A stretch of 63,201 bases of DNA, filler included, from Candidatus Babelota bacterium (GTDB taxonomy: Bacteria; JAGOBX01), in assembly GCA_017999075.1 (NCBI GenBank). It is 13 parts of 13 records of this genome, joined end to end, with 100 filler letters (N's around TTAATTAATTAA, not from the genome) between each part and the next. Parts side by side here need not be neighbours in the genome. Positions count along the whole stretch, not along the records: positions 1 to 11,991 come from JAGOBX010000060.1; 12 more parts are not named here. One strand, written 5' to 3'. A program made the translations under genes and the position numbers. Positions within the stretch are counted from its first letter, which is position 1. The number at the start of each line of letters is the position of its first letter. Below the pieces are notes generated by a model. It saw only the letters and a list, made by a program, of their open reading frames with translations. It searched no databases and was not told where the DNA came from. Shown here piece after piece: positions 1 through 63,201 of the stretch.

Positions 1-2141
1 TTCACCAAAGGAATCTTGTTTAAAAATGGCACTCCTGCATTTGTTGTGTTAACAACATTTTTTATCAAGCCTCCAAGTGCTATTGTATTCCCATTTTTAA
101 CTACCACAGTTGTTTTAGCTTCACGTTTAATAATATCAACTCCTGTGGACAAAACCGAGGCGCGAGCTTCATTAACCTGCGGCGCAAGTTCAAGAGTTAT
201 ATATGTATCATTATTAATATGGGGAAGCACTTCAAGTATAATTCCCACTTCCGAACGCAATGGTGTTTGAGTTATATTGCCTGACTGAGATTCAGTAGTC
301 TGAACATCAGTAACAATATTATCAGAAATTTTTATCATAGCTTTTTTATTGTCAATTGTAGTTATTCTCGGCGAAGATAAAAGATTAAGATTAGAGTTTG
401 AATCAAGATTTTTCAATACCAGATTAAATTGTTTTACAGATAAAGTTCCATAAGTAGGTTTCCAGTCTTTAAGATTAACTGTCATCAAATCCGGCGATGA
501 CTGTATGTTAACATTTCCGAACTGCGACCAGTTTATCCCGAGACTGTTATCTTTATCAAGTCCCACTTCAATAAATTTAGCTTCTATTAAAACCTGTTTT
601 ACAGGTCTATCAAGTTCATTAATTATTTCACTCAATTTTTCCAAAAATGACTGGATATTAGTGTTCACTATAACAGAATTTGTGCGCTGGTCAACTACAA
701 CTTTAAAATAATTATTTTTATTTGCAGTAAGTGCAATCTGAGAACTGAATATTTTCTCAAGAGCATCTTTAATTTCTTCTGCTTTCGAATATCTCAAATA
801 ATAAATTTTTGTTAACAACTTTTCTATATCATTTCTGGTGGCAATATCTATTTTATCAACAATTTCCGTAACCTGTTTAACATAATTTTTTACTCCGGTA
901 ATAATCAAAGCATTTATATTGTCGTCAGCTTCAACTATTCCTGATCTGGTGGAAGACATTTTCTGCAAAATATTTTTCACATTAGAAGCTATAACATATT
1001 TAAGTTTAATAATTTTGGTTTCTTCGTAAAATCCTTCTTTCCTTTTTTCCCATATATCTTTTGAATCAAGAAGTTTCACTACAGATTCAGCTTTATCAAG
1101 GTATTCCTGCAAATCTGTTATCATTATTGAGTTTGAAGACGGCAGCACTTCAACTATCCCGTTAGACGACAGTATGGATTTAACAGGCTTATTTATTTCA
1201 TCAGCTGCTGCATATTGAATTTTAAAAATTTTTGTTTTATACGGTTCAGGCATACTTGACAATCTGTTTGCCGGAACGACTTTAATCAAATCTCCGTCTA
1301 TCACATAACCATAACCATTAACTTTCAATATACTGTCAAGAACTTTAGTTAACGGCGTATTTTTCAATGATACAGTCACTTTCCCTGTAATTTCAGAACT
1401 GGCAATAATATTCATGCCTGCCGACTGACTCAATAATCTTAAAACATTCTGCAATTCCGCCTCTTTCAGATCCAAAGAAATCAAATTATCTTTTTTCTCG
1501 ATTTTGATTGAATTTCCGCTATTCAACGAAGAATTTTCATAATTTTTATCAGCCGAAATTTCTTTTTTTACGAATTCATCAGACTTTGAAATGGTATTTT
1601 TTTTTTCCGAAGGAAAAGACACAGCCGAATTTTCTGCCGATTCATTTTTTTCCGGAATTTGTACAGGTTTCGAAAAAACTTTTATGTTTTCAGAGATTGT
1701 TGGTTTTGGGTCACCATTATTTCCTGAATTTTCCAAAACTGTATTTTTTCCAATAGTTATAACAAGTATGCCTCCGCCGTGCGAATAAATATACTCTGCA
1801 TTATCTTCCAAATCAAAAACCATTCTTGCAACATTATTTTTAAACTGACCAAACCGAACCTGTTTAACCGCAGAACCTGAACCGATAACGGTTTTAGTTT
1901 CCCCTTTTTTCTGGTTCCATCTGCATCCGGTCAAGTCAGCAACAATTTTTTTTTCTTCCGGCAAACTAAAAATCTCAGGAGTAACAGAATCATTCAAAGG
2001 AAGACGAAATACAATTTTTCCGTTGTTCTGTTCAAATTTTAATAAAAACGGTTTAACAGAAACAGCCGCATATAAAGAATTAATCAATATTAAAAAGATA
2101 ATAGCGTTTAACATCAAAAAACGGTATGTTTTTTTTTTCAT
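1..2141 (-). CDS. pilQ: Type IV pilus/T2SS secretin (PilQ-like: signal peptide, AMIN-like, STN, N-domains, secretin domain); 3' end runs off the window
   Basis: Missing from the ORF track because it has no stop in the window. My minus-strand translation from ATG 2141 gives MKKKTYRFLMLNAIIFLILINSLYA..., ISLDLKEAELQNVLRLLSQSAGMNII (STN), ELDRPVKQVLIEAKFIEV, LLSSPRITTIDNKKAMI, VGIILEVLPHI, TTVVVKNGNTIALGGLIK and GVPFLNKIP, which are secretin hallmarks. It lies downstream of pilM/N/O/P-like genes. Confidence 0.9.
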   Translation of the reverse strand, partial: MKKKTYRFLMLNAIIFLILINSLYAAVSVKPFLLKFEQNNGKIVFRLPLNDSVTPEIFSLPEEKKIVADLTGCRWNQKKGETKTVIGSGSAVKQVRFGQFKNNVARMVFDLEDNAEYIYSHGGGILVITIGKNTVLENSGNNGDPKPTISENIKVFSKPVQIPEKNESAENSAVSFPSEKKNTISKSDEFVKKEISADKNYENSSLNSGNSIKIEKKDNLISLDLKEAELQNVLRLLSQSAGMNIIASSEITGKVTVSLKNTPLTKVLDSILKVNGYGYVIDGDLIKVVPANRLSSMPEPYKTKIFKIQYAAADEINKPVKSILSSNGIVEVLPSSNSIMITDLQEYLDKAESVVKLLDSKDIWEKRKEGFYEETKIIKLKYVIASNVKNILQKMSSTRSGIVEADDNINALIITGVKNYVKQVTEIVDKIDIATRNDIEKLLTKIYYLRYSKAEEIKDALEKIFSSQIALTANKNNYFKVVVDQRTNSVIVNTNIQSFLEKLSEIINELDRPVKQVLIEAKFIEVGLDKDNSLGINWSQFGNVNIQSSPDLMTVNLKDWKPTYGTLSVKQFNLVLKNLDSNSNLNLLSSPRITTIDNKKAMIKISDNIVTDVQTTESQSGNITQTPLRSEVGIILEVLPHINNDTYITLELAPQVNEARASVLSTGVDIIKREAKTTVVVKNGNTIALGGLIKNVVNTTNAGVPFLNKIPLV

Positions 2142-2174
2142 TTTTTTTCCACCCTGACGCCGAATTTCCATTGA

Positions 2175-2684
2175 TTAAAGTTTATCAGGTTTCTGCATAT
2201 TGACATAATACAACTGATCATTCTGTATTATAGTAACCTGATTATCCGAAATTTTATATATACTAACACCAAACAATTTATCGCCTTCTTTCACAATATT
2301 ATCATTTATAATTGCATATTTTATATTATTTATCAGTATTATTCCACTTAATTTAAATGAGTCAGGACTAACAACAGCACCGGAAGTATCATTATTTAAT
2401 GGACGTTTTACAGATTCGGTTTTATTTGCAAATATAACAGTAAACGGATTACGGACATATGAATCAGAATATGTTTTAGAAACCGGAACAGCATTTTCTT
2501 TTTTGGAAACAGGAGAAACAGTCATATTTGATTTTGCGTAAATAATATCCAATTCTGTTTTTATAAAGTTTTCAATGTTTTTACTTTGGTAATTTCTTTC
2601 TAATATTGCAAAACTCCATGCGGAAACAAGAACAGCTATTATAATCAGCAATATTATTTTACCTTTTTTATCAAGTTTATTCAT
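2175..2684 (-). CDS. PilP/GspC-like pilus assembly protein
   Basis: N-terminal TM helix, RNPF motif, C-terminal FKLSGII...YAIINDNIVKEGD beta domain; sits between the pilO-like gene and the secretin. Confidence 0.65.
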   Translation of the reverse strand: MNKLDKKGKIILLIIIAVLVSAWSFAILERNYQSKNIENFIKTELDIIYAKSNMTVSPVSKKENAVPVSKTYSDSYVRNPFTVIFANKTESVKRPLNNDTSGAVVSPDSFKLSGIILINNIKYAIINDNIVKEGDKLFGVSIYKISDNQVTIIQNDQLYYVNMQKPDKL

Positions 2685-3217
2685 TGCTGTGAAAATCCTG
2701 TAAAACTAATTTTTATTTCAAGTAAATTCGAGTTATCCGGTTTTCTGATATCAATATCATGCATCTGTATCATATATTTATAATCAGAAATTTTATCAAT
2801 AAACCTTAAAAAATCATTATAATCCGAATGTATTGTCATATTAAGAAAATTATCTGAAAAATATTCATAATATAAAATTTTTTTACCAGCTGAAGAATTC
2901 AATATAATAATATTATTATTTTTTGCTTCAGTAAAAATATCATTGATAATATTTAAAATCTGCTGTTTGTCCTTCAAAAGATAAAACTCAAGTTCTTTAT
3001 TTTTTTCTTTATTTAATATAAATTCCATTTTTTTTTCAAGAAGTTCCATATGTCGGTTTTTAAGCTGAACAAAATCAGACTGGGCTTTTTCAGTTTGGAT
3101 TTCATATTCAGAAACTTTTTTTTGAACAGGCCCAAGCACATATATTTTCCATAACAAAAGAAAACAAACAGAACTTATAACAATAAGTTTTTTCAGTTCT
3201 TTATCGGAAATTTTCAT
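2681..3217 (-). CDS. pilO: PilO/GspM-like pilus assembly protein
   Basis: N-terminal TM, coiled coil, C-terminal ferredoxin-like segment (SDYNDFLRFIDKI...); 4-nt overlaps with both neighbours. Confidence 0.7.
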   Translation of the reverse strand: MKISDKELKKLIVISSVCFLLLWKIYVLGPVQKKVSEYEIQTEKAQSDFVQLKNRHMELLEKKMEFILNKEKNKELEFYLLKDKQQILNIINDIFTEAKNNNIIILNSSAGKKILYYEYFSDNFLNMTIHSDYNDFLRFIDKISDYKYMIQMHDIDIRKPDNSNLLEIKISFTGFSQQ

Positions 3218-4782
3218 AATAAAGTAGCCTCTTTCAAAACAGCCGTTATTTCAAATCTGGTCATATTATATGATTTATAAACTTCCCTCGAAGAATTATC
3301 AAGATTAATATTCATAAACAAATTAGTTTTATCAAGATTTACTATGAAAGAAGGCACCAGCATAGGAGAAACGCTCCATCCCTGAATTACGATTACAGAC
3401 TGAGGTTTTGGTTCAACCTTCAAAGTTTTAAAATTAAATTTTGTAAACATTACTCCCTGAGGAGCTGATCTGGATATAAGTTTAAACAGATTATTATAAT
3501 CATAATTGTTCGATTCAATAAAGATTTTGATTTTTTTGTTTACAGTTACAATATTCTGCGAAGACAAGAATTTGTCAAGTTCAGAAATCTGGCTCTGCAA
3601 TTGGTTGTTTAAATAAATTTTAGAATCATATAATTTTTTATGCGTATTTTCTATATATGAAGGCAGTGTAATCATTGTAAGAATTATCATTATCATAACC
3701 AGCTGAAACACAGGTTTTTTTATAAGTCCGGCATCCTCGCTGAATTCAATAGCTGAACGGTTTATCTTTTCATTTAATTTTATTGCATTTTTTTCATTCA
3801 TATTATTCATCGAATAAATCAATCCTGACTTATCCTTTATCTGATTATTTTCCGGAACCGAATATATCTGAATTGATTTGTTAAGTTCTGATTTGAATAA
3901 CTGGGGCAAACCATTGATTTTAGAAAGAAATCCTGTTGCAAAAATCTGATTCACCTGACTTATTTTATAATTTGATTTCAAAAAATTTTCAGTTTTTTTA
4001 ATCTCGTCAGCAATCAGCTTCAATTCAATTTTTATATTATTGGAAAATTCTATATAACTATTTTTTTCAATATCAAAACCTTCAGGTTCAGAATAAGGAA
4101 GCAAATGTATGTCCTTTATGCGTTCCGAAATGTTCCCGTCTTCTTTTTTAAAATATTCGGCTATTATTTTTGTCATCTGTTCGGCAATATTTTCAAAACT
4201 ACGTTTATATTTTATATATCCGTTTTCAAAAAATGTCAGAACTATATTATCGCTATCCATATTAATCAAAAAAAAGTGATTATCTAAAACCGCGTCAGGC
4301 TGATAAACAGAAATCAAATTTTCAAACACAGATTCTTCAGAAACGATAAATCTAATTTTGAATTTACGTTCAGAAAGAATTTTCACAATTCCATCAACAA
4401 AATTTTTTGAAACAAGCTCAATTTTAAAATTCTGTTTTTTAACGGAATCTTCAACTACACTCTCAATTTTTTTAAAATTCCAATAATATTGTTCAAATTT
4501 AGCAGAATAAAGTTTAACGAGTTCCCAGTATATAATTTCAGCAGAATTCGATTTATCCGCAGGCAATTTTAAATATCTCAGTATTATATTTTCTGAAGAA
4601 ATAACAAGTTCGACAGGAATCCGGCTATACTCATCAGGTATATTTTTAACAATTTCTTTGTATTGCTGAATAAAATCAAGTGATTTACTTAATTTTTTCG
4701 AAATATGATTGACAATAATAGACTTATCAATCACAGTAACATTAACTAATTTACCGGATATATATATAATTATTTTCGACAT
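3214..4782 (-). CDS. Fused PilM (actin-like) + PilN protein (GspL-like architecture)
   Basis: N-terminal PilM-like region (IILRYLKLP, FLINMDSDNIVLTFFENG, IFATGFLSKINGLPQLFKSEL), a TM helix, then a PilN-like domain (LISRSAPQGVMFTKF...IQGWS...FIVNLDKTNLFMNINL). The ORF track starts at TTG 4833, which coincides with a -35 box; ATG 4794 or 4782 is more likely. Confidence 0.75.
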   Translation of the reverse strand: MSKIIIYISGKLVNVTVIDKSIIVNHISKKLSKSLDFIQQYKEIVKNIPDEYSRIPVELVISSENIILRYLKLPADKSNSAEIIYWELVKLYSAKFEQYYWNFKKIESVVEDSVKKQNFKIELVSKNFVDGIVKILSERKFKIRFIVSEESVFENLISVYQPDAVLDNHFFLINMDSDNIVLTFFENGYIKYKRSFENIAEQMTKIIAEYFKKEDGNISERIKDIHLLPYSEPEGFDIEKNSYIEFSNNIKIELKLIADEIKKTENFLKSNYKISQVNQIFATGFLSKINGLPQLFKSELNKSIQIYSVPENNQIKDKSGLIYSMNNMNEKNAIKLNEKINRSAIEFSEDAGLIKKPVFQLVMIMIILTMITLPSYIENTHKKLYDSKIYLNNQLQSQISELDKFLSSQNIVTVNKKIKIFIESNNYDYNNLFKLISRSAPQGVMFTKFNFKTLKVEPKPQSVIVIQGWSVSPMLVPSFIVNLDKTNLFMNINLDNSSREVYKSYNMTRFEITAVLKEATLL

Positions 4783-4804
4783 TTTATTAAACATAATTAA
4801 AAAA

Positions 4805-4833
4805 AATATAACAAAATATTTATCTAAAGTCAA
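4805..4833 (-). promoter_or_regulatory. Sigma70-like promoter for the pil operon
   Basis: Minus strand TTGACT-17 nt-TATATT. Confidence 0.5.
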
Positions 4834-4880
4834 GGAAAAAATATATTATTATTTTTTTTAATTCTTCAGGATTTTATTTC

Positions 4881-4909
4881 TTGACAATAATAATTTTTAA
4901 TATTAAAAT
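4881..4909 (+). promoter_or_regulatory. Sigma70-like promoter for the TPR-LysM gene/murG operon
   Basis: TTGACA-17 nt-TAAAAT, divergent from the pil promoter. Confidence 0.55.
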
Positions 4910-4980
4910 AAGTGAGTTAAACTATTAAAATACATAGAAATATTTTGGTTTTATCAAATATATTTTCGGAGGATCGAAAA

Positions 4981-7900
4981 GTGAAAAGATTTATTGCTGT
5001 AGTGTTACTTTTAGTTATATCAAATACAATTTTATATGCAGTTGAAAACCCTTCCGACGTTTTTCAAGAAGCAAATTCGTATTATTTTAAAAAAGATTAT
5101 ATAAATGCCATAAAATATTTCAGAAAAGTAATAAATGATTTTCCGGCGAATTCCTATACTGATCATTCATTATTCGGTCTTGGAAGCAGTTTTTTTGAAC
5201 TTGATAATTTCAAAGACGCGATTGCAGTATACAGCCAGTTAATTGAAGAATTTCCAAACAGCAGTTTTGCTGATGACGCTCTTTTCAGAATAGGTGAATC
5301 TTATGAACGCATAGGCGAATATAAAAATGCTCATATTTTTTATTCAAAATTAATCAATCAATATCCAAACAGTTTACTTTTGGCTCAAAGCAGAGAAAAA
5401 ATAAATAAATTTTCATCTTTATTATTAAAACCAGAATCTTCAGATCAGCAGACTGTAAAAACCCAGCCGGCATCAGAAAAACTTCTGACATTTCCTCAAC
5501 AAATTAATATTTCTGGAGAAACAGGCAGGCAGCTTGAACAAACGGAAAAAGGGCAGGCAAATACAGTTAAACCTCAAGTTGATATCAGCAAAATAAAAAA
5601 AATTCCGGCAACACAGCAGCCCGCTGTTAATTTAGTTCCTGTAAAAATTCCTGAATCTGTATCTCAACCTGTTCAATCTCATAAAAATGCTGCCGGAGAA
5701 CAAATGAAACAAATTGAAATGCAGGCAGACAAAAAAATTTTAGAAAAACAGTATGTCATAAGACCTGATGACACTTTAACATCTATCGCAGAAAAATTTT
5801 ATGGAGATTTTAATTTATATACAAGAATAGCAGATTATAACAATATAAAAAATCCGACTAATATAAAAATAGGCGAAACAATACTTATTCCTTTTGAAAC
5901 CGATGAAAAAAAACAGGAAACACCTTCTATCCCTGATAATTCCGACCAGAATCAGCAGACAGAATCAGCATATCGTGATGTGTTAAATGAACTTGATGCA
6001 GAAGACCAGAAATCAGCAGGAATTAAACCTATAGAAAAAAATAAAACAGATGACGCATATATTTATTCATATAAACTCGAAAAAGAAAGAAAAAATTATG
6101 AACAGCTTTTAAACATAGAAAAAGACAAACGCCGCCAGCTTCTTGAAAAAATCAGAAACCTTGAAACCCAGATCGCCAGAATGAACCTTGAAATCGATAC
6201 TTATAAAAACAATTTAAATTCTCTTCAGGAATTAAAAACAAAACTTACTGATTTTGAAAAAACCAATAGTGATTTAATAGAATCCTTAAAATTGCAGAAA
6301 CAAAAAGAAATCATAAGAGAAGCAAAAAACAAAACCGAACTTCTCAAGCTTCAAAGAGACCTTGAAGATCTGACATCTAAATACAATGTCGCAAAAGCCG
6401 ATTTTGAATCAAAAAAATATAATGAAATGATTACCCAAAAAGAACAGCAGCTTGCCCAGACAAGCATTTTAATATCCCAGTTAAACAATAAAATTCAATC
6501 CATGGAATCAGATAATTCGAATTTCAGAAATCAAATAGATAAACTGCAGCGAGAACTTATAGTTGCAAATGAATACCGTACTAAAGTCGCAGGATATGAA
6601 CAGCAGTTAACTGATAAAAACAAAATAGTATCTGACTTAGATGAATCATTAAAAAAATTAACTTTAAGCAACAAAACATTATCTGATTCAGTGATAGAAA
6701 TTCAAACAAAATATGAAACTGTTTATAACAGCAAAAACAAATTGGAATCAGTTAATAAAGAAATTTCCGACAAACTCACAAAAAAAGAAGCTGAACTTCT
6801 TGAATTCGCAAAACAAATTCAGTCTTTTAACAAGGAAATAGAAAATTTAAAAGCAGATTATCAGACAAAACTTGATACTGCTGCGGCAGAAAAAAAGAAT
6901 ACTCAGAAAATTATCGAGGATTTAACAACAAATAACAAATATATATCTGAGGAATTAATGAAATTAAAAAATCGTATAATTGAACTTCAGAAAGATTCTA
7001 TTTCTTCAAAAGAAGGCAAAACAAAATCCGATCAGAAAAGCGCTCTTATGGAATCTCAAATTCAGACATTGAATTCAACTATAGATAACTTGACTAAAGA
7101 AAGTAATTCCTTAAAAACCGAACTTAATACATTAAAAGATCTTCATTCAACCACAGAAACAAATTGGAAAAACAAAGAACTCGCATATCAATCAGAAATA
7201 GCCGCTGTAAAACAGCAGAATACATCCCTTGCAACAAATTTAAAATCAAAAGAATCCGAACTTCAGACAATTCAGGAATTATCAAAAAAAACTGATTCTG
7301 AAACAGTAAACAAACTAAAGGAATTAAATGATAAACTCAACAGTCAGTTATTGATGCTGCAAAACGAAATTAATTCTTTGCAAAAACAATATATTTCTTC
7401 TTCTGATGATAAAGAAAAACCTGCCGGGAATCAGGTTAAAAAAGAAACTCCTGTAAAAGACAAACAATCTCAGTCAGTAAAATCAAAAGATGCAAAAACA
7501 GATGTAAAAACTCAGATTAAAGAAATTTCCTCATCAAAACAGGAAGAAAGTTCAAATACTCCTAAACCCGATGAATCTGAAACTGTAAAAAATACCGTTT
7601 CCCCTTCAACTGAATCAGATATAATCAGCAAAATGGAAATTGACAGAAATAAAAAATCTGCAAAAGAACAAATTGCCAAAGGCATAATTTTTAAAAATAA
7701 AGGCGATTTCCAGAATGCAGAATCATGCTATAAAAAAGCACTGGAGCTTGATCCTGAAAATGCCGACGGTTATAATCATCTCGGATTCTTATATACTGAA
7801 TTTGATAAAAACCTTGATATTGCAGCTGATCTTGTAAATAAAGCAGTCCAACTCAATTCTGGAGATAAAGGTTATTATTATGACACTCTTGGATGGATTT

Positions 7901-8130
7901 ATTATAAACAGGGATTATATCAGAAATCAAAAAAATATATATCTGATGCTTTGGAACTTATTCCGCAAAATGACAAACAGGCATTGGCGTCTGTTTACTA
8001 TCATTTAGGAATGGTTTACATGAAACTTAATGATCCGAATAACGCTTTTTTTCAGTTTATCGAAGTGTTGAAATTATCACCTAATTCTACAGCGGCAATT
8101 AAATCAAAACAACAGCTTGATTTACTGTAA
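4981..8130 (+). CDS. Exported TPR + LysM + long coiled-coil + TPR protein
   Basis: GGAGG then GTG 4981; signal peptide; N-terminal BamD/CpoB-like TPRs; LysM (YVIRPDDTLTSIAEKFYGD...NNIKNPTNIKIGETILIP); a several-hundred-residue coiled coil; C-terminal TPRs (YDTLGWIYYKQG). Confidence 0.8.
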   Translation: MKRFIAVVLLLVISNTILYAVENPSDVFQEANSYYFKKDYINAIKYFRKVINDFPANSYTDHSLFGLGSSFFELDNFKDAIAVYSQLIEEFPNSSFADDALFRIGESYERIGEYKNAHIFYSKLINQYPNSLLLAQSREKINKFSSLLLKPESSDQQTVKTQPASEKLLTFPQQINISGETGRQLEQTEKGQANTVKPQVDISKIKKIPATQQPAVNLVPVKIPESVSQPVQSHKNAAGEQMKQIEMQADKKILEKQYVIRPDDTLTSIAEKFYGDFNLYTRIADYNNIKNPTNIKIGETILIPFETDEKKQETPSIPDNSDQNQQTESAYRDVLNELDAEDQKSAGIKPIEKNKTDDAYIYSYKLEKERKNYEQLLNIEKDKRRQLLEKIRNLETQIARMNLEIDTYKNNLNSLQELKTKLTDFEKTNSDLIESLKLQKQKEIIREAKNKTELLKLQRDLEDLTSKYNVAKADFESKKYNEMITQKEQQLAQTSILISQLNNKIQSMESDNSNFRNQIDKLQRELIVANEYRTKVAGYEQQLTDKNKIVSDLDESLKKLTLSNKTLSDSVIEIQTKYETVYNSKNKLESVNKEISDKLTKKEAELLEFAKQIQSFNKEIENLKADYQTKLDTAAAEKKNTQKIIEDLTTNNKYISEELMKLKNRIIELQKDSISSKEGKTKSDQKSALMESQIQTLNSTIDNLTKESNSLKTELNTLKDLHSTTETNWKNKELAYQSEIAAVKQQNTSLATNLKSKESELQTIQELSKKTDSETVNKLKELNDKLNSQLLMLQNEINSLQKQYISSSDDKEKPAGNQVKKETPVKDKQSQSVKSKDAKTDVKTQIKEISSSKQEESSNTPKPDESETVKNTVSPSTESDIISKMEIDRNKKSAKEQIAKGIIFKNKGDFQNAESCYKKALELDPENADGYNHLGFLYTEFDKNLDIAADLVNKAVQLNSGDKGYYYDTLGWIYYKQGLYQKSKKYISDALELIPQNDKQALASVYYHLGMVYMKLNDPNNAFFQFIEVLKLSPNSTAAIKSKQQLDLL

Positions 8131-8184
8131 AATATAGTTTTCGTTATTTTTTGTATAAAACACATATTACCAAATACAAATTTT

Positions 8185-9234
8185 ATGTTCAATATAATTG
8201 TTACCGGCGGTGGCACCGGAGGTCATTTTTATCCAGCTTACATATTATATCAAAAAATTAAAACTCAAAAAAATATAGGTAATGTTTTTTATATCGGAAG
8301 CGATTATGGAATTGAAAAAAAACTTGCCGAAGAACTTAATCTGAATTATTATTTGCTTAAATCCCGCGGATTTATCGGAAAAAATATAATTGATAAATTA
8401 TCCTCGTTATTTTTAAATTTTTGTTCAATTATAAAATCTATAAAGTTTATTTCATCCAATAGAATAGACGCTGTTATAGCTGCAGGCGGTTATGTGAGTC
8501 TGCCTGTTCTGGCAGCGGCGCTCATTCTTAAAAAAAAAATATTTATACAGGAACAGAATTCGTTCCCAGGAGTTACCACAAGATTATTCTCACGTTTTGC
8601 TGATAAATTATTTGCGGCATTTGAGGATTCTGCTAAACATTTTAAAGTTGCAGCGCCTGATATAATTTCTTACATTTCCACTCCTGTCCGCGATAATTTT
8701 TTTTTGTCAGAATTTCACGAACAGAAAAATGTTATTACAGTAATAGGCGGGAGCCAGGGGTCTTCTGTTCTGAACGAAATAATTTTCAAATCTCTGTCTT
8801 TTTTCCAGAAATCAGGAATTAAGCTTAATTGGGTTACAGGAAAAAAATTTTATGAAAAATACAAAAATTGCAGCAATGAAAATATTCTGATATATGAATA
8901 CTGCAATGACATTCATAAACTTATATCAGAATCAGAATTAGTAATATCAAGGGCCGGAGCCACTTCAATAGCGGAATATTCTGTCCTTAACAAAAAAGTT
9001 TTATTTATACCTTTCCGCCAGGCAACCCATAACCATCAATTTTTCAATGCTGTATCGTATTCAAAAAAATTCACTTCAGACCTTATAGATGAAAAAGATT
9101 TAAATCACGAAATATTTATTGAAAAAATAAAAAATCTTCTGAAAACAGAAAATAAATCTGAATATAAAATAACCGAAAATCCAGCAGATTTAATTATAAA
9201 AGAAATAATGAACGTACTTAATTGTTCTAAATAA
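8185..9234 (+). CDS. murG: Undecaprenyl-PP-MurNAc-pentapeptide GlcNAc transferase
   Basis: TGGGTGGHFYP, GGYVSLP, QEQNSFPG, GGSQGS, ISRAGATSIAE and HQFFNA motifs. Confidence 0.95.
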   Translation: MFNIIVTGGGTGGHFYPAYILYQKIKTQKNIGNVFYIGSDYGIEKKLAEELNLNYYLLKSRGFIGKNIIDKLSSLFLNFCSIIKSIKFISSNRIDAVIAAGGYVSLPVLAAALILKKKIFIQEQNSFPGVTTRLFSRFADKLFAAFEDSAKHFKVAAPDIISYISTPVRDNFFLSEFHEQKNVITVIGGSQGSSVLNEIIFKSLSFFQKSGIKLNWVTGKKFYEKYKNCSNENILIYEYCNDIHKLISESELVISRAGATSIAEYSVLNKKVLFIPFRQATHNHQFFNAVSYSKKFTSDLIDEKDLNHEIFIEKIKNLLKTENKSEYKITENPADLIIKEIMNVLNCSK

Positions 9235-9243
9235 AGTGAACCT

Positions 9244-10083
9244 ATGATTTTTGCAATATCAGCAATGTTTATTTGGGCGACAACAGCCATTCAGATCAGA
9301 TTAATTAAATGCGATCCTTACACAGTGATATTCTGGTCAAATGTAATAGCAATATTTCCTGCGATATTAATAATTGCCCTAAAAAATTTCAAAAAAAATA
9401 TTTCTATATTCACGGAATACAAATGGATTTTACTGGTGGTCGGATTAATGTCAACAGTCAACAGCATAACTTTTTTTTATTCAATAAGAATGACAACTAT
9501 AGCAAACGCTTTGATGACGCATTATATGACTCCTGTAATAGTCGCGGTATCAGCTCCGATAATATTGAAAGAAAAGTTCACATTCATAACAATGATTTCA
9601 CTGGTTATTGCTATAACAGGATTATTACTTATAATAGATGTGCGTAATTTAAGATTCGAAAGCTCGGATTTTATTGGAAGTTTACTTGGGCTTATATCTG
9701 CATTTGCTTATGCTGCGGTAATACTGATAGGCAGAAATTTCAAGACAAACATCAATCCTTTTGTTTATATAATATCACAATCTTTCACTGCGCTTATTTT
9801 TATGAGTTTCCTTACAAAATATTCATTCTGGAAATTTGACGGTGTTTCATTGGCTCTATTAACTACATTCGGTCTATTTAATATAGCAGGAGCAGCATAT
9901 TTATTTTATAAATCTCTGACAAAAATAACTGCTTCTTCAGTTTCAATAATAGGATATATTGAACCTGTCGGAGCAATACTAATATCTGTCATATATTTGA
10001 ATGAACCTCTTACAGTTCAAACTATAATTGGAGGAATATTGATTTTATCAAGCGCGGCAATAATTAACATAAGGGCAAATTAA
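9244..10083 (+). CDS. DMT/EamA family transporter
   Basis: About 10 hydrophobic helices in two repeats; YIEPVGAIL...LNEPLT...IIGGILIL. Confidence 0.85.
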   Translation: MIFAISAMFIWATTAIQIRLIKCDPYTVIFWSNVIAIFPAILIIALKNFKKNISIFTEYKWILLVVGLMSTVNSITFFYSIRMTTIANALMTHYMTPVIVAVSAPIILKEKFTFITMISLVIAITGLLLIIDVRNLRFESSDFIGSLLGLISAFAYAAVILIGRNFKTNINPFVYIISQSFTALIFMSFLTKYSFWKFDGVSLALLTTFGLFNIAGAAYLFYKSLTKITASSVSIIGYIEPVGAILISVIYLNEPLTVQTIIGGILILSSAAIINIRAN

Positions 10084-10201
10084 ATCTATCTTATTCAATT
10101 TTATTGACATCGCTCCTCGCATTGAATTTACCATTTTCTATTTTACAGTATTGATAAAATTTCCCTTGTATTTTTTTTACTTTTTATTATATTTAAAAAA
10201 T

Positions 10202-11773
10202 ATGGATGTTAAGGATTTTAATGATAATATCATCAACTTTTTAAATAAAGTAAATAACGATAAAAATTATATTGAATCGTTAATAGAATATTTAAATATC
10301 CGTGAGCATAAATTTTCTGAAACCGAACAGGAAGCAGCTCCAAAATTGTTATTCAGCCGATCCCCTGAAATAAGATATAACTTTATAAAATTTATAGGAA
10401 AAGTAAAAGACAATACTCTGGCAAGCAGTTTATCTAATATTATAAACGATGATAACGAAAAATATTACATTCAGCTTGAGGCAATATCTACATTGACAAA
10501 ATTAAGCAACGGCGACGAAAATTTAAAGTCCATATTGAAAAAAGCAGTTATTAAACTTTCCACATACAAATGGCAGGAAAAAATTATAGCGAAAAATGTT
10601 TTGGCAAAAAACATTTTTGAACAATTTACCGAATCAATAAAAAACATATTGACAAAAAAATTTGAAATAAAAGTTGTTTCATTGGATACAAAACAAACTC
10701 ATAAGTTTTATCTGAAAGAAAATTTTACTGTAACATCCCGAATATCAAATGATATATATGGCGCTTTGATTCTAAATTTAAATAAAAATACAGCGATAAA
10801 TCTTATTGAAAAATTATACAAAAACGGATTGCTTAATTATCCTCAAAATGAAACAAAAAATGATTATATGATTTTTTATGATTTATTTTCTGCTATTTCA
10901 ATTTTCTATGAAGATATATCTTCAAAATTTCAAAAAAATAATAACATTTATCTTGATTTTTCGCATGCTTCTTATTTTAACCGCTCAAATATAGTGCTTT
11001 CAGAAAAAGAGGATGACGCATATGTTATTAATATAATAACAGATATAGGAGAAATTAATTTCGGATTAATACGAATATCAGAACAGTCGCTTTTGTTTGA
11101 CATCAATGAAATAATGGAGAACCTTAAAATTTTTATTGAAAATAACAAAATAGTCGTAATCTGCAAATCCGTAAAATTTTATATAGAATGTTCATTAATA
11201 AACGACGACAGTTTTAATATAATAGACAACAGACTGATTTTAAACAAAAATTCTTTTAAAAAAGTCCTTCAGTATTTCAATGTATTATCAAACGAAATAA
11301 AAATAGACAGACGCATGAATTCTCAATTTGAAAATAAAATCAGATTTTTAGGGTATGTCTGCGACGATGTTAATCTGTATTCTCAAAACTTCATTTTTCA
11401 TAAACTCGACCAGATAAATCCGGAGTTGCGCGAACGGGTTTTTTCCCAAATGACCACATATAAATATATTTTAAAACTGCACAATGAATTAGTTCAGAAA
11501 ATCATACCTAAAATGAATTATAATGAATTGCTGGCTATAATTTTAAATACTAATAATTCGATTAAAAATAAAATTATGATAAATTGTTCAGATAAAATGA
11601 AAACAACTTTAAGAAATTCAATGAACCAGTGTTTCAATGTTCATCCTGCTCTGGTATTTGAAGCAAAATATAAAATGGGCAGACTGATAAAATCTTTTGT
11701 AGAAAACGATTCCGAGGAATCAAAAAACATATCAAGACTTCTGGCTGAAATAGAGGATAAAACTCAAATCTGA
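10202..11773 (+). CDS. HEAT-repeat / degenerate CheX(CheC)-like / FliG C-terminal-like multidomain protein
   Basis: N-terminal HEAT-like helices; central region resembling CheX; C-terminal NPELRERVFSQMTTYKYILKLHNELVQKII...KIMINCSDKMKTTLRNSM...EAKYKMGRLIK resembling FliG_C. ATG 10202 preferred over the track's TTG 10151. Confidence 0.6.
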   Translation: MDVKDFNDNIINFLNKVNNDKNYIESLIEYLNIREHKFSETEQEAAPKLLFSRSPEIRYNFIKFIGKVKDNTLASSLSNIINDDNEKYYIQLEAISTLTKLSNGDENLKSILKKAVIKLSTYKWQEKIIAKNVLAKNIFEQFTESIKNILTKKFEIKVVSLDTKQTHKFYLKENFTVTSRISNDIYGALILNLNKNTAINLIEKLYKNGLLNYPQNETKNDYMIFYDLFSAISIFYEDISSKFQKNNNIYLDFSHASYFNRSNIVLSEKEDDAYVINIITDIGEINFGLIRISEQSLLFDINEIMENLKIFIENNKIVVICKSVKFYIECSLINDDSFNIIDNRLILNKNSFKKVLQYFNVLSNEIKIDRRMNSQFENKIRFLGYVCDDVNLYSQNFIFHKLDQINPELRERVFSQMTTYKYILKLHNELVQKIIPKMNYNELLAIILNTNNSIKNKIMINCSDKMKTTLRNSMNQCFNVHPALVFEAKYKMGRLIKSFVENDSEESKNISRLLAEIEDKTQI

Positions 11774-11796
11774 TTTTTCCCTATTATATCATTTAC

Positions 11797-11991
11797 ATGA
11801 AAAATTATGATAATGTAAAAAAACTTGAAGCAAAAATCGATACGGAAAAAAACCTCAAAAATTCAATAAGAGACGGAATGGCATATTCTGTAATGTCAGG
11901 TATAGCAGAAAATTTTTTTTCGCCATTTGCTGTATTTTGCGAATTTTCTTCACAGCAAATAGGAACAATAATGTCTTTACCAAGTTCAATA
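11797..11991 (+). CDS. MFS transporter, N-terminal fragment (cut by contig end)
   Basis: KNLKNSIRDGMAYSVMSGIAENFFSPFAV...QQIGTIMSLP resembles the N-terminus of an MFS family. Confidence 0.6.
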
Positions 11992-12091
11992 NNNNNNNNN
12001 NNNNNNNNNNNNNNNNNNNNNNNNNNNNNNNNNNNTTAATTAATTAANNNNNNNNNNNNNNNNNNNNNNNNNNNNNNNNNNNNNNNNNNNN
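11992..12091. other. Artificial contig spacer
   Basis: N44-TTAATTAATTAA-N44 (stops in all six frames). Confidence 0.98.
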
Positions 12092-12559
12092 GTTTATGTC
12101 CCTGCCGGAACCGTTCACGCAATATTGAAAGGAACATTAATTGCGGAAATTCAGCAGCCGTCTGACATTACTTACAGATTTTTTGATTGGAACAGAAACA
12201 ATTCTGACAGGCCTCTGCATATAGAAAATTGTCTTAAAAGCATAAAAAAAACAAAATTAGAAAATCTTATTACAAAACCATATATCTTCTTCAAAAATAA
12301 TAATTGTACTATAACAAAATTATTTAAAAACAAGTTATTTTCAATCAACTCAATTCTTTTTAAAGAGTCTATTCTAATAAGAAATACAAAAAAACAATTC
12401 ATCATCCTTTGCAATATAGGATCCGATTGTTTAATAAAATTATTGCCTAACGGAAAATTTATAAATTTTCCTAAAGGTGATACTATTTTAATTCCAGCAG
12501 TTGCAGAAGGTATAGGATTATTTTCAAATAAACCTGTCAAATTACTTGAAATTACCTGA
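12092..12559 (+). CDS. manA: Class I mannose-6-phosphate isomerase, C-terminal part (5' truncated)
   Basis: Open from the contig edge: VYVPAGTVHAILKGTLIAEIQQPSDITYRFFDWNR...RPLHIE...KGDTILIPA. Confidence 0.85.
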   Translation, partial: VYVPAGTVHAILKGTLIAEIQQPSDITYRFFDWNRNNSDRPLHIENCLKSIKKTKLENLITKPYIFFKNNNCTITKLFKNKLFSINSILFKESILIRNTKKQFIILCNIGSDCLIKLLPNGKFINFPKGDTILIPAVAEGIGLFSNKPVKLLEIT

Positions 12560-12640
12560 ATTCATTGAAATTCAACATCCACTAATTATATTAAAAAACT
12601 GTATAATTAAAAAAAGGGAATCCTTATTTTAAAAAAAAAG

Positions 12641-12669
12641 TTTACAAACTAAAATTTTCAATATATAAT
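12641..12669 (+). promoter_or_regulatory. Sigma70-like promoter, probably leaderless transcript
   Basis: TTTACA-17 nt-TATAAT, with ATG 12677 only 7 nt downstream and no SD sequence. Confidence 0.45.
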
Positions 12670-12676
12670 TTTTTCC

Positions 12677-13393
12677 ATGAAAAATGATTTTGATTATTAT
12701 AGTAATTTTTACAAGTATGAAAGAGTTCAAAAACTTAAAAGAGCTGTTATTATAATAATTTTTATATGCATAACTGTTTCCCTTCTTCATTTTATTTTTT
12801 TACATAAATCTGACAGCGACACTTCTTTTGAGCAGCTTTTAAAAAATTCTACTTTTGAAAATAATAATTCAATATCAATGGAAGAATCATCAGAAATTGA
12901 ATATTTGCCTGATGATTATAGTTATTATTCATATAGAGGCAATTCTAATGTTTTTTCGGGAAAAGGCGGAGTTCCTGCGGGAATGCCTGCAGACGGATAT
13001 ATTTCATCAAGATTCGGATATAGACGCACAGTATTTTCAAAATCAAATTTTTTTCACCAGGGAGTTGATATTCGGGCCCCATATGGAACCAAAATATATT
13101 CTACCGCCGCAGGAAAAGTTGAAGAAGCAGGATTCAGAGGAAGTTATGGTTTTTGTGTGATTCTAAATCATAACAATGGTTTTAAAACTTTGTATGCACA
13201 TTGCCAGCAGTTAACAGTAAAAAAAAATCAATTTGTACAGAGAGGCCAGCTAATAGGCTACGTCGGCAGCACCGGCGCTTCAACCGGTTCACATGTTCAT
13301 TATGAAATTAAAAAAAACGGAAACGCGGTTGATCCTGAAAGATTTTTCGGATATAACGAAAAATCCTGGCAATTAGCAGGAAAAAATAAATAA
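12677..13393 (+). CDS. M23 family metallopeptidase, membrane anchored
   Basis: HQGVD, YAHC and STGSHVHYEI motifs; N-terminal TM. Confidence 0.9.
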   Translation: MKNDFDYYSNFYKYERVQKLKRAVIIIIFICITVSLLHFIFLHKSDSDTSFEQLLKNSTFENNNSISMEESSEIEYLPDDYSYYSYRGNSNVFSGKGGVPAGMPADGYISSRFGYRRTVFSKSNFFHQGVDIRAPYGTKIYSTAAGKVEEAGFRGSYGFCVILNHNNGFKTLYAHCQQLTVKKNQFVQRGQLIGYVGSTGASTGSHVHYEIKKNGNAVDPERFFGYNEKSWQLAGKNK

Positions 13394-13499
13394 CTCCCAA
13401 AAATGACAAATAAATTTGTTAGTGTTGGTTTAAATCAAATATAATTATTCGTTATATTTAATTTTCAAAAGTGAAATAGTTTCAGGTAAAAATAGTTAA

Positions 13500-14606
13500 G
13501 TGATAATATCCTCCATTAAATTAATAAATTTTCGGAATTATGAAAATTTTGAACAGAATTTTTCCAATGGAATTAATTTAATACTTGGAGAAAATTCATC
13601 AGGTAAAACCAATCTTCTTGAATCAATCTATGTTCTTTCAAACACTAAATCTTTCCGGACAGTAAGAGATGATATACTTGTAAAGCATAATAATCAGGGA
13701 TTTTATTTAAAAGGCGTATTCAAAATAAATTCTCTCAGCTACACTTCCGAGTTATCATTGCTGGATAAATCAAAAATAATAAAATTCAATAATGACAGAA
13801 TAAAAAAAATAAGAAATTACATAGATAAAATATTTGTTGTTCTGTATCATCCTTCAAATTTGCATATTATAAATGAAATTCCAATGCATCGAAGAATGTT
13901 TATGAATATAATTTTAAGTAAAACCGATGTGGAATATTATGTTGCCCTGCGTAATTATTTTAAAATTCTTAATGAAAAAAGAGCAGCTTTAAAATTATAT
14001 AAAACAAACTCAATAAATTATGATATAATAGAAGTATTAAATTCAAGATTATCTGAATTCGCTTGTAAAATCATATTATCAAGAATTAAATTCATAAATA
14101 CCTTTAAAGATATTGTTAAAGAAAAATTTAACTCTGTAATGGCAAGAAACTATGATCTTAAACTTGATTATAAAACTAATTGCGCAGATTTATCAAATTA
14201 TAAAAATCATATTGATTCCAATTCTTTAAAAGATGAAATAGAAAAACATTTTTTAAAAGTATTAGGTTCAGAAATAAAATATTGCAAAATAATGACAGGG
14301 ATTCAGTCCGATGATATACTTATAACAAATTCAGGTTATACCGCGAAATTTTATTTTTCCCAGGGAGAAAAAAAAGGATTTGTATTATCTCTAAAATTAA
14401 GCGAAATAGAATATATAAGAAATTATACCGGTCATTATCCGATTGTTTTGTTTGACGATATTTTTTCGGAACTTGACGAGCAGCGAAAAAAATATCTGAT
14501 AAATGAATTGAGCCGCGGATATCAGGCGATTATTACTGACACCAGCAATAATCCGCATCTTGAAAATATGCCGGATTTTAAAAAAATTGAAATTATCAGA
14601 AAATAA
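13500..14606 (+). CDS. recF: DNA replication/repair protein RecF
   Basis: NFRNYE, GENSSGKTNLLESIY, SFRT, SQGEKK and PIVLFDDIFSELD. Confidence 0.92.
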   Translation: MIISSIKLINFRNYENFEQNFSNGINLILGENSSGKTNLLESIYVLSNTKSFRTVRDDILVKHNNQGFYLKGVFKINSLSYTSELSLLDKSKIIKFNNDRIKKIRNYIDKIFVVLYHPSNLHIINEIPMHRRMFMNIILSKTDVEYYVALRNYFKILNEKRAALKLYKTNSINYDIIEVLNSRLSEFACKIILSRIKFINTFKDIVKEKFNSVMARNYDLKLDYKTNCADLSNYKNHIDSNSLKDEIEKHFLKVLGSEIKYCKIMTGIQSDDILITNSGYTAKFYFSQGEKKGFVLSLKLSEIEYIRNYTGHYPIVLFDDIFSELDEQRKKYLINELSRGYQAIITDTSNNPHLENMPDFKKIEIIRK

Positions 14607-14682
14607 ACGTAAAAAATTATATTGATTACTATGATATTATAAATTAAAATACATTCAATAAGAAAAAGGCGGTGAAAATAAA

Positions 14683-16038
14683 TTGAAAAATTTTGATTAT
14701 ATAATTATTGGTGCAGGTTCAGCAAACGAGTTTGCATTTGAAGCTGCTAATAAAGGTTATAAAACAGCTTTGATTGACCAGAGTTTTCCTGGAGGAACTT
14801 GTCTAAACCGCGGATGCATTCCTACCAAGGTTATGTTGCAAAGCGCTGATATCGCTCATTATGTCAAAAACAGCGCTGCGTTCGGAATTAATTCTATTGT
14901 AAACAATATAGACTATTCAGTTATTAAAAAAAAAGTCAATGATATAGTTGAGTTCTGGAGAAACAAACTATATCAAAGGATCGAATCAACTCCTAACCTT
15001 GAATTTATAAATTATCCTGCCAAATTTGTCAGCGATAAAACAATAGAAGTTAATGGAGAAAAAATACGCGGGAATAAATTTATATTAGCTGTGGGAATGA
15101 GGCCTATGATCCCAAAAATTAAAGGATTAGACACAGTAAAATATTTAACCAACGAAAATATACTTACACTTGAAAAAATTCCGGAATCAATAGCAATTCT
15201 CGGCGGCGGATATATCGGTATGGAATTCGCTCATTTTTTTAAATCTCTTGGTTCTGAAGTTTTTATTATCGAAATGAAAGATAAATTATTAGGCGAAATA
15301 GAACCATCCCTTTCAGAAAAATTTAATGAATATGCAGTTGAGCATTATAATGTTTTTGTTAATTCAAAACTCGAATCAGTAGAACAAACGGTGAATAAAA
15401 CAAAACTTATCTGCGACAGAAATGGACAAAAAATAGAAATATCTGCCGAAAAAATTCTCGTTTCAGTAGGCAGAACATGTAATACAGATTCAATCGACTG
15501 CGAGAAGTCAGGAATTCTTTTAGATAAACGTGGATATATAATTGTAAATGATTTTTTTCAATCTAAGAATCAGGATATATGGGCGATCGGCGATTGCATA
15601 GGAACTGCTGCATTCAGGCATATTGCAAATTATCAGGCTGACATTCTGATTAAAAATTTATTATACGGCAAGAGAATCACTCCTGATTATTCAATTACAC
15701 CGTACGCTGTATTCGGATATCCGGAAATAGCATCCGTAGGTTTGTCCTTTAATCAGGCTCGTGAAAAATATAAAAATGTAATTTCAAAAAAACTTGGTTA
15801 TTTCGGCAATGCAAAAGGCAAAGCTTTAGGGTATAAAGGTTTATGCAGAGCAGTAATAGATGCGGATACAGACAAAATATTAGGATTTCATATAATAGGA
15901 CCAAATGCCTCAATATTGATTCATGAAATTCTGCCTGTTATAACTGCAGGATTGCCGTATAAAAATATTACTGATTCCATACATATTCATCCGGCATTAT
16001 CAGAACTTATACCATGGACATTCACTGAAGGCTCATAA
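14683..16038 (+). CDS. Class I pyridine nucleotide-disulfide oxidoreductase (dihydrolipoamide dehydrogenase/mycothione reductase-like)
   Basis: IIGAGS, GGTCLNRGCIPTK redox disulfide, LGGGYIGMEFA and C-terminal HIHPALSE. Confidence 0.88.
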   Translation: MKNFDYIIIGAGSANEFAFEAANKGYKTALIDQSFPGGTCLNRGCIPTKVMLQSADIAHYVKNSAAFGINSIVNNIDYSVIKKKVNDIVEFWRNKLYQRIESTPNLEFINYPAKFVSDKTIEVNGEKIRGNKFILAVGMRPMIPKIKGLDTVKYLTNENILTLEKIPESIAILGGGYIGMEFAHFFKSLGSEVFIIEMKDKLLGEIEPSLSEKFNEYAVEHYNVFVNSKLESVEQTVNKTKLICDRNGQKIEISAEKILVSVGRTCNTDSIDCEKSGILLDKRGYIIVNDFFQSKNQDIWAIGDCIGTAAFRHIANYQADILIKNLLYGKRITPDYSITPYAVFGYPEIASVGLSFNQAREKYKNVISKKLGYFGNAKGKALGYKGLCRAVIDADTDKILGFHIIGPNASILIHEILPVITAGLPYKNITDSIHIHPALSELIPWTFTEGS

Positions 16039-16085
16039 CAACAATATATGAAAAGATTAAAAATAATTTATACAGAGAAAAAATT

Positions 16086-18058
<1,973 letters not shown>

Positions 18059-18064
18059 ATTATT

Positions 18065-19450
18065 GTGAAAAATAATTTTGAGCAATTAATTAAAAAAGGT
18101 AAAATTGCATTAAAAAAATCAGGTGTAAAGTACGGGGAAATTCGTATAGAAGAATATACGGGTTCAAATATTTCCATAGTTGGAAAAGAAGTAGAAGATG
18201 TTAAAACATCTGAAAACCTTGGAGGATGCTGCCGCGCTTTATATTCTAATGGGTGGGGGTTTGTTTCATTTAATGACATTGACAATGTATCGTCCTATTA
18301 TAATGAATCTGCAGAGCAGTCAAAATGCATAAAATCAAAAAAAATTGAATTATTGAAAATCCCTGTTGTAAAAGATTATGATATAATGAAACCTGCTGAT
18401 TCTCCGGAAAAATATAATTTATCTGAAAAATATAAAATTTGTAAAAATTATAATGACATTTTAAAAAAAAATAAAAAGTTGCAAACAAGTTCGGTAAGAT
18501 ACCGGGATACAATAAAAAAAACATTAATTCTTACTACAGAAGGTTCGGAAATTTATTCTGAAACAGCATTTTGCGGAATAGCTGTAACTGCAATGGCAAG
18601 AGACGGAATTAATATTCAATCCGGATATTTTACCCGGGGAGATTATCAGGGTTTTGAAAAAAACATAATTGGACTTGAAGAACAGTGCAGAATAATTTCT
18701 GACCGCGCTGTAAGACTGCTGTCTGCCGAACCTGTAAAACCAGGCAAATATACAATTATAATTGATCCGGTGTTATGCGGAGTTTTTGCTCACGAGGCGT
18801 TTGGACATTTAAGTGAAGCTGATTTTATTTACGAAAATCAAAATATGAAAAGAATAATGAAAATCGGAAGAAAGTTTGGAATCAATGAACTTAATATAAT
18901 AGATGATCCGACTATTCCAAATCTTGCTGGAAGTTATAAATACGATTCTGAATGTGTTAAATCAAAAAAAACATATCTTATTAAAAACGGAATATTAACC
19001 GGACGTCTGCATTCAAGAGAAACGGCATTTAAACTCAAAGAAAAAACCACAGGAAACTGCCGCGCTATAAGCTTCGGATTTCCGCCGATAGTAAGAATGT
19101 CTAATACTTATATTGACAAAGGAAAATATTCTTTCAAAGATATCCTTGAAAAAACAGAATCAGGAATCTATGCAAAAGGATCTATTGGCGGAATGACTAA
19201 TACTGAAATGTTCACATTTTCTTCAGAAGAGGCGTTTTTGATTGAGGAGGGAAAAATAACAAAGCCATTAAGAGACGTAATTTTATCTGGAAATGTCTTT
19301 GAAACATTAAAAAATATTGATATGATCGGTAATGATTTAAAACATAATGGCGGACTCGGTGGTTGCGGGAAAGCGGGTCAATCGCCGCTGCCTGTTACAG
19401 ACGGCGGGCCTCATATTAGAATAAAGGATGTGGTAATCGGTGGAAAATAA
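18065..19450 (+). CDS. tldD: TldD metalloprotease subunit
   Basis: HEAFGHLSEAD, PIVRMSNT and GCGKAGQSPLPVTDGGP. Confidence 0.9.
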   Translation: MKNNFEQLIKKGKIALKKSGVKYGEIRIEEYTGSNISIVGKEVEDVKTSENLGGCCRALYSNGWGFVSFNDIDNVSSYYNESAEQSKCIKSKKIELLKIPVVKDYDIMKPADSPEKYNLSEKYKICKNYNDILKKNKKLQTSSVRYRDTIKKTLILTTEGSEIYSETAFCGIAVTAMARDGINIQSGYFTRGDYQGFEKNIIGLEEQCRIISDRAVRLLSAEPVKPGKYTIIIDPVLCGVFAHEAFGHLSEADFIYENQNMKRIMKIGRKFGINELNIIDDPTIPNLAGSYKYDSECVKSKKTYLIKNGILTGRLHSRETAFKLKEKTTGNCRAISFGFPPIVRMSNTYIDKGKYSFKDILEKTESGIYAKGSIGGMTNTEMFTFSSEEAFLIEEGKITKPLRDVILSGNVFETLKNIDMIGNDLKHNGGLGGCGKAGQSPLPVTDGGPHIRIKDVVIGGK

Positions 19451-20762
19451 ATATGATTTAAAATCACTGGAAAAATTATTAAAACAAAAATGTGACGCAT
19501 TTGAAATTTGTTATTCTGCGAGTCATAATGATGGAATAGGGTTTGAAAATAATAAACTGTTCAGCATTGAAAATAATTATTCTGCAGGAGTGGGCATAAG
19601 ATTAATTAAAAATGGTAAAATAGGTTTTTCTTTCACTACAAACCCTCTGAAAATTAAAGAAACAGTAGGTTATGCTCTGGAAAGCGCAAAATACGGCGAA
19701 CATGCCAAATTCGAATTTTCTGTTCCTCAAAAAAAAAAATGCGAAGTAAAAACATTTGATGAAAATGTTGAAAAAACAGATTTAAAACAAAAAATAAATT
19801 TCGGAAAAAAAATTATCAAACAAATAAATTCGGAAAATTCAGGATTGAATATTTCTATAGGTTTTTCAAAAAGTATAGATAACTTTATATTATTAAATTC
19901 CAATGGAATTGATATTGCCGACAAATCAACCGAATATTCATTTGGAATCTCTCTTTTATCAGTAAATGAAAAAGAAGGATTGCTCGATATAGGCGAATCA
20001 AAGTCAAGACCTTCGTTTATATCCGATTCTGAAATAGAAGATATGATAAAAATTTTAATTGCAAGATACAAAAAAGGAAAATCAATAAAAAAAATCAAAC
20101 AAGGAAAATATCCTGTGATTTTTAATAAATATTCAGTGGGAATTTTATATTCGTGTTTTCTTTCGGCTATAAACGGCAGATCTTTTCAAAAAGGAATTTC
20201 TCCTTTATCTGAAAAAATCAATAAAAAAATTATTGATGAACGAATAACCTTGCGTGATAATCCATTAATAGATTATATGTCAGGGTCTGGAGAATTTGAC
20301 GCTGAAGGACTTCCTGCTTATGAAAAATCATTGATAGAAAAAGGCGTGTTTAAAAATTTTATATTCGATTTAAAAACAGCATCTTTAGTTAATAAAAAAT
20401 CTACGGCAAATGCTGCCAGATCATTTGCTTCTCAGCCGCAACCTTCATTTACAAATTTAACAGTTGATGCAGGTGATACGGATTATTCCGATATGATTAA
20501 AAATATAGACGAAGGAATTTTAGTAGAACAAGCGATTGGCGCAGGACAGAGTAACACTCTCGCAGGAGATTTTTCAGTTAATATAGATTTGGGATATTTA
20601 ATTAAAAACGGAAAAATAACCGGACGCGTTAAAGATTGCATGATAGCCGGAAATGTTTATGATTTATTCAATGATATAAATTGCGTCAGTAAAGATTTAT
20701 TTTATAAAAGTTCAATGATTACGCCTGCAATTTGTTTTAACAAAATAAATGTTGCGGTATAG
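19440..20762 (+). CDS. pmbA: PmbA/TldE subunit
   Basis: GVGIRLI, FDAEG, STANAAR, GDFSV; lacks HExxH; follows tldD. Confidence 0.85.
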   Translation: MENKYDLKSLEKLLKQKCDAFEICYSASHNDGIGFENNKLFSIENNYSAGVGIRLIKNGKIGFSFTTNPLKIKETVGYALESAKYGEHAKFEFSVPQKKKCEVKTFDENVEKTDLKQKINFGKKIIKQINSENSGLNISIGFSKSIDNFILLNSNGIDIADKSTEYSFGISLLSVNEKEGLLDIGESKSRPSFISDSEIEDMIKILIARYKKGKSIKKIKQGKYPVIFNKYSVGILYSCFLSAINGRSFQKGISPLSEKINKKIIDERITLRDNPLIDYMSGSGEFDAEGLPAYEKSLIEKGVFKNFIFDLKTASLVNKKSTANAARSFASQPQPSFTNLTVDAGDTDYSDMIKNIDEGILVEQAIGAGQSNTLAGDFSVNIDLGYLIKNGKITGRVKDCMIAGNVYDLFNDINCVSKDLFYKSSMITPAICFNKINVAV

Positions 20763-20788
20763 TTCACCGTAATTTTTTTAATAAAAAA

Positions 20789-21610
20789 ATGAATAATTCA
20801 AAAATTTTATTTGCAGATTCTTCTTATTATTTATTTAACACTTCTGAAATTACAGCCGGTTTTACTACTCGGTACGGAGGAGTATCTAAAGAACCTTTCA
20901 ATTTTTTGAATTTAGGCATTCATACAGGTGATGACATAAATAATGTTATTCAGAATAGAAAAATATTATCTGAAAAACTAAATGTTAACCCTGAAAAAAT
21001 TGTATTTATGAATCAAACTCATTCAACAAATATCGAATATATATCTCCTGAAAATATTAATCGTTCTGACTTTGGGTTTTATGATATTGATTCCGCCTTT
21101 AAAAATACGGATGCAGTAATTACAAATTATAAAAATATAATGTTATGTGCAATGACTGCGGATTGTTGCCCTGTACTGATTTTTGACAGTTACAATAATT
21201 CTATAGCTGCAATTCACAGCGGGTGGAAAGGAACAATAGGAAAAATCACTGAAAAAACTATTTATAAAATGAAAACTATCTTTCCCTCACTTAAAATTGA
21301 TGCATTAAAAATTTTTATCGGACCCTGTATTTGCGGTAATTGTTATGAAGTTGACATGAAATTCATTAAAATAATTGAATCCTCTTACCCTGAATTTAAA
21401 AGTTATATTGTTTCAAAAAAATCATTATTTTATTTTGACATAAAAAAAATTATAGTTGACGGAATAAAAAATATTGGAATACCCGAATCTAACATTTTCG
21501 ATTCAGAAATTTGTTCATACGAACTTTCAGATAATTTTTATTCATATAGAAAAAACAATAAAACAGGAAGAATTGTCAGTTTTATTAAATTGAAAGGAGA
21601 TGTTGAATGA
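20789..21610 (+). CDS. pgeF: Peptidoglycan editing factor PgeF/YfiH (purine nucleoside phosphorylase-like)
   Basis: FTTRYGGVS, LNLG, QTHS, TADCCPV, HSGWKGT, GPCIC and FYSYR. Confidence 0.9.
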   Translation: MNNSKILFADSSYYLFNTSEITAGFTTRYGGVSKEPFNFLNLGIHTGDDINNVIQNRKILSEKLNVNPEKIVFMNQTHSTNIEYISPENINRSDFGFYDIDSAFKNTDAVITNYKNIMLCAMTADCCPVLIFDSYNNSIAAIHSGWKGTIGKITEKTIYKMKTIFPSLKIDALKIFIGPCICGNCYEVDMKFIKIIESSYPEFKSYIVSKKSLFYFDIKKIIVDGIKNIGIPESNIFDSEICSYELSDNFYSYRKNNKTGRIVSFIKLKGDVE

Positions 21611-23124
21611 CAACTAAAATAGCTTTGATAAGCGTAACAGACAAAACAGGAATATTTGAAATATCAAGATTTCTTGTTGAAAAAGGATATTCTTTGATCG
21701 CAACTTCAGGAACATCTAAATATTTAAATGATAATTTGATTAAAAATGTTGAAATATCAGAATTTACAGGTTTTCCGGAAATTTTGGATGGAAGAGTGAA
21801 AACTCTGCATCATAAAGTATTTTCAGGGCTTCTTGCAGACAGAAACAATCCTGAACATATTAATCAGCTTGACAGTCACGGATTAACTCCGATTGATATT
21901 GTAATATGCAATTTTTATAATTTTTCTTCTGCTGCAAAAAATAAATTCAGCGACGAAGAAGCAATAAAACATATTGATATCGGAGGAGTAAGTATAACCA
22001 GAGCAGCAGCCAAAAATTTTAAAAATATAATCGTATTGTCTTCTCCTAATCAATATGAAACTTTTAAAACTAATTTTTTAAACAACAGTTTGACATATGA
22101 ATATAAAAAAGAACTTGCTATAGAAGCCTTTAAAATAACCTCATTATACGACTTCCAGATTTCTAACTATTTTTTTAATGCGGATATTCCTCATAATATT
22201 TTAAATTTTGAATGCGTTTACAATTTGGCGTATGGAGAAAATCCTCATCAATCCGCATTGCTGCTTCCTACTTTATATGATAAATATTCAATATATCAAA
22301 TCAGCGGCGTTCCTGTTTCTTACAATAATATTCTTGATATAAATTCCGCTATAAAACTTGCAGAAGCTTTTGATAAAGAAAATTTTTGCGCAATATTCAA
22401 ACATACAAATCCATGCGGCGCTGCAGTAGGAATAAATCTCTGCGAAGCTTATATTAAAGCATTTAAATGCGATACGGTATCAGCCTATGGCGGAGTTGTC
22501 GTGGTAAATAAATGCGTTGATTTAAACACTGCAAGTGAAATAATAAAAAATTTTACTGAGGTGGTTATTGCTCCGGAATTCGATGAGTCCAGTCAAAAAA
22601 TTTTTGCCGAAAAAAAAAGGCTAAGACTTATAACTTATTCAAAAAAAAATCCGGAAGCATCTTTGGAATTAAAGTCAACTTGCGTAGGCATGCTGATTCA
22701 AGAATCTGATTTTATAATTGATAAAGACATAAGTTTTATTTCTGTAACTTCTCATAAAGTGGAAGAAAATCTGTATGCTGATATTTCTTTAGGAATAAAA
22801 ATATGTAAATCTTTAAAATCAAACGCAATTGTAATTACTAAAAATAATATGCTTATAGGCGCATGCGGAGGTCAGCCGAACAGAATAGAATCAATAGAAA
22901 TTTCTGTTGCCAACGCTCGAAAATTCGGGTTCAATCTTGAAAATTCAGTACTTGTTTCTGACGGTTTTTTTCCATTCACAGACAGTGTAGAATATGTGAA
23001 AAAATTTGGGATTAAAACTATTGTTCAACCCGGAGGTTCAAAAAAAGATAAGGAAGTGATTGAGTATTGTGAAAAATATGAAATAGCCCTTATATTAACA
23101 GGAAGAAGACATTTTTTACATTAA
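21607..23124 (+). CDS. purH: Bifunctional AICAR transformylase/IMP cyclohydrolase
   Basis: ALISVTDKTG, GFPEILDGRVKTLH, IDIGG, YGENPHQ, KHTNPCG, SDGFFPF and GRRHFLH. Confidence 0.97.
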   Translation: MTTKIALISVTDKTGIFEISRFLVEKGYSLIATSGTSKYLNDNLIKNVEISEFTGFPEILDGRVKTLHHKVFSGLLADRNNPEHINQLDSHGLTPIDIVICNFYNFSSAAKNKFSDEEAIKHIDIGGVSITRAAAKNFKNIIVLSSPNQYETFKTNFLNNSLTYEYKKELAIEAFKITSLYDFQISNYFFNADIPHNILNFECVYNLAYGENPHQSALLLPTLYDKYSIYQISGVPVSYNNILDINSAIKLAEAFDKENFCAIFKHTNPCGAAVGINLCEAYIKAFKCDTVSAYGGVVVVNKCVDLNTASEIIKNFTEVVIAPEFDESSQKIFAEKKRLRLITYSKKNPEASLELKSTCVGMLIQESDFIIDKDISFISVTSHKVEENLYADISLGIKICKSLKSNAIVITKNNMLIGACGGQPNRIESIEISVANARKFGFNLENSVLVSDGFFPFTDSVEYVKKFGIKTIVQPGGSKKDKEVIEYCEKYEIALILTGRRHFLH

Positions 23125-23149
23125 TTTATATTTTTACTTTTGTCTTCTT

Positions 23150-23509
23150 TTACAATTTAGAACCTATATTCAGGGTAATTCCGGGAATTGATTTCACATT
23201 AGGATATACTTTCAATGATTTATCCATAAAACTAAAACAAGTCATATCAAACACATTTTTTACTTCCGGTTTCAGATCTGCCAGAAATAATTCTCCAGAA
23301 ATGTTTTTTAGTTTTTTGTATAATGAAAGAATAACACGAACTCCTGAACTTGCCATATAATTAGTATTTGAAAAATCACACGCAATTTTACTGATTCCTG
23401 AATTTATCTGTTTAGTAAGTTCAATTTCGATTTCAGGGGAAGTGGTTCCATCAAAACGTTTTGGAAATACGGCTATTATTGAATTTTCATTTAATTTATT
23501 AATTTCCAT
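23150..23509 (-). CDS. STAS domain anti-sigma factor antagonist
   Basis: DFSNTNYMASSGVRVIL motif. Confidence 0.85.
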   Translation of the reverse strand: MEINKLNENSIIAVFPKRFDGTTSPEIEIELTKQINSGISKIACDFSNTNYMASSGVRVILSLYKKLKNISGELFLADLKPEVKNVFDMTCFSFMDKSLKVYPNVKSIPGITLNIGSKL

Positions 23510-23639
23510 TATTATATATTATCCTCCGGTTATCAAAATCGAATAAATTAATCCGAAAAATTTAATATGCTGAAAATAATATTTTATTCATATATATAAG
23601 TCAAGTCAATATTCTTGTTAAGCAGCACTAAATAATAAA

Positions 23640-23972
23640 TTAGTTCGCACCTTCAAAAGCGCCTAATTTTAATAAAATCAAATTTACATCCGAAATATCA
23701 TCAATAAGTTGTTTGATTTTTTTATGATTTTCAGTCCACTCCCTAAATGATTTCTCATTTTTATTGCCAAGAAAAGTAAGTTTCGATTTGGAATTTTTGC
23801 TTTGAGTCAAATAAAATTGCGGATGTTTTTCGCCAGATTTACATTTAGAACAATTTTTGTTTGTGCAGGTTTGCTTTAAAAGTACAACAGTTCTTCTGCA
23901 AAGATTACCGATGTTTCTTATTTCCTCTAATAAATCCTGCTGTTTTTTTTGTAATTTACTTACATTTTTCAA
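23640..23972 (-). CDS. Small Cys/His-cluster protein (DUF6788-like; usually IS-associated)
   Basis: CTNKNCSKCKSGEKHPQFYLT motif followed by a C-terminal coiled helix. Confidence 0.6.
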   Translation of the reverse strand: MKNVSKLQKKQQDLLEEIRNIGNLCRRTVVLLKQTCTNKNCSKCKSGEKHPQFYLTQSKNSKSKLTFLGNKNEKSFREWTENHKKIKQLIDDISDVNLILLKLGAFEGAN

Positions 23973-24034
23973 TTTTTTTATTTGAGTTGAAATATAAAGA
24001 GATTTATTATCTTTTATAAGTTTATTTAATGAGT

Positions 24035-24134
24035 NNNNNNNNNNNNNNNNNNNNNNNNNNNNNNNNNNNNNNNNNNNNTTAATTAATTAANNNNNNNNNN
24101 NNNNNNNNNNNNNNNNNNNNNNNNNNNNNNNNNN
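24035..24134. other. Artificial contig spacer
   Basis: N44-TTAATTAATTAA-N44. Confidence 0.98.
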
Positions 24135-24135
24135 C

Positions 24136-25656
24136 ATAAAGTCTTCCGATCGTTTCGGAAATTTTTCATATTCTGATTATGACAAATTAACTATTGATTA
24201 TACTGTTGGAAAATCTGTTTGTGTTGAACCGGCCGGCAATTCATATTTTACAGACAGAACACCTATATTCAGATGGGCTAAAGTAGCGGACGCCGATTCT
24301 TATATGCTGCAATTATCAGCTGTTCCAAATTTCTCTTATGCTATATTTTCTCAATACTTTTACGATACAGTTTACACTCTTTCAACACAATTAAGCGACA
24401 GCATATATTACTGGAGAATAATATCGGTTGATACAGCAGGCAATATTAATTATTCGGATTCATCAAAATTTACAGTAGATAATATAGCTCCTGTACTATT
24501 AGTTTCAACCGATTCGAATATCATTCAGTCAGGCCAAAATTATTCCGGATATATTGAAGAAAAAAATATTGATACAGGATTTATTTTTATTAACAGCGAT
24601 ACTTTTTATTTGAGTTTTTTTCAAATAACAGACACTATAGTTATGTTTAATGTAAACATATCTGTTAATCCAGGAATTAATTATGTCCGCTTATCAGTAA
24701 CAGATAAAGTGGGGTTAACAGATACTTCTCAATATATAATTTATCTTGCGTCAAACCTTGTGAGTTATAGTCAAGATACGGTTTATTCTATTTCTGATAC
24801 AGGTTCATTAATAATTCAATTCAATGATGGAATTTTATCTCCTTCATTCGGGGTTTCAATCTCGAATCCATCGTTGAATAATTTTGATACAATTTATGTT
24901 GGAATGAATTTCAAAAACACTGTAGTTATGCCGGTAAGAATGATGATCAGTTCTCTTGCGGATTCAAATCTTATTTATGACACAATTAATGCGGTTCGGG
25001 CATCAGAGACTAAAAATAGCGTAATAGAAATAGTTTTATATGATAATAATTATTCCAGGATAGAAGAAAACGAAGATATCTTCGATACTGCATATATAGA
25101 ATTTGAAATTGATAAAAATAAAATTAATAATCTTGGGACAAAATCATTCGGGATTTTTACTGTTGCCCCCATAAATAACCGCTGGTATGAAATTAATAAT
25201 GAAAATATGCCGGGCGGCAAAGTTATATCTGGAAATTATATTTATACAGATACTTCAGTTGCAGCTTATATAAAACATTTTTCAATATATTCAGTAATTA
25301 ATGCTTCATTAATTTCCGCTGACAATATCGGCGACAATATCGTAATATATCCGAATCCCTATACACCTAATAAACAAGGAAGCGGGAGCATTTCGGCATC
25401 TGCAGCAGGAGGAATACATTTTGGTTTAGACAATAATTCAGATGGTACAATAGATAATGGACTGCCTTTAAATACGGAAATTGTAATTTATACTTTACTC
25501 GGCGAAAAAGTTTCATCAGGAACTGTTTTGTCAAATGGGATTACTATATGGGACGCAAAAGATAAAAACGGAACTTCTTGCGCTTCAGGCTTATATCTTG
25601 CTGTAATAAAACATAATGGGAAAACAATAGTGAAAAAAATTGCCGTAGTAAGATAA
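24136..25656 (+). CDS. Large surface protein with Ig/FN3-like repeats and a T9SS-like (FlgD-Ig type) C-terminal sorting domain; 5' truncated
   Basis: The frame is open from the contig edge (IKSSDRFGNFSYS...TPIFRWAKVADADSY). It contains YYWRIISVDTAGN-type repeats and a C-terminal IYPNPY...IYTLLGEKV...WDAKDKNG...ASGLYLAVI...KKIAVVR. Confidence 0.8.
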   Translation: MKSSDRFGNFSYSDYDKLTIDYTVGKSVCVEPAGNSYFTDRTPIFRWAKVADADSYMLQLSAVPNFSYAIFSQYFYDTVYTLSTQLSDSIYYWRIISVDTAGNINYSDSSKFTVDNIAPVLLVSTDSNIIQSGQNYSGYIEEKNIDTGFIFINSDTFYLSFFQITDTIVMFNVNISVNPGINYVRLSVTDKVGLTDTSQYIIYLASNLVSYSQDTVYSISDTGSLIIQFNDGILSPSFGVSISNPSLNNFDTIYVGMNFKNTVVMPVRMMISSLADSNLIYDTINAVRASETKNSVIEIVLYDNNYSRIEENEDIFDTAYIEFEIDKNKINNLGTKSFGIFTVAPINNRWYEINNENMPGGKVISGNYIYTDTSVAAYIKHFSIYSVINASLISADNIGDNIVIYPNPYTPNKQGSGSISASAAGGIHFGLDNNSDGTIDNGLPLNTEIVIYTLLGEKVSSGTVLSNGITIWDAKDKNGTSCASGLYLAVIKHNGKTIVKKIAVVR

Positions 25657-25715
25657 AAGTTATATGTAAAAAAAATTTTAAAATTGATTTTAGGTTTTGG
25701 AAAGTAAATTTTTGG

Positions 25716-26696
25716 TTGGGGGGATATATTATCAAATTTATAAATCAATTATCTCTTTTCATAATTCTGCTTTTATTTTTTCAGATTGAAGGTTATGCTA
25801 AAAGCAGTTCTACTTCCGGAGCGATCATACTTCGTATGCCTATAGATGCGCGTAATGTATCATTAGGAAATTCCGGAGCAGGAGTAGCCGGATTCGCCAA
25901 TAGTTTAGAAAACAATCCTGCTGTGCTTGCTTATTTAAACAGAATAAATCTTTCTATGTCACATATAAGCATTTTATCTGATTTGCAAATGAACAGTCTG
26001 CTTTATTCAGAACCTTTCGGGAAAAATAAATCTTTCAGTTTTTTTGCTAAAATGTTAAAATCAGATGAGATTGAACGCACAGATTTCATAAGCTGGAATC
26101 AGTACATTAAAACAGGCACATTTAATATTAAAGACGTGGCAGCAGGATTGTCTTTTGCTCATAAAAGCGATAGACCTCTTGATTTATTCGGGAAATCGGT
26201 TACTGCTTCATACGGCATTTCATTAAAATATCTGAAATCTCAGATAGCAGAATATAAAGCTGATGCAGTGGCTGCTGATGCGGGATTATTTTTTCAAAAT
26301 ATTATGTCTCCGGTTTCGTTTGGAATATCAGTGCTGAATTGCGGAAATAACCTGAAATATATTTCAGAAGGCGATAAACTTCCCTTAACTTTGAAAGCAG
26401 GATTTGCTTATTGTAATACAGAATTGTCTCCAATTATGGTGTGCGGGGATATTATTCTTCTCAGAAATGCGCCAATTGAATTCACTATAGGCATAGAATA
26501 TCAGTTATCAAATTATTTTTCAATTAGAACCGGATTTGACAGCAGAAATGATATAGACGTAGGGTATTCCGCAGGATTTGGAGTTTCGATGCCGCTGACT
26601 AACAAAAAAACCTCCTTGCTGAATATTGAATACGCTTATAAGCCATTTGAAGATTTGGGGGATTACCATTATTTTACTTTGACACTGCTGTACTAA
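25716..26696 (+). CDS. PorV/PorQ-family outer-membrane beta-barrel
   Basis: Signal peptide; ILRMPIDARNVSLG, NNPAVLA, GISLKYL, DAGL, LPLTLKAG and C-terminal EYAYKPFEDLGDYHYFTL. The exact start codon is uncertain. Confidence 0.8.
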   Translation: MGGYIIKFINQLSLFIILLLFFQIEGYAKSSSTSGAIILRMPIDARNVSLGNSGAGVAGFANSLENNPAVLAYLNRINLSMSHISILSDLQMNSLLYSEPFGKNKSFSFFAKMLKSDEIERTDFISWNQYIKTGTFNIKDVAAGLSFAHKSDRPLDLFGKSVTASYGISLKYLKSQIAEYKADAVAADAGLFFQNIMSPVSFGISVLNCGNNLKYISEGDKLPLTLKAGFAYCNTELSPIMVCGDIILLRNAPIEFTIGIEYQLSNYFSIRTGFDSRNDIDVGYSAGFGVSMPLTNKKTSLLNIEYAYKPFEDLGDYHYFTLTLLY

Positions 26697-26800
26697 CAAA
26701 AATATGTAAACCGGTAAAATTTTTGAATTGTTCATGTTTATTATTGGTAAATTCTGCCCAACTGTTTTATGATTTTTTTTCAATTAAAGGATTTAAATAT

Positions 26801-28216
26801 ATGTCTATAAAAGATTTGAATTTTCAAAAAAAAATAGTTTTTTCACGCGCCGACAGAGTTGCAGAACAAATAAAACGTGAAATTTCATCAATAATTCTTA
26901 ATAAAATGAAAAATCCTAATATTGGATTTGTAACAGTAACAAAAGTAAAATTGTCTAAAGATTTAAAAATCGCAAAAGTCTATGTAAGTGTTTTCGGTAA
27001 AACAAATGAAAAAACAAAAACAATAGAAACATTAAATGAAGCACAAGATTTTATAAAGTCACAATTGTCAAAAAAAATAATTTTAAAATATATGCCTGCC
27101 GTGAAATTTTTTTTAGATGAAACTCTTGATTACACTGAAAATATATCAAATATGTTAAACAAAATTAAAATAGAGGAGAATGCTAAGTTGAATATGGAAC
27201 TGATTTTAAATGAAGAAGACAATACAAAATTAAAATCTATTAATGAAAAAATAATAAATTCTGAGAAAATATTATTAACCTCTCATTCAAAAACCGATGG
27301 TGATGCTATAGGCTGCGTTTTATCAATGTATAACTATATTTCAGGCTTGAATAAAAAAGTTACTGCTGTTATTGAAGGCGGTTGCCCGCAGTATCTCGGT
27401 TGGCTTCCTGACAGCGGATTGGTTGAGGATAACAAAAATATATTACTTGACAGGCAATTTGATTTGATAATATGCATTGATACAAATTTTGATAAACGCG
27501 TCGGGTATCCGTTTGAATTATTTGAAAAATATATATATGAAAACAAATTAGTAATTATTGATCATCATAAAGATACTGTTAATGATTCTGAGATAAAAAT
27601 TGTTAAATCTAACGCATCGTCAACTGGCGAACTTCTGTATCATTTTTTTAAAATAAATGATATTCCATTAAATGATAAAATAGCAATATATTTATATGTA
27701 GCTATCATTACAGATACGTGGATGTTCAGTCAGGAAAATACTATGTCATCAACTATGGCAGTAGCCTCTGAATTATTAAAGTTTGATACAGTGAAACCAT
27801 ATTTTATAACTTCAAAACTTTTTGAAAATAAATCATTGATGCAGACAAAATTACTTGGAAAACTTATAGAAACAATAGAATTTGATGAGAAAAATAAAAT
27901 ATCGTACGGATATATTACTAAAAAAATGTTTGACGAAACCTCCACTGGAGATAATGATACTGAAGGATTTGTAAATACTTTAAGATCAGTACGGGGTAGT
28001 AGAATCGCTGTTTTATTTAAAGAAATAAAACCAGGATTGATTAAAGCTAATTTAAGGTCAAAAGATACTTTTGACTTGTTGCCAATTGTAAGAAAATTCG
28101 GAGGCGGCGGACACAGCAAAGCTGCAGGGTTTACTACCGATAAACCCCTTGATATAATAATAACTGAATTATTAACTGAATTAAAGTTAAACTTAAATTT
28201 AAATTTAAATAAGTAA
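26801..28216 (+). CDS. rbfA: RbfA fused to a DHH/DHHA1 phosphoesterase (NrnA-like)
   Basis: RADRVAEQIKREIS...VTVTKVKLSKDLKIAKVYVS...KYMPAVKFFLD (RbfA) continues in frame into SHSKTDGDAIG, IIDHH, ASSTGE, IITDT, LRSK and FGGGGHSKAAG (DHH). AAGGA SD before ATG 26801. Confidence 0.9.
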   Translation: MSIKDLNFQKKIVFSRADRVAEQIKREISSIILNKMKNPNIGFVTVTKVKLSKDLKIAKVYVSVFGKTNEKTKTIETLNEAQDFIKSQLSKKIILKYMPAVKFFLDETLDYTENISNMLNKIKIEENAKLNMELILNEEDNTKLKSINEKIINSEKILLTSHSKTDGDAIGCVLSMYNYISGLNKKVTAVIEGGCPQYLGWLPDSGLVEDNKNILLDRQFDLIICIDTNFDKRVGYPFELFEKYIYENKLVIIDHHKDTVNDSEIKIVKSNASSTGELLYHFFKINDIPLNDKIAIYLYVAIITDTWMFSQENTMSSTMAVASELLKFDTVKPYFITSKLFENKSLMQTKLLGKLIETIEFDEKNKISYGYITKKMFDETSTGDNDTEGFVNTLRSVRGSRIAVLFKEIKPGLIKANLRSKDTFDLLPIVRKFGGGGHSKAAGFTTDKPLDIIITELLTELKLNLNLNLNK

Positions 28217-28220
28217 TTTA

Positions 28221-29879
28221 TCAATCGGCAGTCTTAAACACAGTTCCGCATAATTCGCGTAATTTGAATTTCTGGATTTTTCCGCTTGCAGTTTGCGGAT
28301 AACTTTCTACAAAAGCTATATATTTAGGAATTTTAAATCTTGCGATTTTATCACGGCAATAATCTTTAACATCTTCTTCAGTTATATTGATATCATTTTT
28401 ATCTTTTTTTATAATAAAAGCAGCAACTTCTTCCCCATATTTTTTACTTGGAGCTCCTACTACTTGGACATCTTTCACCCCTTCCATTTTATAAATCAAA
28501 TCTTCAATTTCTTTTGGCGAAATATTTTCACCGCCTCGAATTATTATATCCTTGTGCCTGCCTGTAATTTTAAAATATCCGTTACAATCTCTTACAGCAA
28601 GATCCCCTGTTCTCAGCCAGCCGCCTTTAAGAAAAACCTTTTCAGTTTCTTCAGGTTTTTTATAATAACCTTTCATAACATTATAACCTCGACAGCAAAG
28701 TTCTCCCTCCTGATTATCTTCTAATTCCTCTAATGTATCGGGATTTATAATCTTGACTTCTACGCCAGGAAGAGCTTTGCCTACTGTTGTAGCTCTGATT
28801 TCAATACTATCATTGACTGAAGACTGAGTTATTCCGGGAGAAGCTTCTGTTAATCCGTAAACTATAGTAAGTTCATTACAATACATTTTAGTCATAACGT
28901 CTTTCATTACAGATACAGGACAAACTGAACCTGCCATTATTCCTGTCCGCAGACTTTTTAAATCAAACATATCAAACATCGGAAGATTAAGTTCGCTTAT
29001 AAACATTGTTGGAACTCCGTAAACTGCGGTGCATCTTTCTTTATGAATTGTTGCGAGAACCATTAATGGATTGAATGTTTCCAATGGAATAATTGTAGAT
29101 GCATGAGTTACAACAGCCATCACTCCAAGAACGCATCCAAAACAATGGAATAGAGGAACAGGAAGGCACACCCTGTCTTTATAAGTATATTTCATATTCT
29201 CGCCAAGCCAAAAACCATTGTTTAAAATATTAATATGAGTCAGCATAACTCCTTTAGGAAAACCTGTGGTTCCTGACGTATACTGCATGTTAACCACATC
29301 ATCAGGGTTATTTTCGCTTTGTCTTTTTTTATATTCGGAATCAGAAATTGCAGATTCGCCAAGAGCTGTTATTTCATTAAGATTATACATGCCCCTATGT
29401 TTTTCCTGACCAATAAAAATAATTTTTTTTAAACACGGGAACTTTTTTGATTTTAAATATCCGCGCGGGTGGTCTTTCAATTCAGGAATTAATCCGTAAA
29501 TTATTTCGAGAAAATCATTCTGTTTTAATCCTTCTGTCAAAGCAATAGCAGTTGAATCGGATTGGTTCAGCACATATTCAAGTTCTCTTTCCCTGTAACC
29601 TGTATTTATTGTCAGCATTACGGCGCCTATTTTAGCTATAGCAAACATAAAAATAATCCAGTGCGGCACATTTTGAGCCCAAACAGCTATATGATCGCCT
29701 TTTTTTATTCCTAAAGCCATTAATCCTTTTGCAAGTTTATCTGTTTCTTTTTTAAATTGTTCATAAGTTAATCTGAAATTTCTATCTGCAAAAACTATCG
29801 CTTCGTTATCAGGGTAAAGTTCTGCTTGTTTTTCAAGCAGCTGTCCTAATGTTAAATTAATTATTTCAAATTTATCCAT
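28221..29879 (-). CDS. AMP-binding acyl-CoA synthetase
   Basis: QYTSGTTGFPKG, YGLTEASP, WLRTGDL, IIRGGENI and TASGKIQK. Confidence 0.92.
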   Translation of the reverse strand: MDKFEIINLTLGQLLEKQAELYPDNEAIVFADRNFRLTYEQFKKETDKLAKGLMALGIKKGDHIAVWAQNVPHWIIFMFAIAKIGAVMLTINTGYRERELEYVLNQSDSTAIALTEGLKQNDFLEIIYGLIPELKDHPRGYLKSKKFPCLKKIIFIGQEKHRGMYNLNEITALGESAISDSEYKKRQSENNPDDVVNMQYTSGTTGFPKGVMLTHINILNNGFWLGENMKYTYKDRVCLPVPLFHCFGCVLGVMAVVTHASTIIPLETFNPLMVLATIHKERCTAVYGVPTMFISELNLPMFDMFDLKSLRTGIMAGSVCPVSVMKDVMTKMYCNELTIVYGLTEASPGITQSSVNDSIEIRATTVGKALPGVEVKIINPDTLEELEDNQEGELCCRGYNVMKGYYKKPEETEKVFLKGGWLRTGDLAVRDCNGYFKITGRHKDIIIRGGENISPKEIEDLIYKMEGVKDVQVVGAPSKKYGEEVAAFIIKKDKNDINITEEDVKDYCRDKIARFKIPKYIAFVESYPQTASGKIQKFKLRELCGTVFKTAD

Positions 29880-30097
29880 AACTATAAATTCCTTTTTTAT
29901 ATTAAAATTTATTATACTATACTATTAAGCAAAATTTCTTCAACTGATTTTTTGTTTTGATAATCTGAAATTTAATGATTTTTTTTAATTTATATTATAT
30001 TAAATTTTCAGATTAAAATTTTTTAATTTTTATTGGACAGTAGTGATATAGAATTATTTTTTTATTATTTTTTTATTATTTTTTCCAAAGTTCTCTA

Positions 30098-30874
30098 TTA
30101 GAGTGTCTGTTTTCCATTTGATTTAATAATATCTGTTATTCGTTTTTGAAATTCATCTTCAAGATCTATTCCATTCTGAAAAGATATAACAGATATACTG
30201 TAAATAAGGTTTATCAGAGCTTCATTCATTTTATTTTTAGATGAAGTTTTCTTTTTGTCAGTCAGAACATCTAAATTTTTTTTTAAATTTTCATTGATTT
30301 CAGAAGGTTTTATATGAAGTTCGCCTAATCTGTTCAATTTACTTAACATTCTATTAATTCTTAAAAGCGAAGGCATTGCCCTGGGTATATCGTTCAAAAC
30401 AGAGCCGGTGTCTTTATTTTTTTTTTCAGAACGTTTTATTTTTTCCCAGTTGCGAAGTATCTCATCGCTTGAAGTAACCGATAATCCTGCAAAAATATGA
30501 GGATGGCGCCTAACAAGTTTATCACTGATCGAATTAATTATTTCAGGGAATTCAGCTATAGAATTTTGTTCTGCAACATGAATATGCATTAATACTACAA
30601 AAAGCAAATCTCCCAATTCTTCTTTTATAGAATTATTATTATATTCTTCAATGGCTTGAGCAGCTTCATATGATTCTTCTATTAACGAATTTTTAAGTGT
30701 TAAATTTGACTGTTTTAAATCCCACGCGCATCCTGTAATAGGGGTTCTTAATTTTTTTATTATATTCAATAATTTTTTTATTGAAATCAAACGGGACCGA
30801 AGATGAGACTCACCGGTAAGAAGACACTCTCTTTTTTTCGAACTCAGCAACCTGCGCCTAATGTTTTTATTCAT
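30098..30874 (-). CDS. mazG: MazG family NTP pyrophosphohydrolase
   Basis: LRTPITGCAWD, LIEESYE, KEELGDLL, KLVRRHPHIF and NWEKIK; the second MazG domain is degenerate. Confidence 0.85.
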   Translation of the reverse strand: MNKNIRRRLLSSKKRECLLTGESHLRSRLISIKKLLNIIKKLRTPITGCAWDLKQSNLTLKNSLIEESYEAAQAIEEYNNNSIKEELGDLLFVVLMHIHVAEQNSIAEFPEIINSISDKLVRRHPHIFAGLSVTSSDEILRNWEKIKRSEKKNKDTGSVLNDIPRAMPSLLRINRMLSKLNRLGELHIKPSEINENLKKNLDVLTDKKKTSSKNKMNEALINLIYSISVISFQNGIDLEDEFQKRITDIIKSNGKQTL

Positions 30875-33167
30875 ACCGTTTATCTTTTATTTTTGTCAAA
30901 TTATAATGCGCTTCAAGATTAGACGCATCAAGTTCAATTGCTTTTTTATAATTATTTTCCGCCAATTCAAAAAGATTTTTTTCATAATAACAATTAGCGA
31001 TACCGCTAAAATATTTAGAATTAGTCGAGTTTATTTCAATCGCTGACTTAAAATAATTTATAGCTCTGTTATAATCTCCGGTAATATAGTAAGATAATCC
31101 GCAATTATAAAAGCTCACGTCATCCCTATCGTTAAATTTAATTGCATTATTAAAATATTTTATCGCAGTATCAATATCTTTTTTTTCATTCGAAATTTTA
31201 TATTTAAAAAAATTAATATTTCCTAAAGTTTTATTGGATGCATTAAGAATTGTTATATCTTGAGACTGTTTTAAAATTTTTTCAAAAATTCCTGCGGATT
31301 TTTCAAATTCATTTTCCTTATACAAAGAATAAGCCAGCAAATACCAGTCGTCCACAGTATCTGCATTGCGTTTTAAATAATCTTTGGCATTATTGAAGTC
31401 TCCTATAGAAAAATAAAACCTGCCTATTGCTTTTTCATATTTTTTTGTATATGGCATAAGTTTAATCGAATCAATATAATATTTTTCGGCAAGTTTATAA
31501 TCTTTTATATATTGTTCATATATAACAGCAATATTATAATTAAGTTCTGCTATTAAAGGAGCATCAGTTTTATCTGTCAACTTCATAGAATTTTCATAAC
31601 ACATTACAGCTGCAGGATATTCCTTTCTAATAACACTCAAATATCCCAGATAATTATAGGTTTCTTTTAAAATTTCATTCAAAAATGTTTTATCGTCAGG
31701 AATACCTGTCCAGTCAACAAGAGGTATATTGCGAACAGTTACATTTTTTTCTATACTTACAAATGCATTATACGCTATGTCGTAATAATTAAGTTTAGCA
31801 GCACTTCTTCCTATTCCAAAATATGCAGACACGCTTTTATTATCAATTTTCAATCCGCGATAATAATAATATAATGCTTTTTCATATTGTTCTCTGTTAT
31901 AAAATTTATCTCCAAGGCAAGTATAATTTTGAGAATTATTAGGTTCTTCATTAAAAATATATTCAAGAAATATTTGTTCAACTTCACCCATTTCTTTTTT
32001 TAGTAAATAATATATTTCGGCAAGTTCTTTATGTTTAAATAAATTTTCACGAACTTTAACTATATAATTATATGCAGCTGGATAATTTTCATTTTTTTTC
32101 ATTATAACATAATTGTATGATGCTGCTCTGGAAACCAAATCCTGATATATGGGCTGAGAAGGTATAGCGTAATTTATAACTGCATCAAAATATGTTTTTG
32201 AGACAGGATTAGATTTAATATTATCTTTAAAATAAAAATATATATATCCGATATTATAATTCAATTCAAGGTTTTTGGGTAAATATTTTATGCCTTCAGC
32301 ATATATTTTTAAGGCATTATCTACTTCTCTTCTGTCAAGGTAATAATTTCCAAGACCTATGTAAGCTTCTGCAAGCATATTGTTTTTAGCGCGGGCTTTT
32401 TCGAAATAATATCTGCTTTTTTCTGTATTTTTTGAATTATATAAAGAAACTGCAATGTTATAATATACCGCTGCAATTTTTTCATAATTTTCACCAAATA
32501 CCGATATAAAATAATTATAATATTCAATGCTTTTATTATATTTTCCTATATTACAATATATTTCTGCAAGTTTTAAATAAGATTGTTTTGTGTATTCAGT
32601 TTTAATTCCGGCAAATTCTATAACTTTTATGAAATTATCTATTGCCGTATTCCAATTTTTAGAATAATAATTTTCCATTGCAGCCTTAAAATATTTAATC
32701 TGATTACTTATATCTTCGCCTTCTTTTATCACTACAGGTATAGGTATTCCAGCGTCAATAAGATTCATTGCAAAAGTATTTGTATCTGACTCCGAATAAT
32801 TTATTATTTGACGTTCGCCTGAAGTAATGACGGATGAATCTTCTGCTGACGTTTGGTTTTGAAGATTTTGGGTAAAATCAATAGACTCTGACTGAGAACT
32901 TTTTACGGGAACTTCAATTTTTTTTATCTTTGGCGCAAAAATAGAAGGATGTAAAAAATATAATGCTGCACTGAAAATAACAATCATCACTGATGAAGAT
33001 ATTATTTTTGATTTATGAATTTTTAATGTCAATGACGGTCTATAAAACTTGAACTTTATTTTAGAAAAATTTGAAAACGGTTTCAATAATTTTTTCAAAA
33101 TTATGAACTCCTTAATTTTTAAATATTTACTCGCGTAATGCAGTTTTAAAATCTCCGGTTTTATCAA
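30867..33167 (-). CDS. Membrane-anchored multi-TPR protein
   Basis: One TM segment near the N-terminus followed by many TPR motifs; start codon uncertain (overlaps nusB). Confidence 0.75.
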   Translation of the reverse strand: MIKPEILKLHYASKYLKIKEFIILKKLLKPFSNFSKIKFKFYRPSLTLKIHKSKIISSSVMIVIFSAALYFLHPSIFAPKIKKIEVPVKSSQSESIDFTQNLQNQTSAEDSSVITSGERQIINYSESDTNTFAMNLIDAGIPIPVVIKEGEDISNQIKYFKAAMENYYSKNWNTAIDNFIKVIEFAGIKTEYTKQSYLKLAEIYCNIGKYNKSIEYYNYFISVFGENYEKIAAVYYNIAVSLYNSKNTEKSRYYFEKARAKNNMLAEAYIGLGNYYLDRREVDNALKIYAEGIKYLPKNLELNYNIGYIYFYFKDNIKSNPVSKTYFDAVINYAIPSQPIYQDLVSRAASYNYVIMKKNENYPAAYNYIVKVRENLFKHKELAEIYYLLKKEMGEVEQIFLEYIFNEEPNNSQNYTCLGDKFYNREQYEKALYYYYRGLKIDNKSVSAYFGIGRSAAKLNYYDIAYNAFVSIEKNVTVRNIPLVDWTGIPDDKTFLNEILKETYNYLGYLSVIRKEYPAAVMCYENSMKLTDKTDAPLIAELNYNIAVIYEQYIKDYKLAEKYYIDSIKLMPYTKKYEKAIGRFYFSIGDFNNAKDYLKRNADTVDDWYLLAYSLYKENEFEKSAGIFEKILKQSQDITILNASNKTLGNINFFKYKISNEKKDIDTAIKYFNNAIKFNDRDDVSFYNCGLSYYITGDYNRAINYFKSAIEINSTNSKYFSGIANCYYEKNLFELAENNYKKAIELDASNLEAHYNLTKIKDKRYE

Positions 33168-33552
33168 ACCTATCCAAAATTCCGTTTATAAATTTATACG
33201 CTTCAGCATCAGAATAATTTTTTGTCAATTTTATTATTTCGCTTATAGTAATATTTTTTTCTATTCCGTCAATTTTTACAATTTCAAACAATCCCATTCT
33301 AAGGAGAGTTTTATCTATCAAAGAAATACGTGATAATTTCCAGTTTATCAAAGTTACTTCTATTAATTTATCAATTGAATCAACATTTTCGATAACGCCT
33401 GATATCAACAGTTTTGAAAATTCATTTATTTCAGGATCAGTAATTTCAAATTCTGAAAAAACATATTTCGTCGACTCAGTTGTATATGTTTCAAAATCAA
33501 ACTGATATAAAATCTGTAACGCTAATTCCCGAGCTTTGCTCCGTTTTTGCAT
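33127..33552 (-). CDS. nusB: Transcription antitermination factor NusB
   Basis: RSKARELALQILYQ, WKLSRISLIDKTLLRMG and FINGILD. Confidence 0.95.
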   Translation of the reverse strand: MQKRSKARELALQILYQFDFETYTTESTKYVFSEFEITDPEINEFSKLLISGVIENVDSIDKLIEVTLINWKLSRISLIDKTLLRMGLFEIVKIDGIEKNITISEIIKLTKNYSDAEAYKFINGILDRFDKTGDFKTALRE

Positions 33553-33583
33553 ATTTTAGTTAAAAAAAATTATATTTAAAATA

Positions 33584-34066
33584 TTATTTTATCAATTTAA
33601 ATAAATTCGCCTGTTCTATCGCAGTAACAGCAGCATCAAATCCTTTATTACCGGTTTTTACTCCTGCCCTGTCAATTGCCTGATCAACAGTATCAACTGT
33701 AATTATTCCGTAAATAACTGGTTTTTGAGTTTCAAGACCTATCATTGCAACACCTTTTGAAACTTCGCCGGCAACATAATCAAAGTGAGGAGTTTCTCCT
33801 CTTATTACTGCTCCTAAACAAATAACCGCATCAAATTTTTCTTTAGACAAAGCTACAATTTTTGCCGTAGCAGGTATTTCAAATGCCCCTGCAGTCCAAT
33901 AAACTATAATATCTTTTTCGTTTACACCATGTCTTACAAGACCGTCTATACATCCACCCAGAAGTTTTGATGTTATAAACTCATTGAATCTTGATATAAC
34001 TATTCCAATTTTAAGATCTTTGCCTATAAAGTTTCCTTCAATTTTTTTTATATTATTTGTTTCCAT
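33584..34066 (-). CDS. ribH: 6,7-dimethyl-8-ribityllumazine synthase
   Basis: [28 protein letters not shown] and GNKGFDAA; adjacent to nusB. Confidence 0.97.
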
Positions 34067-34180
34067 TGTTTATCCGTCCATTTAATTTATAACTGTATAT
34101 TAAAATTTTTACTATTATAATTTTGTTGAATAAAAAAAACAAATATTTTTGAAAATTTTATTTTTTTATATATAATATTA

Positions 34181-35257
34181 TTAAATATCATTAACAATTT
34201 TAAAAACAGTATTTTTTAATATTAGTTCTAAAATCAATAAAACAGCGGCAATCAAAAGAAACCATTGAAAATATTCTTTATATTCAACATTTTTTTTTAG
34301 TTTTATATCTGTCTTTTCCAATTTGTCTATTTCATAAAAAGATTGTTTTAATGTTTCTGGTTCTGAAGCTTTATAAAATTTTCCGTCTGAAGCAATAGAA
34401 ATGTTGCGAAGTAATTCTTCATCAACAGGAATTACAGGAAGGGTTCCGTTAGAATTATAAAAATAGCGCTTACCTCTATTTTTATAAAATATAGGAAACA
34501 TAACTCCTTTGTTGGACAATCCGATTAAAATTGAATAAATTTTTATATTATATTTTTTTAACGCTGCTGCCATTGTCGCAGGATCAAAATAATCTCCTTC
34601 CTGCTTTCCGTCTGTAACAAGTATTACAACTTTACTTTTAGCTGCGCTGTTTTTCAAATAATAGCCTGCCATTCCAAGCGCCGAAGAAATATATGTTCCA
34701 TTATGAAAACTTAAAGGAGATTTTATTTCATCGTCAGCTTCTTTTTTCCATTCGTAACTAAAATTTATTTGTTTAACGGAATTGCCTGCAATATTGTAAT
34801 CCTGCGTCAATGGACATCTGAGGCGCGCTCCTGCTGCAAATTCTATAATTCCTATTCTGTCTGATTTTCTGTTTTGAATAAAATTTACCGCTGTTTCTTT
34901 TGCAGAATCCAACCTGTTTCCAGGCTTAAAATCTTCTGCCTGCATGCTTGAACTTGAATCTATAAGTATCATTATATCTATCGCAGAAATATTTTTTTCA
35001 ATATATTCTTTTCCTGATCTTGGGCCCGCAGCAGCTATTATTAAAAGTGATACTACAGTTATTCTCAATGTTAAAAAAACAGGCAGCCGCAATTTGGTTT
35101 TCCAGTTACCTGAAAATTGTTTTATAAAAAATATGCTTGAATAATTTATAGAAGGAATATTATCGGAAAATATTTTTTTTCTATAAAAAAATAAAACCGC
35201 AAAAACGATTGGAATTAAATATAAATAATAACCGGATTCAAATTCGGATATATTCAT
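34181..35257 (-). CDS. BatA-like VWA domain membrane protein
   Basis: N-terminal TMs, AAAGPR, MIDAS motif DSSSSM, DRIGII, PLTQD, LVTDG and a C-terminal TM. Confidence 0.85.
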   Translation of the reverse strand: MNISEFESGYYLYLIPIVFAVLFFYRKKIFSDNIPSINYSSIFFIKQFSGNWKTKLRLPVFLTLRITVVSLLIIAAAGPRSGKEYIEKNISAIDIMILIDSSSSMQAEDFKPGNRLDSAKETAVNFIQNRKSDRIGIIEFAAGARLRCPLTQDYNIAGNSVKQINFSYEWKKEADDEIKSPLSFHNGTYISSALGMAGYYLKNSAAKSKVVILVTDGKQEGDYFDPATMAAALKKYNIKIYSILIGLSNKGVMFPIFYKNRGKRYFYNSNGTLPVIPVDEELLRNISIASDGKFYKASEPETLKQSFYEIDKLEKTDIKLKKNVEYKEYFQWFLLIAAVLLILELILKNTVFKIVNDI

Positions 35258-35788
35258 TTAAATTGAATTGTTTTTTCCTTGCTTGTTCCTGAGTTTATGA
35301 TCTTTAAGTGTTAATTCAACTGCTATTTCATCGCAATCAGGAAATTTCGGACATTTGATGCAGTCTGTCCATACTTTTTTAGGTAAATCATCTTTACTTA
35401 TTATTTTAAACCCTATTTTTTTGAAAAAATCAGGTTTATAAGTTAATGCAAAAATTTTAAATATACCAAGGGATACTGCTTCTTCAATAAGGTTGTTAAC
35501 CACTATTCTTCCAATTCCGTGTTTTTGATAATCCTTGTTAATAGCCAGACTGCGGACTTCTGCAATATCAAGCCATGCAATATGTAAAGCGCCGCACGCT
35601 ATTATTTTATTTTTTTCTTCAATAACAATAAAATCCCTTATATTTTCAATTAAATCGTTAAGAGAGCGCGGAAGCATTTCATTGTTTTTAGCAAAGGGGT
35701 TTATTAAAGATTGTATTGATTTTATATCATTTATAACAGCTTTGCGTATAGTCAATTTTTTTGAATTATATCCGTTTTTTTTTAACAA
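35258..35788 (-). CDS. GNAT N-acetyltransferase (short ArgA-like N-acetylglutamate synthase)
   Basis: MLPRSL, AEVRSLA, FALTYKPDFF and LPKKVWTDCIKCPKFPDCDEIA. Confidence 0.85.
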   Translation of the reverse strand: MLKKNGYNSKKLTIRKAVINDIKSIQSLINPFAKNNEMLPRSLNDLIENIRDFIVIEEKNKIIACGALHIAWLDIAEVRSLAINKDYQKHGIGRIVVNNLIEEAVSLGIFKIFALTYKPDFFKKIGFKIISKDDLPKKVWTDCIKCPKFPDCDEIAVELTLKDHKLRNKQGKNNSI

Positions 35789-35803
35789 TTTTTTCTCCAG
35801 ATT

Positions 35804-36056
35804 TTAATTTAATTTTGAATAGAATTCTTTCAATTCTTCTACAAACTTATATTGAAGTTTAACTTTACCCATATAAACTTCTTCTTTTGCCGCTCCATGA
35901 CAATCTGTTCCGCCTGTTACAACAAGTTTATACTTTTCAGCAAGTTTCAAATAAAATGAAATATCATTTGGAGTATGCCCGGTATAAAATACTTCTATGC
36001 CCTGGATCCCATCCTGTTTAAGAATTTCTTCCCCTGCTATATCATCATGCATAGAC
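35804..36056 (-). CDS. PHP domain protein (YciV/TrpH-like), C-terminal fragment
   Basis: GIQGIEVFYTGH and TGGTDCHG; truncated by the contig end. Confidence 0.8.
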
Positions 36057-36156
36057 NNNNNNNNNNNNNNNNNNNNNNNNNNNNNNNNNNNNNNNNNNNN
36101 TTAATTAATTAANNNNNNNNNNNNNNNNNNNNNNNNNNNNNNNNNNNNNNNNNNNN
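36057..36156. other. Artificial contig spacer
   Basis: N44-TTAATTAATTAA-N44. Confidence 0.98.
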
Positions 36157-36230
36157 GTATAGCGAAACCCTGTTATGCGGAAATCAGCCTTTCAGCTGTT
36201 TCTTAAGGAGCTTTGCTCGCTATACCGCAT
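36157..36230. repeat. Inverted repeat / partial attC-like site
   Basis: GTATAGCGA (36157) and TCGCTATAC (36217-36225) are inverted; contains a core-like GTTATGC at 36172-36178 (GCATAAC on the minus strand). Confidence 0.4.
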
Positions 36231-36358
36231 TTTTTTAATTTAAAAAGTCTTTACAAAACAATGCCACACTTCAAAATTATTCAGGTATTGTTATAATTTT
36301 TAATTTTTCAAATAACGCTTTTTTATTATCCACTAATTTACGAAAGTAAATTATTTTT

Positions 36359-36387
36359 TTGTTTTGTATAATCTAATAATATATAAT
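36359..36387 (+). promoter_or_regulatory. Candidate cassette (Pc-like) promoter
   Basis: TTGTTT-17 nt-TATAAT about 33 nt upstream of the first cassette junction. The region is AT-rich, so a chance match is possible. Confidence 0.35.
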
Positions 36388-36419
36388 TTTTGTTATTTTA
36401 GAGAGTAGTATAAAAAAAC

Positions 36420-37864
36420 GATAGACGACAGATTTTTTTAGGAGGAAATCGAAATGAAAAAAATGGAAATTTTAGTGATACTGTTTTTTATATTCTTAAT
36501 ATATTTTAATTCAAAAAATTCGGCTATATCAGAAACAATTCAAAATAAAGATAATAACACAATTAAATTGTCAGATAAGCAATTTACATTTGAAGCAGAT
36601 AATTATATCCAACCAAATTGTAATGTTTTTTTTTCAGATGACATAAATGGTGCACAAAAGTTAAATATATTATTCGATTCACCAGATAAAGATTCAGTAA
36701 ATGATAAAGAACTATTAGACACAGTAAGATGCGGATTAAAGAAAACCAAACATAATAAGAACTCCATTTTACGTTGGTTAGGGAATAAATATATTTGGGG
36801 TAAATCACCACAGAATAAATATGCAATTGAGATAATGTATCATGCAAGTTCATCTGACGAGCGAGAAATACGTGGCGCAGCAATATATTTTGGGTTATCC
36901 GTGACGGAAAATAAAACAGAAAATATATTTAAAGCGTTAGTTGATTCATGTATGAAAAGTAAAGACTGGAACGATGTTGGCCGAGCTATTTGGGGTTGCA
37001 GGCAAGATAAGAATAAATTATTACCATATTTAGAACCATATATAAAAAGCAACGATGATGAAATCAAGCAAGTGGCGATAGCTTTTAAAAATGAAATTAT
37101 TGGAACTGAAGAATTCAGAGTTTGGCAAGCAAGGAAAATTAAAAATGACGCGGCAATAAAATATAAAGAAATATTGCCAAAATTAAAAGCTGATTTTATT
37201 AAAGGCGATTTCCATAAACAAAAAATTGTCCTCGAATATTTCGGGAAAAATCAAGACATATTAACACAAATGGATGATTCTTTTTTAGAAGGTTGGGGAA
37301 GGTGTGTTAATCATCCAGATGTGGCAGTGCGTCGGGAAACAGCAAGAATTGTTGGAAGTTTTTGGATTTGGCATGCAAAAGAACAATCGCCAAAAGCAAT
37401 TGATATAATTTATGAATTATCAAATGATACTGACGTTGATGTTGTTGGAAATGCAGTATATAATGGGTTATCAACTATAAGAGATAAAAACGATAAAATT
37501 GTAAATCAACTTTTAAATATTGCAAAACGATATTATAATAATGAAAAATATAATAATGGACGTTTCTTTAATAATAATTATAAAAGATGTTTTTTGGGGT
37601 TGAAAAATAAAAAATACGAATGTTCTATATTGCTTGAAAAAGAAATTGAGCAAAATCATACTGACCCTAAAATATGGTATCCAGCTTATGGAGTGTATAA
37701 AGATTTTATAGGTGGGGAACCATCAAATTTGACTAAAGAACAAAAATTATATGTTGAAAATAAAAATAAATAAAAATCCGTCGTCTATCTTCATCCTGTC
37801 CCTCGTGCCTTTGGCACGGCGGCTTTGCCGTCATCCGCTCTGCGAGCGGACGAGGACAGGACGT
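36420..37864 (+). mobile_element. Integron-like gene cassette 1 (HEAT-repeat gene)
   Basis: Left end GATAGACGACAGATTTTT (36420-36437) is 17/18 complementary to AAAAATCCGTCGTCTATC (37772-37789) right after the stop codon, followed by an attC-like hairpin. Confidence 0.75.
36454..37773 (+). CDS. Exported HEAT-repeat protein of unknown function
   Basis: AGGAGG SD; signal peptide; duplicated module (LGNKYIWGKSPQNKYAIEIMY...GAAIYFGLS and VGSFWIWHAKEQSPKAIDIIY...GNAVYNGLS). Confidence 0.7.
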   Translation: MKKMEILVILFFIFLIYFNSKNSAISETIQNKDNNTIKLSDKQFTFEADNYIQPNCNVFFSDDINGAQKLNILFDSPDKDSVNDKELLDTVRCGLKKTKHNKNSILRWLGNKYIWGKSPQNKYAIEIMYHASSSDEREIRGAAIYFGLSVTENKTENIFKALVDSCMKSKDWNDVGRAIWGCRQDKNKLLPYLEPYIKSNDDEIKQVAIAFKNEIIGTEEFRVWQARKIKNDAAIKYKEILPKLKADFIKGDFHKQKIVLEYFGKNQDILTQMDDSFLEGWGRCVNHPDVAVRRETARIVGSFWIWHAKEQSPKAIDIIYELSNDTDVDVVGNAVYNGLSTIRDKNDKIVNQLLNIAKRYYNNEKYNNGRFFNNNYKRCFLGLKNKKYECSILLEKEIEQNHTDPKIWYPAYGVYKDFIGGEPSNLTKEQKLYVENKNK

Positions 37865-37871
37865 GTTACAC
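37783..37871 (+). repeat. attC-like recombination site
   Basis: GTCTATC-TTCAT-CCTGTCC-[C]-TCG...CGA-GGACAGG-ACGT-GTTACAC, 89 bp, with three internal mini-hairpins; a near-identical copy lies at 52797. Confidence 0.75.
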
Positions 37872-37907
37872 GCCATTTCGCAAAAAAAATGAAATACAAG
37901 ATAATTG

Positions 37908-37936
37908 TTGACAAAAAGCACACAATGTGGTAGTCT
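37908..37936 (+). promoter_or_regulatory. TA operon promoter with palindromic operator
   Basis: TTGACA-17 nt-TAGTCT; CACA-A-TGTG palindrome (37921-37929) in the spacer; ATG 6 nt after the -10 box. Confidence 0.6.
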
Positions 37937-37942
37937 TACTAT

Positions 37943-38227
37943 ATGAAATTGATATTATGGAATTCAGATAAAAATAAAAAATTAAAAGTTGAGCGTGGAA
38001 TTTGTTTTGAAGATATATTATATTACACTGAAAATGAACTAATAATAGACATCATACAAAATCCGAATATAGATAAATATAATAGGCAGAAAATTTATTT
38101 GATAAACATTAATAATTATGTTTATTTAGTGCCATTTGTCGAAGAAGCCGAATATGTATTTTTAAAAACAATAATTCCAAGCAGAAAATACACTAAATTA
38201 TATTTAGGAGTGGATACAGATGAATAA
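37943..38227 (+). CDS. BrnT-like (DUF497/DUF4258-type) toxin
   Basis: WNSDKNKKLKVERGICFEDI...YVYLVPFVE...FLKTIIPSRK. Confidence 0.8.
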   Translation: MKLILWNSDKNKKLKVERGICFEDILYYTENELIIDIIQNPNIDKYNRQKIYLININNYVYLVPFVEEAEYVFLKTIIPSRKYTKLYLGVDTDE

Positions 38228-38507
38228 TAGAAAAATAAAATTAGATAAGGAAGAACAAGATATTTTAGAAAGCGTTGAAAATGGTGAATGGATTTCAATT
38301 CCAAATGTTAAAACAAAAATAAAAAAATATGCTGATTATGCGCGAAACACACTAAAAAAAGATAAGCGTTTAAATATCAGAATGTCAGGTGTTGACTTAG
38401 AAATGATACAAAGAAAAGCAATTGAAGAGGGAATTCCATATCAAACACTTATATCAAGTTTAATTCATAAATATGTTTCAGGACGACTTGTTGAAAGTCG
38501 AGTATGA
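38220..38507 (+). CDS. Cognate antitoxin with C-terminal RHH/CopG-like domain
   Basis: LDKEEQDILESVENGEW...KKDKRLNIRMS...KAIEEGIPYQTLISSLIHKYV; overlaps the toxin stop. Confidence 0.8.
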   Translation: MNNRKIKLDKEEQDILESVENGEWISIPNVKTKIKKYADYARNTLKKDKRLNIRMSGVDLEMIQRKAIEEGIPYQTLISSLIHKYVSGRLVESRV

Positions 38508-38523
38508 AACAAGATGCGAAACC

Positions 38524-38603
38524 GGCGTGTAAACTTTTAAGGCGTAAACGCTGTTGCGGTCAAAAAGAAAAACAGTATGATATAAGCAACTGCGTTTTAC
38601 GCC
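38524..38603 (+). repeat. Degenerate attC-like hairpin
   Basis: GGCGTGTAAAC, then GGCGTAAACGCTGTTGC...GCAACTGCGTTTTACGCC inverted arms; no GTT core downstream. Confidence 0.5.
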
Positions 38604-38800
38604 AAGATGAACGAAGCCGCGTCTGAACCCTAAAATATTATTAGTGGAATTTGAATCGTTTCTGATAAAGTGGGATAAAAAAAATCTGAAGATAAAATCA
38701 CAAATTTATAGACTGGATAGCAGAAAATCAGATAAATTATTCTTGAGAAAGATTATAATATAATTGCACAGAGGAATTGCCGTAAGAAAACAAACTGTTA

Positions 38801-38900
38801 NNNNNNNNNNNNNNNNNNNNNNNNNNNNNNNNNNNNNNNNNNNNTTAATTAATTAANNNNNNNNNNNNNNNNNNNNNNNNNNNNNNNNNNNNNNNNNNNN
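38801..38900. other. Artificial contig spacer
   Basis: N44-TTAATTAATTAA-N44. Confidence 0.98.
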
Positions 38901-39143
38901 CTTTTTTTCAATTATTTTCAAATTTTTTCTAAATTGAACGAAATAACGCTTTAGTATGTCATATACGCCCTGCCGAGAAATATTGAGTTTTATGGCGATG
39001 TATTTTATTTTAACATTAGCAAAATAAAGTATAATAACGCCTTTATGTTTTTGCTTTATGTTCGCAAACCAATTCAAAAAATACGTATTTAATTCTTTTT
39101 TCAAAATTATTGTTTCAGGAGTTTCCAATTCTATTAGTGTCAT
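38901..39143 (-). CDS. Sigma70 region-4-like HTH protein (phage-type), 3' truncated
   Basis: KHKGVIILYFANVKIKYIAIKLNISRQGVYDILKR helix-turn-helix. Confidence 0.55.
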
Positions 39144-39158
39144 TATTATAATTCCTTG

Positions 39159-39287
39159 TCAAACATTATTCTTTAACTCTCTAATCTGCCTAATAGCAAG
39201 CCGCGCGACCTTAAATAAGCGATGTTTCCGGCACAGGCGATATATACGCCGCATTTCAACTAATTGTCTTAAAATTGCGTATCTCAC
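39159..39287 (-). CDS. Small Arg-rich hypothetical protein (42 aa)
   Basis: GTG start after AAGGAG; MRYAILRQLVEMRRIYRLCRKHRLFKVARLAIRQIRELKNNV; fills the gap between co-oriented genes. Confidence 0.4.
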   Translation of the reverse strand: MRYAILRQLVEMRRIYRLCRKHRLFKVARLAIRQIRELKNNV

Positions 39288-39311
39288 GCTTTAAAAATTC
39301 TCCTTAAATTT

Positions 39312-48738: not shown

Positions 48739-49732
48739 TCTCCGAGTTTAATAATTTTTTGAAATTTAGATTTTCTTTAATTAAATTGTTATAATCGGAA
48801 TATCCCGAAATAATTCCGTTTTCGATAAATAATATTTTATCGCAAAATTGCAAAGAACTGATTCTATGTGAAATTAAAATTATTTTCATATCCGGAAAAT
48901 TTGATTTTAAACTCCGCATAATAAATGATTCTTTTTCCGGTTCAATATTTGAAAATCCTTCGTCAATAATCAATATTTCCGGTTTTTTTGCCAAAGCTCT
49001 GCTTAATAATAATCTGAATTTTTGACCGCCTGAAATGTTTTTTCCATTTTCTTCAATTTTGAAATCAATGACGGATTCATAGTCTTCAAATTCAAATCCC
49101 GTAATTTCCAGCACTTTTATTATTTCAGAATCTTTTATAGATAAAGATATAAGTTTGAAATTATCTTTTATCGAACCTTCGAATAAAATATCATTTTGTA
49201 AAACGGAACTGATTTTTTTTCGTAATTGTCCGGTTGATATTTTTTCTATTGGAACGCCGTTTATCAAAATTGTTCCGGCTGTGCAAAGATTTAATTTGCA
49301 TAACAGATTAATCATCGTGGATTTTCCGCAACCGCTTTTCCCTGCAATTCCAGTAATTTTTTTCCCGTCAATTTTAAAAGAACATCCCGAAAGAACCGGA
49401 TTATCAGTGTCGTATTCAAAATATACTTTATCGAATTCTATTATATCAATTTTTTCTATTATAACCGGATTTACCGGCTCAACCGGAGGTTTTATATCGT
49501 AGACCTCGAAAAAACGCTGAGCTCTTATTATGCCTCGTTGAATTTCAGGTCCTAATGACAGCATCTGTTTTACAGGATTTAATAAATATCCGGCAAGCAG
49601 TCCGAACATTATTAATTCGCCTATAGTCAAATCTCCTATAAGTATTCTGGATACCGCATACCATGTGAAAATCATTCCTGATATTATAGCGGCTATAGCA
49701 ATGATAAATTCAAATCCGTTTGTTATAGCCGT
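48731..49732 (-). CDS. Type I secretion ABC exporter (TMD+NBD), 5' truncated
   Basis: GDLTIGELIMF, Walker A GKSGCGKST, ISGGQKFR, IIDEG and ISHR. Confidence 0.88.
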   Translation of the reverse strand, partial: TAITNGFEFIIAIAAIISGMIFTWYAVSRILIGDLTIGELIMFGLLAGYLLNPVKQMLSLGPEIQRGIIRAQRFFEVYDIKPPVEPVNPVIIEKIDIIEFDKVYFEYDTDNPVLSGCSFKIDGKKITGIAGKSGCGKSTMINLLCKLNLCTAGTILINGVPIEKISTGQLRKKISSVLQNDILFEGSIKDNFKLISLSIKDSEIIKVLEITGFEFEDYESVIDFKIEENGKNISGGQKFRLLLSRALAKKPEILIIDEGFSNIEPEKESFIMRSLKSNFPDMKIILISHRISSLQFCDKILFIENGIISGYSDYNNLIKENLNFKKLLNSEID

Positions 49733-49832
49733 NNNNNNNNNNNNNNNNNNNNNNNNNNNNNNNNNNNNNNNNNNNNTTAATTAATTAANNNNNNNNNNNN
49801 NNNNNNNNNNNNNNNNNNNNNNNNNNNNNNNN
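49733..49832. other. Artificial contig spacer
   Basis: N44-TTAATTAATTAA-N44. Confidence 0.98.
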
Positions 49833-49916
49833 CAATAATATAGTCAATAGAACTTTCAATCGTTATTCCAAACAGCATGGCGAAAAGTAAAATTATTTAT
49901 GGCCACGAGAAAAACT

Positions 49917-51929
49917 TTACGCTCCAGTTTTTTGGTTTAACAATTTTTCTACTTTTTCAAGGTTGGCAATAGCATCTTTATAATTTTCTTTTAAGTTAAT
50001 TGCTTTTTCATAATATTTCTTAGCTTCATTATAATTTTTATAATATTCAAAATAAATTTCCCCAAGATTGTTTAATGCTTCAGGATAATACTGTTCAATT
50101 TCAGCAGCTTTTCTAAAATATTTTTCAGCTTCCTTATAATTTTTCTGATAATAATACAAAACTCCAAGATTATTATATGCAAAATGATAATCAGGTTTTA
50201 ATTCTATAGATTTTTTAAAATATTTTTCAGCATTAGGATACTTTCCGATTCTACGATTAATAATACCCATATTATTACTGATAATAAAATCGTATTTATC
50301 AGTTAATTTATAAAGTTTCTGGTAAGTTTCTGAAATTTTATCATATCTTTGTTTTTCAAAATATAAATACGCAAGAGTAAAATAATGTTCGTACAATACA
50401 GGATATAATTTTATCAAATTTTCATAAATCTCAATCGATTTATCATTTTTTTTCATTAAAAAATATGTTCTTCCAAGATTTTCCATTAATCCAGGATCGT
50501 ATTTATTCGCTTTCAATCCAGCCAGAAAATCTTGTTCAGCCAAATCAAGATATCCGTTTGACAATAAAATACAACCTCTGTTATTCAGAGCTGTTGTAGC
50601 GTTCGGATAATTTTCAATTACATCATTCCAGAGATTAATGCTTGTTTTCCAGACTCCGCATCTATAACTATTTATTTTATATGCAGAATAAAAAGAAAAT
50701 ATAAATATAAAAACAGTCATACAATAAAATAATCCTGTTTTATTTTTGTTAAACAGATATATCAAAAATACTGTAATACCCCAAAAAATTCCTATTGATG
50801 CCAAATAAGTATATCTGTCAGCCACAAGAGCAGGTCCAGTCATTTTAATCTGAATAACAGTTAAAAATGAAAAAATGAAAAAAAACCAGCCAAAAAAAAG
50901 ATGTCTTGTATATTTAAGCGAATAAAATATTAAAAGAAAAATAATCGGAGTTATAATATGAGAATAAACAATTTCAAAATAAGGAGGATATGGATAAAGC
51001 GCAGACAGTTTTACAGGTATCAGAAGTTTTGTAAAATAAAATAAAATTACATACATCGGGTATTTTATATTTTCTTTTATCATATAATAAGTCAATGGCG
51101 GCGGATTTTTTAATTCTGCATCAACGAGTTTAGGAGATCCTATCCCGAATTGTATTTTCATATACAGTTCTTTATCAGGATGACCTAATTTCCCGCCAAG
51201 TATGATGAGATAGAAAAAAAACATACAGATTAAAATATACGGTATTTTATCAAACAAGCTTTTTTTTGAAATCGGCCTTCTTATTACAAAATCTGCGGCA
51301 AAAACCATTAAAAAAAATGATATGCTCATTGGTTTTGACATATTCGACAAAACTATAAAAATCAAAGATGCTATATAATATTTCCAGTTTTTTTTTAAAA
51401 CATATAAAAGATAAAAAATAAGAGACAGCAGCAAAAAAAATCCATAAAGCTGATCTTTTCTTTCGGCAACCCATACAACGGATTCAGTATGCATTGGATG
51501 CAGAGCAAAAAGCAGAGACACTATAACGCCATTAAAAAAAGGAACATAGAACTTAAATTTAAAAAATGATATATATTTTTCTCTGTAATTTTTTTGAAAA
51601 TACGATAATAAAAAAATCAAACAAAAAACAAGGTTAGAATTAAAAATATGAAGAATAATATTATTCAGATGATAAAGCCATGGTTTCAATTTGACAAAAT
51701 AATAATCTATGGCAAAAGAAAAAATTACTACAGGTTTGTATAAATCAAGATGAAAAGAAGTAAAAATATTTTTTATTGAATTGAATGATAATTCTCGTAT
51801 ATACGGATTGTCTCTTACATAATTTTGATCATCCCAACCGACAAAATCATTATAAATAGCAGGATAATACGATAAAAAAATTATTATTGAAAGAAAAACA
51901 ATCCAAAAAATATAATATTTTTTATTCAT
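49917..51929 (-). CDS. TMTC-like GT-C membrane glycosyltransferase with C-terminal TPRs
   Basis: FVGWDD, LYKPV, YHLNNIILH, LFALHPMHTESVVWVAERKD, LSALYP, ADRYTYL and TPR repeats. Confidence 0.8.
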   Translation of the reverse strand: MNKKYYIFWIVFLSIIIFLSYYPAIYNDFVGWDDQNYVRDNPYIRELSFNSIKNIFTSFHLDLYKPVVIFSFAIDYYFVKLKPWLYHLNNIILHIFNSNLVFCLIFLLSYFQKNYREKYISFFKFKFYVPFFNGVIVSLLFALHPMHTESVVWVAERKDQLYGFFLLLSLIFYLLYVLKKNWKYYIASLIFIVLSNMSKPMSISFFLMVFAADFVIRRPISKKSLFDKIPYILICMFFFYLIILGGKLGHPDKELYMKIQFGIGSPKLVDAELKNPPPLTYYMIKENIKYPMYVILFYFTKLLIPVKLSALYPYPPYFEIVYSHIITPIIFLLIFYSLKYTRHLFFGWFFFIFSFLTVIQIKMTGPALVADRYTYLASIGIFWGITVFLIYLFNKNKTGLFYCMTVFIFIFSFYSAYKINSYRCGVWKTSINLWNDVIENYPNATTALNNRGCILLSNGYLDLAEQDFLAGLKANKYDPGLMENLGRTYFLMKKNDKSIEIYENLIKLYPVLYEHYFTLAYLYFEKQRYDKISETYQKLYKLTDKYDFIISNNMGIINRRIGKYPNAEKYFKKSIELKPDYHFAYNNLGVLYYYQKNYKEAEKYFRKAAEIEQYYPEALNNLGEIYFEYYKNYNEAKKYYEKAINLKENYKDAIANLEKVEKLLNQKTGA

Positions 51930-51957
51930 TAAATTATTTATTTGCTTTTGTTTTATT

Positions 51958-52158
51958 TTATTCGCGGAAAAAAAATTTCCCCGCTAATTTACGCGAATCT
52001 ACGCTAATAATAATATAGTTATAAAAATATATCTAATATGCATTCAATTTATTTATTACTTTATTCTTTTATTGTTTTTGTTTCTTTATTCGCGATAATT
52101 CGCGGGAATTCGCGGGAGAAAAATTTCCCCGCTAATTTACGCGAATCTACGCTAATAA
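51958..52158. repeat. GxxExxY-associated repeat: 40-bp direct repeat with 10-bp periodic palindromic units
   Basis: AAAAATTTCCCCGCTAATTTACGCGAATCTACGCTAATAA occurs exactly at 51971-52010 and 52119-52158. It is preceded by inverted ATTCGCG units (one before copy 1, three at 52088-52117). Confidence 0.85.
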
Positions 52159-52459
52159 GTCATTGCAAACCTTTTCCATTCCAATTTTTCTTTACAACCA
52201 AAATTTATTAATAACCCCACTTTATACTTCGTAATATTCAAATAATTCAGCATTATACTTTCTTCTATTTTAGTCAATTTTTCCATCACTTTTATTTCAC
52301 TGACAATTTTTGATTCAATAACTAAATCCGGTTTATAGCATTTTTTTAAAATTATACCTTTATAATCAATTTTTAATTCTTTCTGACTTTCATAAACAAT
52401 ATTTTTTTTCTTCAATTCAATTTCCATGGCTTCCTGATATACAGCTTCAAGAAACCCAG
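52152..52459 (-). CDS. GxxExxY protein (PD-(D/E)XK-like), 5' truncated
   Basis: Extending the frame to the contig edge gives GFLEAVYQEAMEIEL; then YKPDLVIESKIVSEIK...LNYL...VGLLINFG. Confidence 0.9.
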
Positions 52460-52559
52460 NNNNNNNNNNNNNNNNNNNNNNNNNNNNNNNNNNNNNNNNN
52501 NNNTTAATTAATTAANNNNNNNNNNNNNNNNNNNNNNNNNNNNNNNNNNNNNNNNNNNN
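52460..52559. other. Artificial contig spacer
   Basis: N44-TTAATTAATTAA-N44. Confidence 0.98.
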
Positions 52560-52560
52560 A

Positions 52561-52770
52561 AATATTAATAGAAATGCAGCTTTACAACAAATAACAAAAG
52601 AAAAAAAAATTAATATTCGCCTGACAGCATTTGATTATGATATGATAAAATCTAAAGCAATTGACGAAGGATTACCATATCAAAGTTTAATTTCGAGTTT
52701 AATCCATAAATATGTTAAAAATGAATTGGTCGAGAAAAATCAAATCAAAATTTTATTAAATGAGTTGTAA
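52561..52770 (+). CDS. Antitoxin paralog, C-terminal fragment
   Basis: Not in the ORF track. KEKKINIRLTAFDYDMIKSKAIDEGLPYQSLISSLIHKYV is clearly homologous to 38220-38507. Confidence 0.8.
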   Translation, partial: NINRNAALQQITKEKKINIRLTAFDYDMIKSKAIDEGLPYQSLISSLIHKYVKNELVEKNQIKILLNEL

Positions 52771-52796
52771 GCGATATAAAAAAAATAGACACAATC

Positions 52797-52868
52797 GGCT
52801 AACTTCATCCTGTCCCTCGTGCATCAGAGATCTGCGAGCGGGAGGACGGACAGGACGTGCCCTTATCT
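52797..52868 (+). repeat. attC-like site, second copy
   Basis: GGCTAAC-TTCAT-CCTGTCC-[C]-TCGTGC...TCTGCGAGCGG...GGACAGG-ACGTG shares long identical blocks with 37783-37871; the core is degenerate (CTTATCT). Confidence 0.7.
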
Positions 52869-53838
52869 GCCATTAATTCCTAATATTTCGAAGGAAATTA
52901 TAACGGCGGCATCAATGTAAAAAGTATTTTATATAAAATAATGAACTATATTGGAGGAACACAAAATGAGCGATAAAGAACAGAATATTCACGATTTTGA
53001 TATTACATTAATTTGTGAATATTTTTCAAGTATGGATCGGCAAGGTCCAGGAAGCAAGGAAACAACAATAAAAGCTTTGAGTTTTATTGATAATATAGAC
53101 GAAAAATTAAACATCGTTGATCTTGGTTGTGGTTCTGGAAATCAGACTATAGTTTTGGCACAAAATACTCAAGGGAATATAACAGCTATTGATTTATTCC
53201 CTGGTTTTATCAACAAACTAAATGACAATGCACAAAAATTGAATCTTCAAAGCAGAGTTAAAGGCGTTATTGGTTCAATGGATAAACTTGATTTTCAATT
53301 AAATGAATTAGACCTTATTTGGAGCGAAGGAGCAATATATAATATAGGTTTTGAAAAAGGCATGAATTATTGGAATAAGTTTTTGAAAAAAGGTGGTTAT
53401 GTTGCTGTTAGTGAAGCATCATGGTTTACAGAAGAACGGCCAAAAGAAATATTTGAGTTTTGGAATGAAGCATATCCTGAAATAGACACTATTCCAAATA
53501 AAATTGCTCAAATGCAAAAAGCAGGATATATTGTGACTGCATCATTCATATTACCTGAGGTTTGCTGGACTGAAAATTTCTTTAAACCAGCAATAACAGC
53601 ACAAAAAATATTTTTGGATAAATACAAAGGTAATAAATCAGCCGAAGAATTTATAAAATACGAAAAACATCATGCCTTACTTTATGATAAATATAAAGAT
53701 TTTTATGGGTATGTATTTTATATTGGGAAGAAAATATAGAAGGTTTGTCATCATCCGTGCTGTGCTGATGGCTAATGTAACTGAATCAACGGCATATAAC
53801 TTTTTCGGTTTTTTGATTGTACTTCTCATAAAAAGCCG
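52862..53838 (+). mobile_element. Integron-like gene cassette (methyltransferase), decayed
   Basis: Left end CTTATCTGCCATTAATTC (52862-52879) is 14/18 complementary to GAATCAACGGCATATAAC (53783-53800), followed by a 5-nt spacer and a CGGTTTTT...AAAAGCCG stem. Confidence 0.55.
52966..53739 (+). CDS. Class I SAM-dependent methyltransferase
   Basis: GGAGG SD before ATG 52966; [27 protein letters not shown] and YGYVFYIG. Confidence 0.88.
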
Positions 53839-53958
53839 TGCCCGATAAATATACTGGATAATAATTTTTATTTTGTAAACTAATTATTTCAAAGCATAAT
53901 AATCTCTGAAATCCCATGGAAAATCAATAAATATAATATAATATTTAGAGAAATGCTC

Positions 53959-53987
53959 TTGACATAATGATGTAACTGATATAAAAT
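53959..53987 (+). promoter_or_regulatory. Sigma70-like promoter
   Basis: TTGACA-17 nt-TAAAAT upstream of the epimerase gene. Confidence 0.5.
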
Positions 53988-54015
53988 TTTAAAAAATATT
54001 ATTATATAAAATAAA

Positions 54016-55059
54016 ATGAAAATAAAAAATAAGAATATTGTAATAACTGGCGGCGCAGGTTTTATAGGGACCAATGCTGTAAATTATTTTGCGAAGAACA
54101 ATAATGTCACGGTTATTGATAATTTATCAAGAACAGGGACCAAATATAATTTGCAATATCTTAAAAAAAAATTTGATATAGAATTTTATAAAATTGATGT
54201 ATCTGACAAAAAAACTCTTTCAAACTTTTTTAAGACCCGGAAAAAAACAGATATTGTGCTGCATCTTGCCGGACAAGTTGCGGTAACAACTTCAATAGTA
54301 AATCCTTATGAAGATTTTATTACTAATTCTGCTGGAACTTTAAATTTGCTTGAATCATTGCGGGAAAATAAAATAAAACCTGTTGTTATTTATTCATCAA
54401 CTAATAAAGTTTATGGAAACCTTTCGTTTATTCCTGTGAAAGAACTTAAAACACGCTATATTTTTAAAAATTTGAATTGTAAAGGAGTCAGGGAAACTGA
54501 AAACCTTGATTTTTATTCTCCGTACGGATGTTCAAAAGGATCTGCTGATCAGTATGTGAAAGATTACTGTAGAATTTATGGGATACCTACAATAGTATTC
54601 AGGCAATCCTGCATATACGGAGATTTTCAATATGGAGTTGAAGATCAGGGATGGGCTGCATGGTTTATGGCTGCTTTGCTGTTGAATAAAAAAATCAGAA
54701 TTTATGGAACCGGAAAACAAGTAAGAGATATTTTATACATATCAGATTTGATTGATGCATATAAAAAATCAATAGAACAGATTAATGATACAGCCGGAAG
54801 CGTATTTAATATCGGCGGAGGAATTGAAAATGCAGTATCAATAATTGAATATTTAAATTACATTTTTGAAAAATATAATTTGAATTCAGAATTGGAATTT
54901 AATGATTGGAGACAAGGAGATCAGCAGATTTACATAAGTAATAATTCTAAATTTTCTGAATTGACAAATTGGACTCCTGAAATCTCTTATCACGACGGGA
55001 TAGATCGGTTATATAAGTGGCTCAAATCAAATTTAAGACTTTTGTTAAAAATAATATAA
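54016..55059 (+). CDS. NAD-dependent nucleotide-sugar epimerase (CDP-paratose 2-epimerase/RfbE-like)
   Basis: TGGAGFIG, HLAGQVAVTTS, YSSTNKVYG, SPYGCSKGSADQY, RQSCIYG and EDQGWAAWF. Confidence 0.88.
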   Translation: MKIKNKNIVITGGAGFIGTNAVNYFAKNNNVTVIDNLSRTGTKYNLQYLKKKFDIEFYKIDVSDKKTLSNFFKTRKKTDIVLHLAGQVAVTTSIVNPYEDFITNSAGTLNLLESLRENKIKPVVIYSSTNKVYGNLSFIPVKELKTRYIFKNLNCKGVRETENLDFYSPYGCSKGSADQYVKDYCRIYGIPTIVFRQSCIYGDFQYGVEDQGWAAWFMAALLLNKKIRIYGTGKQVRDILYISDLIDAYKKSIEQINDTAGSVFNIGGGIENAVSIIEYLNYIFEKYNLNSELEFNDWRQGDQQIYISNNSKFSELTNWTPEISYHDGIDRLYKWLKSNLRLLLKII

Positions 55060-55087
55060 TTAAATTAATTGATATGATGGAATAATT

Positions 55088-55172
55088 ATGAGATTTTTAT
55101 TGTGTTTTATGCTTGTGCTGATGATTAATTTTTCTGCTGTTCTGGCTGAAGAAGATTTGAACAGGATATATG
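55088..55172 (+). CDS. Exported protein, N-terminal fragment
   Basis: MRFLLCFMLVLMINFSAVLA-EEDLNRIY signal peptide; cut by the contig end. Confidence 0.4.
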
Positions 55173-55272
55173 NNNNNNNNNNNNNNNNNNNNNNNNNNNN
55201 NNNNNNNNNNNNNNNNTTAATTAATTAANNNNNNNNNNNNNNNNNNNNNNNNNNNNNNNNNNNNNNNNNNNN
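55173..55272. other. Artificial contig spacer
   Basis: N44-TTAATTAATTAA-N44. Confidence 0.98.
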
Positions 55273-55362
55273 GTTTTAAAGAAATGGTCTAAATCAATGT
55301 TTTATGATGCTTATACCTCCATTTTCTTTGCGAAATTTTTTTTAGTTCTCGATGTTAATTTT

Positions 55363-57810
55363 TTACATAAGATTTTGGGGATCAACATCTATAAATATTT
55401 TAATTTTTTGATTTTTATTTTCATTATAAAATTTTTTTACAAATGATTTTGTTTCGATTAATTTATTGCCTTTAATCAAAACCTGATACCTGTATTGATT
55501 TTTTATGAAAGGAATTGCAGCAGGCACCGGCCCCAATATTATTACAGGGAATTTTTTATTTTTCAATTTTTCAGCGAATATATTTGCGAAAAACTTAACT
55601 TTATTTTCAAGGTCACCTGAAAAAACGATGTTTATCAGCCTTACAAAAGGAGGGTATTCGTAATTTTTTCTAATTTTAATTTCTTCATAATAGAAATTTT
55701 CAAAATCCTGATTAGCGGCATTTTTAATTGAATAATGTTCAGGGCTTAAAGTTTGAATTATTACATTGCCTTTTTGCGAACTTCTTCCAGCTCTTCCGGC
55801 AACTTGAGTTATAAGAGAAAAATTGCGTTCTGCCGCCCTGAAATCAGGCAGATTAAGAGTAATATCAGCGAAAATAATTCCAATGACTGTTACATCAGGG
55901 AAATCCAGACCTTTAGCTACTATCTGAGTTCCGACAAGTATATCAATTTCTTTGTTTTTAAATTTTTCAAGAATTTTATTCAGATAATTTTTTTTACGCA
56001 CTGAATCAGCATCTATGCGTTCAACCACAGAATCAGAAAAATTATATTTGCAGGCTACCTCGACTTTTTCAGTTCCCAATCCTATAAATTTTAATGATGT
56101 ATCGCCGCAATCAGGACATTTTCCCTCTGTAAAAATTTCATATCCGCAATAATGACAAACAAGATTTCTTTTTTCATAGTGAAATGTAAGTGAAATGTTG
56201 CAATCAGGACATTTGAATGCAGAACCGCAATTTAAACATAGAGCAAGCGGAGCAAAACCGCGTCTGTTTAAAAATAAGATAGATTGAAAATTTTTAGAAA
56301 GAGCTTCATTGATTCTTGATTTTAATTCAGAGCTGAAAATGAAATTGCTGCCAGATCCTAATTCTTTTTTTATATCGCATATAGTTACCGATGGAATTAC
56401 AGATTCAGGGTTTGCTCTATTCTTTAATTCTAAAAGCTTATATTTTCCTTGAATTGCATTGTAATAACTTTCAATAGTAGGAGTGGCAGACCCAAGTATT
56501 ACAGGGCATTTTTCCATAAATGCACGGTATATAGCTACATCCCGTCCGTTATAAGGAGGGGATTCGGATTGTTTATAAGAATTCTCATGTTCTTCATCTA
56601 CTATTATAAGTTTGAGATTTTTAAAAGGAGCGAAAATAGCTGATCTTGCACCGACAACTATTTTTGTTTTTCCTGTTAGAGCGTTATTCCATTGTTCGAT
56701 CCGTTCGTTGGAAGAGAGCATACTGTGAAGAACTGAGATTTTGTCTCCGAACCTGTTTTTAAATCTTGCTACTGTCTGAGGAGTAAGTGAAATCTCAGGG
56801 ACAAGCATTATACATTCTCCGCCGGTATCAATGATTTTCCGTATAGTTCTTAAGTATACTTCTGTTTTACCGCTGCCTGTTATTCCAAACAATAGGTATG
56901 TGAAGAACCGTTTTGATTCAATTCCTGATTCTATTTCTTCCACAGCATTTTTTTGTTCTTCATTAAGTTCAAAAATTTTTTCTTCTTCATTATAATTATT
57001 TTCTAAAATATATGATTTTTTAATTTTTTTTATCTCAAAAATTTTTTTTGACAGTAAAGTTTTTATCGGACTTGAACTGCATTTTATAATAGTTGATATT
57101 TGAGAAGTGTTATATTCGCCATTATGATTTTTAACAAGATCTATGATTTTTTGCTGGACAATAGATAATGAATTGAAATCAAAATTATCTTGTTTTACAA
57201 AAAAAATTTTTTTTTCTTCAACAGTTCCTATTGTATCTTCAATTTCCTGAATGAATTCAATAAATCCTTTATTTTTCAAATAATTCAAAGCCGATTTAGG
57301 TTTGGAATTTTTGTATTTAGATTCTACAATAGAAGTTGAAGATAAAGGGTTTTCTAAAATAAAATTTAATACTTTATAATAATCAGGAAATTTTTCGCGT
57401 ATAAGAATTAGTTGTTCGTTTGAAGGTTCGGTAATAAGTTTGACGTATTTTTTTGATTTTATCGGATTAGGAGATGGTATCATAAAACCAAGAACGCGGC
57501 TTATTGAACATATATAATATTCTGAAATCCAAATTGCAAGGTTTAATAGATTTTCTGTTATTACAGGATATTCGTCAATTATTGATATCAATGGCTTAAT
57601 TTTATCAATTTCATAATCAGGGAAATCTTTGACTTTTAATATGATTCCGGTATATGTTTTATTTTGAAAAGATACGGCCGTCCTTTTTCCCGGGCAAACA
57701 TAATTTTCCGTTAATTCATCTGTTTTATATTCGAACGTAGAATCAAGGTTTAGACCGGGAATAGCTATTTCGACAATTTTGACCATAATATATTTGTCAC
57801 TTATACACAT
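55363..57810 (-). CDS. priA: Primosomal protein N' (replication restart helicase)
   Basis: GITGSGKTEVY, LVPEISLTPQ, GARSAIFAP, DEEH, FLNRRG, four CxxC pairs, GTQIVAKGLDFP and IDVDP. The start may be ATG 57786. Confidence 0.97.
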   Translation of the reverse strand: MCISDKYIMVKIVEIAIPGLNLDSTFEYKTDELTENYVCPGKRTAVSFQNKTYTGIILKVKDFPDYEIDKIKPLISIIDEYPVITENLLNLAIWISEYYICSISRVLGFMIPSPNPIKSKKYVKLITEPSNEQLILIREKFPDYYKVLNFILENPLSSTSIVESKYKNSKPKSALNYLKNKGFIEFIQEIEDTIGTVEEKKIFFVKQDNFDFNSLSIVQQKIIDLVKNHNGEYNTSQISTIIKCSSSPIKTLLSKKIFEIKKIKKSYILENNYNEEEKIFELNEEQKNAVEEIESGIESKRFFTYLLFGITGSGKTEVYLRTIRKIIDTGGECIMLVPEISLTPQTVARFKNRFGDKISVLHSMLSSNERIEQWNNALTGKTKIVVGARSAIFAPFKNLKLIIVDEEHENSYKQSESPPYNGRDVAIYRAFMEKCPVILGSATPTIESYYNAIQGKYKLLELKNRANPESVIPSVTICDIKKELGSGSNFIFSSELKSRINEALSKNFQSILFLNRRGFAPLALCLNCGSAFKCPDCNISLTFHYEKRNLVCHYCGYEIFTEGKCPDCGDTSLKFIGLGTEKVEVACKYNFSDSVVERIDADSVRKKNYLNKILEKFKNKEIDILVGTQIVAKGLDFPDVTVIGIIFADITLNLPDFRAAERNFSLITQVAGRAGRSSQKGNVIIQTLSPEHYSIKNAANQDFENFYYEEIKIRKNYEYPPFVRLINIVFSGDLENKVKFFANIFAEKLKNKKFPVIILGPVPAAIPFIKNQYRYQVLIKGNKLIETKSFVKKFYNENKNQKIKIFIDVDPQNLM

Positions 57811-57817
57811 CTCCGAT

Positions 57818-57917
57818 NNNNNNNNNNNNNNNNNNNNNNNNNNNNNNNNNNNNNNNNNNNNTTAATTAATTAANNNNNNNNNNNNNNNNNNNNNNNNNNN
57901 NNNNNNNNNNNNNNNNN
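57818..57917. other. Artificial contig spacer
   Basis: N44-TTAATTAATTAA-N44. Confidence 0.98.
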
Positions 57918-58922
57918 ACTTGATATAATTAATATTTTTAATAAGAGTAATGCTGTAAAACTATGGAATAATTTAAGAGTTTGTAGTGTTGACGGAACTA
58001 CTTTTACACTAAATAAATCAAAGGAAATAGTGGCTGAATTTCCGCTTTTAAATAAAGCAAGATTTCCTAAAATGATTGCCTGTGTTTTATACGATATTTA
58101 TTCTAAAATACCGTTAGATATTGAAACTGGTAATTATACTTGCGGAGAAAGAACGTTATTAGCTGAAATTATTGAAAACTTAAAAAATAATACTCTGTTA
58201 TTACTCGATAGGGGCCACCATGCTTATTTGGATATATCATAAATTAAATCTATATTATTAATTATATTATGAGAATCGGAACTCGTTTGAAATATAAAAT
58301 ATTAAAAAAAATTAAGCGCGATGATTTGATAATTGAACTTACCGCTTGCAGACAAACCATGAATAATTGTAAGGCTAATTTATCGGAATACGAATTAAGC
58401 TCTATGTCGGAAAAAATGCAATTACGTCTAATAAAAACAACGATGAAAGGATTTAGAACCAGATATATTATAACATCGTTAATTGATTTTAAAAAATATC
58501 ATTATAACGACATTTGTAAACTATACTGTGACCGTCGGATTATTGAAGATTTTTATCGTGATTTTAAGCATATTCTTAGGATCGAACAATTTCATTCTCA
58601 ATATATTGATGGTATTTATCAAGAACTTTTTGCTGCTATGATTTTGACTATAATTCTTCAAAAGTATATTTTTACAGCTTCTGATTTATATGAGATTCCT
58701 TATGAACAAATTAGTTTTAAAAAAACTTTTAATCTTTTATCAGATATTATTTTATTATTAAATTTTGCGGATAATAATAAAGAGTTAATAGAAGATTTGT
58801 TTTTAAAATTTATCGCTTTCTCTTCACAAAAAAAACAGGTCGGACACGCATTATGAAAGAATAATGTTTAGAAAAACTCGTTGTATCGATTACAAATCAC
58901 GATGATAGAGTTAATGCCATTG
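57918..58922 (+). mobile_element. IS4-family element remnant with right terminal inverted repeat
   Basis: Transposase remnant followed by GAGTTAATGCCATTG (58908-58922), resembling IS4-type ends. Confidence 0.6.
57919..58856 (+). pseudogene. IS4-family DDE transposase, 5' truncated and frameshifted
   Basis: Frame 1 carries WNNLRVCSVDGT and LLLLDRG, then stops at 58242. A second frame carries the Y-(2)-R-(3)-E-(6)-K motif LYCDRRIIEDFYRDFK. Confidence 0.85.
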
Positions 58923-58968
58923 GAAGACCGTCCCTCAAATCTCAAATCTTCCCTCAAATCCAAATCTC
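58923..58968. repeat. Short tandem CAAATC(T) repeat with GACCGTCCC head
   Basis: GAAGACCGTCCCTCAAATCTCAAATCTTCCCTCAAATCCAAATCTC. Confidence 0.5.
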
Positions 58969-59391
58969 TATGAGATGCAGAGCTTCATTAAGGCGTAAAC
59001 CTGAAGAATACATTACGGCAAATATACATTTGTATTTAAGATTCGGCGTATGATTAAGGATTTTTTGAATTTCAAATTTACATAATGCTACAGGCAATTG
59101 TTTTCTGCATTTAGGTCTGATGATACCAAGATCTTTCCATTCGCGCTTTAATGTCAATGTCTATATCAATTGTGCGGCGCGCGCTGCCTGTTCAATATAA
59201 GACGCTGACAGTTTCAAATCATCAATCAGGTAAATCAGATAATCCTTAATATCCTGCGGCGGCAAATTTGCCGGGGATTTCCAATAATATTAGGCAAGAC
59301 GCCTTACAGTTCCGGTATAAAGCAAAATTGTTTTTTCCTAATAACCGGCAAGCTTCAAATCCTGCATAAACCGTTTTCGTAATTCTGTCAT
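58954..59391 (-). pseudogene. Tyrosine recombinase with N-terminal SAM-like domain, decayed and 3' truncated
   Basis: ATG 59391: MTELRKRFMQDLKLAGY*EKTILLYTGTVRRLA*YYWKSPANL...IKDYLIYL...QLI*TLTLKREW...RKQLPVAL...MYSSGLRLNEALHL. Three in-frame stops; ends after box I. Confidence 0.85.
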
Positions 59392-59552
59392 AATGACACC
59401 ATCCTTATATAATATAAAATTAAAATGTCATTTTAAGAGAAATAAGATTATTTAAATACAGGTAAAAATCAAATCAGCTGAAAATGTATTTAACAATTGA
59501 ATTATTCTGTGGCCACAAATATAATGTTATGAAAATGCAGCTTAGCGGTTTA

Positions 59553-59635
59553 GTTCAACTCGGATTTTTACCTCACGCTGCGCGCTGCTGCTTCGCAGTC
59601 ACTCACTTCGTTCGTGAGTAAAAAGCCTGTTTAGG
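59553..59635 (+). repeat. attC-like site upstream of the integrase remnant
   Basis: GTTCAAC (RYYYAAC)-TCGGA-TTTTTAC-[C]-TCACG...CGTGA-GTAAAAA-GCCT-GTT; same spacing as 37783-37871 with unrelated sequence. Confidence 0.7.
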
Positions 59636-59672
59636 GCTTAGGACAGTGCTATTTTTAAACAGGGTGATCCAA

Positions 59673-60119
59673 GTGAAAAAGAAAAAAAATTTTTATATTA
59701 TAATTATGGTATTTCTTATTAGTAGTTGTTCTTTTGTAAAAAAAAATGCTCCATTGCGAACGAATAACTCAAAAGTTGCAATAAGATTTTATGATGTTGA
59801 TGATATAGGTAAAGTGTATATAAAAAATGAGAAATCGATTGAGAAAAAAATATTAACAATTAGGACAAGCGAAGATTCAGGATGGCGAGATATTGATTCT
59901 TATTTGTTAGAAGGAATAAATCATTTAAAATTTGAAATTTTTAATGGAGCGTATGGCGGATGGTCTGGAAAATATGAAATATCGATAAATGACGAAATCG
60001 TTGTTAGAGAAAAAATTAATTCTGAAGGCAAACCAAATCCTGTAAATGATATAGCTTACAGCAAATATTATGAAATAATAAAAAGCGGGAATAATTTTAA
60101 AATGAAAATAAATGACTAA
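59673..60119 (+). CDS. Putative lipoprotein (cassette-like gene after the attC site)
   Basis: GTG 59673: MKKKKNFYIIIMVFLISSC lipobox; beta-rich domain (VDDIGKVYI...LLEGINHLKFEIFN). Confidence 0.65.
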   Translation: MKKKKNFYIIIMVFLISSCSFVKKNAPLRTNNSKVAIRFYDVDDIGKVYIKNEKSIEKKILTIRTSEDSGWRDIDSYLLEGINHLKFEIFNGAYGGWSGKYEISINDEIVVREKINSEGKPNPVNDIAYSKYYEIIKSGNNFKMKIND

Positions 60120-60273
60120 GATAATAATTGATTTATAAAAAAAAGGTTCTCGAAATGGAAAATTAAATAGATGCAAATTATTTTTTTAAAAAAATAAAAT
60201 ATTTCAAACCATTTTATAAAATTGATGAGAAAAAATGATTTTCATAAATTGAATAAAAAAAGTCAGGAAGAAG

Positions 60274-60511
60274 ATGATGATAAAAAAAATAATATTTATT
60301 TTATACACAATTATATTATTTGGAAACATTATAGATGCCGGAGATTTAACAGACTATTACTTCAAAACAAAAGATAAAATTGGCAATGAATTGAAAAACA
60401 GCTTACATAATATAATAAAAAAACATAAAGTTGTAAGTTATAATTCATTGTGGATTCATTATAAAAAAACTGATGCAAGAGAAAATGGGGAACCATACTG
60501 CATATATACAA
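60274..60511 (+). CDS. Secreted endonuclease I/Bsn-like nuclease, N-terminal fragment
   Basis: Signal peptide, then DYY...GNELKNSLHNIIKKHKVVSYNSLW...TD...CIYT. Confidence 0.7.
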
Positions 60512-60611
60512 NNNNNNNNNNNNNNNNNNNNNNNNNNNNNNNNNNNNNNNNNNNNTTAATTAATTAANNNNNNNNNNNNNNNNNNNNNNNNNNNNNNNNN
60601 NNNNNNNNNNN
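60512..60611. other. Artificial contig spacer
   Basis: N44-TTAATTAATTAA-N44. Confidence 0.98.
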
Positions 60612-61762
60612 TTTTGAGCTGATTTTTCCCAAGAAAATTTTTTGAGCTGAGATTTAAATTTATCTTTATCAATAAATTCGCTTGTATTTCTATTATTGTA
60701 AATTAATAGCATTGTTTTTAATAATTGAGACGGGTTATCATGGTCTATGTAAAAAGCTGCGTCTCCGGCAATTTCAGGAATTGAACCGTTTTTAGTTGTG
60801 ATTAAAGGTTTTTCGAAATAATATGATTCAAGAGCCGGATAACCGAACCCTTCGTAAATTGAAGGATACAGTACCGCAAGGCAGTTTTTAAGCAAAACGT
60901 ATTTTTCCTGATCATGTATATATCCTGTAAAAATGAATTTGTCAGTCAATCCGTAATCTTTGATTTTTTCAATAATGTTGTTGAAATCATTTGATTTTTT
61001 TCCGGCAATGACTATTTTGAATTCACACGTGTTTTTTATTGATTTCAATGCTTCGCAGATTATCCCCAAATTTTTTCTTTTTTCAATGGAACCTATAAAT
61101 AAAAAAAAATCGGTATTCTTTTCAAAAATATTACTTATTCCGGTTTCATAATAATTTTTTTTTGATATTTTTTCTGCGAAACCTGAATCCAATGTCAATT
61201 GATTTATATTGACATTGATTTCTGATAATGCTCCGTATAAAATTTCAATTTTGTTTTCAGGATATCCGTAATATTTAATTAAATCATTTTTTGTGGAAAC
61301 AGATGAAGTTAGGATTAAATCGGACTTCACGAGGATTTTTTTTATCAGAGTATCAAGAGTTTTTTTTTCATGAGAAGAATAAGTAATATCGTCTGTTTTA
61401 AATGAAATATCGTATATAATTGAAATTATTTTGGATTTTATGTTTGACGGTATATGCAGTCCTGTGCAGACAAATATATCAGTTGCGGGTAAAAGGTAAT
61501 TTGCCGATAAAAAGTTTAACCCCCATATTTTTATCAGCCATCTCCTCGGAATTCTTAAAATATAATTTTTAAAATTTTTGATAGTACTGTTTTTTATTCC
61601 GTATTTGCCGGGGAAAATACAATTATAGAATAAATTATAATTATTGACTTTATCAGTTTTTTTTAACCCTGAAATCAATCCGTCAATAAAATAACCGATT
61701 CCTGTTTTTTCAGAAAGAGTATAAGTTGCGTCAATAGTGTAATTAATAACGTTGTTATTCAT
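60612..61762 (-). CDS. Glycosyltransferase family 4 (GT-B), 3' end cut by contig end
   Basis: KTGIGYF, IYDI, FIGSIEKRKNL, YPSIYEGFGYPALE and SIPEIAGDAA. Confidence 0.9.
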
Positions 61763-63201
61763 AATAAAATTCTACTTTGTGTTCTCCTGATGAATTCAAT
61801 ATTACGCTCATAAACAAATAATTTGAGTTGTATAATTTTTTTTGAATACCGTTGATTTTTACTTTCCACCGCGGAAAATAGATGTAATTGAAAGTCAGAA
61901 CCGAAGGTTTGTTTGTTTTAACATAAAATTCCGCATAATCGTCTTTAATATTTTTTTTGATTATTTTGCAATTTAATTTTGTTTTCGTATCATAAATAAA
62001 ATCTGTATTTTCCGAAGTGAATACAAACTTTCTGAAATCATAATCGGATTTATTCATTAAATCAAGTATATTTTTTTCGCTTTTTTCATAAATAATATTT
62101 TCTGAAATATACATCAAAGGAGCGGCATCGGTATTTATGTATATTTTTAATCCGTCATAATTTTTTAATTCTTTAAACAATTTGAATTTTTTATTGTTTT
62201 CAATAGTATTTTGAGTTATCACATATTTTACAGACAATAAATCAAATAGTTTTGAGTTGAGATCTGGTTTAATAAAAACAAGATTTTCCGGAACATTTTT
62301 TGATTGTTCGATTTTTGATGCGTAGTCATTATATTTTTTTAGAATAAAAGGCTCATATCCATTAATAGACATTTTGTTGAATAATACATTTATGCCGGGA
62401 GGATACCAATCACTGTCTGAAAAAATTCTATAATCGTTTTCAAATTCGGAATGAACACTTTCTGAAATTGCGCAGAAATTATTATCAGTAGTTTTTAAAA
62501 ATTTTAAATGAACAGATGAAAGTTCGGCAGCGCATAAAAATGCAAGAGGAATGCAGACTGCATTTTTTCCGAATTTTTTGAAAAAAATCGTGAATAATGA
62601 AATCAGAACAGTTGTTAAACTGAATTTTAGAAAACTTGTTTTTACAGTATTAAAAATTTTATACGAGGCGTTATAATAGAATTCTGGAGAGTTGTAATTT
62701 ATACCGCCTTTATCAACTATTTTTTGTTTTATTTTTATTTTGAAAAAATCTGTGATCTGATTATTAAAAAGATACAGGCATGCGGTTATGGCAATTGAAA
62801 TGATTGCAGTTATAATAATAATTTTTTTTATTTTTGCATATTGAGTTGTTTTGCCTTCATTTATGATGTCTTTTAATGTTGAAATTCCTATTCCTGCAAG
62901 GACTGCTGCTGAAAACATATAAATGTACATGAACCTGACCGGCCACCTGAATTTATTGAATCCAGGAACGTAAAAATGAAAAAATTTGTATATAGGCGTA
63001 TATTTTCCTAAACTTATTATCAGGGCGAACGGCATTAAAAACATGAAAAATTTTTTTGTCTGATTTTTTTCTTTAAAAAAAGATATGAATATTAAAAATA
63101 CAGCAGTAACGCTTAAATAAGCGTTATATCCTTCGAACCCTGTTAGTTTTCTCCAAAATATACGCCAGTAATCTCCGTCAATACTTGAACCGTAAAAAAA
63201 A
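61755..63201 (-). CDS. YfhO-family membrane protein, 5' end beyond the window
   Basis: VPGFNKFRWPVRF, INGYEP, FDLLSVKYVI and YFPRWKVKING...NYLFMSVIL...GEHKVEFYY; the frame continues upstream of 63044. Confidence 0.8.
   Translation of the reverse strand, partial: FFYGSSIDGDYWRIFWRKLTGFEGYNAYLSVTAVFLIFISFFKEKNQTKKFFMFLMPFALIISLGKYTPIYKFFHFYVPGFNKFRWPVRFMYIYMFSAAVLAGIGISTLKDIINEGKTTQYAKIKKIIIITAIISIAITACLYLFNNQITDFFKIKIKQKIVDKGGINYNSPEFYYNASYKIFNTVKTSFLKFSLTTVLISLFTIFFKKFGKNAVCIPLAFLCAAELSSVHLKFLKTTDNNFCAISESVHSEFENDYRIFSDSDWYPPGINVLFNKMSINGYEPFILKKYNDYASKIEQSKNVPENLVFIKPDLNSKLFDLLSVKYVITQNTIENNKKFKLFKELKNYDGLKIYINTDAAPLMYISENIIYEKSEKNILDLMNKSDYDFRKFVFTSENTDFIYDTKTKLNCKIIKKNIKDDYAEFYVKTNKPSVLTFNYIYFPRWKVKINGIQKKLYNSNYLFMSVILNSSGEHKVEFYYE

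Follow-up and report, generated by a model that had tools for sequence, protein, structure and literature searches.

The stretch of DNA analysed here (the window, 63,201 nucleotides) consists of joined contigs. Only positions 1-11991 represent a single contig (C172 of the genome G000), with a run of N and a linker from position 11992. On this contig, an open frame for a protein of 523 amino acids, designated P0001, was identified at the coordinates at which a gene had originally been proposed (Table 1). The assembly of G000 is made up of 594 contigs and is 87% complete. Related proteins were compared from two further genomes, namely G001, a congener of G000, and G002, of the same family, with the paralogs of these genomes labelled A and B; P0001 is paralog A of G000.

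P0001 was found to be composed of four domains, these being HEAT repeats, a CheX fold, a small beta domain with a helix, and a FliG-type ARM_C with a C-terminal bundle. In an AlphaFold2 model of the full-length protein, built from a 7-row family alignment (mean pLDDT 83.3, pTM 0.68), residues 10-120 are helical and residues 135-291 form an alpha/beta domain, followed by a unit of five beta strands and a long helix (301-368) and by helices again in the C-terminal part (372-521). The original prediction read the protein as a fusion of HEAT, CheX-like and FliG-C-like parts. Profile and structure searches supported all three, with significant matches obtained to both the CheC fold (CheX, Foldseek E 9.6e-7) and FliG_C (38.6 bits), but the beta domain and helix had been overlooked. 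A response regulator gene at 46123-46545 had also been put forward as CheY, to be modelled with P0001. This gene was found to encode a REC domain only and to lie on a different contig, and it is not linked to P0001, since the single contig of the window ends at 11991.

Table 1. Coordinates of the P0001 gene and its domains (positions in the window)
Feature	Position	Strand	Evidence
Whole coding sequence, P0001	10202..11773	+	Open frame, 523 aa and stop
HEAT-repeat domain, residues 3-123	10208..10570	+	Pfam HEAT_2, structural matches
CheX-fold domain, residues 134-292	10601..11077	+	1squ_A Z 18.6; Foldseek; hhalign
Small five-stranded beta domain and long helix, residues 297-370	11090..11311	+	Folded alone; no recognisable relative
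FliG-like ARM_C and C-terminal helical bundle, residues 372-503	11315..11710	+	Pfam FliG_C; 4fhr_B; 3ajc; 1qc7_B

The assignment of HEAT repeats to the N-terminus was borne out when residues 1-124 were scanned alone, with a match to HEAT_2 (PF13646) of 30.6 bits against a cut-off of 27.7; five of six family members were found to match. In the Pfam scan of the whole of P0001 the same match was sub-threshold at 15.5 bits. Structurally, residues 3-123 resemble designed alpha-repeat and ARM proteins (VIA-align, Z ~10). A relationship of this domain to FliG_N or FliG_M was considered and rejected, with hhalign giving a probability of 0.4% against the FliG of the same genome.

The beta unit, when residues 293-372 were folded alone, gave a pLDDT of 83.0. 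No clear structural relative was found for it, the best VIA-align match among 48,161 chains having a Z of 3.8 and the best Foldseek match an E of 0.029. Matches to PH-like and PilZ domains were disregarded, being weak (Z ~3). Residue C321, which lies in this domain, is invariant in all eight members of the family.

The CheX-fold domain and the lost catalytic motif

The centre of the protein had been aligned by eye with CheX at about 10600-11080 (residues 134-293), and the structural comparison placed it almost identically. CheX of Thermotoga maritima (1squ_A) was superposed by VIA-align on residues 134-292 of the model with a Z of 18.6 and an rmsd of 2.4, covering 150 of 152 residues. Matches to CheX also ranked first in a Foldseek search of the PDB, spanning E 1e-6 to 1e-4 (with 3hm4_B the match at 9.6e-7, and 1squ_A at a target-normalised TM of 0.84), while those to CheC, FliY, FliM and FliG ranked below. 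A likeness to FliM had originally been proposed; the CheC-type fold on which it rested was confirmed, but the closeness to FliM was not, as VIA-align Z values for CheX were 15.6-18.6 against about 10-11.5 for FliM middle domains (model residues ~119-300). The CheC-like protein 3qta (Z 11.8) and FliY 4hyn (Z 10.2) fell within the same band as the FliM middle domains. Furthermore, no match to Pfam FliM (PF02154) or FliMN_C was found in P0001 at E values up to 10.

At the level of sequence, a profile of the CheX-fold domain matched the CheX of the same genome with an hhalign probability of 79.6% (E 1.5e-5, 140 columns) and also picked up the canonical CheX of G002 (E 4.9e-4). The best PDB sequence match of the middle domain was again T. 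maritima CheX, with an E of 0.24 that is not significant. Pfam CheX (PF13690) and CheC (PF04509) gave no match to P0001 at E values up to 10, nor to any of seven family members at E values up to 1. A structure search of the ESM Atlas recovered CheX clusters at row-normalised TM values of 0.80-0.85, with clusters of REC-CheX proteins being nearest, and no cluster with the architecture of P0001. With regard to the homodimer that CheX forms through its beta-sheet, a complex prediction with two copies of residues 125-372, run once and without controls, gave a score of 0.00, which speaks neither for nor against a dimer of P0001.

The active site of CheC, CheX and FliY is D/S-X3-E-X2-N-X21-P, with the roles of its Glu and Asn described in the consulted part of PMC12887009. 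These positions were located in an alignment (A5) of 11 rows, consisting of three CheX-type proteins and eight family members. P0001 was found to have S230 in the Glu column, S233 in the Asn column and A256 in the Pro column, while the genome's own CheX carries the motif (STISELSN...DITPP). The loss of E-x-x-N, as noticed originally, was thus upheld by the alignment, with Ser at both positions, but the register given for it was one helical turn off, the spacing between motif and proline agreeing with S230/S233. In neither register does P0001 possess a Glu/Asn pair, and the sole E..N within residues 125-296 is E217-N220, situated in the loop that precedes the helix. Across the family, Glu is present in one of eight members and Asn in four of eight, both occurring together only in G000 paralog B. 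This paralog keeps E-X2-N-X21-P; its congeneric orthologue in G001 has Pro at the Glu position. In this family catalysis is therefore not under selection, as even the congeneric orthologues of paralog B do not both keep the motif.

These results bear on whether P0001 might retain some CheY-P phosphatase activity through other residues, such as E237, with the additional domains serving to target it. The CheX fold is complete in the model, with the long helix at residues 221-247 present, and E237, a family-specific Glu one turn past the canonical Asn position, is found in seven of eight members. The intact motif of G000 paralog B is also in keeping with such an activity. However, Ser occupies the two catalytic positions of P0001, neither Asn nor Gln is found at the S233 column or one turn before E237, and the replacement of the motif Glu by Pro in the G001 orthologue of paralog B argues against it as well. 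A residual phosphatase is considered highly improbable.

The active-site Glu of CheX is additionally said to take part in the binding of CheY-P, according to the same portion of PMC12887009, and binding of CheY-P by P0001 may be weakened as this Glu has been lost. Conservation within the domain is highest in the loop N263-D272 (NIVLSEKEDD). On sequence grounds, this loop appears to align with a segment of Vibrio vulnificus CheX for which an intradimer surface is described (PMC12887009, in the part consulted).

The FliG-like C-terminal part

The end of the protein had been likened to the C-terminal domain of FliG at about 11400-11740. Pfam FliG_C (PF01706) was found to match residues 401-502 with 38.6 bits, above its cut-off of 23.3, in agreement with this, and five of seven family members match; structurally, the resemblance begins earlier, at about residue 372. 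In a PDB sequence search, FliG of T. maritima (4fhr_B) was matched over residues 386-499 with an E of 1e-5. VIA-align placed FliG 3ajc on model residues 377-504 (Z 14.2) and FliG 1qc7_B on 417-503 (Z 13.2, rmsd 1.9, 87 residues). The part is about 23% identical to T. maritima FliG, with the stretches most like FliG being the NPEL segment of ARM_C and the helix that precedes the torque helix. TIGR00207, the equivalog model of full-length fliG, reached 32.9 bits against a cut-off of 226.7 and matched the C-terminal part only, and no Pfam match to FliG_N or FliG_M was found in P0001.

Residues of E. coli FliG that contact the stator are R281, D288 and D289 as primary sites and K264 and R297 as secondary sites, as stated in the consulted parts of PMC6079164 and PMC11528121. 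Alignment of the family with E. coli FliG (NC_000913) and with the FliG of G000 showed that K264, R281, D288, D289 and R297 correspond to L, K, N, S and H in P0001, the genome's own FliG having K, R, E, D and R. One of the five stator-contact charges is thus kept in P0001, by conservative replacement (R281 to K), and the D289 position is acidic in none of the eight family members. The helix at the position of the torque helix (residues ~461-474) carries K465, N472 and S473. In place of the MFXF hinge, P0001 has MTTYKY (residues 417-422), the corresponding sequence of the genome's own FliG being MFVFED. The top conserved features of the family, these being the NIxLSEKxD loop, C321 and C387-D388, were found to be family-specific and are common to neither CheX nor FliG.

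It could be considered that P0001 acts as a brake or decoy of the flagellar motor, whereby its FliG-like part would rival the FliG of the rotor, either by stacking its ARM_C on ARM_M of FliG or by capturing MotA stators, with the motor slowed or uncoupled as a result. This is in keeping with the structural completeness of ARM_C and the C-terminal bundle (Z 12-14 over FliG residues ~195-322) and with the FliG-like character of the NPEL segment and of the helix before the torque helix. The loss of stator-contact charges argues against a simple stator-binding brake, in particular that at D289, a residue described as critical for stator assembly (PMC6079164, consulted in part). Moreover, the MFXF hinge is absent and P0001 has no FliG_N or FliG_M by which to be incorporated into the ring. 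An action of this type is accordingly regarded as unlikely.

Distribution, gene neighbourhood and host

Three relatives besides the query were returned from 5.8 billion clusters in a word-indexed search. When 1.84 billion representatives were searched exhaustively with a profile, five proteins were obtained at E values up to 1e-10, all of them family members or fragments, with the other 31 matches up to E 0.001 aligning solely through the FliG-like part (profile positions ~358-505). Five of these 31 (P0008, P0009, P0012, P0021 and P0023) all possess FliG-type C-terminal regions. Among 41 genomes searched, full-length matches were found in G000, G001 and G002 only, representing three species of one family, in a phylum with four genomes in the collection. 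In the fourth genome of the phylum, a CheX-like ORF that still has E-x2-N is cut off by the edge of its contig. A metagenome scan using alignment A1 added four further loci. The family is tiny, being found in these three genomes and on a few metagenome contigs. The lineage of P0001 is uncultured, and the gene is carried by only three genomes.

The original prediction did not recognise this architecture as one previously described. Full-text literature searches, which covered listings, abstracts and cited passages, likewise returned no description of it. P0001 is a new domain architecture made from known folds.

Each of the three genomes was found to encode both paralogs, intact in all three and about 25% identical to one another, together with a canonical FliG. 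Comparison of the orthologues of G000 and G001 gave pN 0.108 and pS 0.841 for paralog A, and pN 0.184 and pS 0.739 for paralog B. In all four domains pN is low (0.05-0.19) against a near-saturated pS. Both paralogs are under purifying selection and have been maintained, as synonymous sites are saturated and non-synonymous differences are few.

On its contig, the gene for P0001 comes after murG and a gene for an EamA transporter. Some 5 kb away are a divergent pilMNOPQ-like cluster and a gene for a TPR-LysM-coiled-coil protein of 1061 amino acids. Paralog A adjoins a gene for an NHL-repeat protein in G001, and in G002 it adjoins a sugar transferase gene and ispF, with a CheR gene 2.3 kb away. 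Paralog B of G000 and of G001 follows MBL-fold, UDPGP and BFN genes; in G000 it also adjoins two genes read as pseudopilin-like, one on the strength of a Pfam N_methyl match and the other, which has no Pfam match, by eye. The contig of P0003, another orthologue of paralog A, carries a divergent, uncharacterised neighbour. Paralog B of G002 precedes a response regulator gene (L015:10642-11049), and this pairing was examined as a possible functional link and rejected. Its G000 orthologue (59% identity) follows an unrelated gene on contig C286, and thus the adjacency is not conserved.

Over the seven loci compared, no neighbour was kept across genera and none of the loci was found to be a flagellar or che operon, consistent with the placement of the gene outside any flagellar operon in the original prediction. 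No sigma-28-type motif was identified upstream of the seven family genes examined, the lone CGATAA (G001 paralog B) being located inside the upstream gene. Within positions 10000-11991 of the window, sigma-70-like sites did not exceed the chance number (14 found, 14.7 expected), and a search for terminator-like sites found none.

Canonical switch genes, which it was of interest to locate in the assembly, are present elsewhere in G000. The genome holds fliF-fliG-fliH-fliI, fliM (268.9 bits), cheX and a PilZ-CheX fusion, as well as seven CheA-type matches and 77 ORFs with receiver domains, 18 of them single-domain and none standing out as a CheY to pair with P0001. With only three genomes available, the co-occurrence of the family with flagella carries no statistical weight.

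These surroundings lend themselves to a reading in which P0001 is a repurposed scaffold, its folds kept only as stable modules for protein-protein interaction and its task having nothing to do with CheY or the motor but lying, for example, in envelope or pilus biogenesis or another form of signalling. The hallmark motifs of both CheX and FliG are lost, the best-conserved features are absent from both, and the seven loci show no flagellar or che context. Additionally, paralog A of G000 is near the pilMNOPQ-like cluster and paralog B is beside pseudopilin-like genes. However, the proximity to pilus genes is lost in both G001 and G002, and the chemosensory repertoire of the host is unusually large. 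It would also be unparsimonious for two folds that come from one machine to be fused into a single chain with neither linked to that machine. This explanation is regarded as a tentative and somewhat doubtful one.

Function of P0001 and comparison with known systems

As the CheX-like and FliG-like parts both lack working residues, P0001 probably binds and regulates rather than catalysing or turning. The reading preferred here, to which a probability of roughly 35% is given, is that P0001 may be a soluble protein that serves the chemotaxis-motility network as an adaptor or regulator, with neither enzymatic activity nor torque generation of its own, for which we infer all partners and the physiological effect. 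By analogy with the FliM middle domain, the CheX-fold domain would bind a phosphorylated CheY-type regulator without hydrolysing it, while the FliG-like and HEAT parts would provide helical-repeat docking surfaces for FliG or FliM of the C ring, or for another partner. Rather than driving the motor, P0001 might in this manner tune or buffer the signalling there. In favour of this adaptor are the folds themselves, the lost motifs, purifying selection, the presence of two paralogs and a flagellated host that is rich in chemotaxis genes. The family is also restricted to one lineage, and it coexists with canonical FliG (all three genomes), FliM and CheX (G000). Set against the adaptor are the non-flagellar and unconserved neighbourhoods, the lack of a sigma-28-type motif at the genes examined, the possible weakening of CheY-P binding through the lost Glu and a domain that is CheX-like rather than FliM-like.

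A more specific and quite improbable proposal is that P0001 could be a single-chain switch in miniature that operates away from the motor. The CheX-fold (FliM-like) receiver of a phosphorylated CheY-type regulator would be held in cis with a FliG_C-like output, and binding of the regulator would alter the conformation or the choice of partner of the FliG-like and HEAT parts. Signals from one of the chemosensory pathways could thereby reach a target that does not rotate, for instance type IV pili, and the two paralogs might form a heterodimer.

FliG_C and the CheC/CheX fold are at the core of the bacterial flagellar switch and of the system for signal termination. As an adaptor, P0001 would exemplify the recycling of switch components into a regulator beside a complete canonical set. 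Identification of a partner would reveal how the many chemosensory pathways of such a lineage are coupled to its motility machines, and would give the CheX family a class that is not catalytic.

Compared with known systems, P0001 shares with CheX (PF13690) an alpha/beta fold that spans all of the CheX chain and a weak sequence relation to the CheX of its own genome. While CheX stands alone at about 155 amino acids, its fold in P0001 is embedded among three other domains and lacks D/S-X3-E-X2-N-X21-P. With the C-terminal part of FliG it shares the FliG_C match and the structure of FliG residues ~195-322, but it is without FliG_N, FliG_M, the MFXF hinge and four of the five stator charges, and its gene lies outside the fliF-fliG operon that exists elsewhere in G000.

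The middle domain of FliM is a non-catalytic CheC fold that serves as a binding module, FliM also having an N-terminal CheY-binding peptide and a GGXG motif. Common to this domain and to P0001 is a CheC-superfamily fold without phosphatase residues, which P0001 joins to a FliG part in one chain. The match of P0001 to FliM is clearly weaker than that to CheX, Pfam FliM and FliMN_C are lacking, and the beta domain that follows, where FliM has a SpoA/FliN-type fold, gave no clear match of any kind.

FliY, which combines a CheC-like part with FliN, and the REC-CheX and PilZ-CheX fusions demonstrate that CheC and CheX folds occur as modules of larger motility regulators. The PilZ-CheX fusion of G000, the only one of these proteins in which the motif was checked, keeps E-X2-N, unlike P0001, and none of them possesses the FliG_C or HEAT parts that P0001 does. 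Since defining motifs were looked for and found to be missing, P0001 is functionally a member of neither CheX, FliG nor FliM, though it is built largely from their folds.

Contig boundaries and the genes near the family member

The window was found to be an artificial join of contigs, with runs of N on both sides of the 'ttaattaattaa' linker at 11992-12093, and contig C172 of the assembly corresponds to positions 1-11991 only. As this contig ends at 11991, genes beyond that position, including the REC-only gene, have no physical linkage to the gene for P0001 (the 523-aa HEAT, CheX-fold and FliG-like protein).

On C172, the type IV pilus assembly cluster was found to contain, alongside the secretin, a PilO-like ORF and ORFs of 169 aa (unassigned) and 539 aa; the latter has PilN at its C-terminus, and its long N-terminal part might be PilM-like. 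Adjoining this cluster in divergent orientation is the gene of a 1061-aa TPR/LysM protein, with an architecture that may resemble that of polar landmark proteins of the FimV/HubP type.

Features of the window and of related loci (positions without a locus prefix are those of the window)
Feature	Location	Strand	Description
Type IV pilus assembly cluster	3-4833	minus	
Secretin	3-2171	minus	AMIN, STN and Secretin_N domains; member of the pilus cluster; truncated by contig end
1061-aa protein	4945-8130	plus	N-terminal TPRs, LysM domain, coiled coil of ~500 aa, C-terminal TPRs
REC-only gene	46123-46545	minus	beyond contig C172
PilZ-CheX fusion, 262 aa	L017:1414-2199 (G000, contig C252)	minus	PilZ 28.9 bits, CheX 41.8 bits
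Divergent CheX-like ORF	L024:1504-1848 (G003, contig C124)		E-x2-N motif present; truncated by contig end
Paralog B of G000	L011:5920-7491 (contig C86)		E-X2-N-X21-P kept in CheX-like domain
Congeneric orthologue of G000 paralog B	L013:1567-3138		Pro at Glu position; motif Pro missing

Chemosensory and CheX-type proteins

The chemosensory repertoire of the window's own genome (G000; 3.8 Mb, 87% complete) is unusually large, with seven CheA-type (H-kinase_dim) matches, on contigs C57, C471, C417, C355, C226, C288 and C369, and 77 receiver-domain ORFs (18 of these being of 160 aa or less). The PilZ-CheX fusion of this genome retains an intact E-x2-N motif, making it a candidate CheY-P phosphatase under the control of c-di-GMP. 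Among the genomes searched, G003 was the sole further member of the phylum besides G000, its congener G001 and G002 of the same family; its CheX-like ORF opens directly at the CheX fold and does not possess a HEAT part.

Paralog B, FliG_C architectures and conserved cysteines

Paralog B, the second family copy in G000, gave no Pfam matches at E-values up to 0.001, FliG_C included. Metagenomes also yielded further unusual FliG_C architectures, possibly chimeric assemblies, for example a 415-aa protein combining GATase_7 with FliG_C (P0012), a 605-aa repeat protein with FliG_C at its end (P0021) and tandem duplications of the FliG middle and C-terminal parts (P0008, P0009). Unlike P0001, these four proteins score 120-200 bits for FliG_C.

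Alignment of eight family members showed C321 of the beta domain (window about 11162-11164) and the Cys-Asp pair C387-D388 of ARM_C (window about 11360-11365) to be invariant in all eight, with a third cysteine, C462 of P0001, kept in seven. C321 and C387 are absent from the two aligned FliG sequences.

What the first reader, a model, noticed from the sequence alone, without database searches (positions are those of the whole stretch)
36420..37871. Integron-like cassette with a non-canonical GAT/ATC core and ~18-bp complementary ends
Seen: the HEAT gene is bracketed by GATAGACGACAGATTTTT and AAAAATCCGTCGTCTATC (17/18 complementary). The right end continues into an 89-bp hairpin with attC geometry (7-nt inverse core, 5-nt spacer, 7-bp stem, unpaired C, cloverleaf centre, 4-nt spacer, GTT of the next cassette). 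Known: integron cassettes start with G|TTRRRY complementary to their own RYYYAAC, and the GTT/AAC triplet is considered nearly invariant; the complementarity is usually about 7 bp. Here both ends carry the compensatory GAT/ATC change and pairing extends to 18 bp. Inference: a variant cassette system whose recombinase tolerates GWT cores and which standard attC models may miss. This is my best candidate for an undescribed system in the window.
Basis: partly seen in the sequence, partly recalled or inferred. Interest (0 to 1): 0.85.

Follow-up and report, generated by a model that had tools for sequence, protein, structure and literature searches.

The report
Integron gene cassette with GAT core
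The flagged gene is a genuine mobile integron-type gene cassette from an AT-rich wastewater bacterium, and it belongs to a large family of cassettes in which about a third naturally use a GAT crossover core, not the textbook GTT.

Summary
GATAGACGACAGATTTTT (36420) and AAAAATCCGTCGTCTATC (37772) are 17/18 complementary. The hairpin at 37777-37877 is an attC-type site.

The window is 13 draft contigs joined by N linkers. The cassette lies on a 2.6-kb contig.

A covariance model built from this site found 68 distinct sites, in the window, 17 metagenome contigs and three genomes. They sit in same-strand arrays.
- In 33 of 36 adjacent pairs the cassette start is the reverse complement of its own end (9-11 of 12 bases).
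- The core is GTT in 41 sites and GAT in 23.
- The second base is compensated in 36 of 36 pairs.

In another sequencing run the same cassette starts at the same base, directly after an attC.

So this is an integron-type cassette family with a natural G|WT polymorphism. Laboratory work (Frumerie 2009) already showed that IntI1 tolerates GAT. This scan noted GAT cores before, in Verrucomicrobiota.

No integrase lies in the window. In two other genomes, arrays of this site family sit just downstream of an IntI-like recombinase that lacks the IntI-specific domain. That is a lead, not a proof.

The parts
36157..36419 (+). AT-rich sequence upstream of the cassette that is not an attC. It ends ...AAAAAAACG just before the crossover. 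Candidate attI or secondary-site flank, with a promoter-like site at 36270-36297.
   Evidence: No match to R1 or R2. No ORF runs off the contig start. The promoter-like site scores 10/12 with TG before the -10 hexamer. No homology to the attI region of G002 beyond a short A-run plus CG motif. Runs X1 and X3 keep this flank, while run X2 has an attC there instead.
36420..36437 (+). Left cassette boundary: G|ATAGACGACAGATTTTT, an extended R' with crossover after G36420.
   Evidence: 17/18 complementary to 37772-37789. Run X2 diverges from the window exactly before 36419 into the 3' half of a family attC. The same leader follows an attC in L006, ahead of different genes.
36454..37773 (+). Cassette cargo: a 439-aa protein with a hydrophobic N-terminus and weak HEAT-repeat likeness.
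   Evidence: ORF list. Pfam HEAT_2 scores 26.8 bits, below the 27.7 cut-off. No homologue found in the fetched loci.
37772..37789 (+). Extended R'' (inverse core) ending in TATC. It is the ATC variant of the AAC triplet.
   Evidence: The same R'' flank occurs after other cargo genes in L006 and in L004 (one base different).
37777..37877 (+). attC site A. It has an L''/L' stem with one unpaired C and a three-hairpin centre. Crossover is at G37865|T37866.
   Evidence: R1 111.5 bits, E 2.6e-33. Structure covariation. Depth is 60-87 against about 5 in the flanks, so it is multicopy.
37866..38534 (+). Next cassette: BrnT-like toxin (37943-38227) and CopG/BrnA-like antitoxin (38220-38507). It starts TTACACGCC and ends GGCGTGTAAAC.
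   Evidence: Pfam. Start and end are complementary apart from one extra A. The same start motif follows attCs in L017 and G001.
38524..38615 (+). Site C: a divergent attC-like hairpin (R'' GTGTAAAC, 5-nt spacers, long imperfect stem) followed by GAA rather than GWT.
   Evidence: Read. Not found by R1 or R2, so its status is uncertain.
52791..52874 (+). Site B, on another contig: the same family with an internal deletion. R'' ends TAAC, and a C replaces the G before the crossover.
   Evidence: R1 41.1 bits.
52863..53800 (+). SAM-methyltransferase cassette, starting TTATCTGCC and ending GGCATATAAC. It is seen in three different contexts.
   Evidence: Pfam. G001 contig C246 is 94.6% identical over 167 aa and follows a different attC. 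L017 holds the cassette end followed by a family attC and a different next cassette.
53794..53850 (+). Site D: a short 59-be-like attC (TAAC, 5-nt spacer, bulged stem, 5-nt spacer) followed by G|ATAAAT.
   Evidence: Read. Not found by R1 or R2.
59547..59642 (+). Site E, on a third contig: a degenerate member of the family, next to IS4-like transposase fragments.
   Evidence: R2 27.5 bits, E 4.9e-4. 79% identical to a site in L013. Pfam for the transposase.

Best explanation
Window 36421-37865 is an integron-type gene cassette. It carries one promoterless gene (439 aa, HEAT-like) followed by its own folded recombination site (attC, about 37777-37865). It sits first in a small array on a 2.6-kb draft contig from an AT-rich bacterium of wastewater and digester communities.

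The attC belongs to a large conserved family with these features:
- an extended R box of about 12 bp (R'' ..TCGnnTAWC, R' G|WTAnnCGA..)
- an L stem with one extrahelical base
- a three-hairpin centre
- a conserved ..TYCG just 5' of the crossover.

Shown: cassettes of this family begin with the reverse complement of their own end. The second base of the core triplet is T in about two thirds of cassettes and A in about one third, and it is always matched on both sides. The same cassettes occur in different neighbourhoods. The W base therefore travels with the cassette, and the crossover lies between G and W, as at canonical G|TT.

Inferred:
- The bottom strand folds; it pairs better than the top strand.
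- A tyrosine recombinase of the IntI kind cleaves it after the base opposite G.
- One strand is exchanged and replication resolves the junction.
- Only the G and the bases 5' of it need to match the partner site, so GTT and GAT cassettes mix freely in one array.

Which recombinase serves the window's array is open. It could be a canonical IntI elsewhere in the unsampled genome, or the short IntI-like enzyme found beside such arrays in two other genomes.
For: Family and arrays:
- the site pattern occurs twice in the window and 0 times in 100 shuffles.
- 1 of 4 genome-collection hits and 20 of 44 metagenome hits are AT-rich family members.
- the covariance model finds 68 distinct sites in same-strand arrays, typically about 630-2400 nt apart.

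Cassette logic:
- R'' triplets are AAC 43, ATC 24, AAT 1 of 68.
- R' triplets are GTT 41, GAT 23, other 3, cut 1 of 68.
- 33 of 36 adjacent pairs match at 9 or more of 12 bases (24 of them at 11/12). Only 5.4% of 4510 non-adjacent control pairs do.
- W is concordant in 36 of 36 pairs (26 T, 10 A).
- GTT and GAT cassettes are mixed within arrays.
- Position 10 is an A.C mismatch on the top strand, which is G.T on the bottom strand, in 31 of 36 pairs.

Structure:
- 96.1% of cells are paired, 25 of 26 pairs show changes on both sides, and 0 of 500 shuffles reach this.
- the reconstituted attC of this cassette folds at -43.8 kcal/mol (bottom strand) against -37.6 (top strand).

Mobility:
- in run X2 the cassette follows an attC, with divergence exactly at 36419/36420.
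- the methyltransferase cassette occurs in three contexts.

Literature: (PMC2811028, passages): IntI1 tolerates T2->A2, and GAT is a preferred secondary site.
Against: - No recombinase lies in the 63-kb window (phmmer with Xer-like queries).
- No canonical IntI was found in G001, G002 or G042.
- The DNA left of 36420 is not an attC, and it cannot be shown to be an attI.
- The window's sites look worn. Site A lacks 4 nt before the crossover. Site B has an internal deletion and C in place of G. Site C has an extra A and is followed by GAA.
- No circular junction was seen; the runs were contigs only.
- Contigs this short, assembled across a multicopy site, could be chimeric.
- The A4 alignment was fitted to the model, which favours the pair counts.
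- Many loci come from a few sample series, so the 68 sites are not independent events.
Confidence: 0.88

Rival explanations
1. The arrays of this site family are run by an IntI-like tyrosine recombinase that lacks the IntI-specific additional domain. The gene lies upstream of the array in the same orientation, with the insertion point 160-230 nt after its stop codon. This would be an integron class of its own, not a canonical integron.
For: - G002 contig C50: recombinase gene, then ..G|ATAACTGCCAT about 230 nt after the stop, matching the R'' of the first site. Four same-strand sites follow.
- G042 contig C33, a genome outside G002's phylum: an intact 387-aa gene, then G|TTATCCGCCATG about 160 nt after the stop, then at least five cassettes that obey start/end complementarity.
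- Both proteins align to VchIntIA on either side of its insert but skip about 40-54 residues of it.
- In alignment A5, six short-type proteins lack about 40 residues that five canonical IntI of related genomes carry; a seventh short-type protein (G010) keeps a short partial insert.
- Scores fall below the integron-integrase cut-off: 167 and 189 bits against 265.
- Several homologues lie at contig ends.
- None of the 120 listed homologues is named an integron integrase.
Against: - Only two linked cases, and the G002 gene is frameshifted.
- The closest homologue in G003 lies by tRNA genes with no array. G031 is unclear.
- G060 has 5 such sites as a CALIN between thiF/JAB and gcpE, and carries a canonical IntI fragment elsewhere.
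- 14 of 80 related genomes carry a canonical IntI.
- G001, the richest genome with 21 sites, shows no homologue at E<=1e-25.
- The IntI-specific domain is reported as necessary for activity (Messier and Roy 2001, as cited in PMC9668308).
Confidence: 0.3
2. The GC-rich hairpins are REP-like or MITE-like intergenic repeats, or transcription terminators, and the flanking inverted repeat is incidental.
For: - The sites are multicopy (depth 60-87 against about 5).
- They lie just after stop codons.
- They also occur singly or in both orientations in G001 contig C5, beside amt, vsr and mazF.
Against: - Cassette-specific start/end complementarity in 33 of 36 adjacent pairs against 5.4% of controls, with W matched in 36 of 36.
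- The same cassettes appear in different neighbourhoods with breaks exactly at G|W.
- The sites share one strand within each array.
- No T-run follows the site, and the terminator scan finds none there.
Confidence: 0.03
3. The arrangement on this contig is an assembly artefact: a chimeric join across a repeated attC. The HEAT gene and its left repeat would then not be contiguous with the site in any cell.
For: - Short contigs of about 2.6 kb that end in multicopy sequence.
- Site A has an odd 4-nt gap before the crossover.
- No listed contig piece bridges 37854-37921 (table 8; 40 pieces were not shown).
Against: - An X1 contig of 1643 nt covers 36200-37842 with one difference, so the left flank, the gene, R'' and most of the site are contiguous.
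- The left and right repeats match each other, which a chimera would not produce.
Confidence: 0.05

Closest known systems
Sedentary chromosomal integron arrays and CALINs (clusters of attC sites lacking an integrase; Cury et al. 2016, PMC4889954, passages read)
   Same: - Same-strand arrays of mostly one-gene, promoterless cassettes.
- Each cassette ends in a folded site with R and L boxes, an extrahelical base and a variable centre.
- Site sequences within the family are highly similar, as in large chromosomal arrays.
- Toxin-antitoxin cassettes are present.
- No integrase lies nearby.
   Different: - The core triplet is G|WT, with GAT in 23 of 68 sites, whereas AAC/GTT are described as the most conserved positions.
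- The R box extends to about 12 conserved base pairs.
- The right spacer is longer, with a conserved TYCG.
- The centre is a three-hairpin cloverleaf.
Engineered attCaadA7 and attI1 cleavage-site mutants tested with IntI1, and GAT secondary sites (Frumerie et al. 2009, PMC2811028, passages read)
   Same: A T-to-A change at the second position of GTT, with its complement changed too. It was reported as tolerated and even as raising recombination. Only identity of the first base between partner sites was required.
   Different: Those are laboratory mutants of a class 1 system. Here the change is a standing natural polymorphism in about a third of a cassette family in an uncultured lineage, and GTT and GAT cassettes are interleaved in the same arrays.
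Canonical integron integrases (NCBIfam TIGR02249; VchIntIA structure 2a3v)
   Same: The recombinases beside the arrays in G002 and G042 share the catalytic residues. G002 also has the C-terminal ..SPLD tail; G042 ends ..SPF.
   Different: They lack the roughly 40-residue IntI-specific insert, score below the family cut-off, point the same way as the cassettes, and some carry an N-terminal extension of about 100 aa.

Membership tests
Integron gene cassette / attC site | The cassette's first bases are the reverse complement of its own inverse core (circular-cassette logic). | tested here: met
   17/18 for this cassette. 33 of 36 adjacent pairs in the family match at 9 or more of 12 bases, against 5.4% of 4510 controls.
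Integron gene cassette / attC site | Conserved triplets AAC in R'' and GTT in R'. | tested here: not met
   This cassette has ATC and GAT. In the family, ATC occurs in 24 of 68 sites and GAT in 23 of 68. The G and the third base are kept.
Integron gene cassette / attC site | An imperfect hairpin with R and L boxes, unpaired spacers, extrahelical base(s) and a variable centre. | tested here: met
   Predicted structure with one unpaired base in the 5' arm. 96.1% of cells are paired and 25 of 26 pairs are compensatory. This is prediction only, and the alignment was fitted to the model.
Integron gene cassette / attC site | The same cassette is found in different neighbourhoods, broken exactly at the core. 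| tested here: met
   HEAT cassette after an attC in run X2. Methyltransferase cassette in three contexts.
Integron gene cassette / attC site | The bottom strand is the recombined strand. | tested here: inconclusive
   The bottom strand folds at -43.8 against -37.6 kcal/mol. A G.T (bottom) versus A.C (top) asymmetry occurs in 31 of 36 pairs. There is no experiment.
Complete integron | An intI gene with the IntI-specific additional domain, plus attI and Pc next to the array. | tested here: not met
   No tyrosine recombinase in the window apart from none detected. No match over the TIGR02249 cut-off in G001, G002 or G042. The contig starts 263 nt left of the cassette, so absence from the organism is not shown.
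CALIN | Two or more attC sites with no intI nearby. | tested here: inconclusive
   The contig holds site A and the divergent site C but is only 2644 nt long. G060 contig C290 is a clear CALIN of the same family.
REP / MITE | Dispersed copies unrelated to gene or cassette boundaries, with terminal inverted repeats and target duplications for a MITE. | tested here: not met
   The sites follow cassette logic. No target duplication pattern was seen in the flanks I read.

The most novel reading that the evidence does not exclude
This site family, with its natural G|WT core, belongs to an undescribed class of integron. Its integrase would be an IntI relative without the 'essential' IntI-specific domain, encoded co-directionally just upstream of the insertion point. 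It would occur in a barely sampled candidate phylum (3 genomes held) and also in at least one other phylum.
Probability: 0.3. Interest if true: 0.8.

Novelty: new variant of a known kind. Interest (0 to 1): 0.55.

Why it matters
The GTT/AAC triplet is treated as the anchor of attC recognition, both in textbooks and in search models.

This family uses GAT/ATC in a third of its cassettes. GTT and GAT cassettes sit side by side, and the change is always compensated. That is natural confirmation of the laboratory result that only the first base must match between partner sites. It also places the crossover at G|W.

The practical consequence is that surveys keyed to AAC/GTT and to the IntI-specific domain may under-count cassettes and may classify such arrays as integrase-less.

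If the short recombinase beside the arrays in two genomes proves to be their integrase, the domain held to be necessary for attC recombination would not be universal.

Tried and rejected
- No whole genome is held for the window, so no assembly-wide scan could be run.
- Rfam at gathering thresholds and the tRNA scan found nothing in the window.
- My own generic attC finder missed known sites and was dropped. I draw nothing from it except one site in G031.
- R1 found no site in twelve loci of about 3 kb around canonical IntI genes of related genomes. The flanks are too short to conclude anything.
- The window's left flank gave only low-complexity hits in G001 and G002 and no real alignment to the attI region of G002.
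- The recombinase fragment in L015 and its G001 homologue sit in phage-like modules (HTH gene, repeats, terminase-like gene), so I did not take them for the array integrase.
- The 391-aa recombinase on G001 contig C249 is only 28% identical in the catalytic half.
- The G003 homologue lies by tRNA genes with no array.
- For G031, the start of the first cassette could not be matched.
- Reads: no circular junction was seen. The one back-joint (37987 to 37789) is a low-complexity match to another cassette's end. The parts without cover carry no meaning.
- Taxonomy from the protein atlas was inconclusive, with Bacteroidota or Fusobacteriota as nearest clusters.
- Earlier notes searched by place and by sequence returned nothing.
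- Literature searches listed no paper on natural GAT-core attC families or on arrays with insert-less integrases. This covers only those three searches of the held library, and supplementary tables of attC sites could not be opened.

Full report
**What the window is.** The regular 110-140-nt 'repeats' reported by the repeat finder are runs of N around TTAATTAATTAA. The window is 13 draft contigs laid end to end: three of about 12 kb and ten of about 2.6 kb. The finding lies on contig 36157-38800. No whole genome is held for the window.

**The observation.**
- The two 18-mers are present at 36420 and 37772 and are 17/18 complementary.
- Such pairs number 3 in the contig and none in 20 shuffles.
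- The ORF between them (36454-37773, 439 aa) has only a sub-threshold HEAT-repeat match.
- The right spacer is the exception. 20 of the 24 aligned copies of the family read ..ACGTGTCCG before the crossover, and the window copy lacks four of those bases.

**A large family of sites.**
- A pattern taken from the two similar window sites occurs twice in the window and never in 100 shuffles.
- In the species-representative genome collection it hit four contigs. One of them (L004) comes from an AT-rich MAG that carries two sites.
- In the metagenome collection a looser pattern hit 44 contigs:
  - 20 are AT-rich family members
  - 19 are GC-rich contigs with no hairpin
  - 5 are one unrelated AT-rich sequence.
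- I aligned 24 sites and built covariance model R1. R1 found many more sites in the same contigs, all on one strand within a contig and typically 630-2400 nt apart.
- The structure is an outer stem with one unpaired base and three inner hairpins. On the de-duplicated set of 68 sites, 96.1% of cells pair and 25 of 26 pairs change on both sides. That alignment was fitted to the model, which favours these counts.

**Cassette logic and the GAT core.** All figures are from the 68 sites.
- R'' ends in AAC 43 times, ATC 24 times and AAT once.
- R' begins GTT 41 times, GAT 23 times and otherwise 3 times; one site is cut by a contig end.
- For 36 pairs of neighbouring sites I compared the 12 bases after the G of the upstream site with the 12 bases before the final C of the downstream R''.
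  - 33 pairs match at 9-11 positions (24 at 11).
  - 3 pairs match at 6-7. At least two of these skip a weaker site that lies in between.
  - Among 4510 non-neighbour pairs the mean is 6.15, and 5.4% reach 9.
- The second base of the triplet agrees in all 36 pairs (26 T, 10 A). GTT and GAT cassettes alternate within single arrays.
- The variable base therefore belongs to the cassette on both sides, and the crossover lies between G and W, as at canonical G|TT.
- Position 10 of the extension is A opposite C in 31 of 36 pairs. That is a mismatch on the top strand and a G.T pair on the bottom strand.
- The reconstituted site of the window cassette folds at -43.8 kcal/mol as bottom strand against -37.6 as top strand.

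**Evidence of movement.** I laid Logan contigs of four runs from three studies (wastewater, activated sludge, digester) on the contig.
- One run carries the HEAT cassette preceded by the 3' half of a family attC. Divergence from the window falls exactly at 36419/36420.
- Two other runs keep the window's AT-rich flank.
- Depth over the attC is 60-87 against about 5 over the gene.
- The methyltransferase cassette of the window (52863-53800) occurs after a different attC in G001 (94.6% over 167 aa). In L017 it is followed by a different site and a different next cassette.
- In L006 a cassette with the same 5' leader and the same R'' flank as the HEAT cassette carries three unrelated genes (no HEAT homologue). 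Part of the 18-bp pairing is thus a shared end module rather than something private to this gene.

**The rest of the window.**
- The next cassette holds a BrnT/BrnA-like pair. It ends in a divergent hairpin (site C) with one extra A in its R'', followed by GAA.
- Site B has lost two inner hairpins and has C in place of G at the crossover.
- Site D is a short 59-be-like site followed by G|AT.
- Site E is a weak match next to IS fragments.
- Several sites therefore look worn.
- The 263 nt left of the cassette are not an attC. They hold one promoter-like site and no ORF running off the contig.
- They may be an attI or a secondary site. I could not show which.

**The recombinase.**
- No tyrosine recombinase was found in the window.
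- The MAG behind L004 (G001, 21 sites with model R2) has no match over the integron-integrase cut-off.
- Its phylum holds only three genomes in the collection, G001 to G003.
- G002 has 9 sites. On contig C50 a frameshifted recombinase gene is followed, about 230 nt after its stop, by G|ATAACTGCCAT. This matches the R'' of the first site. Four same-strand sites follow, including a tiny ORF-less GAT/ATC cassette.
- G042 lies outside that phylum. It has an intact 387-aa homologue, an insertion point about 160 nt after its stop, and at least five cassettes that obey the same logic.
- Both proteins align to VchIntIA on either side of its specific insert but lack it. They score 167 and 189 bits against a cut-off of 265.
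- In an alignment with five canonical IntI of related genomes, six of the seven short-type proteins miss about 40 residues; the seventh (G010) keeps a short partial insert.

Against taking the short enzyme as the family's integrase:
- there are only two linked cases
- canonical IntI occurs in 14 of 80 related genomes
- G060 has a 5-site array between thiF/JAB and gcpE with no recombinase beside it, and a canonical IntI fragment elsewhere
- the G003 homologue has no array
- G001 shows no homologue at all.

**Comparison with what is known.** The passages I read of Frumerie et al. 2009 state the following:
- The second position of GTT is tolerant.
- T-to-A raised recombination.
- GAT is a preferred secondary site.
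- Only the first base must be identical in the two partner sites.

Cury et al. 2016 describe AAC/GTT as the most conserved positions and define CALINs. Ghaly et al. 2022 restate that the IntI-specific domain defines integron integrases and is needed for activity. Three literature searches listed nothing on natural GAT-core families.

Earlier notes of this scan report compensated GAT/ATC cassettes in Verrucomicrobiota, and integron-like arrays beside insert-less recombinases in archaea and phages. I used these as leads only.

**Verdict.** This is a real integron-type cassette in a large attC family with a standing G|WT polymorphism. It is a new variant of a known kind. The open and more interesting question is which recombinase serves it.

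Noticed in passing
window 11992-12091, 24035-24134, 36057-36156 and ten further linkers: The window is a chain of 13 contigs joined by N runs around TTAATTAATTAA. Any feature that spans a linker is not real.
   Followed up: yes
window 38586-38800: The contig end is multicopy in the holder runs (depth 44-92 against about 5-8 for the neighbouring genes), and several loose ends diverge there. It may be the end of an IS or another repeat. It is not present in my fetched loci.
   Followed up: partly
window 57919-58856: An IS4-like DDE transposase is split into two ORFs (57919-58242 and 58269-58856). It lies upstream of the degenerate site E.
   Followed up: no
window 51960-52010 and 52108-52158: Two 51-nt direct repeats, 96% alike and 148 nt apart, each holding a short GC hairpin. 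They lie upstream of ORF 52152-52427 (minus strand).
   Followed up: no
window 26723-28216: One ORF joins a ribosome-binding factor A domain to a DHH/DHHA1 (NrnA-like) phosphoesterase.
   Followed up: no
L076 (G001 contig C5) 10622-13628: Three family sites lie singly and in both orientations beside an ammonium transporter, a Vsr endonuclease and a MazF toxin. These are dispersed cassettes outside long arrays.
   Followed up: partly
L088 (G002 contig C50) 12500-12720: A tiny ORF-less cassette of about 50 nt plus its site, with a perfect 14/14 GAT/ATC start-end match.
   Followed up: partly
L015 1-1440 (minus strand): An array ends at G|ATACC. It is followed by an ORF6N-like fragment, a block of short direct repeats, an HTH gene and the start of a phage-type integrase.
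   Followed up: partly
L120, L098, L099 (G042, G052, G064): Three short-type recombinases carry an N-terminal extension of about 100 aa with a shared motif (..FP[FY]D..L...I[KR].I.GR.W...). The canonical IntI lack it.
   Followed up: no
G001-G003: The phylum of G002 holds only three genomes in the collection of 199,900 species, so the host lineage is very thinly sampled.
   Followed up: partly

Follow-up and report, generated by a model that had tools for sequence, protein, structure and literature searches.

The window analyzed here, a 63,201-nt stretch from a Candidatus Babelota bacterium, consists of 13 unrelated contigs joined through N spacers. One of them, a 2594-bp contig (window 57918–60511), carries a broken tyrosine recombinase gene whose upstream region runs into a hairpin resembling the attC sites of integrons. 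The question raised by this locus is whether the recombinase belongs to a mobile element that targets attC sites, as an earlier note on this DNA had proposed, or whether it serves the gene cassettes, which the same note offered as an alternative. The "site at 37783" used there for comparison lies on a different contig from the recombinase remnant and, given that the window is made of separate contigs, the two sites cannot be placed in one array. An Rfam scan of the whole window at gathering thresholds returned 0 matches. We consider it probable that positions 58971–59559 are the decayed left part of an ISAzo26-type IS91-family element that was inserted site-specifically in the R'' box of an attC-like site.

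The recombinase remnant and its full-length relatives

The pseudogene occupies 58971–59391 on the minus strand, and its frame, read from the ATG at 59391 onward, begins MTELRKRFMQDLKLAGY*EK.... On the basis of frame, Pfam matches and homology, it was assigned to the ISAzo26-type (IS91-associated) tyrosine recombinases, of which it retains the first 140 codons (59391..58971); intact relatives comprise 277–290 aa. Three in-frame stops interrupt it, at codon 18 (TAG, 59338–59340), codon 34 (TAA, 59290–59292) and codon 77 (TAG, 59161–59163), and homology to the full-length relatives stops after ...NEALHL, codon 140, at about 58971. Pfam recognizes Phage_int_SAM_4 (E 5.9e-15) together with the first 40 positions of Phage_integrase, and the remnant scores 52 bits against integron-integrase models (TIGR02249 / NF011946) and shares 66% identity with a 277-aa protein (P0002).

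The gene is truncated at 58970/58971 by a putative IS4-family insertion sequence on the plus strand, present from the contig edge up to the right end of the insertion (57918–58970) and identified with NCBIfam and Pfam. The earlier description of this copy as dead, with three stops and a truncation, was therefore accurate. Fragments of an IS4-type transposase lie in two frames at 58030–58242 and 58269–58856, the gene start being beyond the contig edge; they match NCBIfam transpos_IS4_1 (NF033592) at E 4.7e-7 and 5.4e-14, below the model cut-off, and also Pfam DDE_Tnp_1. A search of the assembly for a second copy of the IS4 element found none, making it single-copy there. In a contig from metagenomic run X3, the recombinase frame carries on leftwards from 58971, where the window has the IS4 element. 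A high-depth 555-nt contig of X3 reads TCG/GAA/TGG (Ser/Glu/Trp) at the three stop codons, as P0002 does, which is evidence that a stop-free version of the first 129 codons is abundant in the sample of the second study and that the element was once live. Decay probably began with the three stops in the recombinase gene, and the IS4-family insertion would have come later.

Full-length homologues retain the catalytic residues and carry Phage_int_SAM_4 and Phage_integrase. Their best families are NF040815 (XerA / 'integron integrase', 199–231 bits), XerC/D and TIGR02249, and the closest solved chains are XerD (1a0p), XerA (5hxy and 4a8e) and VchIntIA (2a3v). On the IntI model TIGR02249 they reach 147–186 bits against a cut-off of 265 and align in two stretches, skipping positions ~177–236. 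The IntI-specific stretch, whose absence the earlier note had anticipated, is indeed missing from these 277–290-aa proteins.

The next ORF after the recombinase encodes Zn_Tnp_IS91+Y2_Tnp in 6/6 relatives tested, and in NC_006824, reached via a plasmid tblastn search among at least 5000 matches listed, RefSeq annotates the pair as a recombinase and an 'IS91-like element ISAzo26 family transposase'. An ISAzo26-type element would accordingly be built of a tyrosine recombinase gene followed by a gene for a Y2 HUH rolling-circle transposase. Neither a Y2 gene of the ISAzo26 type nor a right end was found in this assembly, a draft MAG of 87% completeness, or in the three nearest genomes. The predicted Y2 pairing thus holds among the relatives and not within this assembly, and the IS91 partnership of the present copy is assigned by homology only; with the Y2 gene missing and the recombinase truncated by IS4, the copy is a remnant of an IS91-family member and not a functional one. 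Y2 matches in two of the nearest genomes (G001, G002) were rejected, since they share ~21% identity with the transposase of the relatives and lack such a recombinase alongside. A recombinase on contig C50 of G002 (L172) was likewise rejected as the same element, as it is of a longer type, broken and without a Y2 gene. Genome and metagenome scans revealed no closer intact relatives above ~45% identity.

The left terminus and the hairpins beside it

The left-end non-coding region of the element (59392–59552, minus strand) was compared with the rest of the genome by blastn, and recurs on contigs C85 (95% over 161 nt), C492 (88% over 92 nt) and C132 (80% over 91 nt); its last ~85 nt (59470–59552) form a block present in 4/4 assembly copies. 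The region abuts the 7-mer GTTCAAC (59553–59559; GTTGAAC in the sense of the element), which lies 162 bp upstream of the recombinase start codon, closes the sequence GCTTAGCGGTTTAGTTCAAC at 59559 and takes the R'' (inverse core) position of an attC-like hairpin, just as had been noted before. On the sense strand the left terminus reads 5'-GTTGAAC-TAAACCGC..., and GTTG(AAC)-TAAACCGC at 59540–59559 is common to the relatives, which keep the terminal 7-mer beside TAAACCG. In a locus scan with the 4 closest proteins as query, GTTGAAC/GTTGGAC-TAAACCG preceded the recombinase gene in 27 instances (168 loci fetched), in relatives from several phyla, so the motif given in the earlier note does precede these genes. 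The relatives' ACCG-N-CGGTAG palindrome is not kept in the left end of this lineage.

Immediately beyond the terminus, fold and covariance model delineate a resident attC-like site (59560–59638, plus strand), composed of a TC spacer, a stem (59562–59577 / 59613–59627), a GC-rich variable centre and the 3' box GTTTAGG. The hairpin that follows GTTCAAC is 66 nt long and has a single bulged C at 59572. Folded as ssDNA, 59560–59628 gives z-scores of -3.0 (+) and -2.6 (-), equalled by 1 and 3 of 200 shuffles, and significance is limited to this trimmed hairpin because wider 116-nt windows around the site fold no more stably than their shuffles (z -0.6 and -0.4). A covariance model from whose construction this site was left out matches it at full length (59548–59638, 42.3 bits, E 9e-6). 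The claim of a complete attC-like hairpin is thereby supported as to stem, bulge and model match, but not as to the R' box: GTTTAGG (59629–59635) lies 1 nt past the stem and is atypical of a family with a 5-nt spacer and G[T/A]TA. The gene that follows (59646–60119, plus strand; ORF-based, likely start GTG 59676) would encode a small lipoprotein-like protein (...IIIMVFLISSC...), for which no Pfam family scored above threshold; neither an attC-like hairpin nor a model match was found 3' of it.

The covariance model identifies 16 such sites in this genome and 20 and 8 in two relatives. Across 18 resident hairpins at cassette junctions, 81% of cells are paired versus 60.9% in shuffled controls (0/500 as high), and the covariation score is 0.539 versus 0.206, slid controls giving ≤0.142. 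Their layout is R''-2 nt-stem...stem-5 nt-R' with one C bulging from the 5' arm. Pairing in the R helix amounts to 72%, and close to half of the sites unusually carry ATC/GAT in place of AAC/GTT. The sites form arrays on C272 (7 hairpins in 8.6 kb), C503 (3) and contig C257 of G001 (3), in which ORFs are co-directional, hairpins come after stop codons, and the content includes toxin–antitoxin pairs and a DNA methylase. No canonical IntI above cut-off was found in the draft genomes G000–G003, so the name 'attC' is given here on structure and context. A 405-aa recombinase encoded on C9 is a candidate integrase of the arrays.

A search of the assembly with the 20-mer terminus returned 5 matches, of which one is a chance match and four are real copies (C189, C85, C132 and C492); as the assembly is a draft MAG, these four come from a population and not from one clone. 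Three copies continue from GTTCAAC through T(C/T) into three different GC-rich hairpins, while in the fourth a 3' spacer and an R'-like box come next, without a hairpin. Conservation of the element end within the genome therefore stops at GTTCAAC, plus one or two nucleotides (TC), with different hairpins afterwards, as expected of a mobile element in the earlier note. The C85 site is a full-length match (68.9 bits) to a model built without element-adjacent sites; decay has put the C132 hairpin beyond the reach of the model. In 2/2 copies having a downstream ORF, the element is antisense to the cassette ORFs. Multiple copies with common boundary nucleotides are thus represented by four left ends. 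Metagenome contigs from two studies agree: over 58962–59570, contig depth is 16–26 in run X1 against 6–7 in the flanks, and 77–88 in X3 against 3–4, i.e., the element end has 3- to 20-fold the depth of its flanks. Runs X4 and X5 yielded small shares of the element stretch.

Versions of the site that lack the element were also found, both in sister genomes and on one metagenome contig. Homologues of this hairpin with 91% (G002) and 84% (G001) identity lie between co-directional ORFs, and the empty sites of G002, G001 and an X2 contig read ATTTAAC, GTGTAAC and AGTTAAC, followed by TC-GG... at the same register. Since the three hairpins differ, and since homologues of them without the element lie at cassette junctions both in this genome and in its sisters, they are not part of the element. 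It is hence hardly credible that the arrangement reflects a hairpin internal to the element end, or IS91-type insertions at GTTC-like tetranucleotides that happened to fall near GC-rich hairpins. GTTCAAC/GTTGAAC does occur 497 times in the genome, and palindromes within IS91-family ends are described in passages of PMC13181058, yet the 16 sites of ~95 nt amount to ~1.5 kb of 3.8 Mb, and 3/4 termini lie at one register. The recurrence of the same terminus at the same register of different hairpins, in the genome and its source metagenomes, points to repeated site-specific R'' insertion, and the proposal of an attC-targeting IS91-type element gains from the three copies that adjoin different hairpins in this way.

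The exact junction was narrowed by comparing boxes. The R'' box of resident sites is xxxTA[A/T]C in 18/18, with T and never C at position 4, against GTTCAAC at this site. Middle-base covariation between R'' and R' (AAC/GTT, ATC/GAT) had also been considered as a sign that the C85 box is foreign; it was dropped in favour of the invariant T at position 4 because only 11/18 sites pair at the middle base. The GTTC of the box at 59553–59559 is element-derived, AAC could come from either partner, and the breakpoint is resolvable to between 59556 and 59560.

The left-end region also contains an outward promoter-like site, TTGAAT-17 nt-TATAAT (59497–59525, plus strand; 10/12 consensus matches), directed toward the hairpin and the downstream gene. 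Both hexamers are retained or nearly so in the 4 copies; such a match alone is weak, because the region has 6 promoter-like sites and its shuffles give 3.2 +/- 1.8. Judging from its sequence, this promoter-like site may read into the downstream gene. The divergent layout, in which the recombinase gene lies left of the promoter-like site and the hairpin and gene follow on the right, recalls classical integrons, and one might read the locus as an integron-like platform whose recombinase is the array integrase, whose 85-nt block combines Pc with an attI-like site, and whose hairpin marks the first cassette boundary. The best NCBIfam model of the recombinase is even named 'site-specific tyrosine recombinase/integron integrase', and the lack of a canonical IntI at cut-off in this genome or G001–G003 would leave such a role vacant. 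We nevertheless regard a platform as very unlikely. The block is multi-copy, both in its assembly ends and in metagenome depth, and each copy has a different hairpin beside it, unlike a single platform; the relatives across phyla are Y2-coupled and, as insertion sequences do, end in inverted repeats; the recombinase lacks the IntI-specific stretch; and where attI × attC recombination would leave no more than the final bases of an R' box, the block stands in place of the R'' box of a complete hairpin. The alternative of the earlier note, a recombinase serving these cassettes, is likewise unlikely.

Orientation and mode of insertion

In the relatives, the transposase gene is followed by the matching inverted repeat ...TTAGTYCAAC, giving a right end ...GGCTTA-GTYC-AAC. 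The two terminal 7-mers, inverted repeats of one another, agree with the attC box consensus: GTTGAAC on the left corresponds to GTTRRRY and GTYCAAC on the right to RYYYAAC. Hairpins of at least 9 pairs occur within 0–6 nt of the right end at 15/20 intact loci versus 7/100 random places, although 10 of the 15 positive right flanks represent one Bacteroidales clade and are not independent; left-flank hairpins are modestly enriched (6/23 versus 7/100 controls). The genomes of loci L008 and L015 contain three copies each, and that of L003 no further copy. Among the intact relatives examined, it is the right end that points at the hairpin, and the direction of the element is that of the hairpin top strand; in this window, the left end faces the hairpin instead, and the element is antisense. 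The antisense insertion put forward earlier hence describes this window and not the intact, co-directional relatives, and a single simple insertion rule would not obviously yield both orientations.

The fit of the terminal boxes and the hairpins after the right end are also what would be seen if the element were itself a gene cassette moving by attC × attC recombination, with GTTGAAC a hybrid R' box produced by a G|TT crossover. Two sets of loci favour this explanation: in the tandem pair of L016, the left box of the second copy, GATGAAC, stands at the expected R' of the first copy's hairpin, and L008 and L010 have in common the entire hairpin that follows the right end, their sequences parting just past GTTA. 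Against it, L009 has no right-hand hairpin and adjoins a putative tRNA gene (judged by eye), as plain transposition gives. In this window, moreover, both the side on which the hairpin lies and its polarity are wrong for this explanation: the sense-strand spacing stem-2 nt-GTTGAAC and the bulge in the 3' arm are those of the R'' side of the resident layout, and the orientation antisense to cassette ORFs does not suit a cassette either. Spacing and polarity led us to reject the cassette model for this window, and as an account of the element as a whole we judge it improbable.

Under site-specific insertion of an IS91-type element, the left terminus occupies the place of the R'' box of a resident hairpin (AAC, 2 nt, then the stem) and runs opposite to the cassette genes; the junction would fall within GTTC|AAC. 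Two mechanisms are inferred. The Y2 transposase might cut and join beside a 5'-GTTN / ...AAC box at the base of the folded single-stranded hairpin, in keeping with the tetranucleotide rule of IS91; alternatively, the IntI/Xer-like recombinase might dock the element on the box. By either mechanism the inserted copy would restore a box, leaving the attC-like site formally complete. The present copy, being dead and incomplete, cannot settle the mechanism.

More tentatively, we hypothesize that ISAzo26-type elements could represent a third class of integron parasite, part transposon and part cassette, in which a recombinase lacking the IntI domain steers or catalyses the reaction and Y2 provides the single-stranded copy. 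The terminal boxes would then complete the R' and R'' of attC sites, and the IntI-like recombinase would recognise folded attC DNA; in lineages that have arrays without a canonical IntI, such short recombinases might even run the arrays.

Relation to known attC-associated systems

Adaptive genes and resistance genes are stored on a large scale in the cassette arrays of integrons. To our knowledge, two kinds only of attC-homing mobile elements are known, and no description of attC homing by recombinase-bearing IS91-type elements was found in the literature searched. The analysis suggests that an IS91-type element with its own recombinase homes in on attC-like sites, as one more such case. If true, a widespread attC-homing element of this type would give its IntI/Xer-like recombinase a function, add a route by which cassettes are interrupted, re-promoted or moved, and link single-stranded rolling-circle transposition with single-stranded attC recombination. 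To this the window adds a thinly sampled lineage, with three independent junctions and element-free versions of the same sites.

Several ISfinder members of the IS91 family carry an upstream tyrosine recombinase gene. The element resembles that family (IS91, IS801, IS1294; ISAzo26/ISShvi3 subgroup) in the Zn_Tnp_IS91+Y2_Tnp partner of its relatives, in ends with a GTTS tetranucleotide, beside which the relatives also have the subterminal palindrome ACCG-N-CGGT, and in the lack of a visible target duplication. Passages of PMC13181058 describe the terIS of IS801/IS1294 as a tetranucleotide with a subterminal palindrome, and 5'-GTTC/CTTG/GTCC tetranucleotides at the terIS and next to the oriIS for the family. 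In the literature searched, no IS91-family target rule beyond the tetranucleotide was found; PMC9229058 makes a passing mention of an ISShvi3 copy in a Shewanella integron that is 'adjacent to an attC site'. The element described here differs in that its terminus lies at one register of attC-like hairpins and its 7-mer repeats fit attC boxes.

IntI and XerA/XerC/XerD include the best families and structures of the recombinase, which adjoins attC-like sites. It differs from IntI in scoring below the cut-offs, in lacking the IntI-specific stretch, and in being multi-copy and transposase-coupled.

The closest parallels in behaviour are IS1111-attC elements and group IIC-attC introns, which likewise occupy attC sites of arrays in a site- and orientation-specific manner. 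Their positions within the site probably differ from that of this element. Their machinery differs entirely: IS1111-attC elements use a DEDD transposase with a guide RNA and the introns a ribozyme with a reverse transcriptase, as opposed to a Y2 HUH transposase and a tyrosine recombinase here. The invasion of attC sites by both is described in PMC9229058 and PMC3001079, and outward promoters carried by group IIC-attC introns in PMC3001079, which the promoter-like site in the terminus of this element parallels.

Recombinase remnant and its family

The window is made of 13 unrelated contigs, 2.5-12 kb long, from a draft genome (594 contigs, 3.83 Mb, 30% G+C, 87% complete), with spacers of 44 N, a 12-mer and 44 N between them; as the segments are separate contigs, closeness in the window does not imply closeness in the genome. 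Contig C189 (57918-60511, 2594 bp) carries a recombinase remnant and an attC-like site, and the comparison site at 37783 cited in the earlier note sits on contig C178; the two sites may come from one common array. The remnant begins on the minus strand at ATG 59391 and retains 140 codons of a tyrosine recombinase, matching Phage_int_SAM_4 (E 5.9e-15) and the beginning of Phage_integrase in Pfam. It had been described as a dead, truncated copy with three stops, and this holds: in-frame stops occupy codons 18 (TAG), 34 (TAA) and 77 (TAG), and homology to full-length relatives breaks off after ...NEALHL, at ~58971.

An IS4-family element (57918-58970) lies left of the remnant, with transposase fragments at 58030-58856 (NF033592, E 5e-14) whose reading is split across two frames. 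In a contig from metagenome run X3, 58906-59032 appears in reverse complement, attached to sequence that lies ~200 nt upstream of 57918; this suggests terminal inverted repeats of ~65 nt and a size of ~1.3 kb for the IS4 element, the join being possibly an assembly-graph artefact. Left of 58971 an X3 contig has other sequence than the IS4 element, and one frame of that sequence reads ...VSDMDSSRM, in agreement with the family consensus; the IS4 insertion is thus peculiar to the window copy. This stretch is one base out of frame relative to the preceding sequence, so that X3 copy may not be intact at that point.

Public runs were surveyed as Logan contigs, which are evidence of presence only, and the stretch was found in four runs from two studies. 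A 555-nt X3 contig spans 59003-59557 with 13 differences from the window and carries TCG, GAA and TGG at the positions of the stop codons, encoding Ser, Glu and Trp as in the full-length relative P0002; the window copy has therefore decayed from a sequence type that elsewhere is open over codons 1-129. Summed contig depth over 58962-59570 reached 16-26 in run X1 and 77-88 in X3, against 6-7 and 3-4 in the flanks, so the element part either has several copies or occurs in more abundant organisms too. X1 also holds variants with internal deletions or interruptions, located before 59257 and behind 59455.

Of 286 candidate relatives, 25 proteins reached E <= 0.001, the best full-length ones being 277-290 aa long (identity 66% for P0002 and 59% for P0003) and keeping the catalytic residues R...HxxR...H...Y. 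These match the integron-integrase model in two pieces, skipping model positions ~177-236, and score 147-186 bits, below the 265-bit cut-off. Their top family is NF040815 (XerA / 'integron integrase'), and the nearest solved chains to the recombinase are XerD, XerA and VchIntIA. In other phyla, 545 of 603 candidate stretches were confirmed and the best 80 kept, with identity of at most ~45%; there, an ORF of 350-400 aa starts 5-15 nt after the recombinase gene and, in all six tested, encodes Zn_Tnp_IS91 plus Y2_Tnp. RefSeq annotates the pair in NC_006824, an Aromatoleum aromaticum plasmid, as 'tyrosine-type recombinase/integrase' and 'IS91-like element ISAzo26 family transposase'. The pairing with an IS91-type transposase, which the earlier note had given, therefore holds for the family. 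No Y2 transposase gene of this type remains in this assembly, an 87% complete draft. Y2 matches in the two nearest genomes were rejected as the partner transposase, being of a different and distant kind.

Several layouts among the relatives were also recorded. ISAzo26-type elements occur in tandem with one hairpin between them (L016 2633-7121), and on the Aromatoleum plasmid (L197 2363-5822) another recombinase gene follows the ISAzo26-type element. In four Bacteroidota loci (L003, L007, L010 and L015, about 3800-4000) the element immediately follows a tyrosine-recombinase gene of ~350-400 aa that runs in the same direction; this upstream recombinase is of an N-terminally extended type, and the layout resembles the head of an array.

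Resident attC-like sites

The window hairpin pairs 59562-59577 with 59613-59627, leaving the C at 59572 bulged; trimmed, it folds better than shuffles (z -3.0 and -2.6), while 116-nt windows around it do not. A scan for GC-rich bulged hairpins located them at gene boundaries on several contigs, where the ORFs are co-directional. There the hairpin comes after the stop codon, and on the coding strand its bulged base belongs to the 5' arm. Contig C272 has seven within 8.6 kb, and further sites lie at window 37780-37876 (C178), on contigs C503, C25, C277 and C124, and in the relative genomes G001 and G002. Among other genes, the cassettes carry Gp49/HTH and BrnT/CopG toxin-antitoxin pairs and a DNA methylase. 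The C178 site is directly followed by a BrnT-like toxin/CopG-like antitoxin pair (37943-38507; Pfam matches below gathering cut-offs), an arrangement typical of cassette arrays.

Alignment of 18 sites without an element, drawn from this genome and two relatives, gave a common layout: R'' box (xxxTA[A/T]C), 2 nt, stem with a bulged C, variable three-way centre, stem, 5 nt and R' box (G[T/A]TA...). In this alignment 81% of cells are paired versus 60.9% in shuffles (0/500 as high), and the covariation score is 0.539 versus 0.206, with slid controls reaching at most 0.142. A three-way junction bearing a GTCA motif is conserved at the centre, and ATC...GAT replaces the canonical AAC...GTT of the R boxes in about half the sites. 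A covariance model built from the 18 sites yielded 16 matches in this genome, 14 of them training sequences, 20 in a same-genus genome, 8 in a same-family genome and none in a same-class genome. The two non-training matches here are the element-adjacent hairpins on contig C85 (68.9 bits) and at window 59548-59638 (42.3 bits, E 9e-6). We name the sites attC-like because no integron integrase scores above cut-off in any of the four draft genomes searched.

Contig C9 (1970-3187, L212) encodes a 405-aa tyrosine recombinase, 39% identical to P0002, with an N-terminal extension of ~130 aa and without the IntI stretch; a broken homologue in G002 (C50 1923-2739, L172) precedes three attC-like sites by ~1.5 kb and runs in their direction. 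The C9-type recombinase may be the integrase serving these arrays. Contig C213 bears two tyrosine-recombinase genes and a 1.2-kb very GC-rich run (2100-3270), folding at up to -96 kcal/mol per ~200 nt, against a genome background of 30% G+C.

Element ends on R'' boxes

In the relatives, the left end pattern reads, on the recombinase sense strand, GTTGAAC (or GTTGGAC/ATTGAAC)-TAAACCG-N-CGGTAG upstream of the recombinase (27 places across 168 loci), and the right end, downstream of the transposase, is the inverted repeat ...GGCTTAGTYCAAC, ISAzo26 included. In one genome with three identical element copies, identity begins exactly at GTTGAAC. In one account of the IS91 family (PMC13181058), the left end, terIS, has a GTTC-type cleavage tetranucleotide and a single palindrome, and the right end, oriIS, lies beside a 5'-GTTC/CTTG/GTCC target tetranucleotide. 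From this motif and description, the window's GCTTAGCGGTTTAGTTCAAC corresponds, in reverse complement, to a left end of terIS type; its GTTCAAC occupies 59553-59559, 162 bp upstream of the recombinase start codon.

The assembly contains four copies of the left end (five pattern matches, one by chance), of which that on C85 is 95% identical to the window copy over 161 nt and that on C132 80% over 91 nt. All four keep or nearly keep TTGAAT-17-TATAAT, directed into the downstream gene, a putative site that could act as an outward promoter. On C189, C85 and C132, conservation ends at GTTCAAC plus T(C/T), followed by three different hairpins; on C492, where the end reads GTTCATC, the next bases are T-TGTCC-GATAAGC, resembling a 3' spacer and R' box, with no hairpin. 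The ends on C492 (4017-4103) and C132 (482-569) are 'solo' left ends. On C132 about 185 nt, start codon included, have been deleted, and the block runs straight into a piece of the recombinase gene, codons ~28-40.

The hairpins also exist without the element. That of C85 is 89% identical to element-free hairpins on C178 and C124, and homologues of the window hairpin lie between co-directional ORFs in G002 (91%) and G001 (84%), reading ATTTAAC-TC-GGCTTTTTAC[C]TC... and GTGTAAC-TC-GGGCTTTTAC[C]TC... The window reads GTTCAAC-TC-GGATTTTTAC[C]TC..., in the same register and with three compensatory stem changes. A run X2 contig holds another element-free relative, ...CAGTTAAC-TC-GGA...GCC-CGACC-GTTATCT. 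Where contigs of the stretch itself break off in loose ends, a C85-type hairpin comes after 59561 in X1 and X4, and another hairpin after 59569 in X3. Box position 4 is T in 18/18 resident boxes but C in the window box, so GTTC is element-derived, while AAC (59557-59559) could come from either partner; the proposed GTTC|AAC junction matches this comparison. The 16 model matches of ~95 nt make up about 1.5 kb in all (0.04% of the genome), and three ends at one register therefore cannot be chance: the ISAzo26-type left end has landed on attC-like sites in this genome at least three times. Both copies that have a downstream ORF lie antisense to it. Plain cassette-type integration at G|TT is disfavoured at the window site, since neither spacing nor polarity fits.

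Orientation, possible targeting routes and known elements

Among intact relatives, the right end (...GTYCAAC) has a hairpin of at least 9 pairs within 0-6 nt at 15 of 20 loci, ten of them from one Bacteroidales clade and the others L004, L013, L022, L067 and ISAzo26; left flanks have hairpins in 6/23 cases and random places in 7/100. In the L016 tandem, the left box of the second copy (GATGAAC) occupies the expected R' of the hairpin following the first. The right-end excess over random places and this tandem make hairpin association a family trait. In intact relatives, element direction is that of the AAC-2 nt-stem layout and the right end faces the hairpin, whereas the window copy faces it, in the opposite orientation, with its left end in an R''-type register. 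The local junction (...TTAGTTC|AAC-NN-stem) is alike in both orientations because the element ends are inverted repeats; insertion may occur both ways, or a rearrangement may have intervened.

Two routes of targeting can be inferred. The Y2 enzyme, which acts on single strands and uses GTTC-type tetranucleotides beside palindromes, might target the box at the foot of the folded attC strand. Alternatively, the IntI/Xer-like recombinase might recognise the box and dock or integrate a circular intermediate, whose joined ends would form an R''/R' pair.

The earlier note's observation is real, and its main reading of an attC-targeting element is supported: the window element is a dead, truncated ISAzo26-type copy of the IS91 family whose position coincides with the R'' box of a resident attC-like site. 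The copy itself is ordinary debris. The parts of the full-text literature available to us hold no account of attC targeting by IS91-type elements; an ISShvi3 copy in a Shewanella integron is described as 'adjacent to an attC site', with no rule drawn (PMC9229058), and the targeting behaviour that the window copy documents appears new to print.
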